A stretch of 32,000 nt of DNA from Psychrobacter cryohalolentis K5 (lineage in GTDB: Bacteria; Pseudomonadota; Gammaproteobacteria; Pseudomonadales; Moraxellaceae): NCBI RefSeq assembly GCF_000013905.1, contig NC_007969.1:1-32000 (forward strand). Direction: 5' to 3'. This document shows positions 1 to 32,000 of the stretch, piece by piece. Numbering within the stretch: position 1 is the stretch's first letter; each line of letters opens with the position of its first letter. Position numbers and translations under genes: made by a program. Under the pieces are notes generated by a model. The model was not told the DNA's origin. It saw only the letters and a program-made list of their open reading frames with translations, and made no database searches.

Positions 1-1
1 G

Positions 2-373
2 TTATTTTTTTTCTATTTTTTTAAAAATATTAATTACTTCCATTTTTATTTCTTTATTACTTAAGCCTTTAACGGAACTTTTAACAATAAAAACAATATC
101 TTTATTTTCTAAGTTACTAGCTTTTACGCGAAACTGTTCACGTACTTGACGTTTAATTAAATTTCGCGCAACAGCAGTAGGCACTTTACGTTTAGTAATG
201 GCCATACCGACTCGAGGCTGCTCATGGGTATTGGTACGCACAAACGCCATTAGATGGCTCTGATGAAGCTTACGCTCAGGTGCATCAAACACCTCACGAA
301 AGGCCGCTGGCGTGAGTAAGCGCTGCGCTTTGGTGAAGCGAGCATTAGGTGGCGCTGAAACAATATTAGACAT
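2..373 (-). CDS. rnpA: Ribonuclease P protein component
   Basis: The track ORF 2..448 contains RnpA-like blocks (RLLTPAAFREVF; basic KRKVPTAVARNLIKRQVREQF) and sits immediately downstream of rpmH as in most bacteria. I trimmed the start to the ATG at 373 (MSNIVSAPPNARF...). The longer ORF begins with TTG inside the rpmH terminator hairpin and adds a hydrophobic segment not expected in RnpA. Confidence 0.85.
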   Translation of the reverse strand: MSNIVSAPPNARFTKAQRLLTPAAFREVFDAPERKLHQSHLMAFVRTNTHEQPRVGMAITKRKVPTAVARNLIKRQVREQFRVKASNLENKDIVFIVKSSVKGLSNKEIKMEVINIFKKIEKK

Positions 374-444
374 AGTACAACCTAGTATAAGAGCTGATAA
401 CAATAGCAGAAATAGTAGCGTAGAAATAATCATAAAGTATAGAG

Positions 445-473
445 ACAAAAAAAGCGCCGATGTGGGCGCTTTT
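445..473 (-). terminator. Rho-independent terminator/attenuator between rpmH and rnpA
   Basis: On the minus strand the sequence reads AAAGCGCC-CACATC-GGCGCTTTTTTT, a GC-rich 8-bp stem followed by a T-run. An attenuating terminator between rpmH and rnpA is known in E. coli. Confidence 0.6.
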
Positions 474-573
474 AATATATGGCTAAGTGTCAGTTGTGAT
501 TATTGACGATCGCAATCTATAAATAATAGAAACACAACAAGCACTATGAGCCATGCTTATCGCAATCTACTGA

Positions 574-708
574 TTATACAGTAAGGCGATGACGTCCTTT
601 AGCGCGGCGACGAGCTAAGACCTGACGGCCTTTTTTAGTTGCCATACGAGCACGGAAACCGTGAGTACGTTTACGCTTGATCACGCTTGGTTGGAATGTA
701 CGTTTCAT
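574..708 (-). CDS. rpmH: 50S ribosomal protein L34
   Basis: Hand translation of the minus strand gives [44 protein letters not shown], 44 aa and near-identical to the L34 consensus. A GGTGAG Shine-Dalgarno lies just upstream. It is absent from the ORF track because it is under 60 aa. Confidence 0.97.
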
Positions 709-964
709 AACTCACCTATCAAAATAATGGACTAAATTCGTAATAACGGAGGATTATATCATTGCATAGGATGTGGGTCAATAAACTATTCACTACGTTT
801 TAAAGCAGCGTTATATTGCTCTTCGATTTTTTACTTTTTGTAGAAAGCTGATGGATTTTAAAAACTCATCTAAGAAGTTAGTCATCCTTTGCGTACTTGA
901 TGAATTTACTACTGTAAATCTTATTATCTAGTTTGAAAACAATTTGTATTATTGGCGATGATTT

Positions 965-1210
965 TTAAAGTTATCCACAATTTTGGTTGATTCTTATAAT
1001 AATTAATTGATTAATATATATAGATATTGTTGTTATTGGGGTACTGTTTTTCTGTGGCTAAGTGTTGATTTTCCTTTATAATCAAAAATTTAAGCTATGG
1101 GTAACCCTGTGTATAACCTGTGGGTGAAATATGGATAACTTAATATGATTACTTATACACAAAAATATCCACAGGCTTATCCCCAGAAAACAAGGTTTTA
1201 TCCACAGGTT
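965..1210. other. Chromosomal replication origin (oriC): DnaA-box cluster plus AT-rich unwinding region
   Basis: DnaA-box 9-mers: TTATCCACA at 971..979 and 1198..1206; TTATACACA at 1153..1161 and inverted at 1108..1116; ATATCCACA at 1165..1173; TTATCCCCA at 1177..1185; TTATCCATA inverted at 1130..1138. A very AT-rich stretch (~985..1050) lies between them. The rpmH/dnaA intergenic location is typical of gammaproteobacterial origins of the Pseudomonas type. Confidence 0.85.
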
Positions 1211-1364
1211 ATTTGTGGTAGATTACTCCCCTATAAGATATAAGGTGTTAGTGTACTTTGTAATAGGTTGTTTAACGTAAACCTCAACGCCTTTTTAAAC
1301 CTAATTCGATCCATTCTTACAATAAAAAATGCTAATACTTTGAACTATAGGGCTACTGATATTC

Positions 1365-2810
1365 ATGATAGATACAGCAAATATTTGGGATAAATGCCTA
1401 AACGACTTACGTTATCATGTCAAAGATAACGTGTTTACCATGTGGTTAAGACCATTGTCAGCTCATCAAGAAAACAACACTTTAATCATTCTTGCACCTA
1501 ATGATTACTTTGTAACTTACATCAAAAAGAACCACTTAGAGGATATTCAGCAGCTGGTTGCTAAGCATAGTCAGGGAAGTATTGAAGAAGTTATTGTACG
1601 TGTTGATAATGCTGGTCGCGATATCGATGATAGTAGCTCGCTGCAATCGGGATCATTATTCTCAGAAGATAACCTCTCCCCTACCCCTTCAAATCATGAT
1701 TTTGAAACGATTCATCATAATAATGCTAAAGCAGATATCGATGCCAATATGCGTCATGCGGAAGCCATTGACTCTGCTGATGCGAAATCCTTAAATTATT
1801 TAAATCCTGATTTTACCTTTGAAACCTTTGTCACAGGTAAGTCTAACAATCTTGCTTATAAGGCGTGCTACGAGCTTGGTAAACGTCAATCAAAAAATCG
1901 TCACAATCCTTTGTTTATATATGGACCTTCTGGTTTGGGGAAAACCCATTTAATGCATTCAGTAGCACATCGCTATTTAAAAAACAATCAAAATTTTTAT
2001 TATTTCACTTCTGAAAAATTTATTAATCAATTGGTTTATTCATTAAGAAATAATAAAATAGAAGATTTTAAAAAGAAAATAAAAAAAGTAGATTTATTAA
2101 TAGTAGATGATATTCATGTATTAGCTGGAAAGACTAAAAGTAGTAATGAGTTTTTAACATTGTTTGCAGATTTTACTAGTGGTGATAAACAGCTGATTTT
2201 GGCATCTGATCGGCATCCATCACAAATGACTGAATTTGACGAGCGCTTTAGATCTCGTTTTTCTTGGGGCTTAACGGTCGCAGTTGATCCGCCTGAAATT
2301 GATACGCGCGTACAAATCTTACAAAGGAAAGCCGCCTCTTATGGAATGAGCCTTCCTAAAGAATGTGCGTTATTCATCGCTCAAAATGTTGTTTCTAATG
2401 TGAGACGTTTAGAAGGTGCTTTAAACCAGGTATTTGCCAATGCTAACTTAACCGGCGCCCCTATTACTCTTGAAATGGTGCAATATGCCTTAAAAGATAT
2501 TGTTGCCATGCGCGTACAAGCCGTCAATATGGATAATATTCGTAAAGTGGTCGCTGAATATTATGATGTGACGATTAAGGATATGCTCGGTCGCAAGCGT
2601 ACGCGTAGTATTGCTAGACCTCGCCAAATAGCGATGGCACTATCACGAGAGTTGACCAGCGAGAGTTTTCCTGAGATTGGGCAGTCTTTTGGAGGACGCG
2701 ACCACACAACAGTGATGCATGCTTGTGATAAAGTGAATGAATTACGTGCCGCCGATCCAGCGTTTGACAAGGATTACAAGACCCTAGCTTTGATGCTGCA
2801 AGCTGGTTAG
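1365..2810 (+). CDS. dnaA: Chromosomal replication initiator protein DnaA
   Basis: 481 aa. Walker A is GPSGLGKTHL, Walker B is DLLIVDDIH, and the C-terminal DNA-binding helix region is GGRDHTTVMHACDKV. Position is next to oriC and upstream of dnaN. Confidence 0.98.
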   Translation: MIDTANIWDKCLNDLRYHVKDNVFTMWLRPLSAHQENNTLIILAPNDYFVTYIKKNHLEDIQQLVAKHSQGSIEEVIVRVDNAGRDIDDSSSLQSGSLFSEDNLSPTPSNHDFETIHHNNAKADIDANMRHAEAIDSADAKSLNYLNPDFTFETFVTGKSNNLAYKACYELGKRQSKNRHNPLFIYGPSGLGKTHLMHSVAHRYLKNNQNFYYFTSEKFINQLVYSLRNNKIEDFKKKIKKVDLLIVDDIHVLAGKTKSSNEFLTLFADFTSGDKQLILASDRHPSQMTEFDERFRSRFSWGLTVAVDPPEIDTRVQILQRKAASYGMSLPKECALFIAQNVVSNVRRLEGALNQVFANANLTGAPITLEMVQYALKDIVAMRVQAVNMDNIRKVVAEYYDVTIKDMLGRKRTRSIARPRQIAMALSRELTSESFPEIGQSFGGRDHTTVMHACDKVNELRAADPAFDKDYKTLALMLQAG

Positions 2811-2970
2811 AAGGCTCTACTATTACTATATTTTAGTAGATAGATATGGTTTATAATGTTGAAAACGGGCGTATACAGACCCCTAATAGATTATCGTAAG
2901 TAGACAGGGTATATTAAGTCAATATTCTTTATTTTTACAAAAAGAATCAATCAAATAAGAGTAACTAAGC

Positions 2971-4146
2971 ATGCAATTATCGATTAATCGAGAGTCGTTA
3001 CTAAAAGCCATTAACTTGATCGCCAAGGCTGCTGATAAACGCCATAATATGGTTATTTTGGGTAATATCAAGCTACAGCTATTTGAATCAGAGCTTGTTT
3101 TGACCGCTTCTGATTTAGAAGTAGAGCTGACATCGACGTTAAAATTGCCTGCTGGAGCTTGTGTTGAAGCAGGTACGACGACATTGCCTGCCACTAAATT
3201 AAGAGATATCTGTAAATCTTTGCCTGCTCAAGCACAAGTCAGTCTGATAACTCAAGAAAACCAACGCTGCTTATTGACCAGTGGCAAAAGTCGTTTTACC
3301 TTAGGTACATTGCCTAGCGAAGACTATCCAAGTTTGGGTAACCCTGAAAATATCACGCCATTGACGATTAGCCGTAGTCGTCTTATTGATTTGATTCATA
3401 AGACCCAATTTGCGATGGCGATTCAAGATGTCCGTTATTATCTAACGGGTATGCTATTTGATGTATCACAGCAGCAGTTAACGACGGTTGCAACCGATGG
3501 TCATAGACTGGCATTAGCACGTAGTGTTATTGAAGTCAGTGCTGATTTAAGTATGCAGGCTATCTTGCCACGTAAGGCTGTAATTGAGCTTGAGCGTTTG
3601 GCTACCGAGCTGGGCAAAATGCTTGGTGATAAAGACAATGCCGTCACGTTGAGTTTCGGTCGTGAATTTTTGCAAGTGAGCTTACCATTTGGTGACGTTG
3701 ATAGTGCAGGGCAGGTTAGTCAGGATTTGATGGTGACTTTTACCGCGCGTCTGATTGATGGTAAGTTTCCTGATTATCGCCGTGTGATGCCTAGCAATAC
3801 AGACAAACTTGCTCTATTTAATCAAGAGAAAATGATGGATGTGCTGCGCCGTGTCGCGATTTTGAGTAATGAGAAGTCTCGTGGCGTAGTATTTAACTTT
3901 GCCAGTGATGGTATGGTAGAAGTACGTGCCAATAACGCTGAGCAAGATGAAGCGGTTGAGATGATTCAAGCTAAGTATCAAGGCGAGCCAATGGAGTTGT
4001 CTTTTAATGCTGCTTATTTACAAGACGTGCTAGGTGTCATCCAAGGCGACTTGCAAATGCATATGAGCCAGTCAAATGCGTCAGTATTGGTTAATCAGTT
4101 AAATGATGAGTTTCATCAGTACGTTATTATGCCAATGCGCATATAA
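2971..4146 (+). CDS. dnaN: DNA polymerase III beta sliding clamp
   Basis: 391 aa. N-terminus is MQLSINRESLLKAI. The sequence has typical beta-clamp blocks (VATDGHRLA, LIDGKFPDYRRV) and ends in MPMRI. Synteny is dnaA-dnaN-recF. Confidence 0.97.
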   Translation: MQLSINRESLLKAINLIAKAADKRHNMVILGNIKLQLFESELVLTASDLEVELTSTLKLPAGACVEAGTTTLPATKLRDICKSLPAQAQVSLITQENQRCLLTSGKSRFTLGTLPSEDYPSLGNPENITPLTISRSRLIDLIHKTQFAMAIQDVRYYLTGMLFDVSQQQLTTVATDGHRLALARSVIEVSADLSMQAILPRKAVIELERLATELGKMLGDKDNAVTLSFGREFLQVSLPFGDVDSAGQVSQDLMVTFTARLIDGKFPDYRRVMPSNTDKLALFNQEKMMDVLRRVAILSNEKSRGVVFNFASDGMVEVRANNAEQDEAVEMIQAKYQGEPMELSFNAAYLQDVLGVIQGDLQMHMSQSNASVLVNQLNDEFHQYVIMPMRI

Positions 4147-4167
4147 TCTATTCTTTAAATGATAGAT

Positions 4168-4289
4168 GATTAGGGTTGAAAATTATAATTGTTATGGATT
4201 TTAACCCTAATCATATCGATAATTTTAAGCTTCCAAAGCTTAAAATCTTATATTTTAATTAAACTTTTGCCTGCTAAAATACAAGCAGG
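4168..4289 (+). promoter_or_regulatory. Three consecutive hairpins in the dnaN-recF spacer
   Basis: GATTAGGGTT...AACCCTAATC at 4168..4212; a perfect 11-bp stem ATTTTAAGCTT-cca-AAGCTTAAAAT at 4222..4246; CCTGCT-N9-AGCAGG at 4270..4289. Function is unknown (partial terminator, processing site or protein-binding site). Confidence 0.35.
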
Positions 4290-4312
4290 ATTTATAGGCG
4301 GCTGTCGGTATT

Positions 4313-5521
4313 ATGATTGAACGTCTACAAATCTCTCACTTGCGCAATTTAACGCACATCAATTTATCGCCTGCAGCTTGTAATGTTATTATCGGCGCTA
4401 ATGGCAGTGGTAAAACCTCGTTACTTGAAGCTATATTCTTGTTATCAAGAGGCAAAAGTTTCCGTCATCATCAGCCTAAACGCTATATCCAACATTATCA
4501 AGAGTCTGCCACTATACATGCTAATCTCAATGACAGCCGTACCTTAGCTATCCAAAAGAAAGCAGATGCAACGACTATTCTGCGTTTAAATCAAACCACC
4601 GTTTACAACCAAAGCATCTTGACCGAGCAGCTACCAACATTGCTTATAGATCCATCAACGATGGACATGCTAGAGCAGGGTAGTGCCAGTCGTCGCCAGT
4701 TATTGGATTGGTTAGTGTTTCACATGAAACAAGGCTTCCATTCCCAGTGGGTTGCTTATCAACGTCTTCTAAAACAGCGCAATAGTTTGTTAAAGCAACG
4801 GCGTCATTTGACTCAGGTTCAGCTTGCTGAGCTTAAGGCTTGGGATAAAGGGCTTTCCAGTCATGCAGCGCTGATTCATCACTACCGTCAAGCTATATTT
4901 GAAGCTTGGCAGCCTTATTTTTCTAAGAGCATTGCACAGTTATTGCCTGCTTATGCTGAGCAGTTAAGCTTAAGTTACAATGCGGGCTACGATACTGGTA
5001 TAGCGCTCGACATACAGCTTAATGAACGCCTAGAGCAGGATTTGCAGTTGGGTTATACCCGTATTGGTAACCATCGTGCTGATATTCACGTGCATTGGCG
5101 CTCGATAGGCTCAAGACAGATAGCTGATGAGAATCTAAACTCACCTTTATCAGCGGATTCGACTGTTAAACTGCCTATTTTAAAAGAGCAAGCAGCTAAT
5201 ATTTTATCTCGTGGAGAAAAAAAACTATTGATTACGGCATTGCGTTTATCACAATTACCATTGTTGCTTAATGCTAAAACTAATAGCGAGCTATATAACA
5301 GTGACGCTAAATTAAGTGCTACACCAGTGGTATTACTAGATGATATTACCGCAGAGCTAGATAATAAGGCGATAGAGATTTTATTATCAACATTAGCACA
5401 GCTACCATGTCAGGTATTTGTGACCAGTTTGACAGACAGTATTTTACCTTTAGTACATGAATATTGGGAAAAATCTCAAGTGTTTCACATGAAACAAGGA
5501 GGTATTTTACCAGCTCAGTAG
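4313..5521 (+). CDS. recF: DNA replication and repair protein RecF
   Basis: 402 aa. N-terminus is MIERLQISHLRNL, Walker A is GANGSGKTSLLEA, the ABC signature-like motif is LSRGEKKLL, Walker B is VVLLDDITAELD, and the C-terminal block is VFHMKQG. Confidence 0.95.
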   Translation: MIERLQISHLRNLTHINLSPAACNVIIGANGSGKTSLLEAIFLLSRGKSFRHHQPKRYIQHYQESATIHANLNDSRTLAIQKKADATTILRLNQTTVYNQSILTEQLPTLLIDPSTMDMLEQGSASRRQLLDWLVFHMKQGFHSQWVAYQRLLKQRNSLLKQRRHLTQVQLAELKAWDKGLSSHAALIHHYRQAIFEAWQPYFSKSIAQLLPAYAEQLSLSYNAGYDTGIALDIQLNERLEQDLQLGYTRIGNHRADIHVHWRSIGSRQIADENLNSPLSADSTVKLPILKEQAANILSRGEKKLLITALRLSQLPLLLNAKTNSELYNSDAKLSATPVVLLDDITAELDNKAIEILLSTLAQLPCQVFVTSLTDSILPLVHEYWEKSQVFHMKQGGILPAQ

Positions 5522-5999
5522 CTTTTACTAGGGTATTGATATCTGCGTTATTAAGCCTTATTTTATGTCCTTAAGCGCCCGTCCTCTTGCATATTTCACC
5601 CTCATCTTATACCGCATTCTGCTACTTAGAAATCGTTCCCTAAACAGTGACTTACAGGCAAAAAAATGCTAAAATAGAGCTTTATTTTTGTCCTATTCTT
5701 AGCAAGTTATCTTACCGTTTTATATGGATTTTTATTATTGGTTGTAAGGACTTAAGTTGTTGATAACAATGAATTTGATTCAATATCTTTAAACTTCATA
5801 GTTTTAAGAATAATTGCAGTATGGATCAAATAGAGTATGCAGACCTGACATATTTTTCAATCTGGTTTTTTGCCTCTATATTATTTTCTAAAAAGCTTGG
5901 GCCAACCTTAATAAAGACAGAATATGACTACAAAACGATATTATAGATAGCATCATTAAGTATCACCACTGTGGTGAGCTGATGATAAACAGCTGATAA

Positions 6000-8636
<2,637 letters not shown>

Positions 8637-8660
8637 ATGGCATAATATTGTGAATCAATG

Positions 8661-8698
8661 AAAAACCACCGCTTTGGCAACCAATGCGGTGGTTTTTT
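8661..8698 (+). terminator. Rho-independent terminator of gyrB
   Basis: AAAAACCACCGC-loop-GCGGTGGTTTTTT lies directly after the gyrB stop. Confidence 0.85.
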
Positions 8699-8708
8699 AA
8701 TATTAAGC

Positions 8709-8725
8709 TTGTTTCACGTGAAACT
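8709..8725. repeat. 17-nt palindromic repeat TTGTTTCACGTGAAACT, copy 1
   Basis: This exact 17-mer recurs at 9412..9428. The core GTTTCACGTGAAAC is a perfect 14-bp palindrome. It lies 11 nt after the gyrB terminator and ~25-37 nt upstream of the mntP start. Confidence 0.9.
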
Positions 8726-8748
8726 TAATTGTATAAATGCTTTAAATA

Positions 8749-9342
8749 ATGGATATAGAAATGATCGAAGTTATTTTACTTGCTATAGCATTGGCAATGG
8801 ATGCGTTTGCGGTATCAATTGGTTTAGGCGCTAAGTCCCAAAAACAATCGTCCGCTTATGTTTTACGTTTAGCGGTTTATGCAGCACTGTATTTTGGTAT
8901 CGCACAAGGTGTAATGCCATTGATAGGGTATTTATTGGGTGCAGTATTGCTAGGCTGGTTGGCGACTGCTGCCCCGTGGCTTGGCGGTGGTATCCTTATT
9001 CTGCTTGGCGCTAAGATGTTATATGAAGCTTTTAATGGTGAGATTGAAGCGGTATTAGAAGACAGTTTTGATAGAAATATGCAAGAAAAAATCAATCATC
9101 GCATGATGTTTACACTAGCTATTGCCACCAGTATTGATGCCATGGCAGCAGGATTTACTTTAAATTTACTGGCACTTAATGCGTGGTTAGCATGCTCCAT
9201 CATCGCTATTGTCACCGCTGGATTTGGCTTTTTTGGTATCTATTTAGGTAAGTCTTCTGGAACGTGGCTTGAGGATAAAGCTGAGATACTTGGTGGATTG
9301 GTATTGATAGCCATTGGTATAAAGGTTATGTTTATCCGTTAA
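8749..9342 (+). CDS. mntP: Manganese efflux pump MntP (DUF204 family)
   Basis: 197 aa, multi-TM, with the duplicated MntP signature ([17 protein letters not shown] and [16 protein letters not shown]). An alternative start at 8761 (MIEVILL...) is equally plausible. Confidence 0.88.
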
Positions 9343-9377
9343 TAAGCACCATTATTTGGATTAATTCTCTACAATAA

Positions 9378-9414
9378 AAAGCACCCCTTTGATCATTAAA
9401 GGGGTGCTTTTTTG
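9378..9414. terminator. Bidirectional rho-independent terminator (mntP / rlmF convergent)
   Basis: AAAGCACCCCTTT-gatcatt-AAAGGGGTGCTTTTTT. A-runs and T-runs on both sides allow termination in both directions. Confidence 0.85.
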
Positions 9415-9428
9415 TTTCACGTGAAACT
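9412..9428. repeat. 17-nt palindromic repeat TTGTTTCACGTGAAACT, copy 2
   Basis: Exact repeat of 8709..8725, overlapping the T-run at the 3' end of the mntP/rlmF terminator. Confidence 0.9.
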
Positions 9429-9455
9429 ATAGTTATTTATAATCTTAATTATTAT

Positions 9456-10544
9456 TTACTCTTCATCAGTATTAAAACGCCATGCAAGTATACGAGTACT
9501 TTTTTGACCTTGACTCATCTCGATGATACGCATTTGGGCGACACCAAGTTGTTTCAACAGTAATTGCAGAGGTTTTACGTTTTCTGACTTAGATACCAGT
9601 GTCGTAAACCAGCCAACATGCTCAGCGAAATCTTGACTCTCTTTTGCCATTTTGGTTAAAAAGGCAATCTCACCGCCCTCAGACCACAGCTCTTTATGCT
9701 GACCACCAAAGTTTAGGTTTTGCGCGGCATTGCCAGGCTTTGTTGAGCTGCGGCTAATTTGTTCGTTTTCATTCTTACCGCGATGTCGTTGCAAGTTATG
9801 TTGCTTACGACTATTGGCTTCCATCGCTTCTTCTAATGAGGCATGAAACGGCGGATTACAGACCACCACATCAAAGTAATCTTGGCGACCGATGATATTT
9901 TTAAAAATAAATTTAGGTTCGGTCTGTAGTTTGACTTTAACAGCACTTTTTAGCTTTGGATTGGTTTCACAAATCAGCGCGGCGGTATTGACCGAAATAG
10001 GATCAATGTCTGAGGCGGTAAATCGCCAACCGTAGCTTTGGCTACCAACAATCGGATAAATCGCGCTAGCACCCGTGCCAATATCGAGGGCGTGGATTTC
10101 TTTGCCAGTTGGTGGCGTATTGTCTTTATTCACATGCGTGGTTTGCGCGAGCAGGTCAGCGATATAATGGATATAGTCGGCACGACCAGGGATCGGTGGG
10201 CAGAGATAACCTTCAGGAATATCCCAAAATTTCACGCCATAATAATTTGCTAGTAGCGCTTGATTCAAGACGCGCACGGCGGCACTGTCTGAGAAGTTAA
10301 TCGTCGACTCACCTTTAGGATTGGTAATGGTGTGCTTAGCAAGCTCAGGCAAAGCGCGAGTCAATACTTCAAAGTCATAACGACCTTGGTGCGGATTGCG
10401 CGGATGTAGCTGTCCTAATTTTTTGGCAGTTTCAGGCGATCTGTTTCTGTGATTATTGGCGGTCGGGCGACGGTTCATAGGCTTACTGGTCATAGTATCG
10501 GGCTTTGATGTTTGAATATAATGCACCATTTTAGCAGATTTCAT
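9456..10544 (-). CDS. rlmF: 23S rRNA (adenine1618-N6)-methyltransferase RlmF-like
   Basis: Blocks [51 protein letters not shown] and VVCNPPFH match my recollection of E. coli RlmF/YbiN. The protein has a basic N-terminal extension of ~40 aa, so the true start is uncertain (Met at 10544, 10529, 10493 or 10478). Confidence 0.85.
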
Positions 10545-10558
10545 GAGTCACTAGCGTC

Positions 10559-11296
10559 TTATCGACTACGTAAAATAAGATTTAATCCCAATATTATCAT
10601 CGCTGTACCCAATACGCGGTCGATCCAATGTTCAAAACGCTGAAAGCGACGATGAACGGCAGGAATAGACAGTAACATCACCACGGTACTAAACCATGCC
10701 ATCTGCAAGACCATCATCCATACGCCATAAATAGCCAGTTGCCACAGCGGTATATCGGGTGAGAGTACGAGGGTAAATATCGCGACGAAATATACTGGTG
10801 CTTTTGGATTAAACACATTACAAAAAAAGCCACGGCGCAGAATGGCAGTGGTCGATTCAGTATCAGTAGACAGTTTTTTATTAGAAATAGCTTTATCAGA
10901 AAGCGCTGTGTGAGTGATAAGCGTCTTTTGCTTGGCAAGCGTATCTTGTGGAACGTGAGCGCCTGAATCTGTTGGTTCTGCGGAAAGGGCTAAGTCAGCT
11001 GGCTTTTTAGCTTTGGCTTGAATGCCTTGCCATCCTAGATAAATAAGATAACTACCGCCTAACCATTTGATAGCGGTCAATAATGGCTGCGAGTGGGCAA
11101 TCAGCGTTGCCAGTCCTAGCACCGAATAAATAATGTGTACGGCAAGACCCAAGGTAATACCAAGGCTACAAATCAAACCTGTGCGTCGACCTTTTGCCAA
11201 AGTTTGCTGCGAGACCAAAACAAAATCAGGACCTGGAGAGGCGGCAGCGAGTAGATGGACGCTGGTGATAAGCAAAAAACCGTGCCAAAATTCCAT
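10559..11296 (-). CDS. LysE/RhtB-family amino-acid exporter
   Basis: MEFWHGFLLITSVHLLAAASPGPDF... is the typical RhtB N-terminus. I trimmed the start to the ATG at 11296. An unusual hydrophilic insertion of ~60-70 aa (KAKKPADLALSAEPTDSGAHVPQDTLAKQ...STDTESTT) sits in the central loop. Confidence 0.8.
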   Translation of the reverse strand: MEFWHGFLLITSVHLLAAASPGPDFVLVSQQTLAKGRRTGLICSLGITLGLAVHIIYSVLGLATLIAHSQPLLTAIKWLGGSYLIYLGWQGIQAKAKKPADLALSAEPTDSGAHVPQDTLAKQKTLITHTALSDKAISNKKLSTDTESTTAILRRGFFCNVFNPKAPVYFVAIFTLVLSPDIPLWQLAIYGVWMMVLQMAWFSTVVMLLSIPAVHRRFQRFEHWIDRVLGTAMIILGLNLILRSR

Positions 11297-11500
11297 AAAA
11301 TGCTCTGAGTCATGTCTTGAGTTGGATAATAGTTGCACATTAGCGTAAATGAGGTCAACTGATATTGATATCACCGCTGATATGGTGCTTGCGTTACACC
11401 GAACGTATGTCTATATTGAAAGGAAGGTTTATTAGCTGTAGTAATATCAATTTAGTGTAATTTGTACTCTATAAATGAATGCTTTAAAAAGGATAAGACC

Positions 11501-12304
11501 ATGACTACGGAAAGCCACAATAGCAATGACACTCGCATTACCTATGACATCCAAGATTACATCTGTCTGATCGGACTCAATCGCGTGGATAAACGCAATG
11601 CCTTTGATAGCCATATGATCAAGCAACTCTCTGACGCACTCACTCAATATGAAAATGATGCGAATCTGCGTTGTGCGTTAATATTCGCGCATGGTGAGCA
11701 TTTCACTGCTGGGCTTGATTTGATGGAGCTACAAGATAAATGGGATAAAGGCGCGTTTGAGTTTGCTGCCGACGAAATCGATCCGTGGGGAATCGGTGGG
11801 CAATTACGCAGTAAACCAGTCGTCGTCGCAGTACAAGGCACGTGCTTTACCGCTGGGATTGAGCTGATGCTCAATAGTGATGTCGTCATCGCAAGTGATA
11901 ACTGCAACTTTGCGCAAATGGAAGTCCAGCGCGGCATCATGCCCTTTGGCGGCGCGACGGTACGCTTTGTCGCGGCTGCTGGCTGGCAAAAAGCCATGCC
12001 GTATCTGCTCACGGGCAAAGCGTTTGATGCGCAAACGGCTGATAGACTGAACTTGGTCAGTGAAGTGGTGGCAAATGGAGAAGAGTATGAACATGCGCTG
12101 ACCATCGCCCAAGAGATTTGCAAAGCCGCACCACTTGGCGTACAAGGGCTGCTGTCATCGGCGCAAGATGCCAGCCGCAATGGGGCAGCTGCCGCGCTTG
12201 CTAATATCCATAGCTATTTGCCGCCGCTCTTTCATTCAGAAGATGCTAAAGAGGGTGCGATGGCGATGGTTGAGAGACGTGAGGCTGATTTTAGGGGGCG
12301 TTAG
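11501..12304 (+). CDS. Enoyl-CoA hydratase/isomerase (crotonase) family protein
   Basis: The crotonase fold signature is present (LNRVDKRNAFD, FTAGLDL, AVQGTCFTAGIELMLNSD). The start is placed at MTTESHN (ATG 11501), which has an AAGGA-like Shine-Dalgarno. The track ORF begins at 11462. Confidence 0.85.
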   Translation: MTTESHNSNDTRITYDIQDYICLIGLNRVDKRNAFDSHMIKQLSDALTQYENDANLRCALIFAHGEHFTAGLDLMELQDKWDKGAFEFAADEIDPWGIGGQLRSKPVVVAVQGTCFTAGIELMLNSDVVIASDNCNFAQMEVQRGIMPFGGATVRFVAAAGWQKAMPYLLTGKAFDAQTADRLNLVSEVVANGEEYEHALTIAQEICKAAPLGVQGLLSSAQDASRNGAAAALANIHSYLPPLFHSEDAKEGAMAMVERREADFRGR

Positions 12305-12375
12305 ATCTTTTCTGAAGTTCAATCTATCTAAAGTCCCACGCCAAACACCTAAACCTAAGACCGTAATCGCAAATA

Positions 12376-12410
12376 GCAAAAACCTCGCAAGCGCGAGGTC
12401 TCATTATTTT
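12376..12410. terminator. Bidirectional terminator between convergent genes
   Basis: CCTCGC-aagc-GCGAGG stem (12383..12398) with an A-run upstream and a T-rich tract downstream. On the minus strand the hairpin is followed by TTTTTG. Confidence 0.7.
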
Positions 12411-12460
12411 ATCGAGTATAACTGCTGATAACTGCACCAGCGTTAGTAGCTTGGCACTGA

Positions 12461-13300
12461 CTATTTAGCCGACTTGTAGTAGTCCACCATCATAGTGCCT
12501 AACGTGCCGTTGTCATCGATAGTGACGATTCTGACAGTACCTGATTGTGCTGCGGTACTAGACTGCACTTGTCCGGCGTTACCTAAGACGACTTGGTTAT
12601 TTTTCGCCGCCATTGCTCCGTTACCGATAGCGATGCTATTTATGCCGCCAGCCATAGATTTATTGCCTAACGCTACCGAGTTTGCACCTTGTGCGGCTGC
12701 CGCTTCACCAACTGCGGTAGAGCGTACGCCACTAGCATTGGCTAGATGACCAAACGCTTGCGCGCGTTCAGCAGTGGCTTTAGACTGCCAACCGATGGAC
12801 GTTGAGCCTAGACCTGCGGCATTGGCTTCACCACCGACAGCGGTTGCGGAGTTTAGACCTGCATTGGCTTTATTACCGACAGCGACGGTATCGTTAGTGC
12901 CACCAGCCATGGCTGCTTCACCAACAGCGGTAGAGCGAACACCACTAGCATTGGCTAGATGACCAAAGGCTTGCGCGCGTTCAGCTGTGGCTTTGGATTG
13001 CCAACCGATAGACGTCGAGCCTAGACCTGCGGCATTGGCTTGACCACCGACAGCCGTAGCAGAATTAAGTCCTGCATTTGCCATATTACCGATAGCAACA
13101 GTATCATTGCTGCCGCCAGCAGTGGCTGTATTGCCAAGAGCGAGGGCAGTAGTGCTAGTAGTGTTTGCGGTGGTTTGTGCATTTGACGTTTGATAGTCAG
13201 CGCCTGTTGCCATAGTCGTGCATGAAGCGGTGGCAGCGATGGCTAAAGTAAGGGCACACGTTTTGAGTGCTAAGTTTGGTAAAAAGTCCATTTTCATCAT
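12461..13300 (-). CDS. YadA-head (Hep_Hag-type) repeat lipoprotein lacking an autotransporter anchor
   Basis: Degenerate NS(V/A)A(I/V/L)G-type head repeats run throughout (GANSVALGNKSMAGGINSIAIGNGAMA). The N-terminus MMKMDFLPNLALKTCALTLAIAATASC looks like a signal peptide ending in a Cys, a possible lipobox. The start is placed at the ATG preceded by AAGGAT (13300). There is no C-terminal beta-barrel anchor motif. Confidence 0.7.
   Translation of the reverse strand: MMKMDFLPNLALKTCALTLAIAATASCTTMATGADYQTSNAQTTANTTSTTALALGNTATAGGSNDTVAIGNMANAGLNSATAVGGQANAAGLGSTSIGWQSKATAERAQAFGHLANASGVRSTAVGEAAMAGGTNDTVAVGNKANAGLNSATAVGGEANAAGLGSTSIGWQSKATAERAQAFGHLANASGVRSTAVGEAAAAQGANSVALGNKSMAGGINSIAIGNGAMAAKNNQVVLGNAGQVQSSTAAQSGTVRIVTIDDNGTLGTMMVDYYKSAK
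12702..13127. repeat. Tandem 213-bp (71-codon) direct repeat inside the YadA-like gene
   Basis: Unit 1 is 12702..12914 and unit 2 is 12915..13127. The encoded 57-aa core ANAGLNSATAVGG[Q/E]ANAAGLGSTSIGWQSKATAERAQAFGHLANASGVRSTAVGEAA is identical except for one residue, while the DNA differs at many synonymous positions. Confidence 0.9.
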
Positions 13301-13539
13301 GCTAAATCCTTTTAGAAAAGCCATCTTGGCTTAGTAGGGGGTTTGGGTAAAAGCTGATAGATCACAATCCTTGCAATATCAGCGTACTCTGGCATAAATA
13401 ACTTGATCATATGTAGAGTCCGCAACATTAATGTAACACTAATTTTTAGCCATTATTCAAATAATGATGATGTTATATTTTTAAATATCATTTAAGCCGA
13501 CGGATGAACAGTTATAATATAAAGCAATCGTAAAGGGGA

Positions 13540-14724
13540 ATGCTGGTGTTGTACAACTTTGATGAAATAATAGACAGGTGTAACACGGGGTCGTTTAAAT
13601 GGCATTATACCGATGAGACAATTCCGCTGTGGGTCGCGGATATGGACTTTAAGGCCGCCCAGCCTATTTTAGCGGCGATTGAGCAAGTAACGCAGCATGG
13701 CATATTGGGTTACACCGTGCCGACCGAGCCGTTGTATCAAGCGATTATCGACTGGCATGGCAGTCGTTATGACTTGTGGCTGGATCAACAGGATATCCTG
13801 TTTTCTCCGGGTGTCGTGCCAAGTTTGGTGCTGATGATGAAGGTATTTACCGAGGTAGGGGATGCGGTACTCATCAATGACCCTATTTATACGCCTTTTA
13901 TGACCAAGGTTTTAGACAATGATCGTAAGCTGGTGACTTCTGCATTACAGGAGGTTGAGGGCCGATATCATCTAGATTTAGTCGATATCGAAGCCAAAAT
14001 TATCGAGCATAAAGTTAAGCTATATTTGTTCTGCAATCCGCATAATCCGGGCGGGCGGGTATGGACAGCGGATGAGCTTGAAGCGCTGCTTTTCATCTGC
14101 AAAAAGCACGATGTGGCGATTGTGAGTGATGAGATTCATCAAGATTTAACTTTGAGTGGGCATACATTCACGCCTTTTTTAACCCTAGCAAAAGACTATG
14201 AACACAAAGTAGTAAACCTAACCTCGATGACCAAAACCTTTAATATTGCCGGTATCAAAGGCTCGATGATATTTGCTAAAGACAGCGGATTACTGAGTAA
14301 AATTAACCAGCAGCAGCGTTTAAGTGACGAACATGAGCTAAATTTATTTGCTTATACAGCGATGCGTAGTGCTTATGAGCAAGGTGACGAGTGGTTGGCG
14401 CAGGCGCTGACTTATATTGAAGCCAATATTGACTTAACGCTACAGTTTTTAGAAGAGCATTTGCCTAAAATTAAGGTGATGCGTCCAGAAGCTTCGTATT
14501 TGATTTGGCTAGATTGTTCGGCATATGCGCAAGACGATCAAATGCTTTATGACAAATTGAGAGCTGCTAAGGTTGAGCTGAGTGCAGGGATTAAATATGG
14601 TGGTGAAGGCCATCTTAAAATGCGCCTCAATGTGGCGTGTCCTAAAGCGCTGCTGATAGAAGGGCTAAACCGTATGCAAACAGCATTAAATAGCGATGTT
14701 TTTAATATAGTCGATTCAATTTAA
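13540..14724 (+). CDS. PLP-dependent C-S lyase / aminotransferase class I-II (PatB/MalY type cystathionine beta-lyase)
   Basis: The 394 aa include NFDEIIDRCNTGSFKW (typical MalY/PatB N-terminus), LFCNPHNPGGRVW, the SDEIHQDL motif and SMTKTFNIAG (PLP lysine). GTG 13546 or TTG 13549 are alternative starts with better Shine-Dalgarno spacing. Confidence 0.85.
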   Translation: MLVLYNFDEIIDRCNTGSFKWHYTDETIPLWVADMDFKAAQPILAAIEQVTQHGILGYTVPTEPLYQAIIDWHGSRYDLWLDQQDILFSPGVVPSLVLMMKVFTEVGDAVLINDPIYTPFMTKVLDNDRKLVTSALQEVEGRYHLDLVDIEAKIIEHKVKLYLFCNPHNPGGRVWTADELEALLFICKKHDVAIVSDEIHQDLTLSGHTFTPFLTLAKDYEHKVVNLTSMTKTFNIAGIKGSMIFAKDSGLLSKINQQQRLSDEHELNLFAYTAMRSAYEQGDEWLAQALTYIEANIDLTLQFLEEHLPKIKVMRPEASYLIWLDCSAYAQDDQMLYDKLRAAKVELSAGIKYGGEGHLKMRLNVACPKALLIEGLNRMQTALNSDVFNIVDSI

Positions 14725-14734
14725 AAAGAATACG

Positions 14735-14812
14735 GTGTTGCTGGGATAAATTTTGCGAAGCTTCTGGAGTGCGAAGTGCACAGCAAGCGAGGAAAGTTTA
14801 TCCCAGCATAAC
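14735..14812 (-). repeat. Hairpin-forming intergenic repeat element, copy A (inverted orientation)
   Basis: TGCTGGGATAAATTTT (14739..14754) pairs with AAAGTTTATCCCAGCA (14793..14808). The reverse complement aligns with copies B, C and D through the core CTGG-AT-AA-TTT...GCTTGCTGTGC...CGCAAAA-T-ATCCCAG. Confidence 0.85.
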
Positions 14813-14852
14813 GCTATTTTTAACATGCCTCTTTTATATCGAACTGACTGTA

Positions 14853-16421
14853 TTACTTAGCTGGATAACCCGTAATATCTTGAATGCTTTGATATAAAGG
14901 CTTTAAGCGCTCATACATTTTGAGATAAACCTCATTATAAAGGCGTTTGTAGAGCTGGACATTGGCTTCGATAGGTAAGAATCCATCACCCAAATGGGTC
15001 ATGGCCTGAGTTGCGGTTAAATGGTCGGGATAAACGCCAAGTCCCACCGCACAATTGATAGCAGCGCCTAAGCCTGAGGCTTCATAAGTATGCGGTCGAT
15101 AAGCGGGCATACCGAAGATATCTGCCGTCAGTTGCATCGCTGAGTCACTTTGGGAACCACCGCCAGACACACGCAGATGTTTAATGGCTTTGCCTGTACG
15201 CTTCTCAATGGTATCAAAACCAAGCTTTAGCTCATAAGCCAGCCCTTCCAAAATAGCGCGGTAGACATGCGCTCGCGTATGTACATCACCAAAACCAATA
15301 AGCGCACCTTTGCCTTCAAGACCCGGATGACGAACACCGGGCGACCAGTACGGCTGCATCATCAAACCCATACAGCCTGCTGGAATGTCTTTGACTGCCT
15401 TATCGAGTAGTTTTTCAGTATCAACACCCTGCGTTTTTGCCAGTTGCTCTTCATACTGGGCAAATTGCTCCTTAAACCAGCTGACCATCCAAAAGCCGCG
15501 ATAAATCATATACTCATGATTGTAGTAATTTGGCGCGGCGGCGGTATAAGCGGGCATGTGCTTGAGTATCTCAATATAATGGCTCGACGTGGTATTAATA
15601 GTCGCAGTAGTGCCAAAGCTTAAGCAGGCGGTATCGGCGGCAAGTCCGGCGGAACCCAACGCTTCGCACGCTTTATCACTGGCGGCAGCAATCATTGGCG
15701 TGCCTTCAAGAATACCAGTAGCGGCGGCAGCGTGAGCGGTAATATGACCAAGTAGCTGCCCAGGTGGCATAAGTTTGGGCATTTGCTCTAGTCGGCAACT
15801 AAACAGTCGCCATTTGATGTTGTTTGGCTTAAACCATGCTTGCGCTTTGTAATCGTAAGGCAGATAGCCTAAGGCATGACCAGTAGAGTCGGCAATCTCG
15901 CCTGTGAGCTGATAGGTGAGGTACGCGGATAAATTGACATAATGAGTGGTTTTTGCCCACATTTCTGGTTCATGATGCGCAAGCCAATTACAGCGTGCTT
16001 TTTGCTGCGCCTCTTGTACCAGCTCGCCCATACCGATGACTTTGGTGAGTGGACCTAGAAAGCCTATGTCATTGTTCTCGCCGCGACGCAAATCCATCCA
16101 CACAATGGCTGGACGTAGCGGTTGTTTATCCTTGTCCAAACATATCATGGTATAGCGCTGGGTGGCGAGACTGACGCCGGCAATTTGCGCTGGGCTAATA
16201 TCGCAGGTTTGCCACAACTGCTGACAGGCCTCGCTTAATTTTTGCCAATAGTAGTCAGCATGTTGCTCGGCAAAACTAGGCTGCTCAGAAAAATACGGCT
16301 CGATAGGGACGCGTGCTTTGGCTATCTCGGTGCCGAATTGATCAAAGATAAGCGCTCTCACGCTTTGGGTGCCATTGTCGATAGCTAAGAAATAAATAGG
16401 CGCATCAAAGTTGTCGGTCAT
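14853..16421 (-). CDS. FGGY-family carbohydrate/polyol kinase (substrate unknown)
   Basis: FLAIDNGTQSVRALIFD is the FGGY N-terminal motif and VSGGGSQSDSAMQLTADIFGMP the C-terminal motif. The second ATG (16421) has proper spacing from the AAGG Shine-Dalgarno. The track starts at 16427. Confidence 0.85.
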   Translation of the reverse strand: MTDNFDAPIYFLAIDNGTQSVRALIFDQFGTEIAKARVPIEPYFSEQPSFAEQHADYYWQKLSEACQQLWQTCDISPAQIAGVSLATQRYTMICLDKDKQPLRPAIVWMDLRRGENNDIGFLGPLTKVIGMGELVQEAQQKARCNWLAHHEPEMWAKTTHYVNLSAYLTYQLTGEIADSTGHALGYLPYDYKAQAWFKPNNIKWRLFSCRLEQMPKLMPPGQLLGHITAHAAAATGILEGTPMIAAASDKACEALGSAGLAADTACLSFGTTATINTTSSHYIEILKHMPAYTAAAPNYYNHEYMIYRGFWMVSWFKEQFAQYEEQLAKTQGVDTEKLLDKAVKDIPAGCMGLMMQPYWSPGVRHPGLEGKGALIGFGDVHTRAHVYRAILEGLAYELKLGFDTIEKRTGKAIKHLRVSGGGSQSDSAMQLTADIFGMPAYRPHTYEASGLGAAINCAVGLGVYPDHLTATQAMTHLGDGFLPIEANVQLYKRLYNEVYLKMYERLKPLYQSIQDITGYPAK

Positions 16422-16473
16422 AGTCATCCTTAACTATGTGGGAATATAGATTGAAGCTAACTTAGAGTATAAA

Positions 16474-16547
16474 GCGGAACGGGTATTAATTTTTCTAGCT
16501 TGCTGTGCCTACGCCGATAGAGGCTAAAAAAATCATCCCAGTTCCGT
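16474..16547 (+). repeat. Hairpin-forming intergenic repeat element, copy B
   Basis: Outer arms CGGAAC (16475..16480) and GTTCCG (16541..16546) flank GGGTATTAATTTTT...TGCTGTGCCTACGCCGATAGAGGCT...AAAAAAATCATCCCAG. It sits between the GlpD-like stop and the kinase start. Confidence 0.85.
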
Positions 16548-16600
16548 CATATCTTTTCAACACTGAGTTTAGTATAGATAAATTAGGATATAAAAAAGCG

Positions 16601-18256
16601 CTAAGCCACAGGCAGATAATAGTAGCGTTGCCATAAGGCTTGATAACGGTCAGCCTCTTGCTGCCATTTTTGCTCATCCCAGCCTAGCTCCTGCTGACAT
16701 ATTTGCTTGACTCGCTGACTGATTAGCGGGGTCATCGCACCATTGGGCAATATAAGACCCAAGCGCGTGCGTCGTAGTAATAAATCATCCAAATGAATAA
16801 CCTGCTCATAGCGAGCAGCAAAGCGAATCTCCGCCCAAATGGTATTGCTATCGGTCACATAAGCCAAGTCATCGTCATGAGCCAGCTCTAGCAAAGTATC
16901 GAGCTGTAGGCCATAAAAACCTTTTAAGCGCTGTTGTAATGGTAGCGGCAGGGCAGTAAATTTAGGATTGGTTGAGGTTTGCTTGCTAAAAACTTGGCTG
17001 CTATATAACACATTATCTTGAGTAGCTGATTCATCGAGTTCGAGCACCTTTTGACAGACTTTTAGTACATCAAGGGCGATTAGGCGAAAGGTGGTTAATT
17101 TGCCACCGCTTACAGTGACCAGATTATTATCCAACCAGACGCTATGATCGCGTTTTTCCTTACTAGGACTGACGCGCTTACCATCATTGCCATCAGAAAT
17201 CAGTGGTCGCACGCCTGCCCATGAGCTGATGACATCCTTGCGGCTAATATCTACATCATCAAAAAGATCGTTGGTCGCGGTCAAAAGATAGTCCACCTCA
17301 GCATTGGTAATGCCGACTTCTGTATCATCTAAGGGTGGATGGTCCAAATCAGTAGTACCAAGAACGGTTCGGTTCTCCCACGGAAAGACAAAGATTGCTC
17401 TTTTATCGACAGGATGCAAAAAGGTATACGCTTGATTGAGCGGTAGGCGCTCTTGACTAACCACCAAATGACTGCCACGCGATGGACGAATTTGCTTATG
17501 AAAGGTTTGTTCCGTTTGCTGACTGGCTTGCATCCGTAACGTATCTGCCCAAGCGCCCGTGGCACTGACCACGACTTTGGCCTGAACGTCGTGAGTATGG
17601 GTGCTATGTTGAGGCGAGGTATCTTTTAGAGTAGCCCCCACCACTAAGCCTTGTTCAGTGGTTATGAGTGATTCTGCTTTAAGATAGTTAATCGCATGCG
17701 CACCATCATGAATAGCTTCGTCCAATACCCGCATCACGAGCCGTGAGTCATCGGTCACAGCATCACTAAATTGACTGGCACCCAAAAACTTATCTTGTTT
17801 AATATGAGGGTTAAGGCTAAGAAAGGCGTCTTTTTCAAAGTACTTAAAGTAGTGCTTACCCGCGAGCTTATCATATACCCTAAGCAGATTATTAAATATC
17901 CATGGCGGTGGAAACTTGCCTTTGTAATGAGGCATGACATAGTGCATCTCATTAACGAGACCACTCGCTTCATTCAGCATGCGTTCACGCTCGCGTACGC
18001 TGTGCAGTGTCGTCTTGAAATCGCCCGAGGCAATGTAACGTAGCCCGCCATGTACCATTTTGCTTGAGCGGCTGGAGGTGCCCCAAGCGAAGTCTTTTTG
18101 TTCAATTAATAGTACTGCTAAGCCGCGCCTTGCTGCTTCGCGAGCAATACCAGCACCAGTGATCCCGCCACCGATGATGAGCATATCCCATGGTTCAGAA
18201 CGAGACAGTGGTGCTAATGCTTGCTGGCGTTGTTGATATTGATTAGCTCGGTTCAT
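16601..18256 (-). CDS. FAD-dependent glycerol-3-phosphate dehydrogenase/oxidase family protein (GlpD-like)
   Basis: Dinucleotide-binding motif DMLIIGGGITGAGIAREAARRG, then FAWGTSSRSSKMVHGGLRY, and GGKLTTFRL later. Length is 551 aa. Confidence 0.88.
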   Translation of the reverse strand: MNRANQYQQRQQALAPLSRSEPWDMLIIGGGITGAGIAREAARRGLAVLLIEQKDFAWGTSSRSSKMVHGGLRYIASGDFKTTLHSVRERERMLNEASGLVNEMHYVMPHYKGKFPPPWIFNNLLRVYDKLAGKHYFKYFEKDAFLSLNPHIKQDKFLGASQFSDAVTDDSRLVMRVLDEAIHDGAHAINYLKAESLITTEQGLVVGATLKDTSPQHSTHTHDVQAKVVVSATGAWADTLRMQASQQTEQTFHKQIRPSRGSHLVVSQERLPLNQAYTFLHPVDKRAIFVFPWENRTVLGTTDLDHPPLDDTEVGITNAEVDYLLTATNDLFDDVDISRKDVISSWAGVRPLISDGNDGKRVSPSKEKRDHSVWLDNNLVTVSGGKLTTFRLIALDVLKVCQKVLELDESATQDNVLYSSQVFSKQTSTNPKFTALPLPLQQRLKGFYGLQLDTLLELAHDDDLAYVTDSNTIWAEIRFAARYEQVIHLDDLLLRRTRLGLILPNGAMTPLISQRVKQICQQELGWDEQKWQQEADRYQALWQRYYYLPVA

Positions 18257-18358
18257 AGACGACTCATTTTAATTGTTATTTAATTTCAACTATGTATGTT
18301 ATCCAAATAATCTAATTCATAGTCGTTACTAAATAAAATAAATACACTATATTATAAT

Positions 18359-18434
18359 GCGCGACTGGTATTAATTTTCCTTGCGTGCTGTGCCTACGCC
18401 GACAGAGGCTGCGAAAAATCAATGCCAGCCGCGC
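18359..18434 (+). repeat. Hairpin-forming intergenic repeat element, copy C
   Basis: GCGCGACTGGTATTAATTTT...GTGCTGTGCCTACGCCGACAGAGGCTGCGAAAAATCAATGCCAGCCGCGC. It sits between the flavoenzyme stop and the GlpD-like start. Confidence 0.88.
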
Positions 18435-18486
18435 TGTAACGCTCTTAAACCAAACTAACTATAAACAAGGTTTTTGAGTAAAGTTA

Positions 18487-20238
18487 TTATTCAATCAAAA
18501 CACCCGGATTCATACGCTGCTCAGGGTCCAGACTTTTAAGCATATCACGGGTAACCTGAATACCTAGCTTACCCTTTTCAGCAGTGAGGTAAGGGACATG
18601 GTCACGGCCGACACCATGCTGGTGCGATATTGTCGCTTTGCCATTTGCCAGACTTGAGCTGGCAGCATGCTTGATTTTTTGCCAGCGACTTAAGGTACTG
18701 GTGTGATCTCTAGCCGCTCTAAAGAAGTAGGTGGTATAAAGGCTAGCACCTTGCTTATACACATGTGAGATATGCGTAAATGCCATCACGGCTTCGCCTT
18801 CGTCTGCCAGTGCAGTTTGCACCGCTGCTTGCATCTGCTGCATTTGCTCGTCGATATTATGCCAATTGGTCGCGGTCTCAAAGGTATCCACCATGATGCC
18901 TTTCTCCCACAAAGTACCGCGCAAATATGGAAATTTAAAACGCCCATGTGACCATATCTTACCCATCAGATTGGCAAGCTTGCCACTGATACCCCCATGC
19001 TGCTTTAACAGATTTTTAAACTGCGTCAGTGCCAGCGCATTCTGTGCTTTATCACCTGATAGGCCATAAGTCAGCATGACTTTTTGTGAACCTAATCCGC
19101 GCGCTTTTAGATAGGTGTTGATTGCCAAAAATTGACTGGGCGTCGTGCCTAAATGTAGGTGAGCATCAGTCTCGACCGCATTGCTCAGGCGTAGCATCGA
19201 TAGGCGGATGTTTTTTTGTACCGCTTGTCTGAGCACTTCTTTACCCGCCTCCCAATTGGGTAAAAATACCACTTTGAATAGCTCTTCTTCCGGTTGTGAC
19301 TGCACGCGCATTTTGACTTCGGTAAAAATACCGGCGCGGCCTTCAGTACCCATCATCATTTCACGCAGATCAGGCCCTGCTGCTGACGCTGGAATATCAG
19401 CGATATTGAGTACACCTTGCGGCGTGACCAACGTACCACCAGCAAACATCTGCTCGATACGTCCGTAACCCAATGACTGCTGACCGCTAGAGCGTGCTGC
19501 AATCCAGCCGCCAAGCGTCGATAGCTCCCACGACTGCGGATAATGTCCTAAACGGTAACCGTGGGCATTTAATTGTGCCTCGACTGCTGGACCTTGTGTA
19601 CCTGCGCCAAAAGTAGCAATTTGGCTCTCTATATCCAAGTCAATCAGCTGATCCATCCTACTCATAGCAATAGTCAATATGGGGCGTGAGCCTTTTTGCG
19701 GGTTGATATGACCAGCGACTGAGGTACCGCCGCCAAAAGGAATGACGATCAGGTCGTACTCGCTTGCTAGTTTTAATAAGGTTTCGACATCAGCGGTTGA
19801 TTGCGGATGCGCCACGCCATCAGGAAAGACTTTAAAGTCGCCACCATGCATGGCTATCCAATCTGGGAAGCTTTGACCACGGGCGTGTCTGAGTCTTACC
19901 TCGTTATCGACAGATACAGTATCAAGCTCAATCATAGCAGCAGGTAAGCGTGATTTTGGAACGGTTTTGAGCACCTTTTGTAAGCTGACAGAAGACAGTT
20001 TTTTAGTTTTACCGATATGAGATTTGATCAGTTTTGCGCCATGTGGCGAGACTTTTTTATTGATACTGACATTGCCCCAACCATTCCAGCGCGTCTGTTC
20101 TATAGGTGTGTTGGCAGGTGTAGTGACGGACGTATCTATTTTTGAGAGCGTATCTAAACTGGTATTATCAATAGGAGAGGTCGTTGAGATAGAGGCAGTT
20201 TTAGACGTTTTACGCATAAAGGATTTAATTTTGCTCAT
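18487..20238 (-). CDS. FAD-linked oxidase (VAO/PCMH fold), alkyl-dihydroxyacetonephosphate-synthase-like
   Basis: The 583 aa include the RWNGWGN motif near the N-terminus, RLRHARGQSFPDW, FPDGVAHPQS..VE.LLKLA....L.VIPFGGGTSVAGH (FAD-binding PCMH domain), and HQHGVGRDH near the C-terminus. From memory this pattern is characteristic of AGPS-like rather than GlcD-like members. The N-terminal ~45 aa is Ser/Thr-rich. Confidence 0.75.
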   Translation of the reverse strand: MSKIKSFMRKTSKTASISTTSPIDNTSLDTLSKIDTSVTTPANTPIEQTRWNGWGNVSINKKVSPHGAKLIKSHIGKTKKLSSVSLQKVLKTVPKSRLPAAMIELDTVSVDNEVRLRHARGQSFPDWIAMHGGDFKVFPDGVAHPQSTADVETLLKLASEYDLIVIPFGGGTSVAGHINPQKGSRPILTIAMSRMDQLIDLDIESQIATFGAGTQGPAVEAQLNAHGYRLGHYPQSWELSTLGGWIAARSSGQQSLGYGRIEQMFAGGTLVTPQGVLNIADIPASAAGPDLREMMMGTEGRAGIFTEVKMRVQSQPEEELFKVVFLPNWEAGKEVLRQAVQKNIRLSMLRLSNAVETDAHLHLGTTPSQFLAINTYLKARGLGSQKVMLTYGLSGDKAQNALALTQFKNLLKQHGGISGKLANLMGKIWSHGRFKFPYLRGTLWEKGIMVDTFETATNWHNIDEQMQQMQAAVQTALADEGEAVMAFTHISHVYKQGASLYTTYFFRAARDHTSTLSRWQKIKHAASSSLANGKATISHQHGVGRDHVPYLTAEKGKLGIQVTRDMLKSLDPEQRMNPGVLIE

Positions 20239-20494
20239 AGTAAATTTAACCTATCTATTTATAATCACGGTTTGAGTGTCGCTACTGTGGCTATCTCATT
20301 GTCCATAATCAGGCAATGAGGATATTATTCTTTATCGAATTAGCATATCACAAATGATCTGATTATTTGATATATACTAAACATTAGTAGAATAATTAAA
20401 AAATAGACAATAATAAACGTATATCTAACCGCCACTACATTCGTGAAACTTGTTAAAATAGCGCACCAATTTATTTATTGATGGACACTACGTT

Positions 20495-22090
20495 ATGACA
20501 ACTGCTGCCAACGTTCCTACTATTAAAGAAGATCGCATCTTAATTCTCGATTTTGGCTCGCAGTACAGCCAGCTTATCGCCCGCCGTGTCCGTGATTCAG
20601 GCGTATTCTGTGAGATGTTCCCTTATGATATCGACACTCAGCGCATCATCGATTTTGGCGCAAAAGGCGTTATCTTATCTGGTGGTCCTGAGAGCGTCCA
20701 CGCAGATGACAGCCCACGCATCAACGATGCTGTATTTGATATAGGCGTACCAGTATTAGGTATCTGCTATGGTATGCAAGCGATGGCAGAGCGTTTCGGT
20801 GGTAAAGTTCACGCCAGTGATATCCATGAATTTGGCGCAGCAACCATCAATATCGATGGCAAATCAACGCTGACTGATGGTATCGAAGACGCAGCAGCGA
20901 AGCTAAATGTCTGGATGAGTCATGGCGATAAAGTAGTCGACGCCCCACAAGGTTTCGATATCGTCGCCAGTACGCCAAGCTGCCCGATTGCGATCATGGC
21001 AGATGATTCGCGCCATTATTATGGGCTACAGTTCCATCCTGAAGTGACGCATACCGCACAAGGTCAGGCATTGCTAGGACGTTTTGTCCATCAAATCTGT
21101 GACTGCGCGGGTAGCTGGACGCCTGATAACATCATCGATATGCGTATCGAGCAACTCAAAAAGCAAATCGGTGATAAGCAAGTATTGCTAGGTCTTTCAG
21201 GTGGTGTAGACAGCTCAGTTGTCGCAGCATTATTGCATAAAGCCATCGGCGATCAATTAACGTGCGTGTTTGTCGATACTGGTCTGCTTCGTCTGCATGA
21301 AGGCGATCAAGTGATGCAAATTTTTGCAGAAAACATGGGCGTAAAAGTCATTCGTGTTGATGCCGAAGAGTTATTCTTAACGGCATTGGCTGGCGAGTCT
21401 GATCCAGAAGCCAAGCGTAAAATCATCGGTAAAACCTTTATCGATGTATTTGCCAATAGTGCTCGTGAAGTCAGCGAGCAGAGCGATGGTAAAGTCATCG
21501 AATTCTTAGCGCAAGGTACGATTTATCCAGACGTGATTGAATCTGCCAAGTCGCATCAAGGTAAAGCGCACGTCATTAAGAGTCATCATAACGTTGGTGG
21601 TTTGCCAGATGATTTAGCGTTTGAATTGGTTGAGCCGTTACGTGATTTGTTCAAAGATGAAGTACGTAAATTGGGTATTACCCTAGGTTTGCCTGCCAAA
21701 ATGATTAACCGTCATCCGTTCCCAGGACCGGGTTTGGGCGTGCGTATCTTGGGCAAAGTGACCAAAGAGTTTGCTGATATCCTACGTTCTGCTGATGCTA
21801 TCTTTATGGAAGAGCTTGAGCGTTCAGGTTGGTATGAGAAAACCGCGCAAGCATTTGCGGTATTCCAACCAATCAAATCGGTTGGTGTGGTCGGTGATGG
21901 TCGCCGCTATGCGTGGGTGATTGCGCTACGTGCCGTTGAGACTGTTGACTTTATGACCGCACGCTTTGCGCATCTGCCGTATGATTTGATTGAAACGGTA
22001 TCGAATCGAATCATGAACGAAATCGCTGAAGTTTCACGCGTGACTTATGATGTGTCGAGCAAGCCACCTGCGACGATTGAGTGGGAATAA
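20495..22090 (+). CDS. guaA: GMP synthase (glutamine-hydrolysing)
   Basis: The 531 aa include [26 protein letters not shown] (GATase catalytic Cys), [11 protein letters not shown] (PP-loop), and the C-terminal TIEWE. Confidence 0.98.
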
Positions 22091-22116
22091 TTCTCCGCTT
22101 GATATTCAGATGAAAT

Positions 22117-22150
22117 AAAAAAAGCACTCAACTTGGTTGGGTGTTTTTTT
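22117..22150. terminator. Bidirectional terminator (guaA / SRA-HNH gene convergent)
   Basis: AAAAAAAGCACTCAAC-ttg-GTTGGGTGTTTTTTT. The stem includes G-U pairs and both strands have T-runs. Confidence 0.8.
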
Positions 22151-22168
22151 AGTTTAAAATTAAGTGTT

Positions 22169-23017
22169 TTACTCACTAAATTCTGCTTCGATAGCAGCAA
22201 CTTTGTTTATTAACTGATTATTAAATTCTAAATGATTTAAAGAGTAGTGAGCTTTTCGATGACAGGTAGGGCACAATGCGATGACGTTTTGAGGTAAGTC
22301 CGCACCACCATCTGCCAACCTAGTTAGATGATGGACTTCGAGATAAGGTCCAGATTTAGTTTCAAATGGAGCTATCTCATTACATCCCTCGCATATACCA
22401 TTAGCTCTTTTTTTGGCATACAGTTTAATTGCTGTACTACGGTTTTGAATAGATTGAATTTTTTCTTGAGTGCTTGCGTGGGTTGGTGTTGAACTTAAGG
22501 CAATCTCTCGTAGTTGCTGTAATGACTTACCTTTACTAGGCTTAGTGACATAAACGGCTTTAGGGGCTTCAACTAGTTTAGAAGTCAGAGTTTGAGCTTT
22601 ATCAATATTTTTAGTATTAACTATATCTAGATGAAAAACGATAGCGTCACGAAGCTCGCTATTTCTATCTGGCCGTTCTTCAATATGATGAAAAATGTAA
22701 TTGCAATACCCTAAAAATCGTACAAATCCTCGTGATGTTGATTCGAAAAGTAGGATTTCTTTATTGTTTCTTTGATGGTCATGAATTGCCAAATTACCTT
22801 TGGTCATTTTCATGTCACCTTCTTGCCCTTCACCAGTATATTTAAACGTGCCGTTAGGATCAAAATCATCAATATAACCATACTCACCACCAGCATCGCC
22901 GGTGAAAATAAATATATATGGATGCTCGGCAGGCGTTGCTATACCACCATATTGTTGCCCTTTATATATACCGTGTATATCAGAACGACGGTTATAAATT
23001 TCTCCTATTTCAAACAC
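22169..23017 (-). CDS. SRA(YDG)-like domain + HNH nuclease; predicted type IV modification-dependent restriction endonuclease
   Basis: The C-terminus is CEGCN...EVHHLTRLADGGADLPQNVIALCPTCHRKAH, a Zn-ribbon HNH (beta-beta-alpha-Me). The N-terminus GGIATPAEHPYIFIFTGDAGGEYGYIDDFDPNGTFKYTGEGQEGDMKMTKGNLAI resembles the SRA pattern (..SGGYeDD.D.G..f.YTG.GG....Q....N.AL). It uses a GTG start at 23017 with a strong AAGGAAG Shine-Dalgarno 5 nt upstream. The gene is visibly AT-rich compared with guaA. Confidence 0.75.
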   Translation of the reverse strand: MFEIGEIYNRRSDIHGIYKGQQYGGIATPAEHPYIFIFTGDAGGEYGYIDDFDPNGTFKYTGEGQEGDMKMTKGNLAIHDHQRNNKEILLFESTSRGFVRFLGYCNYIFHHIEERPDRNSELRDAIVFHLDIVNTKNIDKAQTLTSKLVEAPKAVYVTKPSKGKSLQQLREIALSSTPTHASTQEKIQSIQNRSTAIKLYAKKRANGICEGCNEIAPFETKSGPYLEVHHLTRLADGGADLPQNVIALCPTCHRKAHYSLNHLEFNNQLINKVAAIEAEFSE

Positions 23018-23144
23018 TATGACTTCCTTGTTATTTACATTAAGGGAATAGAATATACTTAAGTTCGCTATAAATAATAGTTTCTATGCTTCTTATTGTT
23101 AATTTCAACCTTATACAATAATAAAAATTCTTCTGGTATTCTTC

Positions 23145-23185
23145 AAATAAAAAAGCGGCGCTCTTCAAAACAAAGAACACCGCCG
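23145..23185 (-). terminator. Rho-independent terminator of the YhdH-like gene
   Basis: The minus strand reads GGCGGTGTTCTTTGTTTTGAAGAGCGCCGCTTTTTTATTTG, a hairpin with G-U pairs followed by a T-run. Confidence 0.7.
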
Positions 23186-23218
23186 ATGCTAATATAGTTT
23201 AACTTCTAAACCAAAACC

Positions 23219-24223
23219 CTAACCCTTAACATTCACCACATAACGCCCGACCGTTTTACTCGCCATAAAGCGATCCAAGTATTCTGGCGTTTGCTCAAGC
23301 GTAATCTCTTCACCATAACTCTCAAGATTAGGCAACTTCATATCAGTAGCAACGCGCTCCCAGATAGCCTTTTTATCAGCTAGTGGAATATAGACCGAGT
23401 CGATACCCAATAGCGACACCGCACGGGTGATAAAAGGTATCACTGACATTGAAAACTCAGCACCGCTCGCCAAACCACAAGAGGTGACTGCGCCGCCAGC
23501 TTTGGTTTGCTTAAGTAGGTTCGCCAAATAATCGCCGCCAATGGTATCAATAGCATTTGCCCACAGTTCACGACCGGCAGGTTTATCTCCGACCTCGTTA
23601 ATGGTATCGCGATGACGGACTTCACTCGCACCAAGCTCTTTTAAATAGTCACTTTGCTCAGGCTTACCAGAGAAGGCAATAATCTCATAGCCTAGCTGAC
23701 TTAATATCGCGATGCTGATACTACCGACACCGCCCGTTGCGCCAGTGACGGCGACTGGACCATCTTCAGGTTTTGCGCCCATTTTTTCTAGCTTTTGGAT
23801 ACTTAATGCAGCGGTTAAGCCGCCAGTACCATATATCATCGCTTCTTTTAATGTCAAAGAAGATGGGCATTCGACTGCCCAATCAGCAGGGATAGAGATC
23901 ATTTGACTTAAGCCACCATCGGTATCCATGCCCAAATCATAACCAAAGACCACGACTTCTTGGCCTGCGGTAAACGTGCCAGACTTATCACTGACCACCA
24001 CGCCTGCCGCATCAATACCAGGGGTATGCGGATAGTTTTTGGTGATTCTTTTATTACCTGATGCCGACATGGCATCTTTGAAGTTTAGTGATGAGTAATG
24101 TACTTCGATTAATAAATCGTTTTCAGGTAAGTCACTGACGCTGCGCTGTTGAATACTTTTACTAAAAGTGCCATCAGCATGTTCTTCGACGACCAAAGCT
24201 TTAAACGTTGTTTGTTTAGACAT
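23219..24223 (-). CDS. YhdH/AcuI-type NADPH-dependent MDR oxidoreductase (acrylyl-CoA reductase-like)
   Basis: MSKQTTFKALVVEE....DLLIEVHYSSLNFKDAMSASGN..ITKNYPHTPGIDAAGVV and VTGATGGVGS are typical of the YhdH subfamily. The start is placed at MSKQ (24223), which has an AGGAA Shine-Dalgarno. The track begins at 24262. Confidence 0.82.
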   Translation of the reverse strand: MSKQTTFKALVVEEHADGTFSKSIQQRSVSDLPENDLLIEVHYSSLNFKDAMSASGNKRITKNYPHTPGIDAAGVVVSDKSGTFTAGQEVVVFGYDLGMDTDGGLSQMISIPADWAVECPSSLTLKEAMIYGTGGLTAALSIQKLEKMGAKPEDGPVAVTGATGGVGSISIAILSQLGYEIIAFSGKPEQSDYLKELGASEVRHRDTINEVGDKPAGRELWANAIDTIGGDYLANLLKQTKAGGAVTSCGLASGAEFSMSVIPFITRAVSLLGIDSVYIPLADKKAIWERVATDMKLPNLESYGEEITLEQTPEYLDRFMASKTVGRYVVNVKG

Positions 24224-24309
24224 AAGGCTATTCCTAATTGGATTTTTTATGTAGATATCCATTTGTGAGTAGAGAAAAATGCTCGAAACCTTAAGATATA
24301 AAATGAATC

Positions 24310-25287
24310 TTAAGGTTTTAACAGTACCTTACCGTTTTTTTCTGACTGCATTTTCCCGTCAACTGCTTTTAAGATATCAGCCAAATCAAAGGTCGCTTCA
24401 ACGGGCAGTTTTAAATTGCCATTGTTAGCACGCTCGATCAGCTCATCAACCAAGCGTTGCTTATTCTCAACGCTCATTTCTTGACTGATTTTACTGCCCC
24501 AAAAGCCTTTAATCGTCGCTTGTTTAAAAATAATGTGGGTTGGATTTAGCACCATTGGTTTGCCTGACATGATGCCAAACGATGCTAATGTGCCACCATG
24601 ACCCAGTAATGCCAGCAGATCATTACTAGACTCACCACCGATAGAATCAACCGCAGCACTGATTTTTTCATCACCAAGGATGGCTTTTACTTGATCTTTC
24701 CAGTCGTCATCTGAGGTGTTGATATTATGCTTGATGCCCAGTGCTTTTAATTCCTCGATAGCATCGCCACTTCTCACGACATTAATGGTGTTAATACCAC
24801 GTGCGGCAGCTAGCATGGCGAGTGATTTGCCGACCGCGCCATTGGCAGCATTATGGATAACCCACTGACCGCTTTTTAGTTCTAAGAACTCAATCAGCAT
24901 CAGCGCGCTCAGTGGCATTGCAATCAATTGTGCTGCCATTTCGTCATCTAAGCTGTCGGGCATCGGGAATACCATATCTTCCACAGCGACGAAATACTCT
25001 GCCCACGTCGCTTGTACACTGGCGGCTGCGACACGCTGACCGACTTTTAGATTCTTAACATCACTGCCTACTGCATCGATGATACCGACCGCTTCACTAC
25101 CACCGATGGCAGGCATTTCAGGTTTAAAGCCATATTGACCGCGAATGGTTAGTAGGTCATGGTTGTGGATAGAGGCGAGTATCGTTTTGACTCGGACTTC
25201 ATTGGCTTTAGGCTCTGGAGTAGGGCGGTCGCCGATGCTGAGTACTTCAGTGGGTTTGCCAAAATGATCATAAGTTGCGCTACGCAT
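24310..25287 (-). CDS. Zinc-independent MDR family quinone oxidoreductase / enoyl reductase-like protein
   Basis: The 325 aa include VRVKTILASIHNHDLLTIRGQYG, GSEAVGIIDAVG and NAANGAVGKSL (Rossmann motif). A strong AAGGA Shine-Dalgarno precedes the start. Confidence 0.8.
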   Translation of the reverse strand: MRSATYDHFGKPTEVLSIGDRPTPEPKANEVRVKTILASIHNHDLLTIRGQYGFKPEMPAIGGSEAVGIIDAVGSDVKNLKVGQRVAAASVQATWAEYFVAVEDMVFPMPDSLDDEMAAQLIAMPLSALMLIEFLELKSGQWVIHNAANGAVGKSLAMLAAARGINTINVVRSGDAIEELKALGIKHNINTSDDDWKDQVKAILGDEKISAAVDSIGGESSNDLLALLGHGGTLASFGIMSGKPMVLNPTHIIFKQATIKGFWGSKISQEMSVENKQRLVDELIERANNGNLKLPVEATFDLADILKAVDGKMQSEKNGKVLLKP

Positions 25288-25426
25288 GATAAATCCTTTT
25301 TTTAGTTTTTAGATATTTGTCTAAGAAGTGAATTGATTTGCAACCATCAACAGTAACAACTCTGCTTACCAGTTATCAGTACTTGTTTGGTTAAGGAACG
25401 TTGTTATGTACTTATTATCGTATGAC

Positions 25427-25681
25427 TTAGTAAAACTCAATCCGACTAAGCACGTGCTCTTGTACCAGATACGCACAGATATAGGCGCTCGGCCACGCAA
25501 AGACAAAGGCCAGCACCCACGAGTGCATTAATTCCATAAAGAAGCCATCGACGAACCCTACTTTAACCAGTAATAAAGCGGATGAGATAATAAGTGACAT
25601 CATCAGCGCCATCAGACCAGTAAAGATAAGACGGTAGTACTTGCGCCGCGCGCGTATTCTGATAATAGGGAAGTTTGCCAT
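25427..25681 (-). CDS. Small two-TM membrane protein, DUF2798-like
   Basis: 84 aa with a basic N-terminus followed by two hydrophobic helices (LIFTGLMALMMSLIISSALLLV and WVLAFVFAWPSAYICAYLV). The family assignment is from memory of DUF2798 architecture and is not verified. Confidence 0.55.
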   Translation of the reverse strand: MANFPIIRIRARRKYYRLIFTGLMALMMSLIISSALLLVKVGFVDGFFMELMHSWVLAFVFAWPSAYICAYLVQEHVLSRIEFY

Positions 25682-25933
25682 AATGTTGAATTTTCCTACA
25701 TGATAATAGTGAGGCTCAATGAACGATGATGAATAGCATTATGAGGCGTCGTTATTGACTATCATAGCGTATGCTGGTGAGTGGATAAAATCGTTGTTAT
25801 TAATAGTGACGTTCGTTACATTTTAATGATCGTTATTTCTTTTCTAATAATGAAAATATTCTAAATATTGGCAAATTAAAGCTGAACTTTTGCTACGATA
25901 AGTAAGATTGAAATACATATAAAGAGTAATAGT

Positions 25934-26653
25934 ATGACCGTTCAAAAGCAGCGAACCTTAGGTATCATCGGTGGAATGAGTTGGGAAAGTACCCAAAGCT
26001 ATTATCGGCTGATTAATGAAGGTATCAAGGCTAAACTTGGCAACTTACATTCAGCAGACTTATTGATTCATAGTGTCGACTTTGCGCCAATTGGCGAGCT
26101 ACAAGCCCAAGGCAAGTGGGAAGAGTTGGGTGATATCATGGTAAACAGTGGTAAGCGCTTACAAGCGGCTGGTGCCCAAGGTTTATTAATTGCGACCAAT
26201 ACCATGCATAAAGTAGCAGAGCAGGTACAAGTGGCGACGAATTTGCCACTGATACATATTGCAGATACGACCGCAGATGCGATTAAGCAGCAAGGTTTAA
26301 CCAAGATTGCCTTACTCGGTACACAATTCACCATGACTGAGGACTTTTATAAACAGTGTCTGATGGATGCGGGCTTGCAGGTGCTGATACCAGATACCGA
26401 TGCGCGTGTCGAAGTCCATCGCATCATCTATGATGAGCTGTGCCAAGGACAATTGCTTGCCAGCTCACGGCAATATTATACGCAAGTGATTAATGAGTTA
26501 GCGGCACAAGGCGCTGAGGGCGCGATATTAGGCTGTACCGAGATTGGACTGTTAATTAGCCAAGCAGACAGTCCAATCCCTGTGTTTGATACCACCGCTA
26601 TCCATGCAGCCGCAGCGGTACAGTTTTTATTAGGTAATGAAAATTTTAGTTAA
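25934..26653 (+). CDS. Aspartate/glutamate racemase family protein (aspartate racemase-like)
   Basis: The 239 aa include LGIIGGMSWESTQSYY, IATNTMH and ILGCTEIGLL, the two catalytic-site blocks of the Asp/Glu racemase family. Confidence 0.85.
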   Translation: MTVQKQRTLGIIGGMSWESTQSYYRLINEGIKAKLGNLHSADLLIHSVDFAPIGELQAQGKWEELGDIMVNSGKRLQAAGAQGLLIATNTMHKVAEQVQVATNLPLIHIADTTADAIKQQGLTKIALLGTQFTMTEDFYKQCLMDAGLQVLIPDTDARVEVHRIIYDELCQGQLLASSRQYYTQVINELAAQGAEGAILGCTEIGLLISQADSPIPVFDTTAIHAAAAVQFLLGNENFS

Positions 26654-26743
26654 AGGTAAAACCAGTTTCGGTATTTGCAGTAGTAGGTAAGTATGATGAA
26701 TAATGTACTCGCCCATGCTAATGAGTAAAAGCCGCCCGACTAG

Positions 26744-26771
26744 GCGTTATACATAGATATATGTATAACGC
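26744..26771. terminator. Perfect 12-bp hairpin between convergent racemase and MATE genes
   Basis: GCGTTATACATA-gata-TATGTATAACGC. The right arm abuts the annotated MATE stop codon (26771..26773). There is no strong T-run, so it may be a terminator or a protein-binding site. Confidence 0.5.
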
Positions 26772-28345
26772 TATTGTCGTTTATTCTTTTTTATCACACG
26801 GAGTCTATGAAGATGAAGTCTTCTATGAAGTCGTCGATGCAACCTTGTGATACGGCGCAAAGGTGACAGCTTCCATACAGTCGTCGGTACAAGATCTCGA
26901 AACGACGCACTGGTGCCTGTATGCGCGCGAAACTCCTCAGACCTTTGCGCAGCTTCCTCTGCGGGCAAGTGTTTGCCTTTGCGCCATCCGCCGTACAAAT
27001 ATAGTCCTGCTCCCATCACGGCGGTTGCCACCATGCCTGCTGGAAAGGATAGCCAAAGGGCATCGGTTCCAAGTAGAGGATAAAGCCCGAAAGCAAATCC
27101 AAGACGTACTGGATACATCGAAATGACCATGACAATCAGCGGCCAAATCACATAACCGTTTGCACGCATGGTGCCAAACAAAACCTGTGCTATCCCAAAA
27201 AAGATAAAACCCCATGTCGCCATTAGCTGAATATGACGCCCAATCGGCACCGCTTCACTGTCACTGCCAAGGAACAAGCCCAGAATGGTCTCATCAAAAA
27301 TGGTTAGCAGTATGATAATAAAACCGGTCAATGTCAGATTAAAAATCAGTCCCCAGCGTGTGATCCCTGCGATTCGGTGCCATTGATTGGCACCGATGTT
27401 CTGTGCAACCATCGCACTGGCCGCAGCACTTAGCGCCATTGCTGGCATCTGCACGTAGGTCCAAAGCTGCTGGGTTGCGCTATAAGCGGCTGTGGTCTGC
27501 ACACCTTCGCGATTAATCAGCGATAACATTGTTAATGCTGCCGAAGAGATAACAATCATCTGTAGACCCATCGGCAAACCCTTTGAAAACATCGACTTCA
27601 GGATGTCTCGGTCTGCGCGCAAAAAGCGAAGCTCCGGCAACTTAAGCGTCAGCACAGAGCCACGCAGATACATAGTGGCTAACATGCCAATAAGCGCTAG
27701 CGTATTTGCGACGGCTGTTGCAAAAGCCGAGCCAAATATGCCCCACTCGGGAAATGGTCCTAGACCCAAAATCAGTGTCGGCGTCAAAATAAGGTCAATC
27801 ACGACCGATATAATGATAAACCAAAGCGGCGTCGTCGAATCGCCCGTCCCACGCAGTGCCATCATTATCAGCGTAAACGTAAGTGTGACAGGCATCGCAA
27901 TAAAAATCATGCGCAGATAGGTTAGGGCAAGCTCTACAGCACTTGCCGGCGTACCAAGCAGCTCAAGCAGCATCGGCGCAAATATCCACCCTACTGCCGA
28001 CACTATTACGCTTATCGGAATAATGCTGCCCAGCGCCGTGCCCATGGTTTTCTTAACCATAGCGTTGTCACGGCTGCCCATTGCCTGACCAATCAAAATA
28101 GTAGACGCCATACCGAAACCAAACACGAAGGAGATCAGTATAAACATCAAGATATTGCCGTTGGCTGTCGCTGCTAACGCTTCCTCACCCAAAAATCGAC
28201 CCACCCAGACAGCATTGATCGAGCCGTTTAATGACTGTAATGCAGATGACCCAAGGGTTGGTAATGCAAATAAGAGCATGGTTTTCGGGATCGAGCCTTG
28301 GGTGAGGTCACGCCGTTTACCAATGGAGGTATCTGTTTTACTCAA
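26771..28345 (-). CDS. MATE-family multidrug/sodium efflux transporter
   Basis: The 524 aa have the MATE N-terminus (IPKTMLLFALPTLGSSALQSLNGSINAVWVGRFLGEEALAA) and ~12 TM segments. The unusually long (~75 aa) basic C-terminal tail ends RRITRLHRRLHRRLHLHRLRVIKKNKRQ, so the 3' boundary is less certain. Confidence 0.85.
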   Translation of the reverse strand: MSKTDTSIGKRRDLTQGSIPKTMLLFALPTLGSSALQSLNGSINAVWVGRFLGEEALAATANGNILMFILISFVFGFGMASTILIGQAMGSRDNAMVKKTMGTALGSIIPISVIVSAVGWIFAPMLLELLGTPASAVELALTYLRMIFIAMPVTLTFTLIMMALRGTGDSTTPLWFIIISVVIDLILTPTLILGLGPFPEWGIFGSAFATAVANTLALIGMLATMYLRGSVLTLKLPELRFLRADRDILKSMFSKGLPMGLQMIVISSAALTMLSLINREGVQTTAAYSATQQLWTYVQMPAMALSAAASAMVAQNIGANQWHRIAGITRWGLIFNLTLTGFIIILLTIFDETILGLFLGSDSEAVPIGRHIQLMATWGFIFFGIAQVLFGTMRANGYVIWPLIVMVISMYPVRLGFAFGLYPLLGTDALWLSFPAGMVATAVMGAGLYLYGGWRKGKHLPAEEAAQRSEEFRAHTGTSASFRDLVPTTVWKLSPLRRITRLHRRLHRRLHLHRLRVIKKNKRQ

Positions 28346-28604
28346 TGTTTATCCTTTTGCGCTATGCAGGGCTGACTAAACAAAAGCGCTTATCATAAAC
28401 CAGAAAGCATCTACCGTCTTTATTAGAGCTGTAACCCCTCGGCAAACGCTATGATTATTTGCCTGTCATTTTTTTAGGCGATTGTCGAGCAATTTATAGG
28501 GGAAGGGTGGTTATTATAAGTTCTTAAACTTAAAATACTCTTGTGCTAGGATGATGCTTTTTGCTTCTTACTTCATTTTTCTAGTTTTCAAAAAGGATAT
28601 TTCG

Positions 28605-29552
28605 ATGCTATTAAAACGCCTAGGCCTTGCCACTTTGTTAAGCTTTTCAGTCGTTGGTTGTACCACAGCGCCCAATACCTTGGCGATAAATACCACCCAA
28701 AAGATTATTCAGTATGAACGCTCAAAATCAGACCTTACGACTCAGTCATTTACGTTAAGCTCTGGCGATAAAATAGTCTATGCAGAAAACGGTAATGTCG
28801 CGGGCGAGCCTTTATTATTGGTTCATGGCTTTGGCGGTAATAAAGACAACTTTACCCGTATCGCTCGGCAGTTAGAGAACTATAATCTGATCATTCCTGA
28901 TTTGCTCGGCTTTGGTGACTCTAGTAAACCGATGGCGGCTGACTATCACTCGGAGGCGCAAGCGACGCGCTTACACGAGCTACTGCAAGCTAAAGGCTTG
29001 GCATCTAGCATTCATGTCGGTGGCAACTCAATGGGTGGCGCTATCAGTGTTGCTTATGCTGCGAAGTATCCTAAAGAAGTCAAAAGTCTGTGGCTAATAG
29101 ATAGTGCGGGCTTTTGGTCAGCGGGTGTGCCGAAATCCTTAGAAAGTGCAACTCTCGAGAACAATCCGCTATTGGTCGATAAGAAGGAAGACTTTTATGC
29201 TATGTATGACTTTGTTATGTCTAAGCCGCCTTATATTCCTAAGTCTGTAAAAGCCGTATTCGCGCAAGAGCGTATCGCTAATAAAGCATTAGAATCCAAA
29301 ATACTCGCGCAAATAGTTGAAGACAATGTTGAGCAGCGTGCCAAGGTTATCACTGAATATAATATTCCAACACTAGTCGTTTGGGGTGAGGAGGATAAGG
29401 TCATCAAGCCTGAAACCGTGACGCTAATAAAAGAAATCATCCCACAATCACAAGTGATTACGATGCCAAAAATCGGTCATGTACCGATGATAGAAGCGGT
29501 GAAAGATACGGCGAATGATTATAAAGCGTTTCGTGAAGGGTTAAAGAACTAG
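28605..29552 (+). CDS. lip1: Secreted/lipoprotein alpha/beta-hydrolase lipase, Psychrobacter Lip1-like
   Basis: MLLKRLGLATLLSFSVVGC is a signal peptide plus lipobox. The oxyanion motif is HGFGG, the nucleophile elbow is GNSMGG, and the C-terminal catalytic His is in IGHVPM. I recall the sequence as very similar to the cold-active lipase 1 of Psychrobacter immobilis. The start is placed at ATG 28605, which has an AAGGAT Shine-Dalgarno. Confidence 0.85.
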   Translation: MLLKRLGLATLLSFSVVGCTTAPNTLAINTTQKIIQYERSKSDLTTQSFTLSSGDKIVYAENGNVAGEPLLLVHGFGGNKDNFTRIARQLENYNLIIPDLLGFGDSSKPMAADYHSEAQATRLHELLQAKGLASSIHVGGNSMGGAISVAYAAKYPKEVKSLWLIDSAGFWSAGVPKSLESATLENNPLLVDKKEDFYAMYDFVMSKPPYIPKSVKAVFAQERIANKALESKILAQIVEDNVEQRAKVITEYNIPTLVVWGEEDKVIKPETVTLIKEIIPQSQVITMPKIGHVPMIEAVKDTANDYKAFREGLKN

Positions 29553-29649
29553 TCATTTACATATGATATTTTAAGGCGTAAATGATCCAACGTTTGATTA
29601 GATATGAGCTGTAGTCAGTCCTAAATAAAAGAAATACAAACATTATAAG

Positions 29650-29725
29650 GTGCTACTGGTATCAATTTTTGTTGCTTACTGTGCTTACGCAGACAGAGGC
29701 TGCGAATAATTAATCCCAGTAGCAC
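29650..29725 (+). repeat. Hairpin-forming intergenic repeat element, copy D
   Basis: GTGCTACTGGTATCAATTTTT...CTGTGCTTACGCAGACAGAGGCTGCGAATAATTAATCCCAGTAGCAC. The outer 10 bp are perfectly complementary. It lies between the convergent lipase and nitronate monooxygenase genes. Confidence 0.88.
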
Positions 29726-29792
29726 TGTATTCTTTTAAAACTGTATCTACTCTATTGTAGGCTGAGTTAAAAATCAGCCTACGTCGATCAAA

Positions 29793-30848
29793 CTAACTCT
29801 CTCTCTCTCTCTCTCTTACCAATCGCTCTAGCAGTTCAACCGTGCGCTCTTGTCTAACCAAAGCGACACCTTGTCCTGCCCATAAAGATTGATGTTCGGC
29901 ATCGCGGTTTTTGGTTGCATGGGCACGCAAAAATTTGGTCATCGCATTTAATTGTGGGTAAGGCGGTAGCTCATGCGCGCTCTCAAATTGAGCAAAATCA
30001 TGCAAATAATCATTTAATAAACCACGAGCCTGTTTCCCTGAGAATAATCTGGTTAAGCGCGTCTCAGAGCTGCGCTTATCTTGGCTGGCATCGAGTAACG
30101 CTTGCTTATAAATGTCATTGATAGCGCATTTATCTGTGGTCAAAAATGCCGTCCCGATTTGCGCCAGCTCAGCACCAGCCGTTTGAACTGCTTTGATGTC
30201 CTGTCCGTTCATAATGCCACCAGCCGCGATTAAAGGAATATCGTTGCAGGCACGCGTTTGACTTATTAGCGTCAATAATCCCAATGGATCGTTTTCACTT
30301 TGCGGCAACCAACCACCGCGATGCCCACCCGCTTCGACCCCTTGCACGCATACCGCATCTGCACCAATCTCTGCCCATGCTTTTGCTTCCAATGGATGAT
30401 TGGCAGTACCGACGACCCGTGTGCCTAGACCTTGCAAACGCTGCACCTGCTCAGCGCTGATAATGCCAAAGGTAAAACTGGCGACAGGAACGGGATTGTC
30501 ATAGAGCACTTGTAGCTGCTCTGCAAAGCTTAGCGCTGGGTGCTTCGGCAGAGTAAATTCGATATTTTTCTCTTGATAGTACTTGCTTAGCCAAGTAGGT
30601 ACTTCGCTATCCAAAGCACTAGATTCATGCTCTGATAACACCATCAGATTGACCATAAAAGGATGATCGGTGAGCGATTTAATGGTGTTTATTTCACTAT
30701 TTAAAACGTCTGGCGCCGTCATGCCCGCTCCCAATGAACCCAGTCCACCAAAGTTACTGACAGTCGCTGCCAGCTCAGGGGTGGTTGCTCCTGCCATCGG
30801 CGCTTGAACAATAGGATATGTCAAATTAAGGGTGTTCAGTAAGGTCAT
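29793..30848 (-). CDS. Nitronate monooxygenase (NMO / 2-nitropropane dioxygenase family)
   Basis: MTLLNTLNLTYPIVQAPMAGATTPELAATVSNFGGLGSLGAG is the canonical NMO N-terminus. GGHRGG and IAAGGI blocks are also present, and an AAGGAAG Shine-Dalgarno precedes the start. Confidence 0.9.
   Translation of the reverse strand: MTLLNTLNLTYPIVQAPMAGATTPELAATVSNFGGLGSLGAGMTAPDVLNSEINTIKSLTDHPFMVNLMVLSEHESSALDSEVPTWLSKYYQEKNIEFTLPKHPALSFAEQLQVLYDNPVPVASFTFGIISAEQVQRLQGLGTRVVGTANHPLEAKAWAEIGADAVCVQGVEAGGHRGGWLPQSENDPLGLLTLISQTRACNDIPLIAAGGIMNGQDIKAVQTAGAELAQIGTAFLTTDKCAINDIYKQALLDASQDKRSSETRLTRLFSGKQARGLLNDYLHDFAQFESAHELPPYPQLNAMTKFLRAHATKNRDAEHQSLWAGQGVALVRQERTVELLERLVRERERES
29797..29816. repeat. (CT)10 dinucleotide microsatellite within the last codons of the NMO gene
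   Basis: CTCTCTCTCTCTCTCTCTCT was read directly. On the coding strand it encodes the terminal ...RERERES*. Confidence 0.95.
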
Positions 30849-30960
30849 GACAGGCTTCCTTGTTATTTTATGAGGAGTTTTGCATGACTCACTTTAGCAA
30901 AGCTGGATGGCGTGCGTGTTAGATATTGTTTATTTAGTTGCTGAATAGGAAGGTTGGTTT

Positions 30961-31036
30961 TTGACTACAAAGTTGTAGTTAAAAAATTTGACTACGATTT
31001 TGTAGTTAAGTATTATGACTATAAATTTGTAGTCAA
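30961..31036 (+). promoter_or_regulatory. Three 27-bp-phased palindromic operators overlapping a near-consensus sigma70 promoter
   Basis: ACTACAA-ag-TTGTAGT at 30964..30979, ACTACGA-tt-TTGTAGT at 30991..31006, ACTATAA-at-TTGTAGT at 31018..31033. The promoter is TTGACT (30988..30993), a 17-nt spacer, then TATTAT (31011..31016). An AAGGA Shine-Dalgarno lies at 31039 and the ATG at 31051. Confidence 0.7.
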
Positions 31037-31050
31037 CTAAGGATAAAAAG

Positions 31051-32000
31051 ATGAGTACAGGGAACATAGTGACAGGTGATAATTATTTTCCAAGACCTAC
31101 TGATGAAAATAAGCTATGGAGACATTTGTCAGATGGTGCTCATGTTCTATTGCTGGCACCTAGACGAGTAGGAAAGTCTTCAATGATTACTCATATTAAA
31201 GATCAACCAAAATCAGGTTATGCAGTTATATATGTTTTCGTGCAAGCTTGTGATAATGAGCAGAGCTTTTATCAAAAAATGCTACGTGAAATCTATCGTT
31301 CTGACCATATTAAAAAATCTGAAAAGATAAAGAGTAAGCTCTCAGAGTGGGCAAAAGGTATTAATTTTAGCTTGTCAGTTAGTCCAACGAACATCGAAGC
31401 TGGGTTAGGTAAAGAAAAGGGTGAGACCAAAATAATTACTCATGAAATGATTCGAGATGTACTGTATGAGAGCCTGAAATTGAGTGAAGAGACCATCATT
31501 ATTGCAATTGATGAATTCCCTGATGTACTGGAGAAAATATCTGATGAACATGGTAAAAGAGGTGTAGAGCAGTTTTTATCGGGTATTCGCGCACTGTGTC
31601 AAGACCCTGAGTTCAACGAAAAAGTTCAGTTTATCTTAACAGGCTCGATAGGGTTAGATACATTAGCAGAAAAATTGGCAGTTACCGACTTAATTAATAT
31701 GTTGGTGAATATGAGTGTTCGCCCTTTTAAAGACGATCGAGCAGTAGAATTTATAGACTTTTACATTAATAAGCACTGTTCAGAAGTTATTCTAGATATA
31801 GAGACTAAGCAAGCAATCATCGATGAAGTAGGTTGGAATATGCCCTACTATTTAGGGCTAGTATGTGAGCAGCTTATTGAAATATTTGATGAAGAAGAAC
31901 GTCAAATCGAGCATAGCGATGTAAAGGTAGCTATCAACAGTTTGTTTAGTCCAGCAATGAAAACCGTCTTTTCTCATTGGCGTGATAGATTAAACCGTCT
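31051..32000 (+). CDS. P-loop NTPase, PF01637-like (Arch_ATPase/STAND-type) ATPase, 3'-truncated by window edge
   Basis: Hand translation is open from ATG 31051 to the end of the window (316+ codons, no stop): MSTGNIVTGDNYFPRPTDENKLWRHLSDGAHVLLLAPRRVGKSSMITHIK... Walker A is APRRVGKSS, Walker B is IIIAIDEFPD, and the sensor-like block is FILTGSIG. It is not in the ORF track because it has no stop in the window. The gene is AT-rich. Confidence 0.8.
   Translation, partial: MSTGNIVTGDNYFPRPTDENKLWRHLSDGAHVLLLAPRRVGKSSMITHIKDQPKSGYAVIYVFVQACDNEQSFYQKMLREIYRSDHIKKSEKIKSKLSEWAKGINFSLSVSPTNIEAGLGKEKGETKIITHEMIRDVLYESLKLSEETIIIAIDEFPDVLEKISDEHGKRGVEQFLSGIRALCQDPEFNEKVQFILTGSIGLDTLAEKLAVTDLINMLVNMSVRPFKDDRAVEFIDFYINKHCSEVILDIETKQAIIDEVGWNMPYYLGLVCEQLIEIFDEEERQIEHSDVKVAINSLFSPAMKTVFSHWRDRLNR

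Follow-up and report, generated by a model that had tools for sequence, protein, structure and literature searches.

Hairpin repeats between the genes of a Psychrobacter cryohalolentis operon are very probably copies of an IS630-type MITE

Introduction

Why should each gene of a three-gene operon be followed by a copy of the same hairpin? The question is raised by a 32,000-nt stretch of Psychrobacter cryohalolentis K5 (GCF_000013905.1 NC_007969.1:1-32000), referred to here in its entirety as the window. An earlier note on this DNA had located four hairpin copies, of which A, B, and C were each placed behind one gene of a cluster and D elsewhere; all four are present at those positions, and the arrangement is true of all three minus-strand genes. 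The host cluster, annotated with Pfam, comprises the following:

14853-20238, minus strand, host cluster of FAD-linked oxidase, GlpD-like FAD oxidoreductase, and FGGY kinase
20238-18487, minus strand, FAD-linked oxidase gene
18256-16601, minus strand, GlpD-like gene
16427-14853, minus strand, FGGY kinase gene

From sequence comparison across the genus, the four hairpins are very probably copies of a non-autonomous transposable element, an IS630-type MITE, that is abundant throughout Psychrobacter.

Results and Discussion

Four copies of a longer repeat

The repeat unit had been described as ~75 to 80 bp. The true repeat is about twice as long, since conservation begins at TATAGTC and finishes at GACTATA, and only the middle of the element had been caught. 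The window copies measure 132 to 147 bp each:

14706-14852, minus strand, copy A, 147 bp, full-length, divergent apex
16445-16576, plus strand, copy B, 132 bp, 5' arm ~15 nt shorter (E=1e-23)
18318-18463, plus strand, copy C, 146 bp (E=1.8e-36)
29610-29754, plus strand, copy D, 145 bp (E=4.9e-34)

A common core is indeed present, CTGTGCYTACGCMGAYAGAGGCT being found three times in the window (in B, C, and D) where ~0.01 chance matches are expected. Copy A is inverted and carries a divergent apex, CTGTGCACTTCGCACTCCAGAAGCT, of a type also seen in two other sequences (L036 and L080); an HMM built from other copies recognizes it as full-length (nhmmer E=3.6e-21, HMM positions 2 to 145). It lies between convergent aminotransferase and FGGY-kinase genes, supplies the last six codons and the stop codon of the open reading frame (ORF) at 13540-14724, and directly adjoins the kinase stop codon (14853-14855). 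Copy B occupies the spacer from the GlpD-like stop to the FGGY-kinase start, and its mRNA-sense sequence is reverse-complementary to the model orientation. Copy C, whose 5' flanking TA is mutated to CA, fills the spacer from the FAD-linked oxidase stop to the GlpD-like start, and copy D sits between convergent alpha/beta-hydrolase (28551-29552, plus strand) and nitronate-monooxygenase-like (29793-30848, minus strand) genes. No ORF of at least 80 amino acids was found inside the window copies.

Across the family, copies are 132 to 161 bp long, with clusters at 138 and 146 bp, and the edges of conservation at TATAGTC and GACTATA are sharp in 122 copies. These ends form terminal inverted repeats, whose helix (alignment columns 1 to 12 with 234 to 245) is 78.7% paired in 102 copies. 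The element consists of a left arm of ~40 nt and a right arm of ~29 nt, both similar to the ends of IS630-family insertion sequences (ISs), and between them a ~75-bp hairpin, which is the part that had been described before. Three parts make up this hairpin: the covarying stem (NNNNNNCTGG / CCAGNNNNNN), a stem rich in A/T, and an apex that is asymmetric and bordered by conserved motifs. Copy D illustrates the layout:

29610-29649, plus strand, IS630-like 5' arm TGTAGTCAGTCCTAAATAAAAGAAATACAAACATTATAAG, corresponding to the IS left end up to the TATAA(C/G) box
29650-29659, plus strand, 5' strand of the outer stem GTGCTACTGG (equivalents: B 16474-16483; C 18359-18368; A 14735-14744)
29669-29706, plus strand, central asymmetric apex with conserved flanks TTGCTTGCTGT and ACAGAGGCTGC
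29716-29725, plus strand, 3' strand of the outer stem CCAGTAGCAC (equivalents: B 16538-16547; C 18425-18434; A 14803-14812)
29726-29754, plus strand, IS630-like 3' arm TGTATTCTTTTAAAACTGTATCTACTCTA, its terminus degenerate in this copy

The apex tip between the flanking motifs is variable (GCCTACGCAG and variants). Core conservation appears inflated because most copies were picked by a core-pattern search, which is partly controlled by copies not so picked, and even among these the two apex flanks are at least 90% conserved.

An intergenic family found throughout Psychrobacter

A search with the core pattern, as the earlier note had proposed, matched at least 120 stretches, and among the matches listed all titles name a Psychrobacter species or metagenome-assembled genome (MAG), bar one MAG labeled only Pseudomonadales. 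Dozens of Psychrobacter genomes contributed the 928 kb in which an HMM census recovered 185 non-overlapping copies, including 146 that are full length. The element is almost always intergenic: of 149 copies, 145 overlap ORFs by 30 nt at most or not at all. Rfam gave no match at gathering thresholds and seven weak hits (E<=5), none of which overlaps a copy. The sequence had not been recognized as a named element, and in agreement with this we found neither an Rfam entry nor a paper naming it. The repeat family is real and apparently unnamed, and the sort of element is familiar.

Insertion at TA in previously empty sites

We observe presence and absence of the element at orthologous sites. The gene order of the host cluster is the same in relatives and on chromosome CP022043.2, and in element-free relatives the copy B junction is 38 to 39 nt long (L126, L127, and L128) and the copy C junction 80 nt (L126, L128, and L146). 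Orthologues bordering the empty 80-nt and 38-nt spacers are at 87 to 89% protein identity; in further relatives, copies occupy these junctions, and they do so in one orientation or the other. The same operon spacers have been entered independently and in both orientations.

Comparison of filled with empty sites shows that insertion takes place at TA, which is duplicated in the process. The filled site gaTA[tagttg...aacta]TAtt in L111 corresponds to the empty gaTAtt in L050, and gcTA[tagtcg...gacta]TAgcc in L108 to gcTAgcc in L064; the copy B junction compared with that of L126 is consistent with the same TA duplication. Target preference is weakly palindromic, (A/C)TA(G/T). The earlier note had held target-site duplications to be absent, but it examined the wrong place: direct TA duplications flank the true ends.

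The note had also proposed that the element enters the loops of pre-existing hairpins, with an affinity to REP/RAYT or IS200/IS605 systems, in which a short palindrome is moved by a Y1 HUH transposase or a hairpin loop is targeted. Hairpin shape and an intergenic, post-gene location are all that recommend such an origin, and we regard it as highly improbable. The variable stems belong to the element itself, lying 40 to 50 nt inside its true ends, and the check for a plain terminator hairpin at element-free sites revealed instead a plain TA in an unstructured spacer. No hairpin was found in the short empty spacers of L126 and L128, and the TA of L050 is outside a terminator hairpin, ~20 nt downstream of it. 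Hairpin targeting like that of IS200/IS605 or IS1397 is rejected on these empty sites. REP/REPIN sequences are palindromes of ~20 to 40 bp whose 5' tetranucleotide is conserved and which leave no target duplication. On both size and target duplication we reject membership in REP/RAYT, the present element being ~145 bp long with terminal inverted repeats and a flanking TA duplication. Its termini and TA duplication fit an IS630-family DDE IS instead. A Pfam scan of 10 window ORFs found no transposase, and the sole transposase found adjoining these ends elsewhere is of the DDE IS630 type.

An IS630-family IS as candidate mobilizer

That transposase is encoded outside the window, by a 905-bp, TA-flanked IS630-family IS of Psychrobacter (L120:1544-2448). 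Its 278-aa protein matches Pfam DDE_3 (8e-28) and HTH_Tnp_IS630 (4e-17) and scores 124 bits against NCBIfam transpos_IS630 (cutoff, 100 bits). The 5' arm of copy D is identical to the left end of this IS at 28 of 37 bases, and a subfamily consensus aligned with the same end scores 22, a value reached by 0 of 500 shuffles (maximum, 19). At the right end, the 3' arm of a better-preserved copy (L009) is identical at 24 of 29 bases, and again none of 500 shuffles scored as high. Similar IS copies are present in L103, L020, L058, and L099, and in L020 the IS has inserted within a MITE, at TA. We found no similarity between the central hairpin or apex flanks and the interior of the IS.

The link to this IS draws on ends that are only ~75 to 83% similar and on a TA target common to both. 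An IS630-family transposase probably helps the element move; it would mobilize the element in trans, by cut-and-paste. The repeats are small and non-coding, bear terminal inverted repeats and IS-like ends, duplicate TA, and are dispersed and polymorphic, as expected of an IS630/Tc1-mariner-type MITE.

Covariation of the stems

As had been claimed, the conserved arms fold into a long hairpin, which we recover for every copy and on both strands (z = -2.2 to -4.6 versus shuffles). The outer stems of the window copies are GTGTTGCTGG/CCAGCATAAC in A (14735-14744 / 14803-14812), GCGGAACGGG/CCAGTTCCGT in B, GCGCGACTGG/CCAGCCGCGC in C, and GTGCTACTGG/CCAGTAGCAC in D. They had been considered copy-specific yet internally complementary. 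Complementarity stands, but specificity does not, as the same versions recur at unrelated loci in other genomes, that of copy D, for example, in L038. Covariation analysis of this stem, which the note had asked for, gave strong support, with double changes in 9 of 10 pairs. In the outer stem (helix 5) 85.6% of cells are paired; over the stems, 83% of alignment cells are paired versus 36 to 47% when partners are slid, and 15 distinct versions of the 10-bp stem are perfectly paired.

We know of nothing in IS630/Tc1-mariner transposition that demands an internal hairpin, so the transposase alone leaves the stem covariation unexplained, and selection acting on RNA or DNA structure, one of the two explanations offered originally, stays live. 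In a descriptive comparison, stem versions found at more than one locus average 1.1 mismatches versus 2.0 for those seen once, and this better pairing in multi-copy versions suggests that stem pairing is maintained in proliferating lineages. Stem versions would be signatures of sublineages, or master copies, in which both strands changed together. Under one option, only copies keeping the foldback would go on spreading or persisting; under the other, one arm would be corrected against its partner by template switching in the quasi-palindrome. In either case resident copies may afterwards decay through unpaired mutations.

Taken further, the second option would make the stems a mutational by-product that arises without selection, as template-switching copies changes from arm to arm. 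Mutation by quasi-palindrome correction is established, and compensatory changes run along the entire hairpin, including the supposedly conserved CTGG/CCAG, for which CTAG/CTAG, CTGT/ACAG, TTGG/CCAA, and CGGG/CCCG are seen. In addition, rare copies in which the core is flipped or the left arm is present twice (L112 and L089) indicate that the arms do interact. However, such a process should erase asymmetry, yet the ~10-nt 5' bulge with the TATAA box and the apex motifs are kept in at least 90% of copies, and arm exchange is observed in only 2 of 102 aligned copies. We therefore view a pure by-product as possible, though doubtful.

Relation to known elements

RUP of Streptococcus pneumoniae (RUP/IS630-Spn1) is similar in being a non-coding intergenic sequence of ~100 to 150 bp with terminal inverted repeats and TA insertion. 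Its ends resemble those of a resident IS630-family IS, the proposed mobilizer in trans (PMC2229807), and the evidence there is of the same type as ours, namely, end similarity and TA target. RUP differs in phylum and sequence, and the Psychrobacter element is longer and, unlike RUP, has a large IS-unrelated central hairpin, conserved apex motifs, stem covariation, and several subfamilies. No further signatures of structure or function are reported for RUP (PMC2229807).

Correia elements (CREE/NEMIS) of Neisseria resemble the Psychrobacter element in duplicating TA, in their long terminal inverted repeats, and in a size of 100 to 155 bp. Their intergenic copies also run into the hundreds, are frequently co-transcribed, and form long hairpins. 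The first six terminal bases of Correia are TATAGT, as in the Psychrobacter element. Correia belongs to another genus and has a core and a terminal repeat of ~26 bp that are specific to Neisseria, and the two sequences appear to differ past the first few bases. We know of no matching transposase for Correia; for the Psychrobacter element, an IS630-family candidate was identified. Documented Correia effects run through promoters, the binding of IHF, and cleavage by RNase III (PMC10969869, PMC2649163).

ERIC/IRU sequences of enterobacteria are likewise imperfect palindromes (~127 bp) in transcribed intergenic regions, though from a different bacterial group and with no sequence relation. Evidence of structure-preserving evolution exists for ERIC, and we know of no parent IS identified for it. 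Its terminal repeats are short, at 7 bp (PMC2229807), and in Yersinia it has orientation-dependent mRNA effects via RNase E (PMC10969869). Finally, MITEAba12 comes from the same bacterial family as Psychrobacter (Moraxellaceae, in Acinetobacter and Moraxella) and is tied to a resident IS by matching terminal repeats (PMC6382973). However, it is 113 bp long, generates 9-bp target duplications, is tied to ISAba12, and is unrelated in sequence; it is not reported from Psychrobacter, the genus being absent from the text of that paper (PMC6382973).

Possible effects at the RNA level

Relative to the mRNA, 62 site clusters are in the opposite orientation and 31 in the same sense (p=0.0017), and this 2:1 bias hints at RNA-level effects of the copies, the sole hint in favor of the mRNA stabilizers or attenuators suggested in the earlier note. 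In addition, copies lie between convergent genes more often than between divergent ones (32 versus 14). Mismatches on the model strand are A.C in 75 cases and G.U in 36, which marks the complementary strand as the wobble-tolerant one. The average fold of that strand is better by 2.3 kcal/mol, and this advantage is 3.1 kcal/mol where it is the one transcribed versus 0.2 elsewhere (p=0.035; a weak and subfamily-confounded result). T-rich tracts, identified by eye, follow the GATAC/GTATC stem on both strands (GTTTTTAT on one and CATTTTATTT on the other).

Together with the strong covariation and the conservation of asymmetric internal-loop motifs between variable paired stems, these features would also be expected of a structured RNA selected by the host, such as an intra-operon attenuator, bidirectional terminator, RNase III/E site, or mRNA stabilizer, with locus-level selection on folding keeping the stems and mobility being incidental; the MITEs Correia and ERIC act on RNA likewise (PMC10969869). 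We nonetheless consider this unlikely. Close relatives lack the element at the same junctions, and the roughly twofold mismatches of single-locus stem versions look more like decay at the site than like maintenance there. Simple scans of the copies flagged neither canonical terminators nor strong sigma-70 promoters, and T-tract content and quality do not differ with genomic context.

A co-transcribed copy should form a long RNA hairpin, which could alter termination, processing, or stability depending on its orientation, and this fits the 2:1 bias. The documented effects of Correia elements make them a functional analogue for what the Psychrobacter copies may do.

A longer repeat unit around the hairpins

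The four hairpin-bearing stretches of the window, copies A to D, are present where the earlier note placed them, and in repeat detection B, C, and D fall into a single family of direct repeats, to which A is the inverted partner. The window holds three occurrences of a 23-nt core, where chance alone would give 0.01. The long hairpins described earlier form from either strand in every copy and are more stable than shuffled sequence (z = -2.2 to -4.6), and the 6 to 10 bp adjoining CTGG/CCAG vary among copies and are complementary inside each copy. The unit of 75 to 80 bp proposed at that stage was too short: once the flanks are included in an alignment of the four copies, conservation is seen to extend well beyond the hairpin, and across 122 aligned copies it sets in abruptly at TATAGTC and drops after GACTATA. 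The repeat so bounded, hereafter the MITE, consists of arms around the central ~75-bp hairpin, with lengths clustering at 138 and 146 bp. The three genes of the minus-strand operon are indeed followed, in order, by copies C, B, and A, and copy D is located between two convergent genes.

Operon genes and full MITE extents in the window
20238-18487, minus strand, FAD-linked oxidase, operon gene preceding copy C
18318-18463, plus strand, copy C
18256-16601, minus strand, GlpD-like FAD oxidoreductase, operon gene preceding copy B
16445-16576, plus strand, copy B
16427-14853, minus strand, FGGY kinase, operon gene preceding copy A
14706-14852, minus strand, copy A
29610-29754, plus strand, copy D

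Copy A, an apex variant shared with loci L036 and L080 (L-numbers denote loci compared with the window, including metagenomic relatives), directly adjoins the kinase stop codon (14853-14855) on one side. On the other it overlaps the 3' end of an aminotransferase ORF (13540-14724), whose last six codons (N-I-V-D-S-I) and TAA stop (14704-14724) lie almost wholly within the MITE terminus. Several other copies among the loci likewise overlap ORF ends, by at most 18 nt.

Elsewhere in the window, repeat detection finds three tandem 27-bp units (30960-31040), each with a TTGACTACAAAGTTGTAGTCAA-like palindrome, just upstream of a nitronate-monooxygenase-like gene (start 30848, minus strand); their arrangement resembles that of iterons or of a reiterated operator. 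Within a YadA-head-domain ORF (12461-13324), a repeat-expanded adhesin-like gene, a 213-bp unit is repeated in tandem (12699-13124; two units, 86% identical), and an HNH endonuclease domain is encoded by a 282-aa ORF (22169-23017) immediately downstream of, and convergent with, guaA (20495-22090).

Abundance and variants of the family

Further copies occur beyond the window, with at least 120 stretches matched when one genome per species is scanned with the core pattern CTGTGCNTACGCNGANAGAGGCT. Among the matches listed, the titles are all Psychrobacter species or MAGs, bar one MAG labelled only Pseudomonadales, and the species include P. immobilis, P. glacincola, P. pacificensis, P. aquaticus, P. 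namhaensis, P. glaciei, P. okhotskensis, P. celer, P. coccoides, P. maritimus, P. luti, and P. vallis. An HMM built from the alignment recovers 185 non-overlapping copies, 146 of them full length, from 928 kb of core-selected loci; about 50 of these copies do not contain the exact pattern used in the scan, so the family extends beyond it. The density in the window is 4 copies per 32 kb. Partial matches (62-72% of MITE length, 73-74% identity) are also seen in unannotated stretches of the Psychrobacter plasmids NZ_CP029792.1 and NZ_CP100399.1/.2 and of NZ_CP078030.1 from Acinetobacter variabilis, and the plasmid records examined carry no annotation of the MITE. With one of these plasmids coming from Acinetobacter, relatives of the MITE may exist beyond Psychrobacter.

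A length variant of about 160 bp (L090:4473-4632, L035:7140-7300, L045:962-1119, L072:7784-7944, L015:1315-1475) carries an extra A/T-rich insertion of 15 to 20 nt on the 3' side of the central stem, e.g., AACCTATGTTTTAAAAAAAG. Rearranged copies include one whose core is flipped relative to its arms (L112:1953-2097), one with two left arms from different subfamilies (L089:4398-4545), and one whose 5' half comes from one subfamily and whose 3' half comes from a second (L022:5649-5784), which accounts for its mismatched stem. These arrangements indicate recombination between or within copies. We considered whether half-length HMM matches in L105, L001, L059, and L084 were ends of longer autonomous elements and rejected this, as they are internal deletions, truncations, or nested copies.

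At L026 (~620-800) the core hairpin lacks the usual TATAGTC termini and is enclosed by other inverted flanks, CTAAC...GTTAG; this may represent either a separate subfamily or an ancient copy that has degenerated. Upstream of this hairpin are an ATG and a good ribosome-binding site, and the ORF continues through it. Together with one frame reading ...CLRRQRLRK, this led us to consider a peptide-coding core, a reading dropped because the arms contain stop codons and the copies are intergenic.

Insertion at TA

Two filled/empty pairs among the loci can be read base by base, and a third candidate, L081 versus L097, is too divergent for reading.

Filled and empty sites
L050, empty, ...atcattgaTAttagtagg...
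L111, filled, ...atcatggaTA[tagttg...aacta]TAttagcagg...
L064, empty, ...gattgcTAgccaaaaag...
L108, filled, ...ggtcgcTA[tagtcg...gacta]TAgccaaaaag...

The MITE is thus mobile and duplicates a TA upon insertion. The earlier note was right that target-site duplications are direct repeats, but not that they are absent here: the TA is duplicated at the true ends, 40 to 50 nt outside the stems it considered. Flanking bases lean weakly toward a palindrome, (A/C)TA(G/T).

Metagenomic relatives of the GlpD-like protein permit the same comparison at the operon junctions on either side of its gene. In L126, L127, and L128 (87-89% identity) the upstream spacer is a plain 80 nt and the downstream one a plain 38-39 nt, and in L146 (83% identity) they are 80 and 51 nt long; the window spacers at these two junctions measure 230 and 173 nt. 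Other relatives carry the MITE at one or both junctions, some oppositely oriented to the window, being reversed downstream in L125, L131, L137, L151, and L164 and upstream in L134. Insertion at these junctions has thus taken place independently, more than once. An element that inserts into the loops of pre-existing hairpins, as had been suggested, would leave hairpins at empty sites; the empty operon spacers of the relatives contain none, which rules this explanation out.

Relationship to an IS630-family element

A search of the loci for longer elements bounded by MITE-type ends recovers a complete, TA-flanked, 905-bp IS630-family IS (L120:1544-2448). Its 278-aa product matches Pfam DDE_3 (8e-28) and HTH_Tnp_IS630 (4e-17) and, with 124 bits, exceeds the 100-bit cutoff of the NCBIfam model for IS630 family transposases. 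The left end of the IS, TATAGTCAATCTTAGATAAAACCGATACAATGTTTATAAC, matches the MITE 5' arm as far as the TATAA(C/G) box; it agrees with copy D of the window at 28 of 37 bases and scores 22 against the subfamily consensus (shuffle maximum, 19). Its right end, ...TGTTCCAGTTTTATTGTGGATTGACTATA, matches the MITE 3' arm in L009 at 24 of 29 positions, a value reached in 0 of 500 shuffles. A full-length MITE lies on the same contig 63 bp away (L120:2512-2655). Other copies or fragments of the IS are an internally deleted one in L103 and those at the contig ends of L020, L058, and L099. In L020 (~150-420), where the contig ends within the IS, an IS630-type right end adjoins a MITE truncated at ...GCTA|CTGG, so that the IS apparently inserted into the MITE at a TA inside the covarying stem.

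Compared with the IS630-type interiors of L120 and L103, the central ~75 bp of the MITE shows no more similarity than shuffled sequence does. Matching ends and an unrelated center make the MITE a set of IS630-type ends around an unrelated hairpin module, and from these end similarities we infer that it is mobilized by an IS630-family transposase. A phage origin was also considered and rejected, the apex-flank motif having 0 matches in viral contigs. The element is very probably an IS630-type, TA-duplicating MITE; its TA duplication and IS630-like ends replace the REP/RAYT-like nature proposed previously, which was wrong.

Complementarity of the stems

Covariation was assessed over the full consensus hairpin in 102 non-redundant copies (alignment A2). 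Paired cells amount to 83.1%, versus 36-47% with partners slid by 1 to 3 columns, the tested structure being the consensus fold, which biases this percentage upward. The covariation score is 0.200, versus at most 0.066 in the slid controls, and 0 of 500 column shuffles reach the observed pairing and covariation values. RNAalifold, run independently on the 102-copy alignment, retains only the 8 strongest outer-stem pairs, which is why the full hairpin was tested with the consensus-fold structure. The strongest helix comprises CTGG/CCAG and the outer stem beside it that the earlier note had singled out; there, double changes at 9 of 10 pairs (one pair being CG 49, GC 14, AU 11, and UA 3) support the proposed covariation. 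CTGG/CCAG covaries too, its variants including CTAG/CTAG, CTGT/ACAG, TTGG/CCAA, CGGG/CCCG, and TGGC/GCCA.

The 146 full-length copies fall into 111 stem versions, of which 15 pair perfectly over 10 bp. Identical versions recur at unrelated loci, so the stems are not truly copy specific, as had been thought. Versions present at two or more loci have on average 1.1 mismatches versus 2.0 in single-locus versions, as a descriptive comparison only. Our reading is that pairing is maintained in proliferating lineages and then decays in resident copies. It may be kept because it is needed for spread, through better host tolerance, or by arm-to-arm correction in the quasi-palindrome. The last of these, acting purely, is hard to reconcile with two conserved asymmetric features: a ~10-nt 5' bulge with a TATAA box, and the apex flanks TTGCTTGCTGT and ACAGAGGCTGC, whose conservation is 90% or more even outside the pattern-selected copies, with a variable tip between them.

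Orientation and possible effects on RNA

Copies are almost always intergenic, with 145 of 149 showing no ORF overlap of more than 30 nt, and 32 lie between convergent genes versus 14 between divergent genes. Between co-directional genes, the model strand (the reference orientation of the alignment and HMM) is opposite to the mRNA in 68 copies versus the same in 33 (P = 6e-4), or 62 versus 31 when orthologous sites are collapsed (P = 0.0017). Copies B and C have the favored, opposite orientation, and A has the sense orientation relative to the kinase mRNA. Because a TA target offers the transposase no orientation cue, the bias looks like filtering after insertion. Mismatches on the model strand are A.C in 75 cases versus G.U in 36, and as RNA the complementary strand folds better by 2.3 kcal/mol on average (92 copies versus 53), an advantage of 3.1 kcal/mol if transcribed as that strand versus 0.2 otherwise (P = 0.035). 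With subfamily as a confounder, the orientation bias, A.C excess, and RNA folding are suggestive only.

A 2007 terminator survey marked out Psychrobacter arcticus and P. cryohalolentis as unusual among non-Firmicutes, predicting intrinsic terminators after 65-69% of their genes in robust tail-to-tail regions (PMC1852404). Scans for terminators and strong promoters call none in the copies of the window, and across the operon region and copy D such scans give no more matches than shuffled sequence. Longer spacers for same-sense copies would have suggested placement between transcription units rather than inside operons; spacers do not differ by orientation (P = 0.92), nor does T-tract content or decay differ by genomic context. 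The negative scans, equal spacers, and equal T-tracts count against a simple terminator role.

It is a rather unlikely proposition that the central ~75-bp hairpin, instead of being passive filler, acts as a structured, strand-specific functional module inside the IS630-type MITE. One possible form is an RNA element, read mainly as the model-strand complement, that modulates termination, processing, or stability of operon transcripts, possibly with host dependence on the hairpin at some loci. The other is a cis-acting hairpin that the MITE needs for spread, a requirement that, if true, would be novel among IS630/Tc1-mariner-type elements. The covarying stems, asymmetric apex motifs, 2:1 bias, and wobble asymmetry may be compatible with either form.

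Comparison with known elements and significance

The MITE shares a TA target and IS630-like ends with the pneumococcal RUP/IS630-Spn1 system, in which RUP was tied to IS630-Spn1 by the same end-similarity logic (PMC2229807), and a long co-transcribed foldback with Correia and ERIC (PMC2229807, PMC10969869, PMC2649163); it probably belongs to none of these families. MITEAba12 of the Moraxellaceae is unrelated, having 9-bp duplications and being tied to ISAba12, and the paper on it nowhere mentions Psychrobacter (PMC6382973). The copies have no Rfam match at gathering thresholds or at E<=5, and the genus is not mentioned in a 2024 review of prokaryotic MITEs. We found no named Psychrobacter MITE or repeat in the literature, of which our coverage was incomplete, so that an earlier description is possible.

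Of the earlier interpretation, the family and its structural covariation are real; insertion into existing hairpins and a REP/RAYT-like nature do not stand. The element reveals neither a new kind of mobile element nor a new regulatory principle. As a dense, unannotated intergenic repeat of Psychrobacter genomes it has annotation value, and a name for it would help account for assembly breaks, unusual 3' ends of genes, and operon spacers of variable length. Why long MITE foldback stems stay complementary is a standing question, and this set of 146 full-length copies, with its many subfamilies and filled/empty sites, provides clean data on how such stems are maintained. The 2:1 orientation bias, in turn, is a testable lead on RNA-level effects in the operons of cold-adapted bacteria.

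Follow-up and report, generated by a model that had tools for sequence, protein, structure and literature searches.

A candidate immune module in a Psychrobacter defence hotspot: a probably autoregulated, mobile two-gene STAND-like operon behind three phased palindromes

We have analyzed a window of 32,000 nucleotides from Psychrobacter cryohalolentis K5 (NC_007969.1, positions 1 to 32,000). At its right end, next to the core gene nmo, there is a short control region followed by a gene, here called A, that runs off the edge of the window (Table 1). The control region holds three copies of a 16-bp palindrome, ACTAYRA-NN-TTGTAGT, which at a length of 20 bp read TGACTAYNNNNTTGTAGTYA. The first-pass annotation had placed them at 30964, 30991 and 31018, exactly 27 bp apart, and a motif scan and a repeat finder both bore this out, the array being made of three 27-nt units with a spacing of 27/27. 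The motif gave six strand-matches in the 32-kb window against 0.04 expected, without a fourth copy anywhere in it. The promoter proposed there is overlapped by the palindromes as had been described: O2 spans the -35 and the spacer, and O3 starts on the final base of the -10 and spans the expected transcription start. A structured RNA or a tRNA as target at the site was discarded, as the whole window has neither a match to an Rfam family nor a tRNA. The lower G+C content pointed out before (ca. 30% against 48%) holds in its direction, but the contrast was overstated, since the values are 0.35–0.37 in 31001–32000 against 0.38–0.50 across most of the window and are just as low elsewhere in it (e.g., 0.32 in 1001–1500).

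Table 1. Features at the right end of the 32-kb window (window positions; a dot marks features without strand)
Feature	Position	Strand	Remarks
nmo, nitronate monooxygenase-like, PF03060	29793..30848	-	ORF list, Pfam; core gene, left border of the hotspot
nmo-proximal intergenic flank	30849..30960	.	kept across Psychrobacter whatever the cargo
Putative operator O1	30962..30981	.	TGACTACAAAGTTGTAGTTA; perfect 7+7 dyad, core 30964-30979; kept in orthologous loci
Predicted sigma-70-type promoter TTGACT-17-TATTAT	30988..31016	+	10/12 consensus matches; -35 TTGACT 30988-30993, spacer 17 nt, -10 TATTAT 31011-31016
Putative operator O2	30989..31008	.	TGACTACGATTTTGTAGTTA; core 30991-31006; left arm is the -35 hexamer
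Putative operator O3	31016..31035	.	TGACTATAAATTTGTAGTCA; core 31018-31033; over the predicted transcription start; found only with A-B
Ribosome-binding site AAGGA	31039..31043	+	read from sequence; ATG at 31051, 7 nt on
Gene A, first 316 of 396 codons	31051..32000	+	AAA+ NTPase and most of the helical lid; translation
Gene A motifs	Walker A 31156-31179; Walker B DE 31510-31515; sensor-1 TGS 31639-31647	+	translation

The reading frame of A, already proposed to open at 31051 and leave the window on the right, is uninterrupted over 316 codons up to the edge and has the expected P-loop NTPase motifs (APRRVGKS as Walker A, IAIDEF as Walker B and TGS as sensor-1). The complete protein has 396 aa (395–396 in the homologues), and its winged helix (from residue ~319) as well as the whole of a second gene, B, are located past the window edge. 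In the AF2 model (pLDDT 89.7) the AAA+ domain is followed by a helical lid and then by a winged helix, at which the chain ends, and the Foldseek matches of this model include archaeal ORC1/ORC2/Cdc6, Avs3, the NOD modules of plant NLRs and the MalT structure 8bob. The previous assignment to PF01637 stands only in part: this is the top Pfam match, but neither the window fragment (27.4 bits) nor the full-length homologue P0002 (29.6) reaches the curated gathering threshold (33.2), and the nearest fold is ORC/Cdc6. As modeled, the product of A is an AAA+ ATPase of ORC/Cdc6-like type that ends in a winged helix; lacking a sensor arm, it falls short of a full STAND protein.

The product of B (~690 aa) has an NTPase domain homologous to that of A (hhalign 96%, E 1.5e-9), with the Walker A starting at residue ~58 instead of ~36, then a winged helix of MarR-like type and a C-terminus that is all-helical and variable. 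In the AF2 model (pLDDT 78.1) the NTPase, lid and winged helix are followed by an all-alpha region (residues 381–688), and the top fold matches were DNA-bound archaeal Orc1/Cdc6, Apaf-1 and CED-4. Distant homologues from Pseudoalteromonas, Colwellia, Marinomonas and Methylococcales have TPR matches in this C-terminus. When two strains were compared, the first 447 aa were 82% identical and the last ~240 aa could not be aligned; the variable part is likely the sensor. PF01637 scores were 32.8 bits for B of the nearest relative and 34.8 for the Pseudoalteromonas homologue, only the latter above the cut-off. The winged helix may well work like that of a MarR-family regulator, although residues 300–350 score below the Pfam cut-offs (MarR_2, 18.3 against 27; HTH_27, 17.1 against 22.2), and DprA_WH is passed (24.6 against 22.9) by the Pseudoalteromonas homologue only. 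STAND proteins have a structural WHD at this same position, so the winged helix of B need not bind DNA. In addition, the Walker B of B reads D-N, with which B may or may not be competent for hydrolysis; this is a point against the explanation preferred below.

The whole cassette is formed by A and B alone (~3.3 kb), and core genes follow directly (dsrE, a 4HBT thioesterase and others). There was no separate repressor gene or recognizable effector gene in any extended A-B locus, and no enzymatic domain in A or B in Pfam, PADLOC or the AF2 models. Thus, the island of 10–15 kb with its own repressor and effector that had been foreseen to the right was discarded, as every extended locus consists of A, B and then core genes. 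Of what had been expected beyond the window, the predicted DNA-binding parts do lie there (the winged helix of A and all of B), but neither a small HTH gene nor an effector.

The pair is widespread: it forms at least 1,100 clusters when grouped at 50% identity and was found in Gammaproteobacteria, Clostridia, Bacteroidota plasmids and many metagenomes, being carried by plasmids of four phyla. B overlaps the 3' end of A by 11–20 nt in all the genome loci, and almost all of the 80 metagenome loci, over which the identity of A goes from 27 to 100%, keep this order and overlap. The promoter design is just as constant. In a non-redundant set of 54 A-B loci that spans several phyla, a TTGACN-16/17-TANNNT promoter was present within 120 nt of the start in 48 (against 0.54 in shuffles), the TTGACN -35 was inside a palindrome in 48 and the best self-shift was exactly 27 bp, again in 48 of the 54. 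These include plasmid copies in Moraxella and Clostridium. The array is also present with A-B at loci where nmo is absent (L002 and L007). This is why we rejected a role of the array mainly in the regulation of nmo: it accompanies A-B without this gene and in other phyla. The architecture is that of a tightly autoregulated unit, in line with the tight repression suspected from the first sequence.

The half-site of the palindromes changes along with the recognition helix of B. Loci in which this helix has SKT carry the half-site GACTAY in 10 of 11 cases, including one (L030) that comes from an unrelated clade of A; [ST]K[AVQLNHE] is paired with GACAA without exception (41 of 41) and [ST]N[EQ] with TTGCA or TTGCG in both loci that have it. 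L007 and L002 have the same operators and the same B helix and different A helices. The number of independent transitions behind this co-variation is small (about 3–4), and it is confounded by phylogeny. The half-site co-varies with the helix of B and not with that of A, indicating that B is the likely autorepressor of the operon; A, whose winged helix lies just past the window, is a less likely binder for the same reason. The array shows the sequence pattern of a negatively autoregulated operon, with conserved dyads over the -35, the -10 and the start that co-vary with the putative regulator.

A mechanism can be proposed. A winged helix of the cassette, most probably that of B as dimers, would occupy the three 20-bp palindromes into which the sigma-70 promoter is built (O2 serving as the -35 and O3 covering the start, at 27-bp intervals) and compete with RNA polymerase, in such a way that the operon would be negatively autoregulated by its own product. 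By analogy with STAND proteins, binding of a ligand and a nucleotide might make B oligomerize, probably together with A, which would alter its DNA binding and derepress the operon. As output, the ORC-like ATPases could bind or remodel DNA, or expression could rise in a burst.

The genomic location of the cassette points to its function. In Psychrobacter, nmo adjoins a hotspot in 62 loci, with a G+C content of 0.30–0.38 within it, and the comparison of relatives suggested by the first-pass annotation found A-B in the slot between dsrE and nmo in 5 of 71 evaluable species representatives, one of the five copies being decayed. P. faecalis is polymorphic for its presence. Together with the plasmid copies, this supports the idea of an accessory, horizontally mobile segment. 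Other species have different cargo in the same slot: AbiJ, an AriAB (PARIS) fusion, DzbA/B (Dazbog), pVip (viperin), AbiU, type IIG and type II restriction-modification, and NsnA-like and PtuB-like genes. There are more than 20 types altogether, among them several large unannotated proteins. A-B thus behaves as defence-hotspot cargo, in a variable slot between core genes that holds known systems in other strains. Outside of this slot its neighbors include Avs1a, Avs4, HamA and LmuA/B, and qatD on pNP7-2. The neighborhood evidence therefore points to defence, as first thought. Since the pair alternates with many other kinds of cargo in a bona fide defence hotspot, its role is most likely in anti-phage or anti-mobile-element immunity; given that neither A nor B has an effector domain or a PADLOC or NCBIfam defence match, this is guilt by association only. 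On balance, we favor the view that A-B is a mobile, autoregulated, two-gene STAND-like operon and a candidate immune module, of which the end of the window shows the control region and the first gene. The sequences themselves show how the operon is built, how far it is conserved, its co-variation with the helix and its place in the hotspot; DNA binding, repression, sensing and defence are inferred from these.

One observation does not follow from a purely cassette-encoded binder. We compared the 260 nt beside nmo in the 62 loci and found that O1 and O2 persist in 24 or more Psychrobacter genomes without A-B at this site, with arms conserved at 90% or more and centers at only 40–70%; O3 is missing from loci with other cargo. 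The array is a trait of the whole family and survives in part in genomes without the cassette, neither of which could be seen from the first sequence. Furthermore, at least 10 kinds of cargo, in either orientation, start within about 2 nt of GTAGTTAA(G/A). Such a pattern could mean that the palindromes are not, or not only, an operator of A-B but a structural or recombination element at the left edge of the hotspot, or sites for a host factor, A-B being merely adjacent. We consider this quite improbable. The array travels with A-B in other phyla, on plasmids and without nmo, sits exactly on the -35, the -10 and the start of A, and has half-sites that follow the B helix. One or both sites have been lost in several Psychrobacter lineages, as expected of relics. 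The right boundary of the hotspot has no palindrome or matching repeat and corresponds to the terminator hairpin of dsrE, by which a cassette-type recombination via a second palindrome was rejected, and there is no recombinase nearby.

Regarding known systems, no component model of PADLOC-DB v2 or NCBIfam 20.0 matched A or B significantly. The weak matches were at the level of the P-loop or the winged HTH (PDC-S01, E 1e-3; mad8, E 3e-8 but with only part of the profile covered; Csa3/CasR winged HTH, E 1e-5; DS41_1, 16–22 bits against a cut-off of 370), and a known defence system was rejected because all of them are sub-threshold. No description of the pair was found either in the literature searched on PF01637/DUF234/ATPase_2/Cdc6-like ATPases and anti-phage defence, in agreement with the initial impression that the arrangement fits no named system. 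Both proteins have as their top Pfam family PF01637 "ATPase_2" (COG1672), archaeal-type ATPases that end in a DUF234-like winged helix, and 2qen, a COG1672-type structure, was the only sequence-level match in the PDB (E 3e-4). Shared with them are an N-terminal F-x-R motif, the P-loop and a C-terminal "Y.F..P.L..WW" winged-helix tail; A is an outlying relative (27–30 bits against 33.2), and strict A-B pairing with an operator array is not described for this family in the libraries and literature searched. The AF2 models of A and B have the NOD order of STAND proteins (P-loop NBD, helical domain and winged helix), and Foldseek matched this module to Avs3, Apaf-1, CED-4 and NRC/ZAR-type NLRs. 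Like Avs/AVAST and bNACHT proteins, B has an NBD, a helical lid and a winged helix, and its all-helical C-terminal arm may be of the repeat type; the variation of this putative sensor arm between strains and the location of A-B in defence hotspots are also similar. Unlike them, A-B has no N- or C-terminal effector domain, B is obligately paired with the sensor-less A, the recognition helix of B is canonical and MarR-like, and the putative self-operator is family-wide. No PADLOC Avs or NACHT model matches A-B, and Pfam NACHT and nSTAND stay under their cut-offs.

There are parallels for the regulatory design in the CapW/BrxR WYL repressors and in CapH/CapP and CapK/CapS, where a palindromic operator is reported to overlie the promoter of an immune operon (PMC9122588, PMC9122589, PMC13373217). 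The presumed logic is shared as well, with a costly or dangerous module repressed until a signal arrives. These regulators are separate small genes, usually divergent, while in A-B the presumed DNA-binding domain is part of the ATPase itself and there are three phased sites.

An ATP-dependent STAND switch combined with DNA binding and a TPR-type sensor arm, comparable to what is proposed here, is found in MalT, AfsR and GutR. These have a separate terminal DNA-binding domain of the LuxR or SARP type and govern defined metabolic regulons, whereas A-B is linked to none. The pair could still be a transcription-factor pair of this kind that senses a metabolite or a stress and regulates distant genes, with the array being autoregulatory and no part in immunity. 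The lack of effector domains, the winged helices in both proteins, the name "MarR family transcriptional regulator" given to B homologues by some sources and the operator-like sites in genomes without the cassette, which could mean further users, would all fit. We regard it nonetheless as unlikely: about 90 A-B loci have no conserved target operon, their neighbors being wholly different between taxa, the 32-kb window has no further operator site, and the slot is otherwise filled by defence genes only. Presence/absence polymorphism inside one species and the hypervariable C-terminus of B also argue against it.

The best structural match of A and B is to the archaeal Orc1/Cdc6 proteins (PDB 2v1u, 2qby and 1w5s), with the same AAA+, lid and winged-helix layout, and the ORC/Cdc6 fold was recovered with 1w5t, 2v1u, 2qby, 1fnn and eukaryotic ORC/Cdc6 (E 2e-8 to 1e-5), but the likeness is at the level of the fold, with 11–15% identity. 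Orc1/Cdc6 proteins bind dyad-containing repeated boxes beside their own gene, sometimes as heterodimers. A-B differs from them in being bacterial, accessory and borne by hotspots or plasmids, and in the putative sensor arm of B. The origin-bound structures among the best matches, the phased repeats next to an initiator-like gene and the existence of plasmid copies might suggest the remnant of a replication or maintenance module from an integrated mobile element, with ORC-like initiators acting on iteron- or ORB-like sites. This is very improbable indeed. A sensor-type TPR C-terminus that differs from strain to strain would be unexpected in an initiator. The sites coincide with the elements of a sigma-70 promoter and not with an AT-rich unwinding region, and replication genes are absent, which as far as sequence goes argues against origin binding or helicase loading. 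No other mobile-element genes accompany the chromosomal copies, the carrier plasmids have their own typed replicons, and a search of 50,697 phage records and of the IMG/VR collection gave no phage-borne copy.

The favored candidate immune operon can be taken further, as a tentative possibility: A-B could be a new, widespread, effector-less anti-phage system in which B, a STAND-like sensor that is also the repressor on a triple operator mimicking the -35, leaves the DNA when it senses infection and joins A in a complex that acts directly on nucleic acid. The nucleotide-dependent complex might clamp or remodel phage DNA in an ORC-like manner without a fused enzyme, and the surviving O1 and O2 would mark the cassette promoter as a recurrent breakpoint for the exchange of defence cargo.

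If confirmed, a common, unnamed two-gene family would be added to the catalog of prokaryotic immune modules, and it would be a rare case of a sensor ATPase that carries the repressor function of its own operon. The conserved promoter design, with the operator half-site as the -35 hexamer and three dyads at a 27-bp phase, and the residue-to-base code of the recognition helix (SKT for GACTAY, SK[A/V/Q] for GACAA and [ST]N[EQ] for TTGCA) are predictions of this proposal. Besides, the slot between dsrE and nmo is a clean, well-bounded defence hotspot of Psychrobacter, useful for mining further systems.

The palindrome ACTAYRA-NN-TTGTAGT occurs only three times in the whole 32 kb (expected number 0.04), always just ahead of gene A, the first gene of the cassette. 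The repeat finder delimited three 27-nt units spaced 27/27 at the same place, and the three 16-bp palindromes, 27 bp apart, described in the first-pass annotation are confirmed. The promoter TTGACT-17-TATTAT that they had been said to overlap was recovered in a promoter scan (10 of 12 positions matched). Given its location, the -35 lies inside O2, and O3 begins on the final -10 base and spans the expected transcription start (O1 to O3 are the 20-bp operators in the table). Gene A is open up to the window edge, as had been read, over 316 codons. The G+C content at the array and gene A is 0.35–0.37, and elsewhere mostly 0.38–0.50; the direction of the earlier estimate is right, although the contrast is smaller. 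A leftward promoter-like site, due to the presence of TTGAC on both strands of the operator arms, faces the nitronate monooxygenase-like gene nmo, whose transcription might also be influenced by the array.

Features of the A-B cassette and its surroundings (window positions unless a locus is named)
Feature	Position	Strand	Remark
MatE-family ORF	26771-28345	-	Arg/Leu/His-rich low-complexity tail (…RRITRLHRRLHRRLHLHRLRVIKKNKRQ)
NadR-like gene (CTP_transf_like + AAA_28)	missing at 28346-28550; L010:5343-6413		between MatE and hydrolase genes in close relatives
nmo	29793-30848	-	left border of slot
dsrE-nmo slot	~30849 onwards; L093-L172		sharply bounded
Array and leader	30960-31050		TTTGACTACAAAGTTGTAGTTAAAAAATTTGACTACGATTTTGTAGTTAAGTATTATGACTATAAATTTGTAGTCAACTAAGGATAAAAAGATG
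O1, O2, O3	30962-30981, 30989-31008, 31016-31035		
Palindromes	30964, 30991, 31018		
O1/O2 equivalents without A-B	30962-31008		L098, L104, L118, L123, L124, L129-L134, L140-L167
Promoter	30988-31016		
TTGACT-16-AATACT	31036-31009	-	9/12 matches
AAGGA, then ATG	ATG at 31051	+	downstream of O3
A-B fragments, Psychrobacter sp. WY6 chromosome	L108:9347-12690		frameshifted
B, example in alignment	L001:2976-5045		
~520-aa partner subgroup	L042, L044, L046, L051, L063, L174:5890-5990		L174, Clostridium tagluense plasmid

The expectation of separate repressor and effector genes past the edge was not borne out. Directly after A, and overlapping it by 11–20 nt, all extended loci have a second gene, B (678–820 aa or more), and then core genes (dsrE-like, 4HBT thioesterase, hydrolase, yigZ-like, rluA-like, dsbC, dnaJ and dapB); no separate regulator gene was found in these loci and no recognisable enzymatic effector in A or B. 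The full-length homologues of A have 395–396 aa, and a model of one of them, 89% identical (AF2, pLDDT 89.7), starts with an AAA+ domain, continues with a helical lid and ends in a winged helix (residues ~319–396) that in our sequence falls just past the edge. The proposed PF01637-type ATPase stands in that PF01637 is the best Pfam family, but the score is below the cut-off (27.4 vs. 33.2 bits); PADLOC and NCBIfam models gave no significant match. The only PDB relative of A at sequence level is the Pyrococcus PF01637 protein 2qen. The folds nearest to the model of A (Foldseek) are archaeal ORC1/ORC2/Cdc6, followed by Avs3 and by NOD modules from plants and animals. A profile search (E <= 1e-30) collected 1,102 clusters at 50% identity, nearly all of 380–405 aa.

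A and B share a homologous NTPase domain (hhalign 96%). B comprises a P-loop (G.RG.GKT), a D-N Walker B and a lid, a winged helix (~300–375) with weak matches to MarR_2, HTH_27, DprA_WH and Csa3, and a C-terminus modeled as all-helical, which is TPR in Pseudoalteromonas, Colwellia, Marinomonas and Methylococcales; its nearest folds are DNA-bound archaeal Orc1/Cdc6, Apaf-1 and CED-4. The Walker B pair is invariably D-N in B (D156 N157) and D-E in A. This difference suggests that B acts as a nucleotide-binding switch, hydrolysing weakly or not at all, and that A is the active ATPase. Between two Psychrobacter strains, B shows 82% identity over residues 1–447 but is unalignable beyond them, the pattern expected of a swapped sensor arm. 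A subgroup has a ~520-aa downstream partner whose first 150 residues show no G.{4}GK[ST] motif, and there two palindromes precede a conserved leader, TTGTAAATATAAGGAA.

The fusion of operator and promoter extends over the family. We compared 80 metagenomic loci (A at 27–100% identity) plus genome and plasmid loci, and analyzed 54 non-redundant upstream regions. TTGACN-16/17-TANNNT was located within 120 nt of the start in 48 of them (0.54 on average in shuffles), and the best self-similarity shift was exactly 27 bp, also in 48 of 54. TTGACAA-N8-TTGTCAA is the commonest site, and each of its halves thus equals the -35 consensus; GACTAY is found in the Psychrobacter and Moraxella lineage and TTGCA/TTGCG in two loci. 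These classes are tracked by the recognition helix of B, [ST]-K/N-x-[VI]-S-A-Q-L: SKT is paired with GACTAY (10/11 loci, among them L030 with an A from a different clade), [ST]K[A/V/Q/L/N/H/E] with GACAA (41/41) and [ST]N[E/Q] with TTGCA/G (2/2). The corresponding helix of A, unconserved in distant lineages, does not track the operator (operators and B helix are the same in L002 and L007, but A has SRYVINCL vs. TNYVLDCL). Since co-variation is with B and not with A, we infer, from few independent transitions, that the sites are operators bound by the cassette's own product, likeliest B.

Self-encoded autoregulation of A-B is well favored, and B is, with somewhat less assurance, the predicted binder. 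B dimers would occupy O1–O3 and thereby block access to the -35 and to the transcription start, giving negative autoregulation; a trigger would be sensed by the variable C-terminus of B, and nucleotide-dependent assembly of B with A would alter DNA binding and output. The role of the cassette would be immunity, and a defence function is slightly to moderately favored.

The segment is accessory, as had been suspected. With the 4HBT gene as anchor, loci from 80 Psychrobacter species representatives were collected, of which 71 extend far enough to be assessed. L103, L107, L110 and L121 have A-B between nmo and the right-side core gene dsrE, and P. faecalis varies within the species (one strain has A-B in the slot, whereas nothing occupies it in the type strain). 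Strain WY6 (L108) has only frameshifted remnants there, with stretches of A identical to ours, indicating that A-B decays in some lineages. The slot (0.7 to 5.9 kb, G+C 0.30–0.38) holds more than 20 cargo types, and PADLOC recognised in other species AbiJ, a PARIS AriAB fusion (E 1e-114), Dazbog DzbA/DzbB (1e-138 and 1e-57), type IIG and type II RM, pVip (1e-93), AbiU, NsnA/PD-T4-2-like DUF262 proteins, a PtuB-like HNH protein and PDC-S33. RelA/SpoT-like proteins also occur, as do several large proteins without PADLOC match (1193/1197 aa, NACHT-like 606 aa, 488 aa coiled-coil/TM, 469 aa). Outside Psychrobacter, the neighbors include Avs1a, Avs4, HamA, LmuA/B, DpdE/ZorD-like helicases and mad2/3, and on the Moraxella osloensis plasmid pNP7-2, qatD, a QueC-like gene, a kinase and IS elements. 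A-B is plasmid-borne in Moraxella, Clostridium, Segatella and Methylomonas, and no copy turned up in the phage records and IMG/VR searched. With the missing NadR-like gene, a second small difference in gene presence lies close by; the tail of the adjacent MatE ORF (orthologues are called at 520–526 aa) may be a real extension or read-through of a repeat.

At least 24 Psychrobacter genomes that lack A-B keep O1 and O2 beside nmo, still 27 bp apart; O3 and the TATTAT -10 appear only with A-B. Most simply, A-B would have been an early occupant, whose promoter-proximal sites survive as flank during cargo exchange by flanking homology. Some lineages have one site or none, and single 27-bp units would be lost by slippage. 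However, the arms are at least 90% conserved (centers only 40–70%), and foreign cargo in either orientation starts within ~2 nt of GTAGTTAA(G/A). The early-occupant reading does not fully explain this arm conservation and recurrent junction, so that a binder acting in trans or a function as breakpoint may be involved. Unrelated cargoes start within ~2 nt of the end of O2 (or of O1), and the right border is the dsrE terminator, where no repeat was found.

No PADLOC or NCBIfam system tested fits A-B, and no description of the module was found in the literature searched. A falls outside PF01637, and the module outside Avs/NACHT and MarR, by membership tests. With ORC/Cdc6-like folds as building blocks, it would behave as a STAND sensor to which an autorepressor of MarR type has been fused. 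A-B is a candidate STAND/ORC-like immune module, set apart by the lack of a recognisable effector, by obligate pairing and by a putative internal repressor whose triple operator is conserved.
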